NCBI GenBank assembly: GCA_951804945.1
Contig: OX638153.1
Span: forward strand, 20,770,001 to 20,834,000
DNA: 64,000 bases
From: Podarcis cretensis
Lineage: Eukaryota
Reading direction: 5' to 3'
Positions 1 to 64,000 of this stretch are shown piece after piece; within the stretch, counting starts at the first letter, position 1; each line of letters starts with the position of its first letter. Both the position numbers and the translations under genes were made by a program. The notes below the pieces were generated by a model. The model was not told where the DNA came from. It did not search any database and saw nothing but the letters and a program-made list of their open reading frames with translations.

Positions 1-2021
1 TGGAATGCCTCCTCCTGAGTCTTGTAGATTGAATATACATTACAGATGCATTCCATATGTTTGTGCTTCAGGCTTGCTTCAGGTTTTCTTCAGACTGGAT
101 TGCGTTTATCAGCATGTGGAGTTCAGGCATCAACTTATTTACTGTTTTGTCCTGTGGAAACTTCCTAATGCAGATTTTCAGGAAGAGAGGAAATAATCAA
201 AATACTTGGGATCTTGAGCTTACCCTTCCATAAGAAGTGCCATTCAATCTCTGTTTACAGACACAGGAAATCAGCACCCTCCCTTCTTCGTTCAATTTGA
301 AGGGTGGTAATTGTAGGTAATAATTGTTACTGCCTTCTAAGGGGGAAGATAGCTAGCAAGCTTGCTCTCTCTGCTGTGCAGGTATCATCTCACCTAAGCC
401 AAGTGCCCCATGCAAATGCCCAGTCATGTGCAGCCCCAGTTTGTTTGGTTCTTGCCCCAGGAGGGAAGGAGGCAAGCTTGTGCCTTCACCATATCAGGTT
501 GGTACATAACCTGGTGTGCATATGATTTGGGGCATAGCATCTCCCCTCCTTCCTCTCAATTTGGATGTCAATTTAAAATCTGCAGCAAGGAATTTGATTC
601 AAGCAGCTCACTCCCTGGAGGGTGGCACTCCACATTCTTGAAGTATTAAGCATAATCTGGAATGATTAGCTAGCACAGGGGGAAGTTCAGGATGAACTAA
701 CGCAAAGGCAAAATGGCCTTTTGCCCTGAGGAAAATATGAGAGTATGAAGGAACAATTAACCTTTGGGCTGATGCCATTTCTCCATTTTGACAGTCAAGT
801 GAATGAATGAAGAAGCATGAACATGGCCTGGTAGCAGCCTGTCCCACATCAAAAATAGGATTTAACCCCCCCCCCATGGCTTCAAAAAGGAGGCGCTATC
901 CGCTTGTTCTCAGGCAAAATGATCACGTGTGATTTTTTTAAGGAGGGAAAGTTGCTGTGAATCTCACAGTACACATACTTTCCATCTGGATTGCAGTTGA
1001 GGATAGAGATACATACAAATGAAATGAGATGCTGTATCTTTTTAAATTTGTGTTTTCTTGTCTGGTTGTAGAACAAAACATCTTGGGGCACTAATTGAGC
1101 TCAGTGCATCAGATGTATGCATTGTTACCCTTGGGGTGTATGTGTGTATATGAAAAGAGAGAGATGGGATCTGTAAACAATGTGCCCCAAAGGCCATTAT
1201 AAATAGAGGTATATAACCCATCTGTTCAAAGGTCAAATGTACATAATAGCATTTACCGTTAACTTTGCATTGAAATGTGACATGCCTTCTATACTGTGTG
1301 AAATTCATGGCTTTTGGGATCTGCTGTTTGCAGTGTTATCTTCTGCACTCATCTCTGTGTGTGCATGTGTGTGACCTATCTACCAGGGAGATCATTCAAT
1401 GTGTCTTAGTCCGTGAAAGCTTATGCCACAATAAATCTGTTAGTGTTTTAGTTGTTGAATGTTGGCTACTGTCAGGTTGCCAATCAGGAAAGTCCCTTTC
1501 AGTTGGCCCCACCTGCTTGGTTGCAGTGTTCGCATACATGAGAAAGAGCACACCACAAAGCAATTCCACCATGGTTTGATGGGTGTGAGAGGAGGAAAGC
1601 AATACAGGGCCATAGAAATCCATGCTTACAGCCCAGTCCTATGCAAGTCTGCTTGGAAGTAAGCCCTGCGGAATGCAAGGGATTTATTGACATACAAGTG
1701 TGGATAGGATTATGGCTTTAAAATTGGAAGCCCTATGTAGATGCTTCTTCACATATTTAAATGTGGTTTCCCCAACCACATGAGCAAGAAAATTATTGTT
1801 TCGCCTGCAAACAAGTATTCGTACCAATCCAGTTGTCATCAGATCCCACAATGTGTGAAATTGTGTCCAGAGTTGCAGAGCATTAGCATCTCTGAATATA
1901 CTGTTGCTTCTCTATGATATTAACTGTTGATAACATGCATGAGGCCACCATTAGTGCTGCTTCAGTATGTTTGTTGCTGGTGGCATTTTTGATGATGATT
2001 TCCTTTTTTCTTTGAGCCCAG

Positions 2022-2280
2022 ATAGGAAAAATCTGCATTGACAACTGCATGAGGTTTTACGGCGTCAACGTCACCTATAGCTTGCAGACCCCCAATGTCA
2101 GCTGCTATGCTGTGGAGATTGCTCAGGGCCCTGAAGACCAGTATGGGACCCTCTACGTGAATGATTCCGCTGTGCTACAGAGACCTGACTGTAAAGAAAT
2201 CCAGTACGCTGTACTAGCTAAAGAAGAGCAGAGCAAGAAGGAAGCACTCACCCATGTTACCATTGTCCTTGATGGATCAC
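2022..2280 (+). CDS. RET: RET exon 7 (cadherin-like domain 4)
   Basis: cccag|ATA GGA AAA ATC TGC = IGKICIDNCMRFYGVNVTY...VLDGS, then |gtaagt; 259 bp; resembles human IGKVCVENC...VTVEGS. Confidence 0.95.
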
Positions 2281-2597
2281 GTAAGTTGTGTCTGGGCTTT
2301 GGTCTTGCCCATGATATGAGCTCTGAATACGCAAAGCCTCCAATACTTGAATATGCAAAGTATTTGGTTATTCAGGCCTTTTTATGCAGCAGCCCTTGCA
2401 TGTGAGATATAGGCCCCAGGGAGCCTGTTCACACCCTCCCTTCTCTCACTCGGGACAGCAACACAGAACTGTGTTGTTGGAAGAAATCCTTTGAATTCAA
2501 AGGAAAGAATGTGCTCTTTGCATTTTGTAAGCATTGGGTAGACACTTACAGAATTTTCTAGTGATGGTATAGGCCCTTCTTCTCCTCTTCTTTGTAG

Positions 2598-2723
2598 CTA
2601 TACATACCGATGATGGTTGCCCAGACTCATGTTCGATGAGCAAGACCCGATCAGAATGTGAAGAGTGTGGTGGCCTTGGAGCGCTAATGGGAAAATGCCA
2701 GTGGAGACAGGGAAGTGGTAAAG
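2598..2723 (+). CDS. RET: RET exon 8 (cysteine-rich domain start)
   Basis: ttgtag|...[36 protein letters not shown]|gtatgt; 126 bp, phase 1-1. Confidence 0.95.
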
Positions 2724-3593
2724 GTATGTCCAGACATTTAGCAATTGAATGGGAATCTAGAGTAGGGCAGATCTGAAGAGAGCATTGAAGAGCATGGGCA
2801 ATTCTGTCACTGGGAACCTCAGTTGGATATCAAGGACATTCAGGGCATTCTTTGTAACCCTGAGTTGCAAACATATTAATATTAATTGATCATTTTATTC
2901 CTTGAGCAGCCTTTACTGCTGTGTGTGTGTTTTAGAGAGGTGATACTTAAAGATACTGGGAAATCAGATATTGTGATTGCAACCTATAAGAAGTCAAATA
3001 CATTGTCCATTCCTCTCACCCTTCTCTTAGAGAAACACTTTTGTATGAGATTTTGTGCAGGAAAGAAGAATAGCACTATGTCATCTATTACATAATCAGT
3101 AGAAATATGTCACTGATAAGATAGCTTTGTTTGGAGTGGCAGCATATGTATTTAAAGGTGAATTCCTTCAGAACAATATAGTAAATTGCCATGGAGACAA
3201 CTTATATTAGGATCAGTTTGATTCAGTCTTGGAGGTGTACAGCAAGCAGCTGGAGCAGTGGCTGTGATAAACCACACACACACAAAAAAGAATAACTATG
3301 TGCTTCTTCAGGGGGTATTCCAAGGCCTGAAGGAACCAATTTGCCTTGTAAATGTTTGCTGCTAAAATTTAGCAAAGTCCTAATCAACTTATTTGAAGAG
3401 GTGTAGAAAGAGCTTTCAGATTCAGAAAGTCACCTGAACTGAAAAATAAATATAATTACAGTCTTTCCTTTGATTGTTTCATGCAGCATCACTTTAGGAA
3501 GAGTAAAGTGTAATTTTTCAGTAGCTCATCTTGCAGTGTAAAGATGCTGAGGCCACAACATGCTAAGTTCCTTCTTTTGTTTCTTGTTCTTAG

Positions 3594-3704
3594 GAATAAC
3601 AACAAACTATTCCACCTGCAGTCCAAGCATCAAGACCTGCCCGGATGCTATCTGTGACGCTGTTGAGAGCAGAGATAAAAAAATATGCCCTCAAGATTGC
3701 ACAA
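3594..3704 (+). CDS. RET: RET exon 9 (cysteine-rich domain)
   Basis: ttag|[37 protein letters not shown]|gtatgg; 111 bp. Confidence 0.96.
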
Positions 3705-6145
3705 GTATGGAATTGACACCTCTCAATTTTCTTTTCTACTGAGTTTTGCTTTCCTACTTCTGGGTCAAGCTGTTGCTTTATCTTAAATGTCAACCAGGGC
3801 CAAAAAGTTTACAACTGCCTTCAAGGTTGTGCAAGTTTCTTTTAAGGCAGATAACAGCTGTGTTACTTTTTGCATTCAGAGTGATTTATGCAGGATGCCT
3901 GTATAAATATTAGAATGTTCTTATTCTGTATTTTATTTTATTGTTTTTTGAAAATAGCCATGACCCAAAGAACTACTCTAGGAACATAACAAGAGATTTT
4001 CTACTTGGTTTTTCTCTGCTAGTTGTTTTATTTTGGTCCAACCACAGCCACTCTGCATTAGTGGCTACTTCTGAAGATGCCCAAAGTTTCAGGGTGGCTA
4101 TCTCAAAAAAATGAACTGGAATTAAAAACACAACATAGATTCGAAATATATATATTTTAAGAAAGGTTATGTCTTGAAGGTACTGGTTTCTATTTTATTT
4201 AAATGTGATAATTCTCTCTTTAGGCTCTGGTGTTGCAGCAGAACTGCACCATGAGTTCTAGTTCCATAGTTACTGGGTTGAGTGGTTATATTCAATAATA
4301 GCATACATCCTGCCTGGATAGTTTAATGTTCAGTTAAAGGGTTATATAATGTAGTTATACTTAGCACTTTTGTTGAGTGCCTTGAGCCAGAGTGTCTCTG
4401 AGCACTCTGCAAAAGTTGTTAAGTATCTTTATTGCCATTTAAGATGAGGAAATATAATAGGAAAAAAGGCTAAACTGATTCTTCCAAGAAGTGAAAAGGG
4501 ATATTATTTTCCTGGTTCTCCCATTATCCTCCTCCTGTGCGCTAAACTGGGCTGAAGTCCAAATTTAATGTGTGTGTATTTCTTAGTTACCTATGAATTG
4601 TAGCTAAGTATGCTCAGGGTAGCATTCCTACGCTGCAGTCCTACATTTGACCCCCTTGGTTAAACTCAGTGGGGTTTACTTTGAATAAGCAATGGCAATG
4701 GGCTGTAAGGGTTCCCAGCTATTCACCCATTCAGATACTGGCCTGGCATGTTGAGTCTCAGAAGACACAGGTACACCTATCACATCATACATTATCTCTT
4801 GATACCCAGGCCACAAATTAAAGTGGAGTTCATTGTTCTAGGGGCAGCTTGCCCTTGCACAGAACTGTGCGATAGTAGGAAGCAGACTCAGCCCTGTGGT
4901 ATTGTAAGCAAAATACTATGCTTCTCTTATATTCGGGAATGCCTCTGCACTTCTTAATTGATTCTCATCATCAGCTGGCACTGACTGGTTTGCCGAGCCT
5001 TGATGAAAAATCTTCTGTTTAAACATATGGCTCCCCACATCCCTCTGTGGTAGGAACTTCCACTGGAAACTGCTGCACGGTTCATTTTCTTATGAGGAGA
5101 GAGCACTGGAAGCACAAGGCATTTGGGGGGGGACATCTGTTTATTTACAAGTCTACACACTGAACATGGGGCAGCAGACAAGCACGGAGAGAAAATGCTC
5201 ATCTATAAAATACAATCAGTTTTCCCCAAAGCAAACAGTATCCACTTGGACCACCCATCCAGTTTTCCCTGTCAGCTGCAAAACTGAGACCTTTGTCCCA
5301 CTTACTGCTACATTCCAAAACCAGACTGTTTCTTCCTCGTCATGCAGGCATGCATTGGCAAAACATTGCTTTTTACCCCCACCCCCAGTAAGCAAGTATA
5401 CCCTATATTTTCCCTTGGAAGCAACAATTCATCATTAGAGCTCATTAGAGGAATACATGCAGATGTTAGACGGGCAAAAGCTAATGGATAGTCCATTCTT
5501 TTCCTTGACACTCATACAACCCAATAATTTTTCCATTACACCTCTTAGTGGTCTTCCCAAACTCTTCCAGTTGTGTTGGACTACAACTTCCATTCCCCCC
5601 GCCCTGACTGTTAGCCACACCAGCTGGAGCGCATGGGAGTTGTATTCTGGAAGATGCCCTTATTGAGGAAGACTGGCCATTCTCCATTGCTTCCAAATCA
5701 CCTCCTCCTACCCATGCCTGTTTCCCTATCCTCCTTTGCTATGCTGTAGCATCAACCTGCCTTGTATTTATTTGAATCTGTTCTTGAGCACCCAACCGCA
5801 GCCACCACAATGGCACTAGGGGAATAAGTCCGTTCCACCTATTGCTGCAAGAGAAGTGATGCCCATTTCCAAATGCTGTCTGTCTCTCCCGTTCCACCAG
5901 CTTGTGGGGAGGGGAGAAAGAAAGCTATGTTTTGCAAGCAAGAGCAGCAAAGCAGAGACGCTCCACTTGCAAATGCCAGCCTTGTCTCTCCCCTGCCGAT
6001 CAATGGTGGGGAAGAGAGAAATGAGCAGATCACCATCCCTGTGCTCAGTGTCCCTTGCAGTGTGGTTCTTGCTGCTGTGTTGTCACCAGGGTAAGATGTA
6101 GATTGCCACCCCTCTCACCTTGCCACCCAGGACACCAGCAGCTCC

Positions 6146-6188
6146 TCCCTCCCTCCCTCCCTCCCTCCCTCCCTCCCTCCCTCCCTCC

Positions 6189-6226
<38 letters not shown>
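6146..6226. repeat. compound microsatellite (CCCT)n(CT)n(CA)n
   Basis: Directly visible. Confidence 0.95.
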
Positions 6227-6228
<2 letters not shown>

Positions 6229-6707
6229 CTCAGACCAGGTCTGGCAACATATTGTGTGCATAGATTGATGCATACAGTTGCATATGGATAAGCATCATTG
6301 ATTTGTTAGGACTCAGTCATGGCATAGTGGGCAGGATTATAGCTTTGAAGACTATTTCCAGTAAAGTAAAGCTAGCAGTGGTGTAGCTGCTTTTGCACGT
6401 ACAGCAAATCTATACACCATTGTGAATTCTGTTTCACGTTTGTCCCTACTGTCATATTTTAAGGCAGGCTGTTTTGTGGCAGCAATTGATAATCATCATA
6501 ATAGCCACACAAAACAAGGTCTCATGCGATTGCTTCTTAGAGCTAAGCCCCAAAGACAGATGCCAGTTTTCGTGCCCAGATTTGTTTCTCCTGTTTTTAC
6601 AAACGAAATTTCAAATGCTCAACAGGATAAACCCACAGAACATACTGACATGATATTTTGAGCCCTGGCTGTGGAATGGTGCATGCTCACATTTGTGTTT
6701 AATTTAG

Positions 6708-6827
6708 AGACAAACATTGTTGGTGGCCACCAGAAAGGCCTGAATGGACTGGGAATCAAGGCAGGACATGGAGTTTGTCACTGCTTTCCAGGAACTAGCT
6801 GTTACTGCGAGAAAGATGATATCAGAG
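6708..6827 (+). CDS. RET: RET exon 10 (C609/C611/C618/C620 equivalents)
   Basis: tttag|...TNIVGGHQKGLNGLGIKAGHGVCHCFPGTSCYCEKDDIR|gtaagt; 120 bp. Confidence 0.95.
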
Positions 6828-7907
6828 GTAAGTCTGAAGTTTATTTACTGACTTTACGCTTGTGCTATTGAATGCTCCAACACTTCCATCTTTGAAAGAT
6901 AAAAACTTCTATGTGTGTGCTCTTCCTCTTTCTCTCTCACATGTACATGGGATGGAAGGGTGAATACAGGACACAACCGCAGATGGAAACTGAAGGATAG
7001 TGTGTTTCTTCCTGCCAAGGAAACATTCAGTACACAACGAGATTTTTATGTAGGAGCACATTGAAATGAGTGATCATCCTCATGCCTTCGCTAATGGAAA
7101 TAAACTTCCACACATAACTGTCACCTTCTCCTTACTGACTGCCCTCAGGTCACTGTGTGCTTGTTGTGGATTCTGAATTCCACATGCCTATGACTTACAG
7201 CTGGGATATGTGCTCTCCACAACACCCAAAAGCATCTCCCTGACTATACTGTAAAGCAGCACACATTGCATGAGTTGGGGGCAATTGTGTTGTGAGCTTC
7301 CTTGCCCCAAAGCTTTGTCATTGGCAAGCACTCATAAGATGCTGGCTGCAACTCATTTGCTAATAAAATCAGCTTCCAGGGGATGGGAAATTCCCTGTGG
7401 CCATGTACACTGATTGCACTATGCTAATAGCAGTAGTAATACAATATGGAGATAATTATTGTGATGTTTAGATTATCATTTTTAAATAGAGATGGAAATG
7501 AAGAAAGAGCAAGCACTCCCCCCCCCCATTTAATGGCTGACATTATCCTTTAATTAACTCTTGATCAAAAGGGAGATTGAAGAAAATTAAAGATTGAGTG
7601 AGATGGGACTGAAAAGAACTAAAGACAGAAGGAGTATCTCAGGCTACACAGTTGGCTTGATTTGGCAACACTGATCAATGCAGCCTGCTGATTTTAGGAA
7701 GCAAGTATAGCAGCTTTTTAGCAACAGTAAAAGCTGCTTTAACATTTGAGAGTATGTTAGGTAGCTGATGTAGGTGTTCCTCTACTTCCCAAGTTATTTT
7801 CTCCTAATACTTGCTTTCAATAGAGATGCTTTAAATGTGATTGTTAATTGGCATGGAAAGAAAAAAATTGCGGCAAGTGCCATGACCAAATTATTCTTTA
7901 TCCACAG

Positions 7908-8161
7908 AGCCACTGTGTGATTACATGTGCAAAACTGTGATTGCAGGAGGAGTCCTGCTATCCTTCATTATTTCGGTACTCCTTTCTTCCTACTTCATCC
8001 ATCGCTATCACAAGAATTCTCCAAAGCCACCTATTGCTTCTGCAGAGATGACCTTCCGCCGCCCTGCCCAGTCATACCCCATAAGCTACTCATCGACAAA
8101 TGTCCGTCGACCGTCAATGGACTCTGAGAACCAGATGTCAGTAGACACGTTTAAAATACCT
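7908..8161 (+). CDS. RET: RET exon 11 (C630/C634, transmembrane helix, juxtamembrane)
   Basis: cacag|[33 protein letters not shown]...[30 protein letters not shown]|gtaagt; 254 bp. Confidence 0.97.
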
Positions 8162-8470
8162 GTAAGTTTTTCCTGTTTTCAGCTACTTACCATTCAAGGC
8201 ATATGGAGAACCAGCTTCTATTTACTACTGCTGATTTACCAAGTGTGCAAAAGAGTTCCTGGTTTACTCCCACCATTGTATTTTTTTTCTTCAAATCCTT
8301 CTAACAGCTGCCACCATGTATCTTTACTATGTCTGCTGTTTACTAGAGCCTTAAATCTACATAGTAGCGGTGGTACTTTCAGTTCGGCATAAAACAAGCC
8401 AGGTTCACAATATAAGTACATAAAAGTAACAAGTTGTTCTTTAAAGAGTAAAATAAGGTAAATATTATAC

Positions 8471-8808
8471 CATACCCTCCAACATTTCTTCAATGAAAAT
8501 AGGGACACCCCATTCCATAATGATAATTTTACTGTTTATAACCCACACATCTTACTGGGTTGCCCCAGCCACTCTGAGCAGCTCCCAACATATATAAAAG
8601 CATTAAAAAAAATTGAAAAAAACTTCCCTATACAGGATTGTCTTCAGTTGGCTCGGGGGGTCAGATAACTCCATACCCTCCAACATTTCTCCAATGAAAA
8701 TAGGGACATCCTAAAGAAAAGTGGGACATTCCAGGATCGAATAAAAAACCGAGATGGCTTGTCTAAATCAGGGACGTCCTTAGAAAATAGGGACACTTGG
8801 AGGGTCTG
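8471..8808. mobile_element. probable non-autonomous DNA transposon
   Basis: Imperfect TIR (cataccctccaa ... ttggagggtctg), repeated AAATAGGGACA motif, internal duplication of the left end at ~8672. Confidence 0.55.
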
Positions 8809-10292
8809 CTATACTTAAACCAGTTACTGTTTCTTGAAGATTTAGGTTTGCTCTAATAAAGGCTATTGTTACTTTAAGTGGTAGTTGCTTGTAAATATGG
8901 AAACGTAGACAGAAGTGAAGGAGAGGAGGAGGGTGGGAGAGGAAAAACTGGCAGCAGGGAGAGAGGGGGAGCAGAAATGAATGGAAGGAAGAGAAAGATC
9001 AGTTCAGACCTCTGGCAGGAGTAATCTGTCTCTTTTCTGATAGTTGATAGCTGTCTTGGGCAGAGAGATATACAGAAGGGAGGCAGAAAGAGTTAAGGGG
9101 GGCCCTACCCACAAGGGGCAACTGGCCCCACCCACAGCTTGCATGCAGCTACCAACAATTTATCCCTTAGTCAATGCAGGGGGTGGGAATCCTATGCACA
9201 ATGCTACTTATTAATATAATTTGTTCAGTTTCCTTTCTTCGCGTATGGCCAATATTCATATGGAGTTTGAGATCTTGGAAAACAACTTGCTGCAAGTTTA
9301 TCTGCCTGAAAATTAGACCCATATGAATAGAAAATGTTCCATTCAATTCTGTGGTTGTTCCACCTAATACAATAGCTTGTTTGTTAGTTGTACGTCCTTT
9401 GGTATGGAACCATAAATGACCGCTTGTTCTACTGGAATGAACAATTAGATTACAGTTAACTAGTCCCTCCAGAAGTCTGCAACTAATTATTTTAGCGTTT
9501 CCTAGCAACCTGGTTTGGCTGCTCCTCACTGCAGCTGTATTAGCCATACTAGTAAAATATTAAAACCCATTTGCTTGCTTGAGAAAATTTCAGCTTTTAA
9601 AAAGTCAAACGAATAGCAGTCTTTTTAAAAATAAAAAGATAGCTTGTGGTCATCATGGCCACCTGCATTTATCATGAGCTTATGTTTTACTAAGATTTGA
9701 GACTACATGTTTGCATACGAAGTTCTACTGACTAGGTCAGGAATGGCCAAACTTGGGTTTTCCCGACCCCCTTGCTATCCATCCTGTGTCATATTAGGAG
9801 TCTCAGTTGCTATGCACTTCTGCTTCCTACTTGGCAGACAAGCCTTTCGTTTGCCATGGGGAAGAAGGGTGACTGCAGAGAGCCTTACAGCGCACAGCCT
9901 GACCCACACAAGCTGACATAGGGAAGAATTGCAGGGGCTGTGAGAGTCACATGCTGTACTTCCCCCCTCCTCCCATTTTCTAAAAAGTGACCTCTCATCA
10001 CTGGGGGGGGGGGGGGAGCTCACTACCAACAGCACTGACTTGGCTGAGCACCATGTAAGAGAACCACATGCTGTTTTTGCACCAATAACAGATCACCACT
10101 GAGGCCTCTGTGTCACTGCAAAGGCCTCTGAGATGACTTGTGTGTTACTAGCTGGAGGATGAGGTACGATTTGGCACGTGACATTCTCCAGCTTTGCTTG
10201 CACATTGCAGGGTCCCTTTCCAGTCAGGTTCTTGAACTTGGCTAGATTTCTGTTGGTGCAGCCAATATACTGGGGTAGGAGAGCTGAAAATA

Positions 10293-10597
10293 CTGTATTG
10301 GCCCAAATATAAGCTGCACCTTTAAAACTGGAAGGGGAAAAAGAAAAAATACCTGAATATAAGCCACTCCATTCCTCGCTGCTCCTGGCTGCATACTTGT
10401 GGGGGGGGGCGCACTGCATTGCCGGAGGCCTTTCCCCTTCCCCACTCTCTCCCTTCCCGACCTTGGGGGAGAGGATGGGGGACTATGCATGGGGCAGGCG
10501 CTGCTTTGCCATGCTCCTGGCTGCATACCGTAAGGTCGCGAATATATAACTTTTCACGGTTGGGGGGGAAGTGAGGCTTATATTCAGGGCAATACGG
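10293..10597. mobile_element. Tc1/mariner-type MITE
   Basis: TA|ctgtattggcc...gggcaatacgg|TA; homologous copy at 17228-17580. Confidence 0.8.
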
Positions 10598-10768
10598 TAA
10601 TAACAATATATTTCACATCTGGCAACCAAGACACCACTTTGGTTTCAGATAGTGCATGGGTTTTCAAGTCTAAAAAGCCCAGGACACGGAATTTTAGAGG
10701 CCTCTAGCAGCCGTGGTGGCTCATTCACCAAGAAGTAATGTATTTAGCTTTAACTTTGGAAGTGTATA

Positions 10769-11111
10769 CAGTGGTGCCTCGCAAGACGAAATTAATCCAT
10801 TCCGCAAGTCTCTTCGTCTAGCGGTTTCTTCGTCTTGCGAAGCAAGCCCATTGACGGCTTAGCGGATTAGCGCTATTAGCGGCTTAGCGGCTTTTAGCGG
10901 TTTAGCGGCTTAGCGGATCAGCTGATAAGCGGCTTAGCGGCTTAGAAAGGGGGGGGGAGGGAAAAAAACCCGCAGGAACTCGCAAGACATTTTCGTCTTG
11001 CGAAGCAAGCCCATAGGGAAATTCGTTTTGCGAAGCGCCTCCAAAACGGAAAACCCTTTCGTCTAGCGGGTTTTCCGTTTTGCGAGGCGTTCGTCTTGCG
11101 GGGCACCACTG
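10769..11111. mobile_element. Tc1/mariner (Tigger-like) MITE
   Basis: TA|cagtggtgcctcgcaagacgaa...ttcgtcttgcggggcaccactg|TA; CpG-rich. Confidence 0.9.
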
Positions 11112-12304
11112 TACTCGATTCTGACCAAACTAAGCCTACTGATGTATATTTTGCTCTAGGCGGCTTAGTTTGGTCAGAATTGAGTATGCACTTTCAGAGT
11201 TGGTGCTAAATGCATTGCTTCTAGTAAATGAGCCACCATAGCCACTGGCATTTGCCCTGGGCCACTGGAACAGAATGAGGTAATAAATAAATAAACTATC
11301 ACATAAAAATGAAGAATAACATCAATAGTGGAAATACTCTTCAGACCCATATGCTACCTTAATTTGCACCAAATAACTTTATGGAATCTAGTTTATGAAA
11401 TGATCACAGACACAGAGTCACAGGTTACCAATCTTAAAAGTCCTGTTATAAGCTATGTGGAAAAAGCATCCAAATTAAAAATGCTCACTTAATGCCTAAG
11501 CAAAACAGATTTCTGTTTAAATGGTAATCTGGTCCATATACATGAAAGGACAGAGGGTGAAGGCTCAGTTCCAGGAACATTAAGCTCAATGTGGTTGCTA
11601 GTGTCATAACCTTAAAAATCCTTCTCTGCACAACAGGGAATCAATGTTGGAGGCATTTGGGGGAGCTTTTGCCAGTGAAACACTGTCTTTTTGTGCATCT
11701 CATTTGTCTCCCTAGGCTATATTTAGATGTTAGGGGATGGTACTTTCATAGAGGCATGTATGCTGTTTGCTTTTGTTTCACTGTTGGTTTATACAGTCAT
11801 CACTGTTCTGTGACTGTCAGGCTTGATAGGTTCCCGAAACAGAAAGGCAATTGTCTGAGATGAATGGTTGAATTCTAAAACAAGTCTCCCTTCCCCTTTG
11901 GTTTCCTCAAGCTTATAAAACGGTGAAATATTTTTACCCAAGAGCATTTACTTTTCATTTCTGGCAACACTGATGGCAGGAGCGCAGATAGTTTTCACCC
12001 TAATTGCCACCTATCATGTGCATATACTGGCTTCATAGTTTTATAAAAGGCACTTGCACCTGGGAACTTCAGGGTTAGGAACTAGTCCAATAAATTTCCA
12101 TGGATTATGTGTGATCAGGCCTCAGAACCTTCTTCAGTGCAGAAGGAGTGTGTCACTTCAGCCACTGTGTTCGGCAAGCAGGGGAAAAAGACCATTTGGG
12201 TTGGCCAGGTCTGGTATATATTATTGCTCTGCCAAAACTTATCCTCTGTGGTTTTTTCAACCATTATCCATCAGTTAATAAGAAAAGAAAGTGAAGGTTG
12301 TGTC

Positions 12305-12921
12305 TAGGCCTGGGTAATATATTAATATGAGGAGTACGAGGAGCAGACTGTGATGTCAGCTTCACTCAGCAGTGTATCACTGGTGAAACTGCCACCACTC
12401 CTGAGTCCCTCTGCTAGCGACTTTCTCCAGCGAGTGTTGTTAGCAGAGGGACTCAGGAGTGGTGACGGCTTCACCAGCGATATATCATGGAGTGAAATCG
12501 CCATCCCACTCTGCCCTCATACTGCACAGACGGATAAAAGGGCTGCATCTTCATCTTTTAACTGCTCAGCTGAGGAGTGTTCAGTTACCGCTCCCCTCAA
12601 CTGAGCCGTTAAAGGCTCCCCCAGCAAGCAGGGAGAGCTCTGGCCATGGCTCTGCTGGGGATTGGGAGCCCTCTTGTGCCCCAGCTAAGCATACAAACAA
12701 GCTGCCTTGTCCCAGACGGCTAGGGGCTGGGGTGAAGCCACCTCAGCTCCCATGATGAGAGCTGTGGCGATTTCACCAGGCGAACTGTGGCGATTTCACC
12801 AGGCGCCTGGCAGGCTGGCGGCAATGCAGCTTGTTTATTCAACAGTGTGGTATATCGGCAGGCCACGATGTTTGGCTGGTGATATACCGTGATGCTGAAA
12901 AGCTTATATCGCCCAGCCCCA
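12305..12921. mobile_element. probable hAT-like non-autonomous element with internal hairpin
   Basis: Imperfect TIR taggcctgggtaatat / atatcgcccagcccca; repeated GATAT/CGAT motifs; no clean TSD. Confidence 0.55.
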
Positions 12922-13470
12922 GTGGTCTTATTTTAAAGATATTGGGGGGCGGGCGGATTAAGGTGAAAGGAAGGGCTTCCTTTAAAACAAAATCAGTGAG
13001 TGTATTGCTCTCTGGCTCCTGGTAGCTCAGCATTCCCAGGTCCCTGTGCTTCAGTTAAAGCCCAGGTATCTCCTCCCTTAGGGCTTTTTCAGATCAGGAA
13101 GCACAAACAGCCAAGGAAAGGGGAGAGTGCTGGAGAAATGTTTAATGGAAAGAAAAACACACATACAATGCTTGGCTAACTTGCAACTACCATAAGATAA
13201 GCTCAACCTTACACCCACTGTAATTTTTTTTTTTAAATAATAATCTAAAATTATCTGCTAATGAGGCAGAAAAGCAGAAACTTCTTTTGCAAGGAAATAT
13301 AACTATTGGCAGATTAAAGAAGGTATTGGGGCCTTTCTCCCCCGTTTGGCAGAGAAAGAAGGCAGGTTGAAAACTGTATCAGATGACCTGCAGTGGAAAG
13401 GAGAGGGAAGTGCCCCCATCAAATGCTGTTACTCTTCTGTCTTGTGAGATTTACTTTTCCTCTAACACAG

Positions 13471-13618
13471 GAAGATCCAAAGTGGGAATTTCCTCGGAAG
13501 AACCTGGTGCTTGGCAAAACACTTGGAGAAGGAGAATTTGGGAAAGTCGTCAAGGCAACTGCTTTCAGGCTTAAGGGGAAGGCTGGCTATACTACTGTTG
13601 CAGTCAAAATGCTAAAAG
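13471..13618 (+). CDS. RET: RET exon 12 (kinase Gly-rich loop, VAVK)
   Basis: cacag|[49 protein letters not shown]|gt; 148 bp. Confidence 0.98.
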
Positions 13619-14293
13619 GTACTTTTTCTGCAAGCGCCTGGAAATATCTGCAAATGATTTGGTAACTTATGACAGAGGTCCAGCTTGGAAGCAAAAAGCT
13701 GCCGGATCCCACATACGTTCCAGCCGGATGTCCTAAAGCGTTCTATTTATATTCTGACATTTTCCCCTGTGCTTCATTGATGAGGGCAGTCACTTCCACG
13801 GGGCACAAGGGCAACTTGACTTAGCTTGGCCAATGTAGCTCACTTAAATTGTCATCTCAACAGAGGCATTTGAAGAGCATTCTAAAAATGCTGCACTTTT
13901 CAGCTTTAGCTGAACTCTTTCCTACAGATACTTTAGAGCACAGTATAAAAATAGCACCTCATTGTCACACATAAGATGCGAAAGAGCAACATGCTCACCA
14001 GATCTTTCTCTCTAACTATAGCTGCTCTATCGATATACAATGGCCAGATCTAGAGTATTTGGTTTGTCACAGCAGAGTGTGACAGAAGCAAAGCAGTAGC
14101 TTGGGAGGAAGGCCAGCTTGCCCATGGGTATACCCATTGTTCCTTTTGCTCTCCTTCATCTGCCTTTGTTTTCCTGCATGCAGAATGGTCAGGAAACCCT
14201 TAGCTTAGATATGTCCAGAGTGAAGAGAGAAAGCATGTGGCCTGGTACGGTGCCACTTCCCCAAGCACATTGGCATTGGGCTGCAGTATATCA

Positions 14294-14645
14294 GGGGACG
14301 CGGGTGGCGCTGTGGGTTAAACCACAGAGCCTAGGGCTTGCCGATCAGAAAGTCGCGGTTCGAATCCCTGTGACGGCGTGAGCTCCCGTTGCTCAGTCCC
14401 TGCTCCTGCCAACTTAGCAGTCCGAAAGCACATCAAAGTGCAAGTAGATAAATAGGTACCGTTCCAGCGGGAAGGTAAACGGTGTTTACGTGCGCTGTTC
14501 TGGTACGCCGGAAGCGGCTTAGTCATGCTGGCCACATGACCCGGAAGCTGTACGCCAGCTCCCTTGGCCAATAAAGCAAGATGAGCACCGCAACCCCAGA
14601 ATCGGTCACGACTGGACCTAATGGTCAGGGGTCCCTTTACCTTTT
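14294..14645 (+). mobile_element. Sauria SINE
   Basis: tRNA-like head (ggtggcgctgtgg...ggttcgaatccc), body caagtagataaataggtacc, tail ccctttaccttt; flanking tatcag(ggga) duplication. Confidence 0.92.
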
Positions 14646-16079
14646 TGTATCAGGGGAAGCAGTGATGGGTGAACCAAGGGAGATGAAAGGTAGTATTACC
14701 CATCTCTGCAAAGTGGTAATAACAATTTCAAGTTATGAGATGGTAGGGCTATTAAAAAGCTGAAGATCATCCAGTTGAGATATTTGTACCAGGCAGAATG
14801 TTATAAACCTCAAACAGCAGTTACGGCATTATTAGCCTCTTGTTGGCATCCATCTGTCTTGAGAGACAATGGCTTATGCCTCTGAGGTGAACTCAAACTG
14901 CTGGAGAATCACAGTGTCTGCTGTGGCTACAGAGATCAGTAACTCATAACTGTTGCCTCGTGTGCTGTTTTTGCTGCGTTAGCAACACCAAAGTGACCTC
15001 TCAGGGGCGCAAGCTTGGGCAGTGTGTATGGAGGTCCTGGGCTGCCCAGATGAGAGCCTTGTTGATGTGATCCAAAGGAAAGCACAGCAATACATTGGGC
15101 ACCAGCTTGGCTGCAGGAGTTGCTAGAAGGTGGTGTACTGGACACCATCCAACCATCTTAAGGACTCCAAATTTGGGTAGAGTTTACTCCCTAGTCTTGT
15201 CTTCTCCCAAAGATGTCCTGCAAGGTAGTGGGACATTAACCTGTATCACCCAGTTAATATTGTGACCAAGCAGGAGCTAGCTATCATCATGCCTACAGTG
15301 CAAAGAGGAAGTTTCAGATACCTTAATTCTCAGCATCTGCTTTCAGGTTCTGCTGAGTATGCAGTAACAGTGTCCGTCCCCCCGTCCCCCCAAGAACAAG
15401 GGGATATTAGCAACAGACCTGACTTTTTGGTGCTGAATCATCTGCAAAATATTACTATAAGAGGAGCAGTTTCAGTTAGATTTCTTCTTTAATGTTCTCA
15501 AGTGGTACTCACTGTTTTCCTTTGCCACCACATCGCAGCAAGTTTTTCAGGCAAGATACTCAAAACCATCAAAGAATACAGGAGCAGTTTGGCCTGCATT
15601 TGTTCCCTACCTGCTACATCTTCCTTTGCAATAGAATGATTAGAAGGTTAGGGCTGAGACATGAGGGGTTGTTATGGCAACCCAACTGTTAAAGGTGGGT
15701 GTCAGTTAGAGAATCTAGTGGAGCAAGTGTTTTCAAGATAATCTAAGATTGTTTCATGAAAATAAACAAGCCTGATTCACTTCATGCCTCTCAGACCCTC
15801 TTCTTTGGCTTGGAAGAGGCTAATTTTTTCCACGTGGGTAGAAATCAAGGAAGCACTTTCAATCTCTCTATATATTATTCATTTAAGGCATTTTAAACCT
15901 GCTCTTCAGCTGAAAAAGGCTCCCAGAGTGGTTTACATGAATAATTAAAACAAGGAACACCTTGCCCCTAATTTGTTTAAGATGGTTACTGGTATTTGCA
16001 GCCAGGAAGTGCCAGTATTTCAATATTATGGGAATAGTGTTTGTAATTAATATATTTCTTCCATTGCTCTGTTCTGCAG

Positions 16080-16187
16080 AAAATGCTTCTCAAAGCGAGC
16101 TGAGAGATCTGCATTCGGAGTTCAATCTTTTGAAACAGGTCAACCATCCACATGTCATTAAACTCTATGGAGCTTGCAGCCAAGATG
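16080..16187 (+). CDS. RET: RET exon 13 (kinase helix alphaC)
   Basis: tgcag|[36 protein letters not shown]|gtaagt; 108 bp, phase 1-1. Confidence 0.98.
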
Positions 16188-16229
16188 GTAAGTGAGAGTC
16201 ACACGTTATACAAGTGGGGACCATTTTAG

Positions 16230-16578
16230 TAAAGGTAAAGGGACCCCTGACCATTAGGTCCAGTCATGACCAACTCTGGGATTGCATGCTCATCTCGCTC
16301 TATAGGCTGAGGGAGCTGGCGTTTGTCCGCAGACAGCTACCGGGTCATGTGGGCAGCATGACTAAGCCGCTTCTGGCGAACCAGAGCAGCACATGGAAAC
16401 GCCGTTTACCTTCCCGCCGGAGCGGTACCTATTTATCTACTTGCACTTTGACGTGCTTTCGAACTGCTAGGTTGGCAGGAGCAGGGACTGAACAACATGA
16501 GCTCACCCCATCGCGGGGATTCGAACCGTCAACCTTCTGATCGGCAAGCCCTAGGCTCTGTGGTTCAACCCACAGCGC
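16230..16578 (-). mobile_element. Sauria SINE
   Basis: Reverse complement of the 14294 family; 15-bp TSD tggggacca(t/c)tttag. Confidence 0.92.
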
Positions 16579-17227
16579 TGGGGACCACTTTAGGCATGTC
16601 CAATTTAGCATGACTGCTGACGCATGGGTCCTTTTGAACCTGGAGGAATGGGGTGGGAAAGGGGCAGGGCGGGCTTATGCGCATTCTGTCGATGTGCACT
16701 GTGACCTGGAGCGCAAGCCCCGTGGAAATGGGGAGTTGCCTGTATATAAAATAAGAAAGAGACGGTATGCCGCAAGAGAAATACAAGCTTGGCACAATCA
16801 ATCAATCAATCAATCAGTTTTTTAGTCCTGTGCCCCAAAATATCCATCAGCAGAGGAGGCTGCCCTTTATTTCTGCTGTGGCACTTTCACTGCTCTGGTC
16901 ATTCCTACTTCCAAACATATTCCACTGGGGGCCTGTTCTTGGGCCCTGCCTTTGCATTGGATGCGATTGCTTTTCTGGTGAAAAGATCAACAGAAATCTG
17001 GGCTAAGGAGGCAGCTTGCAGAATCACCGGGCTTTATTGGACAAAGGTGCTGCCGTCTTAGATGTTGAAATACTCCCATTACATGTGTATTAGCTAAAAT
17101 GGTAGTACCTGTGGCCACCTGCTTTGGACATGACAGGGACACTTTCACAGTGATAGGTACAATCCAGCAAAACAAGTAAGAAACGCACATACACCTTACT
17201 GATAACTTTATAGGATTTGGTCAGTTG

Positions 17228-17580
17228 CTGTATTGGCCCGAATATAAGCCACACTCAAATATAAGCCGCACCTTTAAAATTGGAGGGGGGGAGGAAAAAA
17301 AATCCTGAATATAAACAGTTCCCGTCCTCACTCTCTCGCTACTCCTGGCTGCATGCTGGGTGGGTGGGTGGGAGGTGCAATGCATTGCTGGCGGCCTTTC
17401 TTGTTCCTCGCTCTCTCGCTTCCTGGCCTTGGGGGAGAGGACGGGGGACTACACATGGGGTGGGCGCTGCTTTTCTGCGCTCCTGGCTGCATACCATAAG
17501 GTCGCGAATATAAGCCACACTTAAACTTTTCATGGTCTGAATTTGGGGGGAAAGTGAGGCTTATATTTAGGTCAATACAG
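17228..17580. mobile_element. Tc1/mariner-type MITE
   Basis: Same family as 10293-10597; ctgtattggcccgaatataagcc...ggcttatatttaggtcaatacag|TA. Confidence 0.8.
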
Positions 17581-19326
17581 TAAGTGACAGATGCTTAGTT
17601 TAGAAATAATATTCCATAGGACGGTGCAATAAAACAGCCGGAGGGGGAATTATTAGTCTGGTAACTTAGGCACTCATTTCAATAGATCTGATGGCAATTG
17701 TTGTTGCATAGCAACAGTCTCACATTTGAAGGGGAACTGTGCCTTAAGGGACTGGCATGTGATTTGTTATACTGCCATACTGAAGTTGGTTGATTTGTGC
17801 AGCCGTATATTCAGCAGCACCCCCAGTTTCTGAACTTGCTAATCAGCCACATTCATTATATGTTTCCATATGGCACAATTTATAAGAATTTCATTTGTGG
17901 CTGACAGCATGTGGGGAAGGTTTTTGTCAACTCCAAAGCCCTGGGAGCAGGGTTCCACTGGAGTCCCTGGGGTCAGAGTTTTAGTGCCCTGCTTAGCATC
18001 TTGTCCCTCCTATGGCTAGCACAAGAAAGATAAATGACACAAAGTCTATGCAGATGTATTTAATTCGAATAATGTATACAGGCTGCAGCATCCTGCTTTT
18101 GTGTATATAAAATTTGGATTCATTTGGCCTGGAATTTCAGGGTGTTGTTATTTTTAAATCAGAGAAGACACAAAGCCCTGCCTAACAAAGATAAATACAG
18201 AGCTAGGTTTTAAGGTTGGTGAATGAGTAAAATTGATACAAGCTTTAGGGAGAATGCTAGGAATCCTGCTGTTTCTGGTTTGGATGCTTATATTCTCTAC
18301 ATTCTGTTAAAGCTGGGATAGGAGAGCTTTGAACCTCCAGGCCTCTGTGTTCAATATTGTAGCATGGGGGAAAGCATTCATGTGGGTGGCTATGATGAGG
18401 CAAAGCTTGCTAATGGACTGAAATGTCAGGATCCTTTCTGCAGGAATCTATACTTGAGAGCTTTAACAAACCACTGTAATTAGTGTGCAGGGAGCACGAG
18501 ATACTGTGAGGATTACCACAGGCTGCAGAAAATAATGTTCATGCCTTAAACTGAGTGCTTTTGATTGGTTTCTCTGCGCAGACCAATTTGCATAGAAATC
18601 TTCCTTAAACATTCCATAAAACCAAGGAAACATCACAATTTATCTGTCTGACTTTGGAAGAAATGCAGCGTAACACAATTGATTGCTTTTCTTAGACAGG
18701 ATACCCAAAGGCATGTTCCCAGAAATAAGCACTTTTCATTTCAATTGCCTGTCTCCATGGTGGGAGAACACTTCTGAACATAAGAGTTCACCTAATAGCA
18801 CTGGGTTCTGTTGTGCTCTTTTTCATAGAAAAGTTTATATAATGTTCCTTTAGGAGAGCTGGAGGGTGGGGGAAAATCACATCTGGAAACCAGTGTGCGC
18901 CCCTTTGGTTTCAGATAGTACATGGGGTAGATGGGTCTAAAAAGCCCAGGACACAAATTTTCACAGCCTCTAGCAGCTATGGAAGTACATTTACCAGAAG
19001 TAATGTATTTAGCATTAAGTGTATAGTTGATTCTGACCAAACTAAGCCCCCTAGGATTGTGTGCAAATAAGCTTTATATTCAGATTTGCTTGATATGCAT
19101 AATTTAGGCTGTAGTGCTGCAAGGGAGTAAGACCCATGGATCTTAGTGGGACTTAAGTCTGAGTAAGCATTCATAGGACTAGACTGTTAAAACAGGTAAC
19201 AAAATTAAATGGTTTTTTGGGGGTGCAGGTGTGTGTTTGTTTTTAAGCACAAGGTGTATAAATCTTGCTGATATGTTGCTTTACTAATTATTGAGAACAT
19301 TTTTTATGTATCTTTTTATGCCTCAG

Positions 19327-19541
19327 GGCCTTTGTACTTAATAGTCGAATATGCTAAATATGGCTCCTTGAGGAGTTTTCTGAGGGAAAGCCGGAAAGTT
19401 GGGCCCAGCTATGTGGGGAGTGATGCCAACAGGAATTCCAGCTACCTGGACAATCCAGACGAGCGAGTCTTAACCATGGGTGACCTGATCTCGTTTGCAT
19501 GGCAGATATCTCGTGGAATGCAGTACCTTGCTGAAATGAAG
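19327..19541 (+). CDS. RET: RET exon 14 (V804 gatekeeper, hinge, kinase insert)
   Basis: ctcag|[27 protein letters not shown]...[24 protein letters not shown]|gtatgg; 215 bp. Confidence 0.98.
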
Positions 19542-19588
19542 GTATGGCGTCCCTCATTCTCACCCTCTCTCTGTGGCCTTCCAAGTAA

Positions 19589-19783
<195 letters not shown>

Positions 19784-20137
19784 TAATAAGTTGATAAGGA
19801 AACTATACACATTAGTAAGAGAACTTCTGGACACACACATTGAAACGTGTCTAGCAGGACTCATCAGTGCACAAACTTTTATGTGCCTTGAGATTGTAAA
19901 AAGGAATAGCTAATATGGGTTGTGTAAAACCTGTGTATGTAGCCTTCTGTTTTTGATCTTGTGCAAGCTATTTACTTTCAACCCAAGGGTTTTCCCGGGG
20001 CTTCCATGTTTTGCTGTAATCCATATGAATGAAATGCACATTTTCTGATAAAAGGCATATGAGACTACTTGACAACATGCATGTTAAATGTGACAAAAGT
20101 GAAATGAAAACAAATGTGACATGAGAAGCAGTGCTAA

Positions 20138-20251
<114 letters not shown>

Positions 20252-20669
20252 TAAGTCTATGTATTTATGTTCCCTGTCATGCAACTTTGTCTTTGTACTC
20301 ATGCTGTGCCAGAACACCTCGGGCTGAAGAGGCCATCTGCTCTATAGCCCTACTGTAGAAAACAGAGTAAGTTGTAGCAGGCTGGATAGTCAGCTTCTCA
20401 GTCACAAGATACCCAGCATCTCCTGCAAGGAGGAGATTAAACCTTAGCTAGCAGTACCTCAAGGTTTGTTTAACAAGCTTTTACTGGCCAAGGCATTCAT
20501 GAAGCCTCACTTTCAGCTAGCTTTCTGCAGTCCTTCAAACACATTTGCTGTAACACTGGACAATATAAGGTGAAATGGATTGCTATAATCTGGACAAGGC
20601 TGAATTTCCCTAGAATCAGAACCCCTCTAACCCGGGGATGGGCAACCTTTTTTCTGTCAAGGGCAGCAT

Positions 20670-20775
20670 TCATAGAATTGTAGAGTTGGAAGGGAGCACC
20701 AGGGTCATCTAGTCCAATCCCCTGCAATGCAGGAATCCTTTGCCTAATGTGGGCTCGAACCCATGACCTTGAGTC
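20670..20775 (-). mobile_element. tRNA-derived SINE with CR1-like tail, inside a hAT-like remnant
   Basis: catagaattgtagagttggaaggg...ccctgcaatgcagg...ctcgaaccc; same tail as 48633 and 52603 copies. Confidence 0.6.
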
Positions 20776-23216
20776 TGTCAAGGCTGCATGCCCACAGTAG
20801 GCAGGGATAGAGCCAAAAGTGGGCACAGCCACCCATTTTCTCTTTGTCCAGCACCTTGTTTTCTTTGCCCTTCCCCACCAAATGAGCTGCTAGCAGAGGG
20901 ACAGGTCACTCTTGCCACAACACTGTAATGATGAAGGGGGGAACCTTTAATCACTTGATGCCACAGATGCCTTAGATTACGTGATAGTTGCATCCTTGAA
21001 CCTAGTCCATTGTAGGGCATTGTCTCTGACCCTCAGCTCCCCAGCGTGCTATTTTGCCCTGCAAAGAATCCCAGCTCATCAGATTTCATACACAACCAGT
21101 AACCTCTATCTTTAATGTTTGTATAAAGTGGAGGATCTGAGGACATACATAGATCTTGGTGGGAGAAGCCTGGGCCATTCCACTTTCTCTCTTTTGTGCC
21201 GTTATGAAGCACAGAGGCTTTCTTGAATGCAAGCTGGTGAATTTACCCTTCAGAAATCACAGGGTTTTTGTCCATTTTCCTTTTGCTGGCATTCCTGTTT
21301 TCTCTCTCCTTGCCTCAGTAATGTTCTGTATCTGTGAAATAAAATAGACTCCGTCTGAGAAATTGTTTAGTATGAGGTAACATTCCCAGGATGTTAGGTG
21401 TCGGGACTTGTGTGCACAGATGGGGCCCTCGGAATGCAGTTTGAAGAATTGTGCTGGGTTCTGGGCATGAAGAATTCTTTTGTACTTAGCAAGCTTTTTG
21501 CTCATATTCCAGTGACCAGCAGAAGTAACCACAGAATGCTGGGAAATAGCCAGCTTGAACCATACCGGTGGGGTGGGGGGTGGAGAGAGAGACTTTCCAC
21601 CAGCTAATGAGGGGAGCTTAACAAATACAATCTGTCTATTTAACATGTATTCTGCTGGTGACATTACTTTGTGCAAGTGTTCATTCAAGTCCATGTCTCT
21701 CAGCATGATTCATGCTAAGGAACGGTGTTTTGGCAATGTGCACTGATCAGTTATTTAGAACTATAGGTGGCCAACATTCATTTAGTGCTAAACATCCCTG
21801 CAAATCCGTCACCTGAATTTATCAATGTGTTTGTGACCCTTCTGTGGAGCCTTCAACTACAGAAGCATGGAAGGGCAGCATCACCTCCATGTGAACTGCC
21901 AACTGTGGGAAACAATGTTAATCTGATAATGGCAATACAACTCTTATGTCTCAGTTATCTGACTGAAATGTGCTATTTAGCAGTGAACAGGTCTAAGGCA
22001 AACATAAAGCATGATAAAGCACAAGTTACACAGAGCTAGGGAACCTTTGGCCTTTGGGCCAGATTTGGCCCACCAGGCCTTCCAATTTGGTCCACCAGAC
22101 CATTTCCCCAAACCCACACTTACCTGTCCTACACCTGATGTCCCATGTGAAGTCAGTTGCCGGGAAGTTAAAGATGTGGTTGGTTCAGCTCTATGTGCAC
22201 CTGAAACCAGAAGATAGCAAGAATGAATCAATGCTACACATCAATCCTGCTTGGTCAATGTCTACCCCCTGCCCCTTGCTAACTTTATCTAGGTGGGTAG
22301 GCCATTATGATGTCAGATGATTGACAACTGGGTGATTCTGGGTGACAACAGCATAAATTGGTGAGGGACATGGGGAGTGGCAGATCTTCAACAAAAAGCA
22401 ACACAAAATGCAATAAATAAATTGAGCAGGAGCTTGGAATGGGTATAGGTTAGTATACTAACTATCTAGCTAACATGACCCTATAAGGACCCCTCCAATG
22501 CTATAACTAATTCTGTGGCAAACTGTTTTTACAGAAACAAGGGAGAACCTTAGAAATAAAATCCAAATTACTGTAAACCCTGTTTGGCATCATCATAGAG
22601 AGAATGATAAAACTGTGGAAGAGGCACAGATTCAAATAAAAGGCATATAAAGGGAACAGATGAACTTCAAAAACTTTGTGAAAGGTTATCTGACTTAATT
22701 AATTAAACCAAACATCAAGGAAGTTGCAGAAAGTTTCTTTCCATGCTAATAGTAATGGTCTGGTTAAGAAAAGAATGTAAAAAAATCATCATATGACCAA
22801 ATGAGGCAAGCAGTTCAGTTATGCAACCATTTTTGCAAACCAGTTCCTTACTGAAGTAATTTCTTAAAATTTATGAAGCAGAATGATTGCTGCTCCAAGA
22901 GAAAAAGGTTTCAGTTGCCAAAAAATTCAGGAGGAACCCCATCCTAGTGAGTTTAACACAGCTTGTGACTGCAAAGGTGAAGAGTGATGAAAAATTCCTA
23001 GCCACTTACAACACATTCAATCTCATACAGCTCATTAGGAAAATGCACTGTTAATCACTTTGGTTACAGGGTAGTCACTTGCACATTACAAAAGAAGAAG
23101 AAGAAAGAGAGAGAGTACAAGTTTGCCTAAATTTTGCATGTGCTAATAGATACATACATCTATCTCTATGTATAGATGCACATTTATAAATAATGCCTAT
23201 ACCTTAAATAGAACTA

Positions 23217-23768
23217 CAGTGGAACTTTGGTTGTCAAACACTTCGTAAGTCAAACATTTCAGCTTTCAGACACTGACAATCTGGAAGCAATTCCTCCTGA
23301 GGTGCATTTCTCCAATTTCTCTTTTTTTTATAATTTTTATTAATTTTCATCATAAAAATACATACTGTATCACATCACATTTTAACTTTAACAAATTTTC
23401 ACTTTTGGACTTCCTTCAGCCTCTCTGATAATCATCCAAATTAAATTTTTTAATTACACATTTCTTAAATTCACTATTCACCTTTAATACCTGTTTTCTT
23501 TTTTGCAATATTTCTTCAACTTTTACAGAGCTTCTTTAAATGCCACCAACGTTATTTCTCTATCACTTATGCCTTCCCAGTACTCCACCAACTTTCCCCA
23601 ATCCTCGATAAACTTTTGGTCTCGTTGAGAAATTGGAGAAAAACCAAAAGCATTTCTCCAATTTCTCAATGGATTCTACGGACCGTCCATTGAGCCTCGG
23701 TTGTCGAACGTTTCTGAAGTTGAACGGTCTTCTGGAACAGATTACAGTCAACAACTGAGGTTCCGCTG
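23217..23768. mobile_element. Tc1/mariner MITE interrupted by a LINE 3' fragment
   Basis: TA|cagtggaac...gttccgctg|TA; insert 23322-23649 flanked by an 18-bp TSD. Confidence 0.75.
23322..23649 (-). mobile_element. 5'-truncated L1-like 3' end
   Basis: Poly-T and TTTATT at the left end; TSD gcatttctccaatttctc at 23304-23321 and 23650-23667. Confidence 0.75.
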
Positions 23769-24199
23769 TATATTACATTTCACCATTGTGGGGAATACTG
23801 TGGCCAAGTGATCTGTGTGCCTTATCTGTTTGCTGCCCATGTGCTGACTGTTCAGGGACAACTTCAAGGCACCCCCTTCTCCTTTCTTAGGGTTATCTTT
23901 TAATTGGACATAAGCAGGGCAGCTCTTTGAATAGAGGTTTGAGCCACTGATTTAAGGGGAATAGCTGTGTCTCCCTTTCTCTGGATTGTGTTTTGTGACT
24001 AGGATTGTTAATCCTAGTTATTTGAGAACTAAAATAAAGCTTTTCCTTTTTTAAGTTAAATGTGCAATTGCAGCGTGCAGTTCAGCGAAGTTGCAGTAGA
24101 ACATTAGGTTGTATCCATCATTAGTCATATTTAGAGTAGACCCACTGAAATTAATGCAAATGACTAACTTGGATCTATTCTGAGTAAAACTTATTTGTA

Positions 24200-24425
24200 C
24201 AGTGGTACCTCGGGTTAAGTACTTAATTCGTTCCGGAGGTCCGTTCTGAACCTGAAACTGTTCTTAACCTGAAGCACCACTTTAGCTAATGGGGCCTCTT
24301 GCTGCTGCCGTGCCGACGGAGCACGATTTCTGTTCTCATCCTGAAGCAAAGTTCTTAACCTGAAGCACTATTTCTGGGTTAGCGGAGTCTGTAACCTGAA
24401 GCGTATGTAACCTGAGGTACCACTG
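24200..24425. mobile_element. Tc1/mariner MITE
   Basis: TA|cagtggtacctcgggtt...aacctgaggtaccactg|TA; same family (opposite orientation) at 41885 and 51870. Confidence 0.9.
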
Positions 24426-24583
24426 TATACAACCCCATAGATTTTGCAGTGTGAAACCGAATTCTAGAAAGCAATCAGCTTCATCAGATATGTAGATTTA
24501 GTTTCATCAGTGCACAACTGATATGCAGTATGGAGGCTGGAGTAAACTTCAGTGTAAGCCCATTATCCTAATGCTTCCAGTAA

Positions 24584-24745
<162 letters not shown>

Positions 24746-25848
24746 TAAGTAGCATCAAGCTGCCAGCATTGCTAATCAAAGAGATTCCATTAGTTGATTA
24801 TACCAATAAAATATTATGATCAGCTGCTCTAATTTAGGTCTTTTCCAAACAGAGGGTCTTGAAGATGTAGCTTGAGTGAGTTTAGAAAAACAAAGAGGAG
24901 GTGTCACACCTTGCCATCACAATGAATTGTGAAGCAATGAACTCAGACATAAAACTGACATATAAATAGACCTAAGATATGAGCTGGAGCTAGGTGAAAA
25001 ATCTATTCACTGATGCATTTGGGGGAGGCAGGATAATGTACCCATCAGACAATTCGAAACAGAAGTTGAGCATACCCAAAAACTCTTGCCTCAGATCAAA
25101 ACACCCATGGCAGGATAGGCTGTTCATACGCAACCATCATTTTTCCTTGGGGAGCCAATTATACAAGGGTGTAATTCTATGGTTAAGACATGACTGAGTC
25201 ACTCTAATGGTACACCAGCCACATAGGAGCTGCTTGTGGAAAAGGCAGCACCCGTGCCACTATAGAGCATTTCAAGGACACCAATGACTGCTTTTAGGGC
25301 TGCGAGTAAGTTTGTTTCTTCATTCGCTTACACAGTGGCTTAGTTTTTGGCTCAGACAACTTGCAGGCTGAAAGGCATCTTACAAAGGATTTATTTTTTT
25401 TTAGCCACCACCAAAAACATTGGATCCAAAAGCAATTTAACTATAAATGGGTTGATTGTTACGGTATCTTATCTTCCTGTCTGTTCTAGACAGCCATCTC
25501 TCTGTACAGGATCCTGCTTCTCCCTCAGTCCCGGGGAAAGGCAGTAGGCAGCTTTGCGTGGAGTCTTCACTTTTTTAAAACAAAAAACAATGAAGATCAC
25601 ACAATGATAAAATTGAATTCTGCAGCCTGTATAAATTAGATGTCCCAATAGCACCCTGCCTCTGCCTGCTTGCCACTTCCTTGTTGATCACTACGTGATC
25701 TGAGTAGAAGCAACTTGGTTTATACAAGTTGGCCAAGGGTTTTGTGTAGAGGAGGAGGATAAGAAACCATTTTGAGCCAGAGAGTCACATTCCCTTGTGT
25801 GGCTAACCTTCTGAGCGCTGGGCAACGTCACAGTAGTGGAAACTCACC

Positions 25849-26671
25849 TGAAATTCTTCCTCCCACACACAAATCTACACAAATACAGCAATGCCACTCC
25901 CGACATCCAGAGGGGGCGGGTTGCGGGCTCACGCCCCATTCACACCCTCGCGGGGCTGGCTGCAGCCCCGCGGGACCAAGGGAATCCCAGGATCAATAGT
26001 ATTCATTATTCACCACGCCAGCCAATCGGCTGGCGGTGGGGGCGGGACTAGTAAGGGGCATTTAAGGTCGGGGCAGCCCATACTCGCCCCTTTCTTTTCC
26101 TTTCAGCAGCTGCGGTTTCCCTCCCTCCCGCCCTTTAGGTTCTCATCTGGACTTTGCTATGGGCTTCGGCTGGTCGCCGCAAGGGGCCTGGTAGGAGTTT
26201 TTCCATTTGGCTAATCGGCTATATTTTGGAAGCCACTTGGTTTTTTCACCTACCTCGTAGCAAAACGTCACAACACCTTGGTTTTGGCGGTTAGGCATTG
26301 GCAGGGGTATTGTTATGCAAATGAGATGGGGGGGAGGAACGCCATCACCTCCCCCAAATGCTGAAGGGTAGTTCGTTAAAGGACTCCGGGGGGCGTTGCC
26401 TCATCCGAAACCTATGGAGGCTAGGGCCTAAAGCGCGCTCCCGAGCGGTAACCCCTTGGGGAGCACCTAGGGATGTGCATCTCGGGGGCTCCCCCTGTTG
26501 GTGCTTAACCCTTCCCGGTTATACCGGTTAATCTGATAGGGCCAATGCCTAAAGCCAATACCGCTCTTACCTGTAATCAATAAAGTTGTGGCCATTTTTC
26601 GCCCATTAACCTAAATTCGGTGTCCTGTGTCTTTATTCCATTCTGTGGGAGGGGGCGGGAATAGCCACGCA
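25849..26671 (+). mobile_element. solo LTR-like element (possibly Ngaro/DIRS class)
   Basis: CpG-rich 823-bp block with TG...CA ends; CCAAT, GC box, TTTAA, AATAAA plus GT-rich element; no TSD; class assignment is inference. Confidence 0.65.
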
Positions 26672-27084
26672 ATTGGGTATTGGAGGGTTTTTCAAGCTTA
26701 ATTGCTTAGCGAGGGTATGATCTTAATGGAGAGCACAGTCAGTAGGGAGTGAAGAGTTAATATTTCTCTCCATTGCTGTGGTCTCCATAAAGATACCGTC
26801 CCCCTGCAGGGCAGTTAAACTTTTTCAAAACACTTCCATTGTCACCATTGGTAACTTCTTTAAAAAACCAACCTAACTCCTGGATTGAGGTCAGATAAGG
26901 AGGGGAGACCCCACAGGTTGCATTCAGCCCATGGGGTGGAGGTTTCCCCTCCTTGGTGTAGACACTTTGATTACTCTGGCGCTGTTGCCACTGCTAAACG
27001 TTTGGGTCCATTTGTGCATGTGAAGCATCTCAACAAAGTATTTGTATTAATCAATATAACATTCCCTTATGTGTCTTCCTGAAG

Positions 27085-27184
27085 GTACAATCTGATGCTT
27101 CGCTGCTGGAAACAAGAACCAGATAAGAGGCCGACATTTGCTGAGATCAGCAAAGAATTAGAGAAAATGATGGTAAAGAGTAGG
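27085..27184 (+). CDS. RET: RET exon 18
   Basis: gaag|[33 protein letters not shown]|gtaagt; 100 bp. Confidence 0.97.
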
Positions 27185-29685
27185 GTAAGTGCCTTTCAGG
27201 CTTTATCACTGTGCATGAAGGAAAGTTGGAAAGATTTTCCAGTGCAAGGATTTACATACCAGTAATTGGTAAGACATGGTCCATTTTTCACCATTCATCT
27301 TTGAAAAGAATGAGATCAAATAAGAGTGCAAACAGGGGATATTTGAAATTGGAAAGCCCTGCCTAATGAGAGGAGGTTAATGGTTCAGAGGAAGGGATGC
27401 AATTGCATACCACAAAAAGCTTTTTCTGTTAGCTGATTACATTTTTTATATACACCAACAAACCTTAATGTGCGAAAAGGCACTTATATTCACTTGGTAT
27501 TAAACCTTTATGTTCCTTTTGACCCTAGACACCACTCACTTACCTGTTTGCAGCAACATATGATTGCAACAAACAGGTGTTTTGAGAACACATGCTGCAT
27601 TCACCAGAGACAAGATTACCTGTGCCCCCCTCTTAAATGGCCATTTATGTGCTCATAAGTGATGGGTCTGTTTCACATATTATCATGGAAGGAAAATTCT
27701 ACAACAGTTTTCTTTGTCTAGTTGTAAAAGATAAATAAATAAATAAATAAACGAGTAGCTGAAGATCAAACTCCTGTAAAGAAGTAATTGGCTTATACCA
27801 GCATTCAGGTTTCAAGTCACTTGTTTTTCTAAGTGATGTACCCTCATCTGAACAAAGTGTTGGAAGTTTATGGGCTGCGTTAAGGTACCCTTCCCCCCAG
27901 TTCCTCAGAAAGCTTTGGTGCCTTTAAAACTGTTTCTTCTGGCAGCTGCTGCTCACAGCCAGCTCCAGTTCTTTACAAGGCCCTGTGATCTCTGCCCTCG
28001 CCCCCCAGTCAGAAGAGCTGATGTGGGTGGGCTTTGGCTCAATGGTACTCCTTGACAAACAGAACTAACTGTGAGCAGCAGCTGCTGGAGAAGCGTTTTT
28101 CAAGCCACAGAAGCCCCATTAGAAGCTTGGAATTTGACCAAGGAAGAAGAGGGGCAGATTCCGGCCCAAGCTCATTTCCTTCTAGTTGAAGGGGAGAGGT
28201 GGAAAACTGCATTTGCATGTGAGAAACCTGTGCTGAATTATACCAACCTCATTGACGGCCCCCTCAGATTAGATATATACTTTTATGAAATATATGTTAG
28301 TTATTGCTGATCACTGCCCAAAAGTTTTCCTTTAAGGCTCTAGGCATTTGGGGATGTATCATCCTGCAGCCCTAGCTTCACTTAGCTGAGGAAATCGGGC
28401 TGTCATTCATTCATGTAAAACCAAAATACCTGTTTCTCATTAAGTAGAGAACAACAGATCATTTAAGTGTAGATAGATGAAAAATGTCAAAATCCAGAGG
28501 TAGGTTAGTGCAGCAGAGAAAAAGTAGGTTTTGTTAGGTTTGTATTTTGTTTTGTTTTTTTACTGGAATCCCCAAAGTGGCTCACCAAATTAATCAAAAA
28601 TTCTGTTCTGTGAAAAACATTTTTTAAACAAAGGTCTGGATAAAACACAAACTTTCTTCTTAAAAGGGTAATATAAAAGGCCAAGCACAGCCAGGCTCGG
28701 TTACTTGATTTCTAGGAGTCCTTTTAAAGTCATTTCCAAAATGGCAATTTATTCAAAATGGCATCGAAAAACAAGTTTAGGAGGACACACCCCTCTTGCC
28801 AGCTTGGAGTAGCTTCATCTAGTCCATATGTGCTTTATCCAAGTATTTGCTAAATGAACCTTCCCCTCCCCAAATCCAAACTCTACAGGACTGGCAAAGT
28901 GTAAGTATCTCCCCACTCCTTGGCAAGTAAACTAATCAAAACTCTGCACGATGGTAAGATGCTGGGCTTGAGAAAAATTGCTCAGGTAAGCTTGTGCTAA
29001 TAGGTACTAGCATTTACATGGAAAAAAACATGGCCAGAGGAAAAGGTCCGGCAGGTTGCTGTGTATGATGGACAGAGGTACCCATAAAATAGACCCTGCT
29101 GGCTTCCCAAACTGGAGTTTCAAGCTTTTTAAGATAAAGAATCTAGAATGTCGGGCTGACCAAACCTTAACTATCAGGACATCTGGTTCATCATGCTCTG
29201 CAGCAACAAATAGCTATTTGCATACTTGGTAAGTGTAGTTAATGTGTCCATTAAATGCCTCTCAGAACAGTTTATAGTTATAAATACACACACACTACTC
29301 CAAGACGCAGTTTTCCAGGAAGGGCAATACTATGCTATGAGTAGGGAGTTGGACCTAACAATGCACAGTCCAGATATTCATAAGGAATAATGGGATTTTA
29401 AGAAATCCAAATGATTCAAAAAGCAAAGCTTCACAATGCAAAGAAGTCCATTCCAGAGTGATCAACTCACAAGTAATGTTTGTGATTTTTTCAATGAAAG
29501 GGAAAAGGTGGACAAGGTGCTTGGATCGGTCAGGAAAACCACTTGTGCTGTGGACCCTTGCCCCTTGCTAGCAGGGAGGGGACAGCTGACTGAGCCAGGG
29601 AGATGATTAATGTCTTCTTGCAAGAGGGAGTGGTCCCTGCCCGCTTGAAGGGGGCACTGGTAAAACCGCTTCTCACTGGCTGCCA

Positions 29686-30179
29686 ATGCAAAGTGTTGAT
29701 TTTACCTATAAAGCCTTAAACTGTTCAGGACCTCAGTACTTCAAAGGCCACCTCTCCCCACATGAACCATAGAATCATAGAATCATAGAGTTGGAAGAGA
29801 CCACAAGGGCCATCGAGTCCAACCCCCTGCCAAGCAGACCCTGACCCTGCAATTATCACCAGAGGCCCTTCTTTGCATGCCTCCACAAGAGGTCCAGAGG
29901 GTGGCAACATGAGAATGGGTTTTTTTCTGTGGGGGTTCCCCGTTTGTAGAATGCTCCCCCTAGAGATGCTTGCCTGGCTCCTTTGTTACGTATTGTTAGG
30001 TGCCAAGAAAAAACATTCCTCTTCTCCCGGGCCTTTGGCTGATTCAACAAACTATAGCTTTGAAACTGGGGTGGGGGGTATTGTTTTTGTTTGTTAGAAT
30101 GTTATATATTTTGTGATTTTATATTGTATACCGCCCTGTGATCCTCAGATGAAAGGTAGTATACAAATTTTATAAATAA

Positions 30180-30219
<40 letters not shown>

Positions 30220-30227
30220 GTGACGAT
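29686..30227 (+). mobile_element. L2-like LINE 3' fragment with (GAT)n tail and an embedded CR1-tail fragment
   Basis: Degenerate KVLxxTYKALN coding; reverse-complement match to 38170-39000; (GAT)n at 30180-30218. Confidence 0.75.
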
Positions 30228-30961
30228 AAAGTATTCCTCTCCCCCAAATATGGTAGTCAGGTAGACCTTGTCTCATGAAGCCATCTGATGGAGCAGACCA
30301 AAAGTCCGATTTCAACAGTGGCTAAGTGCATTCCTTCTGGAAGCTTATAAGCATTTAATGAAGGCAACAATCTTCTTTTGTGGTCCTATTCTAAATAATT
30401 ACTATTAGAACTTTACTGTATCACTACACCACCTCACCTAGCAACTTATGTCCAGCTGTGGCTGTTTCTGAAATTTCACAGAAAAGGGGGGGCATTACCC
30501 TTTCTAGGGGGCTGGAATCTTCCTGATTCCAGCAGTAACCCTTCCCAATGTACCAGATTCATCAAATAAATCCATTGCTTCTGAAATGGTTCCCGATTGC
30601 TCAGAGGAGCTTCTGTGCCATGCTGATAATCATACTCGGAACGCTTCTGCTATCCTGGAAGAGGCACAACATTTTCCAAGTCTGCCTGCCAGACTCACTA
30701 TGTTAACTTGCTGGCAAAGGACATCGCTCATGGGGAGCCGTAATTGAGCATATGTCTAAAGAAGCATGTCTAGTGTTACTCCAAACAAATGTGTTGCCAA
30801 GGATACCATTCTTGCAGAAAGCAGGTTGGTGATGATCTCATCCATACTGATCCTTTAGAGTGTTCAGTTTAAATGGTGAGAAATGTGGATAGAAATGGTA
30901 GCCAGAGCTGCACTCTCAACCAAACCTAATCCCTCCTCTCTCTTTTCTTAAATCTGTTTAG

Positions 30962-31141
<180 letters not shown>

Positions 31142-31393
31142 CAACACACACACCCAAAGTGATTTTCTTCTGCACTGTCCTCACACTCTCTGTAATATCC
31201 TTTAGAGCGTTATTTGTCTGAATGAAATCAGTCAAAATTTGCTTGGCAAGTCTTTCTTTTCCTTTCATTTGTCACTGTCAAAACTCTGCATTAGGTTCTT
31301 ACTTTAGCCGGTTCTGCAGCTGTTTAATTTTTTAATTTTTTTTTAAAGAAAAAGGATGTGAAAACGTGCAACTTTACTAAATATATATTGTAT

Positions 31394-31399
31394 AATAAA
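31394..31399 (+). terminator. candidate RET9 polyadenylation signal
   Basis: AATAAA ~250 nt after the RET9 stop, in AT-rich sequence. Confidence 0.4.
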
Positions 31400-32966
31400 G
31401 AAAAAAACTAATTCCTAGATCAGGGAAGTACTCTCAGGGGAAGTTTAAAAAAATGTTAGCAGATATTCAATTAAAACTATACTTTTCGGTATCCATGGAA
31501 TTGAGAGCACTTCAAGTGCATCATTTAATATGGCATCTCTAATTTTAGGTAACTTTTTTTTTTTTTTTACTACTTGAAGATTTTTATTCCCCCCTTCCCC
31601 TCACATTTCACTGTTAAGAGTCCATTGCATAATACTTCCTGTTTTTATTCTGATGGATTCCTGAATTTCAACTGTTGCCTGTATATTTTAAGTTCCCAGT
31701 CAGCCATGGCTGCTTACTAAGTAGTGGAATTTAGGGTGGGGGCAGAGAAGGGAAGTCTAAAAGAGGCAGCTTACAATGCAGAGAAGTCAGAGTAAAGCAA
31801 GTACAGCTGTGTATTTCATTGGAAGCTGAATTGGTGAGGACCACATGAAAGCAACCTCTTCTGTTTTCACATGCTTTTGGTTTCTCATGAAAATGTCAAC
31901 ATCTAAGCCATGTTTTGAATGTTGTCGCAAGTGTCTTAAAAGGAATGTGCTTTAATATTGTGGTGGTGAGATGGACAGTAAAGATGGTTCTTGCCAAAAC
32001 TCCTACATTTTTTTGTCTTGTAATTAAATGCTCTACATGCCATTTAATGCTTTCAAATTGCTATAATTCAAGCCATGTGGCTTTCCCCCTTTGCCCATTT
32101 TTTTATTTGTCAGCATTGAGGTACTGATTTGGAGCCTAATATTGGAGCCCCCATTCTTCAATTCATAGTTAGACTCTTTAATTAATGGGCATGTTTTTAA
32201 GATGGCTTATGTACCAGGCTAATCTTTCCAAAGTCAATGAGTTATTTGAATGCCCGTTGAATAGTCTAGAGTAGAACCATAGTTGTTATATTCAGGTTCC
32301 AAAAGAAATACTTGGAGATTTATTTGTGTCTTAGACTTCAAGGCATCCTTGCAAGGAGTAGTCCTGCCCCACCCCCCAAACGAAACAGAAACAATTAGGT
32401 GATTCAGGAAGAAGAGCGAGAATCAAATCTGACATTCATGAGACATTCACTGGCCCCGTGGAAGCTGTTCCAGGGCCCATTCAAAATATATATGCTTATG
32501 TACATACATCCTATTGACTTCAATGGGATGAATGTTTTTAGGAGTGAAACATGCATGCTAAGTATTTAAACTTGTCAGAATGGAAGACTATGTAGGCTTG
32601 CTACTGCTTTGAGCACTTTATTTACCACAGGAATACTCCATTGCAATAACCAGTCTGCTGTATTCCCATGAAGATACAACATTGTGAGATCCAAAGACCT
32701 ATCAGGAGCTTGTACTGGGGATATATATCAGGAGAGCACTTTATTTTTCATTGTTTTGGCCTTCACTGCAACCTGTGCTTCAGTGCCTTTCAAACACAGT
32801 TATCTGTTTGGTTTTTTTTGTGTTTTCTTTTCTTCTTTTTGTGGTGGTGGGGATATTTTGTAATTTGGCTTGCAATTGTTTAAGGGAGTTTTGCCAAGGG
32901 CCTTACTGTCTGCACATGAAGTTTTGGTTCTTCAGTGCAGAAAAAATTATCTGTTTTCATTTTTAG

Positions 32967-33124
32967 GCATGTCATATCCGAACTGGCCTGAGGAGAGCCC
33001 CGTTCCACTCACAAGATGCGATGGCCCTAAGTCTGTGTTTTCAAGATATGCAAATGATAGTGTATATGCTAACTGGATGGTTTCACCCTCAGCGGCAAAA
33101 TTTATGGACAAGTTTGATAGTTAA
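32967..33124 (+). CDS. RET: RET exon 20, RET51-specific tail (Y1090, Y1096)
   Basis: tttag|[55 protein letters not shown]. Confidence 0.96.
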
Positions 33125-35047
33125 CAGTTTCTTGGTAAAAAAAAAAAAAAAAGGTAATGGACTCAGGAGGGGAGCAAATGTCCAAAGAACGGCCTTCCCT
33201 TTGGCTCATTCTTTGCATAGTAACAACTGGTTGAAGCTACAGGAACATCTAGAATGGGAAATGTTCCTCTTACTTTTGGGTAGTACCTAAAGTGTCTTCT
33301 CTCTCGTGTGATGAATACTATAATTGACTCCCTGCCCCCTTTTAAAGTTGTATCAAACTGGGTCACATGATAGTTTCAATTCCTCCGTTGGTTTTTGCCA
33401 TTCTCCAAGCAGTCCATTTTGGTAGCTGTGTTTTTAACGCAGTAGGACCTTCCTACTTAACAATGTTCAGGGCAAAGACCCAGTTCTGGAATGGATATGA
33501 AGAGGGTGGGGGCAGGGGAGGAACACTGTTGTTTCACTATATAAACTGCTATCTCTATGGTCATTGCTAAGAAAAAGCAAACTGATCCAAGCATGAAGCA
33601 CAAATTATATGATGGGAACAATTTTCTCTTTAAAAAAATTCCTGAGTTTGCTGTAGCATTACGTGTTACCATGTTGTTGGCAGTAACAAATCCTGAGTTA
33701 ATGGGGTTTTGGGACCAAGACATTGAACGATTCTAGTCAGTGCTGAGATTCAACTTTTCAAGTCTTGGAACCCTATAGAAATATATTGTTCCATCTTAAT
33801 GGGAAAAAGAGGTTTTTGTTGAAAAATCAGGGTTAAACTATTCTTAACTTTAGCACAATGGAAAGTTTTTGATATCAGATATACTTTAATAGACTTGACC
33901 CACAGAGTGCCCACCTGACACAACTTTTTTCTTTACATCCATTTTACTGATGTCTCAGAATCTGCTCAGGATGTTTTGAAATGAGCTGAAGCCAAGGAAC
34001 CTGGTTAGCAGTCATGCCCAGAGGGTTTTTGTCCTTTTGGCTCAAAACTCTCTTAATTTCTGCAACCCAATTGCACAACCATATGGGACAATGCAGACAC
34101 AGCACTGGTTCCCTGTTAAGAATGGTTGATACACTGGGAATCAGGCTTAGAATTGTGTGCAGCCTCCTTCCCCCTTAATTGCATTTACATGGTTTGGATC
34201 ACCAATGTTCACCATGGTTAATGTTAAACAGGGTTCCCCATATCCTATGATTTGAATCCCTCTTCAAACTTCTTTCAGACCATGGTAAAAATGGGAATCC
34301 TGGTTAGCCAGAGTTAACGTTGGTGGTGACAAACTGGTTGTGGTGAAGGAGAAACAGCCTGCAAAAGAAAGCACACCTTCCCAAGGCCAGTTCTTTGTTT
34401 TTAACAGGTAACAGGGACCTCCTCTTGCATTAACCCCTGGAGAACTTTTTATTTACACACTTATTTTCTTGTGAATCATGTGCAGACAAAACTTTTTATT
34501 CAGTGTAGTCTTTACTCTTTTTTTCCTTTTTCTTTCTTTTTTTCTGTCCATATGGCTAATATGTCTAAGGGTTTGGGTTTTGTTTTTTTGAGAGTAAAGC
34601 TAATAATTGATGTGATGTTTTAACTTTAGTGTGGTGTTCTGGAAGATAATCTGACTCCTGCAGAGGTTAGATAAAATGATTGATACACACAGCATTATGT
34701 TACTGTATTTTGTTATGAAGTTACAATGTTAAGGAAGGGGAATGCTGGAATGTTAACTCAATGTGTTTATCCTTTTTGGATACTCTTGCATAATCAAAAA
34801 ATTATACCAAAGTGTTGCTTCTGTCTCTTGGGTTTCAGCTATGTAGTTCTGTGTGTCTCTTTTACATGTCCCATATTCCAGAAATCAATGAGTCAGATTG
34901 CCAAAAACTGTAACCACTCTTTTAATGCAAGAGGTCTGAACACCTCAACAGGATAACATTGTTTGAAAGTAAGCCTGTTCTCAGACAAAGGGACAGGTTA
35001 AAGTTATTGTTCTGTAAACTAACTACTACGCTAGACACTGTGTTTAC

Positions 35048-35123
35048 AATAAAAGATAACTGCCTACAGAGATGTGAAACAGCCCTGATTATACTGTAAC
35101 AAGCAATCATCTCAAATAATAAA
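35048..35123 (+). terminator. candidate RET51 polyadenylation signals
   Basis: Two AATAAA (35048, 35118) ~2 kb after the stop, followed by GT/T-rich sequence; recognisable repeats resume at 35.47 kb. Confidence 0.55.
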
Positions 35124-35472
35124 AATGTAAATGTCATAGGCTTGCTACTTCATTGTTGTTGGGAGGAATTATTTGTAAGGATTCATACCCACAGTGGGTA
35201 CTGCTGGTGTGTGTCAACACCTAACCCAAGTTGAAGGAAGGAAGGACAGATAGCAAACCAATATATGAGCTTTATAAAAAACCTTTTGGATCTAAGCTTG
35301 ACCACACTTCTGACCAACAAAGAGAGCACTTCCTCCTGCTAAATACAGATCACCTTTGCTTTCCTCCTACTCTGCTTTTGCTGCATCCTGTTCTTGAATA
35401 CCAAAGAGCTGGATCTGAACTGTACCATCTGTATCTGCCTTTCTTACTAGAATTAAGGAGAAATCATATACA

Positions 35473-35830
35473 TGCGTGGTGCTGTGGTCTAAACCACTGA
35501 GCCTCTTGGGCTTGCTGATCGGAAGGTCGGGGGTTCGAATCCCTGCAACAGGGTGCGCTCCTGTTGCTCGGTCCCTGCTCCTGCCAACCTAGCAGTTCGA
35601 AAGCACGTCAAAGTGCAAATAGATAAATAGGTACCACTCCGGTGGGAAGGTAGACGGCATTTCCGTGCACTGCTCTGGTTTTGCCAGAAGTGGCTTAGTC
35701 ATGCTGGCCACATGACCCGGAAAAACTGTCTGCGGACAAACGTTGGCTCCCTCGGCCAGTAAAGCGAGATGAGCACCGCAACCCCAGAGTCGTTCATGAC
35801 TGGACTTAACTGTCAGGGGTCCTTTACATT
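35473..35830 (+). mobile_element. Sauria SINE
   Basis: Near full-length match to the 14294 copy. Confidence 0.9.
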
Positions 35831-35934
35831 TTCCTTTTAATGCTCACCTTTTTTGGCCAAATTACGTTGTGAAAATTAAGGTGCACATTAGATTTGAGTA
35901 AATACAGTATATTCCCTGGGAATAGTCACAACTA

Positions 35935-36103
35935 CCGTATTTTTTGCACCATAACACTCACTTTTTTCCTCCTAAAAAGTAAGGGGAAATGTCTGTGTGT
36001 GTTATGGAGGGAATGCCTACGGGTGGCATGCCTACGGATTTTCCTCCTCTAAAAACTACGTGCGTGTTATGGTCTGGTGCGTGTTATAGAGCGAAAAATA
36101 CGG
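35935..36103. mobile_element. short Tc1/mariner MITE
   Basis: TA|ccgtattttt...aaaaatacgg|TA; ends shared with the 54760-55794 element. Confidence 0.85.
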
Positions 36104-36489
36104 TATCTGATTTTCCATGAGTTGAATATTCCCAGTCATAGCAGTTTCCGAAAGGACTACTTGATCCTCATTTTGCAACAATTACAGCATGTGGATAATA
36201 CCCAGTTTTTCTATTCCAGTATTTTATGGTATGAATGGCTGTCCTATATTCTTGAAGTAAGCAAAGCACTGAATCTGATACATCTTATAGTCTGTAGTTA
36301 ATCTTTTAGAGGACAGAAGGTATTCCATATCATTTGCTATTCATTTTTTGGTCCTTATGCAGCCACTAACCACTCCATTTTGCTCCCCGAGACAAAGATG
36401 CACTCCACTCCACTCCATGTACAGAAGCAAATTAGCATGGCAATTAAATCTTTCTTCATTACTGGTGATGGGACACCATCCTCCCCCAT

Positions 36490-36857
36490 TGAAGATGGGT
36501 ATGTTTAGCCTGGAAAAGAGGAATGGGAGGAGATCTGATAGCCATCTTCAAATAACTAAAGGGCTGTGACATGGAAGATTGAAGCAAGCTTGTTTTCTCC
36601 TCCTCTGGAGGGTAGGACTTAAACAAATGGCTTCAAGTTACAAGAAAGGAGATTCTGGCTAAACATCAGGAAGAACTTTGTGGCAGCTGTTCAACAGTGG
36701 AGTGGTCTCCCTCAGGAGGTTGGACTGTCTTTCCTTGGAGGTTTTTAAGCAGAGGTTGGATGGTGTCTGTCATGGATGCTTTTGCAGAGATTCCTGCATA
36801 GAAGATGACCCTTGAGTTTCCTTTGAACTCTACAATTCTGAACTCTACAATTCTGTG
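36490..36857 (+). mobile_element. CR1 LINE 3' fragment
   Basis: GMFSLEKR...DLIAIFK-like ORF2 C-terminus, ttggaggtttttaagcagaggttgga, repeated ctctacaattct tail. Confidence 0.85.
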
Positions 36858-38169
36858 AATTCTTTGCAGAAGAACCAACAAAGACAAACTCCATGAGGGT
36901 AGGTATATATTCCATATTACAAGCAGAGCTACCCTTGCTACCTCCATACAGTTCAAATGAATCAGAGCAACTGGATTCATGTAGAAGAATGAATGAATGT
37001 GCAGCTACTTTGGCTTACTTCAGCAATGGCCCAAAGTAGCAAACAGCATTTATAAGCAAAATATTACAGAAAATGCTCTTTTCTCAGACACTCAACCCCC
37101 AATAACCAAGGTCCTTTGCACTCCATCTGAAGCAAATTTCAGCTCTGTTGGGGGAGTACCTTGACCAAGGATTATATACAATGATGAGCTCATAATCTAA
37201 TTGTAGGTGTTGTTGCAGATTCGCTTTCATATGTGCTTCGCTAAAGCATGACTTGGTGACCTCATTTTGTCACAAATGCGGCAGTTCTTTCAAGCGGACA
37301 AATCACTATTGTGGAACCTTGTATTTCCTAGCACAACAGCTGAAGTAATGCTTAAACACTGATGGTGTTATTTTGGTTACTTCCTCCTGACACTCAAAAA
37401 TATGTTTATAATAATGGCACTCTTTCTGCACGTTCATTTTAAAATCAGGCACTCCACATATTCTTTTTCATAGCCATGCATATTAGCTGTTTTTGTTAAA
37501 TCTATTTTTGGCCCTAGATGTTAACTGTAGGAATGGAAGAAGGGGACGTAGATGTGGATTCAGAACAGGGAATGTATTAACCATTCACAGTAAAGCAGCT
37601 AAGGATTCTTTCTGAGCGGAGAATATTTCTGCAGACTCCTCTTTTCTTAAACCTTTTCAAATGAGCCAGTTAAATTAAAAAATGGCATATTGCATATATG
37701 GGCTGTAATCCAGAAATGATTGTCAGTTCTGGAAACCAGAGCTATGCACATATATGCTGTTCTGTATTTGACAATAGGAAAGCCTAATTCACATTTATGA
37801 TACTCTGTCATGGCGGCCACCTGGCCAGGTGACATGTGGGAAGGAGCAAAGTGTATATGAACCTTTAAAAAATAATAATCTAGAGAAGGCAATAGAAGAC
37901 CACTGTGGGATTGGCTGAAAGGTGGAAAGGGTGTGGTCCAGAAAAACAGCCATGCTGTGGAGGTAAAAGGGGGAAGCAGCAGAAAAAGAGAGACTGCAGG
38001 CTAAAGAAATAGGCCCATGCTTTCAGTAGTTAGGTATGTGGAAGAAAAGCACTTAAACTGGGGTAAGTCAGCAATTACCTACATCAGTGCTTCACAAATA
38101 TGACTGCTTTTTAACATAAAAAAAAAAAAATCCATGGACCTGTCCTATGCTAATTTTTGTAATTTTATA

Positions 38170-39960
38170 CTCTATTATTATTATTATTTATTGAATTTAT
38201 ATACTGCCCTATACCCAGAGGTTTCAGGGCGGTTCCCAGAACAAAATCAAAATATAAAACCACAAAAAATATAATCAAAACAACCCAATAACCCCCCCCC
38301 CCACACACACACATTTTAAAAGGGCATAGGATGTCAGTCAAATCAACCAAAGGCCTGGTTAAAAATGAATGTTTTTCCTTGGCTCTTAAGGTAAAGGTAC
38401 TCCTGCCCGTACGGGCCAATCGTGTCCGACTCTAGGGTTGTGCGCCCATCTCACTTAAGAGGCCAGGGGCCACTGCTGTCCAGAGACACTTCCGGGTCAC
38501 ATGGCCAGCGTGACAAAGCTGCTCTGGCGAGCCAGCACCAGCGCAGCACACGGAAACGCCGTTTACCTTCCCGCTATAAAGCGGTACCTATTTATCTACT
38601 TGCACTTAGGTGTGCTTTCGAACTGCTAGGTGGGCAGGAGCTGGGACCGAAAGACGGGAGCTCACCCCGCCGTGGGGATTCGAACCGCCGACCATACGAT
38701 CGGCAAGTCCTAGACACTGAGGTTTTACCCACAGCGCCACCCGCGTGGCTCTTAAAGGTGTATTATGAAGGCGCCAGGCGAACTTCCCTGGGAAGAGCAT
38801 CCCACAGATGGGGAGCCACTGCCGAGAAGGCCCGTTCTTGTGTTGCCACCCTCTGGACCTCTCATGGAGAAGGCACACAAAGAAGGGCCTCAGAAGTTGA
38901 TCTCAGGGTCTGGGTAGGTTCATAGGGAAAGAGGCGATCCTTGAAGCATTGTGGTCCTGAGCTGTTTAAAGCTTTATAGGTAAAAACCAGCACTTTGAAT
39001 TGGGCCCAGAAACTAATTGGTAGCCAGTGCAGTTGGACCAGGATCCGTGTAATATGCTCAAACTGTCTTGCTCCGGTGAGCAACCTGGCTGCTGAATTCT
39101 ATACTAGCTGAAGTTTCTGAACAGTCTTCAGAGGCAGCCCTACATATAACACATTGCAGTCATCTAACCTTGAGGTTACCAGAGCATAGACAACAGTAGT
39201 TAGGCTATCCCGAACTACTAGGGGCATAGTTTGGGCCACAAGCCGAAGCTGATGGAAGGCACTCTGGGCCACTTGAGGCCACCTGAGCCTCAAGCGACAC
39301 CAAAGGATCCAGGAGTACCCCCAAGCTATGAACCTGCTCCTTCAGAGGAAGTGTAACCCCATCAATATCAGGCGACCTCCCACCCATCCGCTCTAGGGAA
39401 CCACCCACTAACAGTGCCTCAAGTCCTATCTGGATTGAGATTCAGTTTGTTGGGTCTCATCCAGTCCATTACTGAGGCAAGACACTGGACCAGCACTTTC
39501 ACTGCCTCACCTGAAGATGTAAAGGAGAAATAGAGCTGAATATCATCAGCATACTACTGACAACATACTCCGAACCTCCGGATAACCACACCCCCAGTGG
39601 TTTCATGTAGATGTTAAAAAATGTGGGGGTTAGGATTGATCCCTGTGGAACCCCACATTGAAGGTTCCATGGGGCTGAAAAGCATTACCCAAGCAATACC
39701 CTTTGCAAGCAATAACCATCCAAGTAGGACTGGAACCACCGCAAAGTGGTGCCACCCACCCTTAGTTCAGACAGTCGCTCCAGAAGGATACCATGGTCGA
39801 TGGTAACAAAAGCCGCTGAGAGATTGAGAAGAATTAGCAGGGACATGTTTCCCTTGTCTCTCTCTCTTGACAGAGGTCATCATACAGAACAATCAAAGCA
39901 GTTTCTGTGCCCAAACCGAGCCTAAACCCCAACTGAAATGGGCCAAGATAGTATTGTTTT
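38170..39960 (-). mobile_element. L2-clade LINE fragment (degenerate reverse transcriptase and C-terminus)
   Basis: Minus-strand peptides YADDIQL (~39545), ALVTSRLDDCNVLYVGLP, HITRILVQLHWLP...FKVLVFTYKALN; (TAA)n tail at the left end. Confidence 0.9.
38389..38746 (-). mobile_element. Sauria SINE nested in the L2 fragment
   Basis: Family match; TSD tggctcttaa on both sides. Confidence 0.92.
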
Positions 39961-41884
39961 CCTCTTTGAAAACCAACCAACAAGAAGCGAGTTTGGGCAT
40001 TGAAGCTTCAGCCCTGAGAATTTATTTGGGAGTAAGTTCTATTAAACTGGGCAATTGGGACAGATTAGGGATTCTGCTGGTTTACCCACCCATCTGTCAA
40101 GCAGTCTCTGAAGCAGTGTTGAGGACTCCCATACTGCTGGTTCTGGGAGACTTCAACTTCCATGCTGAGGCAGCTGGAAGTGGGGTGGCAGAAAAAGGTC
40201 CTCCTTTCCTTCCACTCTGCAGTTTTAATCTGAAATCTTAAGCACAGTACTAGAACACCAGAATGCAGAAACAACTCCCATCATTCTTAGCTAGCAGGAC
40301 CAGTGGTCAGGGATGATGGGAACTGTAGCAAAAACAGCTGGAGAGATCAAAGTTTGTGAAACTCTGGTCTACACTCTACAGCTTGAAAGGAAAACGAAAT
40401 CCTAAACTCTGACTGTGTATGGACATGTGTAAGAGAGAAAGAGATCCCTGAGATGGTATACCTAACCATCAGCAATATAACTATAAATAAAAAACCAGGC
40501 AAGCCCCCCCCCTTTACATGTGAGACTAGTCTCTTCAAAAGAGGATGAGGAAGTAAATTGAGCCCATGGATGTAGCACTACTGAATACAAGGCAGGGAGA
40601 CACCTCCCGTTCCATACAAATATTCCCAGAACATCGTGGAATTGAAATCCAATGATAAGATGAAAGCAGAATAATCAAAGGAGCATAACAACACGAAATA
40701 GTGAAAGTATGGCAAATAAAGAGGTGAATGTGTCAGACAAGCCTCCCTAATGAGAGTGTGGTGCAAACAGGGCTGCACCGCTGACAAATGACTTCTTCCC
40801 AAGGTACTACCAGCCTGAAAATGTTTTATTCAGAATAATGGCTCCTTTAAGGGAAGTAGCACTACTGTATTATGTAATGGGGAAGCTAAAAGCATCTTCC
40901 GTCAGTTGGATGGCACAACTGAACAGGCCTTCTCTCCAGTGACACTTGCCTCATCTTAGATGGCAGTGGCACATATAGGAGTGCACTAAAAACTATATGC
41001 ATGCACAGGTAGGTTGATGTGGAGGAGGAAATCCCCCAGGTATCTTCATCCCAATCTAGACAGCTGTAAAGCACACACAGTGAAGCAGAATAGCTTTATA
41101 GAGGAAGCATGTTGCAACAGATGACTTACAAACTAGCCCCGTCTGTCTGAGTGCTTATCTGCTCCCTTGTACTCAGCTTTCATATTTGTATATAAAACTT
41201 CACAACTGTCCACTACACCTTCATCATAAGGAAGCAGAACTTGTAAAAAAGTGTCCATGGACATCCAGCTACTCAGGGAAATGGGGAGTGCAAAGCAATG
41301 CCAAGCCTCATACTACAGGGAAAGGGTGGAGGGAACTAGCACCTCCACCTGGCTTATTTGATCTGTGCAGGTGGTGGTGGGGGGGGCCCTTCTGATCCTG
41401 AAGGGTGCAAGCCTTGTGCAGCCTATTTCATTATAATTAGACACGACTTACTAGTCTTCAACAATATTTGTATTTAAAAAAAATTAAACATGCAGCATCA
41501 AATTCCAGATGGGGATTTATGACATAACAGCTCAGGAATTGTAAAGTGTATTGAAACAGATTTCATGAACATTTTCAAAATTATTACTTGCACATTTTGG
41601 CTTTGCTGATCATGACTAATTTGCAACAACAAAAGCAGCATCACATGGGGATCATTGTGGGAGTTATTCTACCATTAAGGTCTGAGCCATGGAATTTTGT
41701 AAAAGGCCCCTCTGGCAAATCCAGCTAATGACTTTCTGACAGCTCCCAAAAAGCTGAGCACAATCTATGCTGCCACGGAAACACTTCTTTACTAAAAGCG
41801 CTGCTTTTTAAGAGTTGAATCATCTTCTTCAGTTATTTTTCAGTTTACTACCAGGTATCTGTTCCTACCTCCACTTTGCATTTA

Positions 41885-42124
41885 CAGTGGTACCTCGGGT
41901 TACAGACGCTTCAGGTTACAGACTCCGCTAACCCAGAAATAAGAACCCAGAAATAAGAACTCGGGATAAGAACTTTGCTTCAGGATGAGAACAGAAATCA
42001 TGCAGCAGCAGCGCAGCGACAGCAAGAGGCTCCATTAGCTAAAGTGGTACCTCAGGTTAAGAACAGTTTCAGGTTAAGAACGGACCTCCAGAGTGAATTA
42101 AGTTCTTAACCTGAGGCACCACTG
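41885..42124. mobile_element. Tc1/mariner MITE
   Basis: TA|cagtggtacctcgggtt...aacctgaggcaccactg|TA. Confidence 0.9.
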
Positions 42125-42948
42125 TACTGTTCTCCCATTTGATATATTTTAGGATGCAAAAAGCCTTTATTTTAGTAATGTATCACCATCTCCTTTCCAC
42201 TCTATCATAAAAACAAAAATGCCAACAGACTGAACTAGTGCACCTCTATTCTGAACACATCTTTTTCATAGTTCCACTAACAATTCAAAGTGAAGGAATC
42301 ATTTCCATTTTTTAATTAAAAACAGCTGATCTTAATTGGTAGGGCTCAATACTGGAAGCGGTTAAATTTGCAAATAGGAGATCAAGGTGGGGTTCAATGA
42401 AGACAACATGGGTGTAAATCACAAAATGTGGCATTATTCTTACACGGGAAACTTTGCATTTCTTGGTGTAACAGCATGAGGCAGATCCCACTATCACAGA
42501 AACATTTAGCAGCAGCTGCTGCAACATGATTAGAAATGTGCTTCATGGTATGTAAGTGGATATAAAGACAAGTGTTATATTGCCATCCTTTGATACTACA
42601 GACTGCTTCTGTGAGAGGGAGAGGGTCTGTAGAGATCTGTGATAGCAAGTGTCTCCCGAAACACTGCATTCTCCTTCAGCCCTGTCTGGGGGTAAATAAT
42701 TGTTACCATTCTGCATTACAAAACAAAATAATATCACTGGTACCAAACTGCATGGGAAACAGTCCTACTAGAAAAGCTAACCAACACATTGAAACGAACA
42801 CAGGGACAAACAAGGATGCCCTCACCCTAGTATGGCTCCCCTTTATTACATATACAGCCCCACAAGACAACAACATAACCCCCACCCCAAGAGCATACAA
42901 ACTGATATGGCTAATCTGACCCAACACACACACACACGCTGGGCCCTT

Positions 42949-42980
<32 letters not shown>

Positions 42981-43860
42981 CCCTCACTGCAATCAACTAA
43001 ATGCAACTAACCATGCTCTGGGCTCTCCAACCTCTCCTACTGCCAACAAAAGCAAACAAACAGATAAAGAACCTATCCTCACAATGCTAACACAAAAAAC
43101 TATGAAAATCTTTTCATAAAAACAATAAAAATACAATGAATTAACAATAAGCAAACTTTAAAAAGGTACCATCTTGGGGAAAGATGTCTCACTCTGCCCC
43201 TAAGGCCAGGGTCCTAAACTCCCAAAGCAAAATAATCTGGTGTACCTCCACTAATTCACTAATTGCCAAGCCCCGCCCCGCCCTGCCCCAAAGTTCCTGA
43301 CAGAGAAAATACACAGCCGGTGGTCACTCAGCAGCCCTGCAGTGCATAGTTTCAAGCCATGGCTCTGCTTAGCTTACAGGTGAGGGATGGGATAGAGAGC
43401 AGACACTTAAGAGCTCTGCTTCATCATTTAGGAGTTAAATGAGGTTCCATTCCAACCACTGACAAAACAATACCCAGGTTGTTGGTTTTTCTGGGGGCTC
43501 GCCCAGTTCCCTGCAATGCCCAGACTTACCCTCTACTTGCTGCCTGCTCTCCATTGCCAGCTGATGTTGGGTCCTGCAAGGATTGCTATGTGAGCTTTCA
43601 TCCAGGTCAGACTACTAGGTTCTGGCTGGAAATAACAGCTGATTTCCATCACCATCCTATAAGCTTCAGCTGTGCTAGCACAAATCTACATAATTCACTG
43701 TGATGCACCACAGCTGCCCTAAGAAGCTTGGTTCTTCCTTTACTTGAGGCCTCCAACACTATTACTTTAAACAGGATCAAAAGGGGAAATAGGAGTCTTC
43801 CACAGTGCCAAAGTCTCAGCATTGCTGCCACCAATTGCAATCAATCAATCAGTCAATAAA

Positions 43861-44372
43861 TGTCCAGTAGCACGCGAAAGCTTATACCCAGAACAAACTT
43901 AGTTGGTCTCTAAGGTGCTAAAAAGGTAAAGGTAAAGGTACCCCTGCCCGTACGGGCCAGTCTTGACAGACTCTGGGGTTGTGCGCCCATCTCACTTAAG
44001 AGGCCAGGGGCCAGCGCTGTCCGGAGACACTTCCGGGTCACATGGCCAGCGTGACAAAGCTGCATCTGGCGATCCAGCGCAGCACACGGAAACGCCGTTT
44101 ACCTTCCCGCCAGTAAGCGGTCCCTATTTATCTACTTGCACCCGGGGGTGCTTTTGAACTGCTAGGTTGGCAGACGCTGGGACCGAGCAGCGGGAGCGCA
44201 CCCCGCCGCGGGCATTCGAACCGCCGACCTTCCGATCGGCAAGCCCTAGGCGCTGAGGCTTTTACCCACAGCGCCACCTGCGTCCCTTCTCTAAGGTGCT
44301 ACTGGACAATTATTTATTTATTTTATTTATTTTGGCTGCGTCAGACCAACACTGCTACCTACCTGATTCTAG
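43861..44372. mobile_element. Penelope-like terminal remnant interrupted by a Sauria SINE
   Basis: Inverted ends tgtccagtagcac / gtgctactggaca; cgaaagcttata...ttggtctctaaggtgcta motif; family assignment from memory. Confidence 0.55.
43924..44286 (-). mobile_element. Sauria SINE
   Basis: Full length and CpG-rich; 14-bp TSD tctctaaggtgcta. Confidence 0.93.
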
Positions 44373-45472
44373 AACCAATTGCCTAGTTATTCACTTTGTC
44401 TCAAGGCCAGTAGGATCCTGAATTCAGGAGTAACTTATACGAGAAGGAATCTAGTCGTCTGCTGTACCAGTTCTTCCAAACTTACTTCTATATATATACA
44501 CACACACCACTTCAGCACTTACTAGTAACTTTCACCTTTAACAGTCAAGAAGCTTGTGGGTACTACTAGCGTTGCAAGTTATACAAGGCAGGGTGTATAT
44601 TTAGCAATTTAACTAAGAAGAAATTATAGGCTGTCACAAGGAAAGAACAATAAACTGTATAACACTAAAATTAAGCAACGTGTTTCAGAAGTCTTACTCT
44701 AGACTGGTGTTATATCAAGAGTGGTTTCTCAAAGCCGTTGGAGTAGTTTTCTCATGTTTCAAATGAACTTTAACTCCAGCAGCCCTAAAGACGTTGCAAA
44801 GGAGGCTGAATATGGAGGAATAAGCCACAGTCCTCTTAAATTCCCTTTTATAGGAAGCCTGCCTAGTAACCTGAGAACAACATCATAAACTCTTAACTGT
44901 AAGCTAATGGCAGTTGTTCACAAAAGTTCACTAAAGTCCAGTTAGAACAAATATGGCAACTTTTGTCTAAGACAAAAGAAACTTCTTCTGGGTACTATGC
45001 GGAAAACAAATGGTCTTGTTCCGAAGACGTAATTAAGAATATTTCCACTGGAGTCTAGACAATGCAGTTAGCCGTTCATTATCTTCCCTCAGTCAGTTCC
45101 TGCGACAGGAGACAGTCCTCCTGATATCAGATCCTAAACCATTTAAACCAAGACCAGCACCATGAATTAGACCCCCAAATAAAATGGAACCCAGTGCAGC
45201 TTATAAAGTACAAATAGGTATAAGAAGGTCAAATGACCATGTTCCCGTCACAGGTCCTTCTACCACGTTTTGTTCCATCAATGAAGGTTTGTGAACACCT
45301 TTGTTTTATTGATGTTGATCTACATAAGCCATCTTTCAAGGATTAGCCCTCCCATAGTGGCTCACAATGTATTTTTTAAAATGATAGTATCTTATAACAT
45401 AATTACAAAGCCTAAAACCACACTATAACAGGCAGCCCCATGTAAAATGTATCATAGTACTCTGGCATAGGC

Positions 45473-45630
45473 CATGGGCGTAGCCAGGATTTATGTTGGG
45501 AGGGCAGGAGTTTTTTTTGGGGGGGGCCAGAACCGAGCTATCTGCGACTCAATTGGTCAGTTAGTTAAGTATCTTTATTTACTTGATGGGGGGCATCTGC
45601 CCCACCTGCACCCCCCTGGCTACACCCATG
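45473..45630. mobile_element. hAT-type MITE
   Basis: TIR catgggcgtagccagg / cctggctacacccatg; degenerate 8-bp TSD. Confidence 0.7.
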
Positions 45631-45644
45631 GCATGCGCCTATGT

Positions 45645-45780
45645 CAGGCATAGGCAAACTTGGCCCTCCAGATGTTTTGGGACTACAATTCCCATCATTC
45701 CCGACCACTGGTCTTGCTAGCTAGGGATCATAGGAGTTGTAGGCCAAAAACATCTGGAGGGTCGAGTTTGCCTATGCCTG
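45645..45780. mobile_element. hAT-type palindromic MITE
   Basis: TIR caggcataggcaaact; perfect 8-bp TSD gcctatgt. Confidence 0.9.
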
Positions 45781-46219
45781 GCCTATGTAACAATGGAAAG
45801 ATCAGCTTCCTCCAATAAAGACCACATATTGGCCTAGATATCACCTGCTTATCCAGGCAGAAGACAGGATCCATAAATATCCCCAGGCTACACACCTGCT
45901 TCTTTAGGAAGAGTACAGCCCCACCCAAAACCAGGCGAAAGACAGCTTCCTAGGTCATACCTGCCTCCTGTCATCCATTATTCTATTTTGTCTGCCATAA
46001 GCTCCAGTTTGTTAGCCCATATCCAATCCTTTCATTGCTTTCAGATGCTGATTCAGAATTCCCACAGCTTCCCTACAATCAGATCAAAAGGAGATTCAGA
46101 GCTGGGCAATCTTAGCCAGTGGTTTTGTGCAGATACCGAATTAGACAGACCCCTGCAGAACACCCAAAGCCAATGGTCACAGGATTGGAAATGTGTTGGA
46201 GAAAGACAAAAGTTGAGAG

Positions 46220-46337
46220 CAGTGGCGTAGCATGGGGGGTGCAGGGGGGCCGGCCACACCGGGCGCAACATCTGGGGGTTAGGGGGCGCAAATTACTTGC
46301 CTTGCCCCGGGTGCTGACAACCCACGCTACGCCACTG
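46220..46337. mobile_element. hAT-type MITE
   Basis: TIR cagtggcgtagc; perfect 8-bp TSD gttgagag. Confidence 0.9.
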
Positions 46338-46466
46338 GTTGAGAGGAAAATTGGGTAGTTTATTCCCCAATTAAAGAAGTTGCTTATTTGAAGAGATGGT
46401 ATAGCATGGATGGTGGCCAAGTTAGAGGTGACATCAACATGGCTTCCCTCCAATATTCCTGGGAAT

Positions 46467-46591
46467 CAGACAATAGAAAATTTAACGAAAGATTTGCAGA
46501 GAAACTGAGGGAAGTCAAAAATTGATGAATGTGAGAGTTAATATGAGTTGATTGTATAAAAATGTTTGGAAAATGAATAAAAATTTATTAT

Positions 46592-46637
<46 letters not shown>

Positions 46638-46684
46638 TTGATGTATATTTACTATATATATATATATATTTACTATATAAAAAT
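46467..46684 (+). mobile_element. L1-like 3' fragment whose tail has become (TA)n
   Basis: 15-bp TSD aatattcctgggaat; AATAAA before the (TA)n tract; gggaagtc motif similar to the 23322 insert. Confidence 0.75.
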
Positions 46685-47049
46685 AATATTCCTGGGAATT
46701 ACAGGAGCCAACTCTTAGTGGCCAAGGTCCATTTGGAGCCTGCAATAAAATATTTGAGGGAACTGCCCCCCCCAGTTGATTGACATTGCCATTTAAATAG
46801 TGCGTGTGTGCTGCATCACATGATTGATCATGTGGGTGGGGTGTTCAAGTTGGCACGCCTGTTGGGAACTGTAGTTTATTAAGGGTGCTTGTTAGTTCTA
46901 TGAGGGTGTAAGCAACACTTCCCAGGATGCTTTGGGGCAAGCCACATGTTGGACGCTACCAGAGTACGTATGAGCTGCGGTTCAGTTGCTCCCTTAATTA
47001 CAAATCCTATCTCAGCCATTTCACTTACCAGATGGCCTCTGACAAGCCA

Positions 47050-48470
47050 CCGTATTTTCTGAGCGTCAGTCACGCATCTCCAATGTGGGCGTAACAATAC
47101 TGGCCTGCCTTGCAAGGCCCGTTGCGTGGATAAACGGCCGTTATGTGGAACGCTTCCAACACTCGGCGAAGTGCCGCTTGTCGCTATTGCCGAAGAGCAA
47201 CGGCAGAAGCGAAGTACTTTATGAAATGGGAGGCGTGAAGAGCGCGCCCGCGGAGCTGAGGCGGAGAAGGGACGGTGCTCCTCTCCAGGCGAGAGCCGCC
47301 CCTTCAGCCTAGGCTGGGGCGGCGAAAGGGGCGCGCGCCGACGCCTCTCCGCGCAAAGGGACGCGCGCGAATTGTGAGGTAATTTTTGCGCTGTGAGGCG
47401 AAGCGCCTTTATGCAGGCGCGCGCTCGCTCGCGCGCAGGGAGTTGAAAACGCAGCTCGGGGAGGGTTTTGTCCGCGTCAGCCGCTGGGGTCCCCGTAGGG
47501 TGGCGTCGAGAGGAGACGAGACCCGTCGCGTGGGGAGGGGGTGGGGGTTAGGGCGCCCGCCCCTGTGGCCGCGGGAGGGCGCCTGGCCTCGCCCTCAGAT
47601 GGCTCACCCCTCTGCCAGCAGGGCGGGTCGGGTAGCATGGACAGGAGGAAAGCGAAGGAGAAGTGGCGGCGGCGGCGGCGGCGGCAGCAGCAGCCACGCT
47701 CCCCTCCCGCCGGTGCCTATCGCTTTAAGGGGCTGCCGCGGCCGGGAGGAGAGTAGTGGCTGAGGCGCGCCGCTGCCGCCTCCTCCGCCTCATTTCCTCG
47801 CTCGCTCACAGGAAGTGGGGCCGCTGCTGCGCGGCGCAGCCTGCAGTCCAACAGCAGCAGCAGCAGCAAGAGCTGCTAGTTGAGCCGAGGAAGAAGCAGC
47901 AGCGGCAGGAGGAGGAGGAGGAGGGGGAGGCTCCGTTCTGAGGTGAGTCTTGCGGGGCGCGCGGGCCACGTTCGCCGTTCTCCCCTTCCTCCCCCCCTAT
48001 CTCAGCCTCCCCCGTGGCTTTGGCGCATCTGCCCCAAGCAGGTTCTTTCACTCCTTCCTTCGCTCCTGGTGCCACGATTGCCGCCCACCGACCCACCCCC
48101 ACCCCCACCATGACACCCAAATCTAGGCTCTCCAGAGCAGCTCTAGTCCAAAGTCCTTTGCGCACGTCCTCGGCTCGTTGTGGTGTCCACTCGCCCACCC
48201 CCGGGAATGTGTGTGTGTGCAGGATGGGTAACAACTCTTGGATACCTACCTACACACCTGCGTGTGTGTGTGTTTCTTTTTCTTAAAGAAACCCTCCGCC
48301 TCGCCGTATCTTAACTCTTTCTTCCCTCCCGCCGGTGCCCCATTACAGAAGAGCCTTCTATCCTTCCTTCCTCAAAAATCCTCTCGGGGCTTCAGGACGC
48401 CAAGCCGAAGATCTCTGAATGCAAATCGGGTGACGCCTTGGGCTCCTCGTTCGTGCAGTCTGGTTGCAGA
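47050..48470 (+). promoter_or_regulatory. CpG island promoter of CSGALNACT2
   Basis: Sharp rise in GC and CpG; GC boxes, GCGCGC motifs, ETS site CAGGAAGTG (~47809), GGC/CAG/GAG runs; strong donor AG|GTGAGT at 47942/47943. Confidence 0.85.
47750..47942 (+). other. CSGALNACT2: non-coding exon 1 of CSGALNACT2 (5' end approximate)
   Basis: Lies in the CpG island and ends at ctgag|gtgagt; next coding sequence on this strand is CSGALNACT2. Confidence 0.7.
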
Positions 48471-48632
48471 GTGGTGGCAGGCAATATCCCCCGCCCCCAC
48501 TCCACCTTTCCAGAGCTTATATATCTTGGGGAATAGCGTTTCTGTCATAGGAATTACTTGATTATAGCATCAAGGCTGGCGGTTATTCCGAATAAATTGA
48601 TATAGGTTAGACTAAGTTGAAATGCTAGAAGA

Positions 48633-48778
48633 TAGCCTGGATGGCTCAGTTGGTTAGAGCATGGTGCTCATATTGCCAAGGTTGCAGGTTCAATCCGTGT
48701 ACAGGGCAGCTGCATATTCCTGCATTGCAGGGGGTTGAACTAGATGACCCTCAGGGTCCCTTCCAATTTTATGATTCT
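48633..48778 (+). mobile_element. tRNA-derived SINE with CR1-like tail
   Basis: A box tggctcagttgg, B box ggttcaatcc, tail ggtcccttccaa...atgattct. Confidence 0.8.
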
Positions 48779-51306
48779 CTGTGCAAGTTTCTTTGGTTTT
48801 TACCCTTATTCCTATTAATCACAACTGTATTTCTTATCTGTGCCTTATCTTTTCCCGACACACTTTTCCTAGCCTGTTTTCTTCAAACAATTGCGTAAAA
48901 TCACACTCCACTCTTGCAAGTTGTCCTATAGCTGCTTCAGTTGCAACCAGATTTTTTCCTCCGTGCGCAAAAGCATGCAGTGGAGGAATAGAAAGCCATC
49001 TGTTTCTGTCATAGTAGTTTCATAGGCAAAAGGATAGTTAAAATGTGTCGCAAGACAAGCAGTCCACATGCATTAATTCTGGGCCGTGTACCCTCTATAT
49101 TTTCTCTCTGTTGCATTGTGCTGTATGTTCTCTTCCTTCCTTCCACCCATAAATTTATAACTTAGTTCCCTCTATTTTGCGCCTGTTCTTTTCTTCACAT
49201 ATCTCTTCTCACTTAGATACAGAAAGAGAGAAAACTCATTATTTCTTCAGATCCCTTACAGAGTAAGATGTTTTGTAAGCAGTGGTTTATCCCATGCAGA
49301 CTGGAAGGCAGTGGGTGGTAAATGGATGGTGTGCTAGACAGTATTTAGCATGTGTTTCTCTCAAGATGGGGTGCTTTGTTAATGAAGAACTGAGGGCTTT
49401 TTTTTTACTAGCGACAATCATCACTCATATTTCCTGTCTTTTTAAAAAAATGGTATAGGACAGGGATTCAGAACTGGTAGACCTTTACATGTTGTTGGAC
49501 TTGAATTTTCATTAGCCCAGCCAGCATAGCCAATGGTCAGGGATGGGAGGTATAGTCCAGCAACATCTTCGAAGGGTTCCCCATTCCTGGTGCAGAGGAG
49601 CAAGTAGATAAATTACTCCTATCATTTTATTTTGTTGGATGTTCCTCTTTCAAGTTTGAGAGAAGAACCAACTGAGGTGTTCAAAACTGTGTTACAGAAC
49701 TGGTCATGGCTACGAAGCTGAACCATGAATCAGTAAGTCTCTGTTTTGTATTTTGCCTCTGCCACGAACTCTCTAGGTAGCCTCAAGCAAGTCACAGCCA
49801 GTTTCCTCTGGAATACGGTGATAGTACTGACCTAATTTTACAGGGTGGTTGCAGGTTTAACATTAAACATGTCGTACTGGGAAAGCACACAGTAAATTGG
49901 CAGGATGTTTCAGTATCATGGGAGGTGAGAAGTGCATGGATTGCTGTAGCCTCAAGCAAAGCCAACTTGCATTGTTGTGACACAGTGCAGAAATCATCTG
50001 GCACCAGTTGAATTAAAATATATTGGAGTTTGCAGTAGGAATGGTGAGGTGAAGTTACTCACTTGAGATTCAACCCTTTGGTGCTTTCCCAGATAGATGA
50101 ATTGGCTTGGGCTTCCCCAAACCCTTATGTAGCATAGCTACTTAAGAGTGCATTCAGATCTTGGTACATGTCATTGGAGTGGGGGCAAATCAGTTCTGGT
50201 GTCCCATTGCCCCTGTTTAAATGTAATGATCCCATAGTGACTGTTATGTCTGGATTACGATTGCTCCCCCGACCCATATCTCTTCTTTTCTTGGTTCTAG
50301 GCAGAAAAAAGTCAAAGCATGTTGATTCATTCTTTTGTAATGTCTATCTCATCTGAGATGGAACTAAACTATAGGATATGTGGGAAGTTGTTATGAAACC
50401 AAGGGTGTCTAGTAGCCCTGCATGAGTCTTGCTGGTCTTATCTGGCACAAACTAAAAGAGAAGACCAGATATGAATTGTGGTTCTTGGCTTTAGGCTGCA
50501 TTCTTTAAAAAAAAACACAACAAGTTTAAAATATGCAGAATCATCACGTAACGCAGATTTCTGGTGCTTTAGAGTATTCATACCTAGATTCTACACCAGG
50601 GGTCCTCAAACTATGGTCCGCGGGCCAGATCCAGTCCCGAACCTGGCCCACCCGGCAACTGCAGAACCCGCCTCGCCCCTCCCCCTTTTCTTTTTTCCAC
50701 GGGGAGGCTCTAAGCAAACGCTTGGCACACACAAAAAGGGAAGCAGCGAAAAGTAGCAACAATTCTGTCCCCGGCGTTCCAAAAGGCTCCTCGGCATTCC
50801 AAAAGGGTCCCTCCCCAACCGCAACGTTCCAAGGCTTACCTGCGCCAGTCGAGGAGGGCTTGGAGGGGAGACATGCAACACTGCTGGGCTGCTAGGGGAA
50901 GCAGGATAGGGCTAGCCAAAGGAGCTCCTTTTAATATATGTTGGTGTGGCTGCTTGCTTCATCGCCTCTCCCTCACCGATGGTCACAGATCCATTGCAAA
51001 CACAGGAGGGCAACGTAACGGTGGGCGAAGCTCCCTTTCTCTCTGCCTCTCTTAGCTCCCCACCTATTCCCCTCCCCAAGCCCAGGCAAAGAGACAAGCT
51101 CAACAAGTATACGACCAATTTAATAATAATAAGGTGTTTTGAATAGTACTGCAAGTAATTGGGAGGTGGGCAAAACTCAGCGTTACTCTGCGTAGACCCA
51201 TTGAAATTAATAGACCCAAGTGACTTGTGTTCATTATTTTCAGTAGATCTATTCTGAGTGATCTAGCAAATTGGCATTGTCTACAACCCATACCATAACA
51301 TTTTAA

Positions 51307-51559
51307 GAGCCACTGTGGTGTAGTGGTTAAGAGTGGTAGATTTGTAATCTGGGGAACCGGGTTCGCGTCTCCGCTCCTCCACATGCAGCTGCTGGGTGAC
51401 CTTGGGCTAGTCACACTTCTTTGAAGTCTCTCAGCCCCACTCACCTCACAGAGTGTTTGTTGTGGGGGAGGAAGGGAAAGGAGAATGTTAGCCGCTTTGA
51501 GACTCCTCCGGGTAGTGATAAAGTGGGATATCAAATCCAATCTCTTCTCCTCTTCTTCT
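51307..51559 (+). mobile_element. tRNA-derived SINE (Squam3-like) with (CTT)n tail
   Basis: tggtgtagtggttaaga...gggttcgcgtc head, gggtgaccttgggctagtcac core, (CTT)n tail. Confidence 0.8.
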
Positions 51560-51605
51560 TAAATATTGTATTGTTTTTCCTGTTTTGTGCACTACAAATA
51601 AAATA

Positions 51606-51824
51606 CAGTGGTACCTCTGGTTGTGGATGGGATCTGTTCTGGAGCTCCAGTCGGATCTCGAGATTTTCGCAACCAGAGGTGCTTGTTCCGCGCATGCGTG
51701 TGGTGTGGTAGAGCACTTTTGTGCATGCATGTGTGGCGAAACCCAGAAAATTACTTCTGGGTTTGCCACATGTGTATCCCAAAGGATACATAACCAGAGG
51801 TGCGCGTAAGTAGAGGTACCACTG
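51606..51824. mobile_element. Tc1/mariner MITE
   Basis: TA|cagtggtacctct...agaggtaccactg|TA. Confidence 0.85.
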
Positions 51825-51869
51825 TATGTGCAGTGTGCATAGGAATTTGTTCATATTTTTTTCAAACTA

Positions 51870-52095
51870 CAGTGGTACCTCAGGTTACAGACGCTTCAGG
51901 TTACAGACTCCGCTAAACTAGAAATAGTACCTCAGGTTGAGAACTTTGCTTCAGGATGATAACAGAAATTGCACAGTGGCGGCCCGGCGGTGGCAGGAGG
52001 CCCCATTAGCTAAAGTGGTGCTTCAGGTTAAGAACAGTTTCAGGTTAAGAACGGACCTCCAGAACAAATTAAGTTCTTAACCCGAGATACCACTG
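51870..52095. mobile_element. Tc1/mariner MITE
   Basis: Same family as 24200 and 41885; TA TSD. Confidence 0.9.
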
Positions 52096-52602
52096 TATAG
52101 TCTGGCACCCAGCAATGTCTGAGGAACAGTGAACTGGCCCCCTGTTTAAAACGTTTGAGGACCCCTGTTCTACACCATATGAAGCACCATGTCACAACTT
52201 TCCTGTTTCTTTTAAAACATATTGGTGATCTCATTTGGTTAAGGAAAATATGTTCATGAAATCATCAGTACAACTGGCAGATGTCTACTCTTAGGGTGGG
52301 TTAAATATTTGTTCCCATCTGTCCTTGCTTTGGTTGGAGAAAAAATTACTGGAAAAAAGTTGCATAGAAAAATTGAAAGCTGGTCACTTGAAATCATGTG
52401 GGCGTGAAAACTGTTGCTTTGTAAAGAGAGCCAAAACCTTGGCTATCATTCTTTCTCGCATAAAGCCTCTGTTGCACTGATGGAATGGGAAGGAAAGTGC
52501 TTAGAGTGATCAGGTATTCGTGTTTGTCTTTTGATTATGGTTAAGGGACTGGATTGTGTGCTTCAAGCCTATGCATGTAAACTATCAGCACCTTTAAAGA
52601 CC

Positions 52603-52740
52603 ATAGAATCATAGAAATACAGAGTTGGAAGGGATCCCGAGGATCATCTAGTTCAACCCCCTGCAATGCAGGGATCTTGTTCTGGGTGGGCTTGAACCAC
52701 CGACTTCTGGTTTACAGCCACACACAGTGACTCATTGTGT
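52603..52740 (-). mobile_element. tRNA-derived SINE with CR1-like tail
   Basis: catagaatcatagaaatacagagttggaaggg...cttgaacc. Confidence 0.65.
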
Positions 52741-54458
52741 CACAGAGTTAAAGGGGAGCTCTGGTAACTAAGGTAATCAAATTTCTCATTGGTTAGGTGT
52801 CCTGTTTTTTACACACACACACACACCGCTATTTTTAATTTCTTTCTTGAGACAGAATAATTTGCCCTGATTGCTGTCCAGCATTTGAAGTAGCCGGGCG
52901 TCAGTCACATTTTGCTTCGAGGAACTGAACCATGTTCAGCCATGGTTCACATCAATGCATGTGTGTCCCAAACCATGATTAACAACATCTTTCATGTAAG
53001 AGGAACAGAAATTTGTCATTCTGTGCCCTATTTCTGACCCCTCAACCTTGGTTAAAAGCTAAAGAAAGTTGTTCCTATGCCAGCTCCAAGTATTCATTTG
53101 CAACTAGTAGTCAGTAGTTACCTATGCTGCCCATAAAAGTGAGAAAATTCAATTTACTGACCTGTTGAATAAAATATACTATTTCTGGAGATATATGTGT
53201 GGGATTGCACATTGCTGCTTAATAGAAACTGCATGTACTGTCTATTACTGTATGTTAATTTCACAAAGAATCTTCATGTAATTATGGCAAATATTTTAAC
53301 TAATATTAACTAATATTATTAGTTTTTCTAATTGCTCTTGGGTAATCCAGTGCTGACAATAGAAACACTCCTACTTTTCTTAGTTTAGTTATCATGGATA
53401 TATTCAAAGAAAAGCCAAGAAAGTTTGCTGCAACAAAGATTAAGGCTGCTTTATGGCTGCGAATCTAAAAAGACAACTAGGAGAACTCAAGTTTTGTTTT
53501 CTAATGAAGTCCAGAAATATGTCATATTGTAGGACTGTTGAAGTCTCTGCTGCAACACTCTGTGCAATGCTAGACACTTGCAATGTGAATGAGTTAGATA
53601 CAATGTTGGAACTATTTGACTAGCTGAATGTTGAGTAATTCAACAGTTCTTGACTGTGGAAATTTTGTTGCACTGACGTGTCCTAATCTCAGTGTAGCTT
53701 TTAACTGCACTGCTGTAAAAGAACCTGGAAGTGCTGTTATTTTCTTTGCTACTTTAAAGTCTTCTAATTGCATTTTGTATTTCTGTCCGGACCCTGAGGG
53801 AGTTAGGTGTTCTGGAGATGACTGCTCCAGGGTAATGTCGCAGCACAGATGTCAAATATCATGCTATTGTAGTATATAAAGTAATGACTTTATGTGCAGA
53901 TAATGATGATGGTGAAGTATTCTTGTGTTTGGTGCTATTTTTAAGAAATTAATTTAATGTAACTGAGTGGTAGGAGTAGCCATTTGTGCAAGGGCCTAAT
54001 GAGACAGCTGGTGCTCAGTGTCTGCAGAAATGTCCTTCGCTCGTACATGTCTTGCTTTGGAAGCAATATGTACATAATACTGAAAAAGTCTTTTCAGTTT
54101 ATATGTTGAAAAACTGAGGTCTACAGTCTGACCTCAAATCTTTCATAACTAAACCGATTTCCATCTTATCCACACAGGCTTGGGGCAGCTGAGCCTTAAC
54201 TCTATAAAAAATAATAATAGTGACACAGGTAGTGAAAAAAGTCTACTGTCCCATCTGTGATGGGCATGAGGTTGAGAGAGGATTTTAAAACCTTCTCTGT
54301 TGCAATTTGATTCTGCTCCTTGTCTCACAGGTTTCCCCCTCTTAATGAAGAAGTCAGGGTGACTGCAATTGAAGAGGAGAAAAAAATGTTCAGTTTCCTT
54401 GTAGTTGCAGCTTATTGCCCCACATGCTACTGCCCTGGATGAGAAGAGTGGCTTAGGG

Positions 54459-54594
54459 CAGTGTTTCCCAACCTTGGGCCTCCAGCTGTTTATGGACTAC
54501 AATTCCCATCATCCCTTGCCACTGGTCTTGCTAGTCAGGGATGATGGGAGTTGTAGTTCAAAAACAGCTGGAGGCCCAAGGTTGGGAAACACTG
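54459..54594. mobile_element. hAT-type palindromic MITE
   Basis: Long TIR cagtgtttcccaaccttgggcctccagctgttt; perfect 8-bp TSD gcttaggg. Confidence 0.92.
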
Positions 54595-54759
54595 GCTTAG
54601 GGGAAGAAGGGTGTTTAAAAATGGTGGCTCCCTGAAAACTCTTTCCTCCCCTAGCTTATAGGCAGAATAGTCCTAAATTCTCATGATGGGAAGATTGAAG
54701 TGACAGATTGTCCATCATTTCCAAAGGATTATGCTTTCCTTTTTTTGCACAGGTGGAAT

Positions 54760-55794
54760 CTACTAACACACACCCGACCATAACACGCACATAGTTTTTA
54801 GAGGAGGAAAACAAGAAAAAAAAATCTAAACGAAACAGTGGATGTATGATTTTTGTGGTTCATGCTGTGGCCACAGACATGTGATCTGACGGTGAGTTTG
54901 GGGTAGCCCAATGCAAAAATCCTGAGGATCCATGTGGATCCATGCTTTGTAACCACATTTTTGCACCACTGTGGCCCCAGGCAACAGTGGGTGCGTGCTA
55001 TTTTTGGTGCAAGCTGTAGCCATGGACATGCTATGTGATCTGATGGTGAATTTGGGGTGACCCAGTGCAAAAATCCTGAGGATCCATGTGGATCCGTGCT
55101 TTGTAACCACGTTTTAGGTGGAGAGGGAAGGAAAAGCACTCAAGGGACAAGGAGCACGCGTGGGGTGTGTGGAGAAGGGTCCTGCTAATAATGCAGAAGA
55201 GGGGTATAAGAGGAGAAGGAACACGCGTGGGGTGTGTGGAGAAGGATGCTGCTAATAAGGCAGAAGAGGAGTATAAGGGGAGAAGGAACACGCGTGTTGT
55301 GTGTGGAGAGGGATGCTGCTAATAATTCAGGCGAGGGGTATAAGAGGAGAAGGCTCCTGTCCTCTCCCGCTTTGCTCCTTTGAAGCAAGCAGGCTCTGCT
55401 TCTCTCCCACCTCCCCGGCTTAGCGCTTAGCGATCTGAAAAACCTCGCTGCTATTACGCGAGCTGAGTGGAGAGAGGGACATGGTTGCTTTAAAGGAGCC
55501 AACCGGACAGGAGCTGCTTACACTCGTGTAAGCGGCTCCTGTCCTCTCCTGCATTGCTACTCTGAAGCAAGCAGGCTCTGCTTCTCTCCCTCCTCCCCAC
55601 TCAGCGGCTCTTCTCCCGCTTTGCTGTTTCAAAGCGAGCCACGGAGAAGGGAAGGGAGGGGAACCATGGATCCTCTGCTCACGACTGCAGCAGATCCCCC
55701 CGCCATCCTTAGGCATTTGCTCCATAACACGCACAGACATTTCCCCTTACTTTCTAGGAGGAAAAAAGTGAGTGTTATGGTGCAAAAAATACGG
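54760..55794. mobile_element. Tc1/mariner-derived non-autonomous element with internal tandem repeats
   Basis: Both ends match the reverse complement of the 35935 MITE; right TIR aaaaaatacgg intact, left end eroded. Confidence 0.75.
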
Positions 55795-56610
55795 CATGTC
55801 TTCAATTTCCTTCAGCTGAAACCAAGCAGGTCCAAGGCTGGCCCCAGAACACCCCATTTCACGTCTTCCCACCAGCAAACCTCCCTGTGCTCGCCAAACT
55901 TTCAGTGGGCTTAGTGAGGGCCTCCCTCAGGTGTGTCTTGCTACCAAAACTCATCTCTGTGAGCAGAGGGGCACCTCTACCCTTTTCAATGCCCTCTAGA
56001 TTATGCCTCATTTATTTGGCAAATATATAGGCAATAGGCATGAGCTAATAGGCTCTCAAGCAGGCACACACCTAAATACAATGTGAAGAAATGCAGTAAA
56101 AATACAGACTAAAACAATGGAATTGGAAAGCAGCAGGCCAAGAGCAGATGATAAAACTCAGCAGAAGGCTGAGAAACAGTGAAACCATACTGGAATGCCT
56201 GGACAAATAACAAAGTATTTCACTGATGTTGGAATCATATTTGGGAACACCCTTCTGATGACAGAGGGGCTTGTAACTGAGCGTCTGACAATGACTAATG
56301 GTCAGACAGGAACATGTGGTTGAAGTCAGCCCCTCTTGTATGTAATAACTTGTGCTTTGAATTGTGCCTGAAAATGGACCGGCAACAAATGTCGCTGTTT
56401 AACTACATGGGAGAAACTTTGTAAAGGGCAGTGCCAGTTCAAAATGCAGCTGTCTGGCTATCAACAGGAGCTTCTGTGAAGTCTTCAAAGGCAGCCCATG
56501 TAGTTGACCAATCTAGTCAACTAGTCATGTAGAGGTTGCCAGGCCATGGATAATGGTCAACAGATTTTCTCTCTCCCAGAGGGTGGGGAGTCGCAGCTGA
56601 TGCACTTATC

Positions 56611-56864
56611 CATGGGTAGGCAAACTAAGGCCCGGGGCCGGATCTGGCCCAATCAACTTCTAAATCTGGCCTGCAGACGGTCTGGGAATCAGCGTGTTTT
56701 TGCATGAGTAGAATGTGTCCTTTTATTTAAAATGCATCTCTGGGTTATTTGTGGGGCATAAGAATTTGTTCTTTTTCTTTTCTTTTCCAAAATATAGTCC
56801 AGCCCCCCACAAGGTCTGAGGGCCAGCGGGCCAGCTCCCTGCTGAAAAAGTTTGCTGACCCCTG
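56611..56864. mobile_element. hAT-type MITE
   Basis: catgggtaggcaaact...agtttgctgacccctg with GGCCC subterminal motifs; related to the ends of the 50597 element. Confidence 0.75.
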
Positions 56865-57104
56865 CTAACCATAGCTGAATTCTATTGGAATTGAAAAATA
56901 GTGTTGAAAATTGAAAATAGTGTTGAAAAAATTGAAAAATAGTTTTCAAATTTTTGCTTCAGATAATAAAATTTAGTATTTCAAGTAGAGTTATATGGCA
57001 CTATGGAGTGTGATACAGCCTGACTGCTTATACAATACCTGCTCCCATTGCAGAGTGTGTGTGTACTGTCGTCTGTGGCATGAATAAGGTAGGGTTGGCC
57101 ACTG

Positions 57105-57590
57105 TGAGCTTGGCATTGGTAACTTCAAAACTGGACTACTGCAATGTGCTCTATGTGGGACTTCCCTTGGGCTTTACCTAGAAGATCCAGCTGGTATAGA
57201 ATGCAACAGCTAATTTGTTGATCCTATCAACACCAAATAACAGCTTTGCTGGAAAGACTGCACTCTGTTTGTGGAATGCGCTCCCCGGGGAGGTTCGCTT
57301 GGTGCCTTCATTAAACACCTTTAGGCACCAGGCAAAAGTGTTCCTCCCTAACCAGGCCTTTGGCTGATTGACACTCAGTGCCCTTTCGCTGTGCTCCTCA
57401 GATGGGGTACTGCTGGGAGCAACTGTATGCCCCCGACGTGCACTTAGCCTGTCCTGGAAACTGGATTTTCAGTGTTGTAGCTCCAGCCTTCTGGTATTAT
57501 TTACCAGCCAAAACTACAAAGGCACCTAGCAAGATGATGCTTAGGTGTCTACTGAAGATGTTTTTGTTCAGGAAGGCTTTCACCGAGGTC
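57105..57590 (+). mobile_element. degraded L2-like fragments
   Basis: LVTSKLDYCNVLYVGLP...KIQLV-like coding and 3' region similar to the other L2 copies. Confidence 0.6.
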
Positions 57591-60500
57591 TCTCTACTAA
57601 CAAACTACTTTTCTATGAGTGGAGAGTGTGTGTTGGCTTGTTCTTGGGGATAATTCAACATGTAGCTGCCAGCCCCCAAACACCTACGTTCTGCTGCGGT
57701 GATTCAGTTGATTGTTGGAGTAGATGAAGCTTTTTAAAAACTTCTGATAGCTGAGGCATTATTTTTCTCAAGTAAAAATCATTCTGTGATGGTACAAACT
57801 CCATGCTGTCCGGGGGCACCCACCCGCTGTGTTTCTGTGTGCATTTCTGACACCACCTTGGGGTGGCTTATTTTGCTGTGCTTCTGTATCAAGAGTAAAT
57901 TATTTAGTTTCACTCAATCGCAGAGACATACGAGAATTACAGGCCCCTAGCAATGGGTTGATTAGAAGGGGACAAGGCTAGAGCAGTGAAAGCAGCAAAC
58001 AGCAGTTTATGAAGGCAAACAATTTTTTGTGTTCAGCTGAGTCTTAAATTTATTTTTAAGTCTCATATCATGACCACTGTTAGTGGGTCTTGGCAAAGAT
58101 GTTTACTGTTTACAAAGTTTACTGCGGATTCCTAGTTAATAAAGTGAGGGTTTCTGGAATAGTAGCAGAGGATCAGGCATTTGAAAGGAGGTTCAGTCAG
58201 TGCAGTAGGGAAGGATGAAGTGATATACGGTAGCTTCATTGCAAATTAGGACAGACTCAGTTTAACCTGTGGCCTATTCATTATCTTCATAACCACACTT
58301 GCTACCTTTAGAAGAACAGAAATAATGAATTCTATGCTCTGCATTGTTGGAGGCAGTATGATTCCGAATACCAACTCACCCTTACCAGATGACTTTGCAA
58401 AATATATGATGAATAAACCAGTGATCTCAAGCCCATAGCAGATTGGGGGAGGACGTCTGAAAGCTTTTCTAGTAGGTCCCATGAAGATTCATGAAGGCTA
58501 ACATTTCCTGTAAGTAGAATAAGAATTTTGCTTGAAAAAATGTGTCACTTTCCAAATGGCAAAATCAAGGAAAAGTCTGGGAACATTTTTCTCTTGGAGG
58601 TAAAATTGCTGATGATCTTAAACTGAGTCAGATAACCACAGAACGATGAAGCCAAAGGACCATTTTGTAGCCTAAAAGCACACCCTTAAGATAGTTTTGG
58701 GAAATGAAGTTTGCATATGTATGAGAAGGATATATTCAATCACACCATTATTATGATAGAAGTGTTTGGTTGTCTAACAGAAGCCATTATTAATTTTGTC
58801 TGGCTTACCTTTGCTTTAGAGTATGTGAGTTTCTTTTGCAAGAAGTAAAGTGGTTATCTTAGTCATAAGTAGTCGCCATTTTTTGGTCTTGCATTTTGTG
58901 GGAATTGTACTAATAAAATGCCCATAACAGGCCATCAGGGGATGCTGGTTTAAAACTTAGGACATCAAAGAGCTGAGTCTTGTACATAACTGGTGAGCTG
59001 TCTGGGTCTTTGTGTGTTTAGAGGTAGAGTAGGTCTCATAAGAAGAATCAGCCTCAACTGAGAGCCTGATAAAAGATCCTTTGGGTTCTGGATCTGTCCC
59101 TTGAGCTGCTAGGTTTACAATGCATATTGGTTTACAGTGCTATTGCATCTGTGTAATCTGCCAAAGTATTCAGTTTGTTAGATGATGGCTGCCAGCCTTA
59201 TTCTCTGAGGAAAGGGATACTTGCTTCTCAACTGTGAAGTGTGTTTGGAGGTTGAAGTGACTGGTTAAACAATGCTGTGTTCTTTTGCTGTTCTTATATG
59301 TCAATAAGCAGAACGCTGTTGTCAAAAGGATGTTCTCTCATGGTCAAGAAAGCAAACTTAGGCTGCGATGGTTTCCCCAGAAACTCAATGGATTGTTTCT
59401 ATGTTGCTATTGTTAGCCTAGTCTGTGCTTGAGGTTTAAATGTACTGAGCTTTCTTGTTCCTGTTCATTCTACTCAGATATGAATATTTTACAGCCTTCA
59501 GTTAACATGGTAATGCATACAATTTCTGACTTACATGCCTTAAATAAAATCTATTCCAGAACAAAATCTGATTGTCATGAATACTTATGCCTTAGCAGCA
59601 TTTTGAGTGGACTAAGAATGTTTTGAACAGAAAACGTTTTTGTTAAATATTTGAAAGTGGGTTTAAGCCCTGCTGCTGCATTCCCTCCCCCAAAATTTGG
59701 AATTTCTCTACACAACCCCTAAATCTGCTCTGTTTTCCTTCACTCCCCCTTAAACTTGTTATAATAAATACCTTTAAAGTCCTTGCACTAGTGGAACTGA
59801 TTAGTTAGATACAGCCCATAGAGATTGGAAGCTGGGTGTTGTTTCTTTGTCTCATACTTATCTCCTAGTTGGGTACATAATGATGCGTTTTGTTTCTTGC
59901 ATCTTGATTCACCACATCTGGACTCTAGTCAGTGACTTGAAGATACACCTGATGCTAGTTGCTTCAGTATGCATGGAGATAGTAATTTATAATTTTATCT
60001 GACTCTTCCCTACGCCCAAAACACTCTTCCTAGTGGAAAGGCCTTAATACCCTGACAGGTCTTCAGAGATAGATGTTTGTCAATTGCGAAGGAGCTATTT
60101 TTAGTACATCTCTACAGTGCTTTTAGCACTTTGCATAGGGGTAGTTTTGTTCAGAGGTTCTGCTGAGACTGTTTTAGGATTGTGGGAGGGTTGGTCTTTA
60201 CCTACCTGCAGTTATGTAAGTCATGCAAGTTGGAAGGCAACCCCCATAGTTTGTTGTTTTAGAACCATAAAGCCCCTCTCAAAATACAAGCACACATTCT
60301 AATATTTTTGGAATTCTAAACCTCATATTTGGCCATCCCTTTTTTTACCTGAAGAAAGTACAGGTTTCCTGTGTACCCTTTTCAGAAGAAGGTAGATGTT
60401 CCTGCATGGTGACAGAAAATATAATTGGAATTAGGAGTTAAATTCACTAACTTCTTAATACATTGTCATTTAAATAAAAAACTGGTTATGATGCATTCCA

Positions 60501-61392
60501 GAAATGACAAAAATAGCAGGGGAAAGAATTCTGACAACCGCTTACGTAGCTGGAAAAAAAGCTGTTTTTTACTAGTCTGTTGGATGAGTTTGTTTCAGAC
60601 ATTTCCACAAGAAGGAGATCACTGGTGTATAACCCAGTAGAAAGAACTGAAGGTTTACAACCCGCCCCTGTCATGGGCCATCGCAGAAAAATAAATTTTG
60701 TGATTCATCATGTCTACATTTTTAGGATATTAAAACTTGCCTTCATGTGTTTTCCAGATGTTTGCCTGTTTTGCAATTCTAACTGAGTGTACTTTTCATT
60801 TAATTCTAGGCCCTCCCTTAATTTTGCTGACTCAGATTACAGATTTCCAAGATGGAGGAGAGAGAAGCATAAGCTCCAGAGGAAAATATCCTGCAGACTG
60901 CCCATGAAAATTACTATTGCTCAGATATTTATGGCTCTTACGGGGGTGCGCAGATAGTGAGAAAAAATATTTTTAAAATGCCCCCACGGCTATAAATTGC
61001 AAGATTCTTTTGCTTTACACTTATCAGAATTTGATATGTTTTCAACTTGTTGTCTTTAGAATACAGAAGCATAGCAAATTCACTACACCTCCAAAAACGT
61101 ATGTTTAGACAAACTGCCCTGAAAGTAATGGGGGCTGTATCTGACTGTTTAGACTGTAAATGCTTGCAATAATGGAAGTTGTAGCAATACTGGGATTTGC
61201 GATCTCTGCAGTATTGCTTGAGCAAGACAACAGTTGCAAGTTTCCCCCCTTATTTGCCTCACACAAATGGATGTATCAGTAGAAATAGTTTTGGTTCAGC
61301 GTACAAACAATTGCTCCTTTCAGAAAATACTAGCAAGACATGACCAAAAACGTCAGCTGTTTTAGTTGGAATACAACTTAAGTGCCGTAAGA

Positions 61393-62050
61393 ATGCCTAG
61401 AAGAGGCATAATATTTCAAGCCAGAACTCGGTGGCTGTTGGTCGGTCTTGCCTTGCTGTTGAGTTTGTTGCTGTTTATGTACCTCCTTGAATGTGCTCCA
61501 CAAACGGATGGCAATGGATCACTTCCTGGCATTGTAGGGGAGAGTTTTGGCAAGGAACACTACCAAGCCCTCCTGCAGGAGCAAGAAGAACATTACCAAA
61601 CCAGAGCTATGAGCCTCAAGCGCCAAATTGCTCAGTTAAAGCAGGAGCTTCAGGAAATGAGTGACAAGTTAAAATTGTTACAGGAGAAGAAAACCCCAAG
61701 AGTCAACAGCATGGGCTATCAAGGCACCAAAGAACAAGCACCCAATGATCTCCTGGAATACCTGCATTCTCAAATAGACAAAGCTGAAGTGAGCATGGGG
61801 GCCAAGCTGCCTAGTGAATATGGAGTCGTTCCTTTTGAAAGCTTTACTTCCATGAAGGTGTTCCAGCTGGAAATGGGGCTAACGCGACACCCAGAGGAGA
61901 AACCTGTGAGGAAAGATAAGCGAGATGAATTGGTGGAAGTAATTGAGGCTGGCCTCGAGGTAATCAATAATCCAGATGAAGAAGATGGTCAAGATGAAGA
62001 TGACGGAATAGGGGAGAGACAGCTTTACAATGAAAACGATTTTATAGAAG
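61393..62050 (+). CDS. CSGALNACT2: chondroitin sulfate N-acetylgalactosaminyltransferase 2, first coding exon (gene continues beyond window)
   Basis: MPRRGIIFQARTRWLLVGLALLLSLLLFMYLLECAPQTDGN... type II membrane anchor, coiled coil, KVFQLEMGLTRHPEEKPVRKDKRDEL...NDFIEG|gt; lies next to RET as in human. Confidence 0.95.
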
Positions 62051-62929
62051 GTACTTTATGCATTTTTGAATTCTAGTTCATAATATGGTGGTCTATACCA
62101 AATGGCAGAATTTCTGAGACAGAAGACCGGCTTTCCCCAACCAGGTAGTCTGTAGGTGCTTTGGACTACAATTCCTTTCTGCATATGACCAGGGACGGCA
62201 GGCGTTGTAGTCTGAAACATCTGGAGGGTGTAGAAGGTTGCAGTAGGTCATTAAATAACAGGTTTGGGGGATGGCACCATGAAATTGCAAGCACTGCCCT
62301 TGACTTGTGTGTGAATTTCCCTATATCCTTTCTACACTGGTTCTCCAAGTGAGTTTCTAAGCATACCCGGTTTACTTTAACCTGTGTAGCCTTTGCATCA
62401 TTACCCAGCCAGATAGAGGGCCAAAGTGTGTACAAGGTAAGGGAATGCACTTTTCTGCGGCTCACTCCTATCTCCTTAATCCCTATTCATCCCTTGAGAC
62501 TGAACCAGCCTTGGTTTATAGATATCACAGGAATGATGCACTTTTCTTTACTGGTAACTGCAATGATATTGGGTGGAATTCAGCATCATGCTTTGATTAA
62601 CATTCTGTCTGTGCAATCATTTCGGCTTGCCACACAGAATGTTCCCCGTTCTCTTGCCCCCATGTGCTGTTCTCAGGGTTCTTACCCCTCCAGAGCCAAT
62701 TTTGGGAGGTGCGGGGTGGGGAATCCCTGTTGTGCATGTGGAAGACTTCAAACAGGCCTTCCACTACTAACAGGGCTTTTAGGTGAATCCCACCCGTTGC
62801 AGTCCTTCTCTTATAATATTTACTCTGTTGCGAATTTAAGGATTAATGATAACTACAACAGAAATCCAGATACTCCATCAAAGCAGGAAATAGTTACTGG
62901 CCTAGTGTTTGTGATTTATTTATATAATT

Positions 62930-63090
62930 ACTTATTTATTAAATTTGTATACCATCCTATATACCTTCAGGTCACAAGGCAGTTCACAGGATAAAATCAC
63001 AATATAAAAAACATCAAAATAAAAACAAAAGCAACCCAATAACACCCCATCCCAAAAAAATCCAACCCTCATTTTAAAAGGGCATTGGAT
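62930..63090 (-). mobile_element. L2-like 3' end
   Basis: Matches 38180-38335 (aaatttgtatacc...cattttaaaagggcat). Confidence 0.65.
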
Positions 63091-64000
63091 ATGAATCATG
63101 AATTGGATGTGAAACATGATGTGTTTCATGTTATGCCTATGTGTGTGTAGAGAAGAAGCATTATATTATTGCTCAAGAAAATGAACAATGGTTAGAACCA
63201 GATCATTTATATGGTGTAAATTTGCATGAAGCAGTTGGAATGGTGCAGATTTGACAGCTGCCAGCTAAGTAGTCCATTTGAGGGTTAAAAAATGAAAAAC
63301 AAAAACAAACAAAGACCTTAAATCATTATTCATTTTTGGATCAACTTTTACAATTCCAAATTTAACTCTGTTGCTGTCGTTATTTAAAGGAGACTATCAA
63401 TAACACACTCCCCTACCTGATGAACATATGTCATAAGCTTTACACTTTTGTGTGTTCGAGTCCCCCTCCCCCCCAAAAAAATAATCTGACTGGCCTGAAG
63501 TCTCAGCATTCTGTTTTGCATGCACAACTTGTGGTGTATCACTGTCATATGTGTTGGACTACCAGGAGCTCAGTAAACTACCTGAGGGTTTATTCCCTGC
63601 CTACCATGGTTTAAAAACAAGGGGGAATTGTCCAGTAGCTGGTGGGTTGCATCTTCTCTGGTGTGCAGGGCTGCCAATTATTGCATATGTATATAATATA
63701 TTGCTTACTCATTCAGTATTTTGGCATCTGATTTATAGGAGGCCACTTCATACCGTGTCAGAGCATTGATCCATCTAGCTTAGCACTGTGTGCTCCAGAA
63801 GTGGGGGAACCTTTTTCAGCCAGGGGGCAACAATCCCTTCTTGGCAACCTAATGATCTGTAGGATGAAAGGGAAGACACTCAGAAATAAAAAGCCCCTAC
63901 AGTGTCCTTGGCCACCTTGCAACGATGAGGCAAACTCAAAACCCTGCACATAGCAAACTTCTAAAGGAATTCTCAAGTGCCCTGGGAATGAGGCAGAAAA

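Follow-up and report, generated by a model that had tools for sequence, protein, structure and literature searches.

A probable LTR-like retroelement end-repeat lying in sense in RET intron 17 of Podarcis cretensis, with promoter-like, SOX-OCT and poly(A) motifs

The window, meaning the whole stretch of 64,000 nucleotides of Podarcis cretensis DNA that was analysed, contains an 823-bp block within intron 17 of RET. The block is supported as a discrete LTR-like retroelement end-repeat lying in sense with the gene and carrying predicted promoter, SOX-OCT and poly(A) motifs. Its anatomy is best explained as a solo A-B repeat of a Ngaro-type element that inserted in sense into the intron, would carry its own promoter and terminator kit and is probably silent; the probability of this reading is roughly 0.5. 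In the ranking of element classes the Ngaro-type solo A-B repeat comes first and an ERV or Gypsy LTR, either with a lost target-site duplication (TSD) or in a truncated provirus, second, and the block is filed as a member of neither family. An intronic solo repeat is as such ordinary, since vertebrate genomes contain hundreds of remnants per family in which the promoter and the sites for pluripotency factors are intact (PMC3362752; this and the other papers are cited for the excerpts available). The block would thus be an ordinary kind of element, and the use of its motifs by RET a candidate function only.

Both the host gene and the lineage were observed directly. The exons were placed by translation and splice sites, and the location in RET intron 17, given already in the earlier note, was borne out by the matches to RET kinase structures, the Pfam kinase coverage and the exon coordinates. 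The exon numbers 17-20 follow what we take to be the numbering of human RET. The features at the host locus are the following:

24607-24744, + strand: RET exon 17, kinase C-lobe, Pfam kinase model positions 188-232 of 258
25849-26671, + strand: the block, an LTR-like solo retroelement end-repeat, best fit solo A-B repeat, with TG...CA ends and no TSD
27085-27184, + strand: RET exon 18, Pfam kinase model positions 234-258, acceptor AAG with 13/17 pyrimidines
30962-31109, + strand: RET exon 19, by translation and splice sites
from 32967, + strand: RET exon 20, by translation and splice sites

The best PDB matches of the exon 18 translation were to the RET kinase (10 of the 11 sequences listed). 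The start of exon 18 lies 414 bp beyond the right end of the block, and ATGs in frame occur within this exon at 27095, 27167 and 27170, in agreement with the earlier claim of an exon about 400 bp away with in-frame start codons. Also the docking tyrosines expected further downstream were found, the equivalents of Y1015, Y1062 and Y1096 (presumed RET numbering) lying at 30965, 31106 and 33065. Two RET C-termini are encoded, one by reading through exon 19 (30962-31140) and the other by splicing to exon 20 (32967-33124), which we take to be the RET9-like and RET51-like forms, respectively. The RET promoter lies outside the window, more than 25 kb from the block. RET is an essential gene, central to the neural crest, kidney and germline. 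The gene 3' of RET is CSGALNACT2, with values of 95% for Pogona, 92% for Varanus and at most 83% for mammals among the best 120 of 458 matches, which makes the host a lizard-like squamate; its first coding exon was placed at about 61393-62050.

The block begins with TG and ends with CA, has a GC content of 0.549 and includes 40 CpG dinucleotides. The earlier description of an 823-bp CpG-rich block held for the size and for the observed/expected ratio (0.64), but the CpG-rich core covers only 25892-26527 and the density is ordinary for local repeats: 4.9 CpG per 100 bp against 2.9-8.1 in the eight dispersed-repeat copies of the window, in which the ratio was 0.53-0.85. The segment 47000-48200, with a density of 9.5 per 100 bp, above that of the block, and a ratio of 0.88, is a true CpG island, probably the CSGALNACT2 promoter. 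Because the CpG content of the block is like that of nearby SINE copies, its CpG richness fits a repeat insertion and shows no open or unmethylated element. As proof of activity CpG richness was dropped, the block being within the range of the eight copies.

The motifs of the block and their order were directly observed:

25910-25920 and 26649-26659, + strand: 11-bp GC-box direct repeat, weak (E = 0.13)
26016-26035, unstranded: near-palindrome, 90% self-complementary, containing the CCAAT box (26022)
26036-26046, + strand: GC box, GGGCGG at 26040
26061-26065, + strand: TATA-like TTTAA, a non-canonical box, TTTAA having 150 + strand occurrences in the window
26309-26322, + strand: SOX-POU composite motif, a 14-mer about 225 nt downstream of the inferred start
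26579-26645, + strand: AATAAA at 26579, likely cleavage CA near 26605 (inferred) and GT/T-rich downstream element

The CCAAT, GC and TTTAA boxes, the 14-mer and the AATAAA all lie on the + strand at the places where the earlier note had put them. The GT-rich element that it had reported after the poly(A) signal is likewise present, as a GT/T-rich stretch about 40-65 nt 3' of the hexamer. An ordered CCAAT-GC-TATA-like...AATAAA layout arose in 3 of 20,000 dinucleotide shuffles of the block, a P value that is optimistic because the pattern was written after the block had been seen, and was matched by 2 of 316 window segments, both being the block itself. Three GC boxes in the block were unusual (P = 0.0016, 20,000 dinucleotide shuffles), and CCAAT (P = 0.33) and AATAAA (P = 0.12) taken singly were unremarkable in such shuffles; between RET exons 11 and 20 there are 20 sense AATAAA hexamers. 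The proposed match of the 14-mer to the SOX2-OCT4 composite consensus was confirmed at the level of the motif: it is near-consensus and zero-gap and occurs once in the 64 kb on both strands, and a degenerate SOX-OCT composite appeared in 3 of 20,000 dinucleotide shuffles (P = 0.0009 for a loose one). The predicted 521-nt internal RNA did not have an unusual structure (z = -1.07).

The ends and the absence of a TSD were also observed directly. The TG...CA ends were chosen in the earlier note, and they are supported by a 9-bp inverted match near both of them:

25859-25867, unstranded: left arm, 10 nt in from the left end
26644-26652, unstranded: right arm, 19 nt in from the right end

Among 3,159 window segments of the same length, and likewise among about 4,600 random pairs within the block, 0.3-0.5% had an inverted match as good as this 9-bp one. 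Short inverted repeats at the termini are, together with TG...CA ends, the mark of integrase-type LTRs (PMC12440569); here the arms are inset rather than at the very termini. At the block ends no exact 4-mer, and no 5- or 6-mer with at most one mismatch, was found as a TSD within 4 bp of either end, and a wider scan of 181 x 161 candidate ends detected no TG...CA pair with a 5-8 bp duplication. The scan left one 4-mer at shifted ends other than TG/CA (about 1.2 expected) and one distant TG...CA pair with a 4-mer, at chance level. The alternative TG...CA pair 25837/26741 was rejected, as it is at chance level and cuts through a hairpin. In a crude control, flanking matches of 8-10 nt were found in four of eight SINE-like copies.

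When the block was excised in silico, the rejoined 10-mer (25844-25848 plus 26672-26676) was found to recur at 26842-26851, which a clean insertion lacking a TSD would explain; this is a weak result, equalled by 29 of 600 random deletions. This recurrence, about 170 bp to the right, brackets the hairpin and possibly reflects a duplication from an older insertion.

26720-26794, unstranded: hairpin of 75 nt, 48 bp outside the right end, -35 kcal/mol, z = -5.6, none of 200 shuffles as stable

Of 2,557 window segments, 19 folded as well as the hairpin, only two of them with a GC content below 0.5. No Rfam family matched the hairpin at threshold; conceivable origins are a MITE in decay, a piece of leader or a stem of the miRNA kind.

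In most LTR retrotransposons the ends are TG...CA and the TSDs 4-6 bp long (PMC12440569). Of the features of an integrase-type solo LTR, the TG...CA ends and the U3-R-U5 order are present and the 4-6 bp TSD is missing, and the implied R region of about 510 nt is long. Without a TSD the block departs from the solo LTR in a defining feature, and the absence points to integration by a tyrosine recombinase rather than to an integrase-made solo LTR. The LTR-like cassette of the earlier note therefore stands as a discrete sense end-repeat with a promoter-to-poly(A) layout, but not as a canonical solo LTR. Tyrosine-recombinase elements transpose without a TSD (PMC4157794). Among these, Ngaro elements have split direct repeats, the order in the parent being A1-[gag, RT/RH, YR]-B1-A2-B2 (PMC9210276, PMC8547959), and solo AB repeats of Ngaro are on record (PMC8547959). 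No parent of this structure was seen in the window. The block resembles the Ngaro solo A-B repeats (PMC8547959; DIRS-53_XT, PMC9210276; DIRS-32_ACar, PMC6681497) in being an isolated non-coding end-repeat with no TSD, and the group occurs in squamates, a Ngaro-like family, DIRS-32_ACar, being listed for Anolis (PMC6681497 supplement). The likeness is one of description and not of sequence, and the sizes differ: in Xenopus DIRS-53_XT, the only vertebrate Ngaro family with sizes given in the excerpts, A is 236 bp and B 152 bp (PMC9210276), altogether 388 bp against the 823 bp of the block. For vertebrate Ngaro repeats the excerpts describe neither the terminal dinucleotides nor any SOX-OCT motif.

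Two other classes were ruled out by the TG/CA ends. DIRS1-like elements are marked by long inverted terminal repeats, TTT ends and an internal complementary region (PMC9210276), and the longest terminal inverted match of the block was 9 bp. The Troyka LTR retrotransposons have CG...CG termini and a 3-bp TSD (PMC12440569).

The second explanation, possible though tentative, is an integrase-type LTR (ERV, lokiretrovirus-like or Gypsy), either as a solo LTR with a lost TSD or as the 5' LTR of a truncated provirus; the hairpin at 26720-26794 would then be a leader scrap, and the promoter and terminator action would be unchanged. The TG...CA ends, the terminal inverted match, the U3-R-U5-like order, a TGG starting 2 nt past the right end (26671) and the strong hairpin 48 bp downstream all agree with such an origin. 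A TSD can be lost through later deletion. The absent TSD nevertheless counts against this explanation, as do the left flank, which has no polypurine tract, and the surroundings of the block, where open reading frames and Pfam revealed no coding remnant. Also, the flank that follows the TGG resembles no tRNA end known to us.

The nearest LTR parallel is the chicken ENS-1/Soprano element, which is alike in its similar size, non-canonical TATA, pluripotency-factor site and solo copies inside genes (PMC3362752, PMC13320278). The Soprano clones are 414-949 nt long, with the TATA-like box at roughly one third of the LTR length (PMC13320278). Soprano uses NANOG, GATA and ETS sites and works through NANOG, whereas the block has a SOX-OCT motif, and by eye no likeness was visible to the first 400 nt of 23 Soprano clones (PMC13320278). 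In chicken ENS-1, 227 of 1,143 solo LTRs keep intact activation sites, and sauropsid solo LTRs with pluripotency-factor sites number hundreds (PMC3362752). Further embryo-expressed ERVs are zebrafish BHIKHARI/crestin (PMC12067270, PMC9341512) and Xenopus 1a11/xretpos (PMC4585706); the zebrafish Bik-1 insertions have perfect TSDs (PMC12067270), unlike the block. Reptile lokiretroviruses are described as highly degraded (PMC7947760), which likewise speaks against an integrase-type LTR here.

For the preferred Ngaro-type solo repeat, the following course of events is proposed. A retrotransposon would have inserted in sense into the squamate RET intron 17, integrated by a tyrosine recombinase so that no TSD was made, and recombination between its repeats would have removed the coding part and left a solitary end-repeat. 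Transcription by Pol II would begin near 26085-26107 under the CCAAT box, GC box and TATA-like box, the SOX-POU site would activate the element in pluripotent cells, the germline or neural progenitors, in which a new insertion can be inherited, and the AATAAA with the GT-rich element would bring the RNA to its end near 26605. If this copy yields any RNA, a non-coding one of about 500 nt that is confined to the element would be the default. Silencing, and removal with the intron during splicing, is the probable fate of the copy in most cells, with an essentially normal RET output. We infer the repeat status, family class, transcription, tissue, silencing and neutrality, of which the silence and neutrality of the block are assumptions. 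The ordered layout, the terminal 9-bp match, the dispersed-repeat-like CpG, the TSD absence and, weakly, the rejoined 10-mer argue for the solo-repeat reading; the lack of detected relatives, the TG...CA ends, the size mismatch, the TGG past the right end and the strong splice acceptors argue against a silent Ngaro-type solo.

These acceptors bear on a gene trap or cryptic exon, which is compatible with either origin and unlikely to be in real use. Crude scores were given to the splice sites of the block, with a donor matrix for the donors and the number of pyrimidines for the acceptors:

26088-26106, + strand: pyrimidine tract with AG, cryptic acceptors 26107/26110 (NAGNAG); may equally be an initiator region
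26121-26138, + strand: second cryptic acceptor, exon start 26139, 16/17 pyrimidines
26159-26161, + strand: ATG flanked by G at -3 and +4; use of donor 26191 would bring it into frame with RET exons 18-20 (145 aa)
26191-26196, + strand: best + strand donor of the block, score 2.66

Exon 17 would splice to 26107, 26110 or 26139, with two predicted outcomes. If the transcript ended at the poly(A) signal of the element, 25-29 new residues would replace the end of the C-lobe and the whole tail, giving a membrane-bound RET that lacks the three docking tyrosines, a predicted ligand-binding decoy; with the stop in the last exon, no decay of this transcript is expected. If it spliced out at 26191, 27-28 residues would be inserted in frame into the C-lobe. 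Acceptor 26107 was the sole 17/17-pyrimidine YAG among 4,487 + strand AGs and 26139 one of ten with at least 16/17, so by pyrimidine count both exceed the real exon 18 acceptor (13/17, AAG). Through donor 26191 the cassettes 26107-26190 (84 nt) and 26110-26190 (81 nt) are stop-free and hold the frame to the RET C-terminus, while 26139-26190 shifts it; the in-frame cassette and the in-frame ATG at 26159 rest on one shared frame and are not independent results. The score of the donor was matched or beaten by 110 of 3,461 + strand GTs, and lies within the range of the true RET donors (-0.54 to 6.42, five of eight scoring at most 2.87).

Strong acceptors with a middling donor make trapping or in-frame splicing of the 28-residue cassette better supported than an internal promoter, and termination of RET transcripts, through the strong cryptic acceptors that are absent from the earlier note, has the best anatomy of the three functional proposals of the earlier note as a prediction from splice sites. 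These acceptors, the in-frame cassette and the in-frame start within the RET kinase region would mean possible decoy or insert isoforms. A squamate precedent is the amel allele of corn snake OCA2, where an intronic LTR element supplying cryptic splice sites was exonised and the protein truncated; there the insertion is a 5.8-kb Copia-like element with demonstrated exonisation, here an 823-bp block with predicted sites (PMC4657000). Trapping is opposed by the lack of a strict YTNAY branch point upstream of 26107 or 26139 (the exon 18 acceptor has two), by the tract being perhaps a mere initiator region and by the crude scoring. Since RET is essential, a strong trap should moreover be purged by selection, so that low or no use is most likely. 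On the minus strand, strong antisense donors were seen at 25847 (8.08), 26253 (5.35) and 26570 (7.37); three of 3,225 minus-strand GTs reach 8.08. The donor at 25847 spans the left junction, and an antisense transcript arising at the promoter could make use of it.

No second copy of the block was found by self-BLAST in the 64-kb window. None of 18 protein candidates was confirmed for its 107-aa open reading frame, none of 379 longer proteins for a 120-aa frame and none of five exact protein look-ups of the block frames, and three block frames included no Pfam family. The 85-aa minus frame gave, against 1.84 billion representatives, one match to a 1,330-aa protein in 19 short stretches at 33% identity, which was judged from the table alone to be a low-complexity match and set aside. 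Also a protein-coding role was rejected, the frames being spurious, without a Pfam family or usable protein match. In prokaryotic genomes none of 449 and none of 600 candidate stretches held up, nothing matched among plasmids and phages, and Rfam gave nothing in the block at the gathering score; of two Rfam matches below threshold, both rejected, one was mir-2012 on the hairpin (23 against 90 bits) and the other a frameshift element. A 15-nt motif of the block occurred in none of the papers searched, and no motif match was found in the Soprano, lokiretrovirus, Xenopus and BHIKHARI supplements, a weak negative given their broken lines and the coverage of 12 of 17 Soprano files. In the literature on squamate Ngaro elements, no description of this family was found.

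An improbable reading of these results is a host-born, single-copy regulatory island that is not a mobile element. It agrees with the single copy in the window, the failure to find relatives and the missing TSD, but the presence of matched termini, a promoter and a poly(A) signal together within 823 bp is the anatomy of a retroelement repeat, and the negative searches were blind to vertebrate non-coding DNA. With searches of protein and microbial data of this kind, the multi-copy status of the block is deduced from its anatomy and its family is unproven.

It is doubtful that the putative SOX-POU site was co-opted as an enhancer active in the embryo, the germline or neural progenitors, whether for RET or for its neighbour CSGALNACT2. 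The motif itself, near-consensus, zero-gap and unique in 64 kb, speaks for it, and parallels exist: transposable elements act as neural-crest enhancers in human cells via coordinator, TWIST1, AP2 and SOX9/10 motifs, OCT4-SOX2 being unmentioned in the excerpts (PMC12673149), and the Soprano LTR has enhancer activity in chicken germ cells (PMC13320278). The mouse ES-cell Oct4-Sox2 LTRs (ERVK, ERVL, MaLR) also hold a SOX-POU composite inside a retroelement repeat; their binding was measured, whereas the squamate block is known from a motif alone, lying downstream of the inferred start (10.1101/737981). In the same cells retrotransposons are the source of most composite motifs, and according to the authors strict spacing by itself does not show function, family-borne motifs thus being an unreliable sign of it (10.1101/737981). 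There is, furthermore, a single such motif, the block does not exceed the SINE copies in CpG content and the RET promoter is distant. The host being a squamate, mammalian spermatogonial and OCT4 biology carries over by analogy only.

It is very doubtful that a squamate tyrosine-recombinase family spreads the SOX-POU composite as solo A-B copies and that this copy was recruited by RET, as an enhancer or, in the embryo or germline, through a developmentally switched isoform, which would take the form of the kinase-truncated decoy ending near 26605, the 28-residue C-lobe insert or a kinase-less 145-aa docking tail from the ATG at 26159. If this was true, a repeat of such an element would have been co-opted by a receptor kinase; in the literature examined, receptor-kinase co-option of end-repeats is described for ERV LTRs, with no Ngaro-type case. 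The tyrosine-recombinase origin suggested by the missing TSD bears on whether such elements spread SOX-POU sites in reptiles, a question that the literature examined does not address.

The least probable reading, to be given very little weight, is the internal promoter of the earlier note, which named no donor. In concrete form it would start at about 26085 and splice from donor 26191 to exon 18 to give a kinase-less RET tail, either of 145 aa from the ATG at 26159 (11 element residues plus exons 18-20) or of 106-131 aa from the exon 18 ATGs: donor 26191 and the in-frame ATG with G at -3 and +4 would allow it, but 110 of 3,461 + strand GTs score as well as the donor, being in frame is a 1-in-3 event, and the intron to be removed contains the poly(A) signal of the element, past which the transcript would have to run. 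Sense solo LTRs do drive truncated ALK and ERBB4 (PMC5134097). ALK-ATI (LTR16B2, intron 19) and ERBB4 (MLT1C, MLT1H) are alike in that a solo repeat lies in sense in an intron of a receptor kinase, followed by in-frame starts; the ALK-ATI product keeps its kinase and those transcripts were detected, whereas the block sits within the region coding for the kinase C-lobe, is known from sequence and would give a product with neither kinase nor anchor (PMC5134097). With neither of these, the tyrosines of that product would be phosphorylated only in trans, as follows from established RTK biology. N-myristoylation of the 145-aa product was rejected, its N-terminus lacking the PROSITE myristoylation pattern.

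Elsewhere in the window, self-BLAST and structural scans detected several further repeats:

14295-14645, 16229-16578, 35476-35838, 38388-38760 and 43921-44298: CpG-rich repeat of about 350 bp, five copies, 75-87% alike (self-BLAST), presumably a Sauria-type SINE
24197-24427, 41883-42127 and 51868-52097: another repeat family, its copies about 230-245 bp long and 82-90% alike (self-BLAST)
48635-48708, + strand: tRNA-like sequence, Rfam 35.2 bits, tRNA-Met by ARAGORN
52681-52746, - strand: tRNA-like sequence, Rfam 34.1 bits
54459-54594, 45645-45780, 40271-40377, 12333-12523 and 11031-11186: palindromic MITE-like segments, the first three mutually related
55145-55353 and 10855-10945: tandem arrays, with 3.1 copies of a 67-bp unit and 11 copies of an 8-bp unit, respectively

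The two tRNA-like sequences adjoin a short repeat that is present also at 20670 and 29770, and are therefore probably SINE heads.
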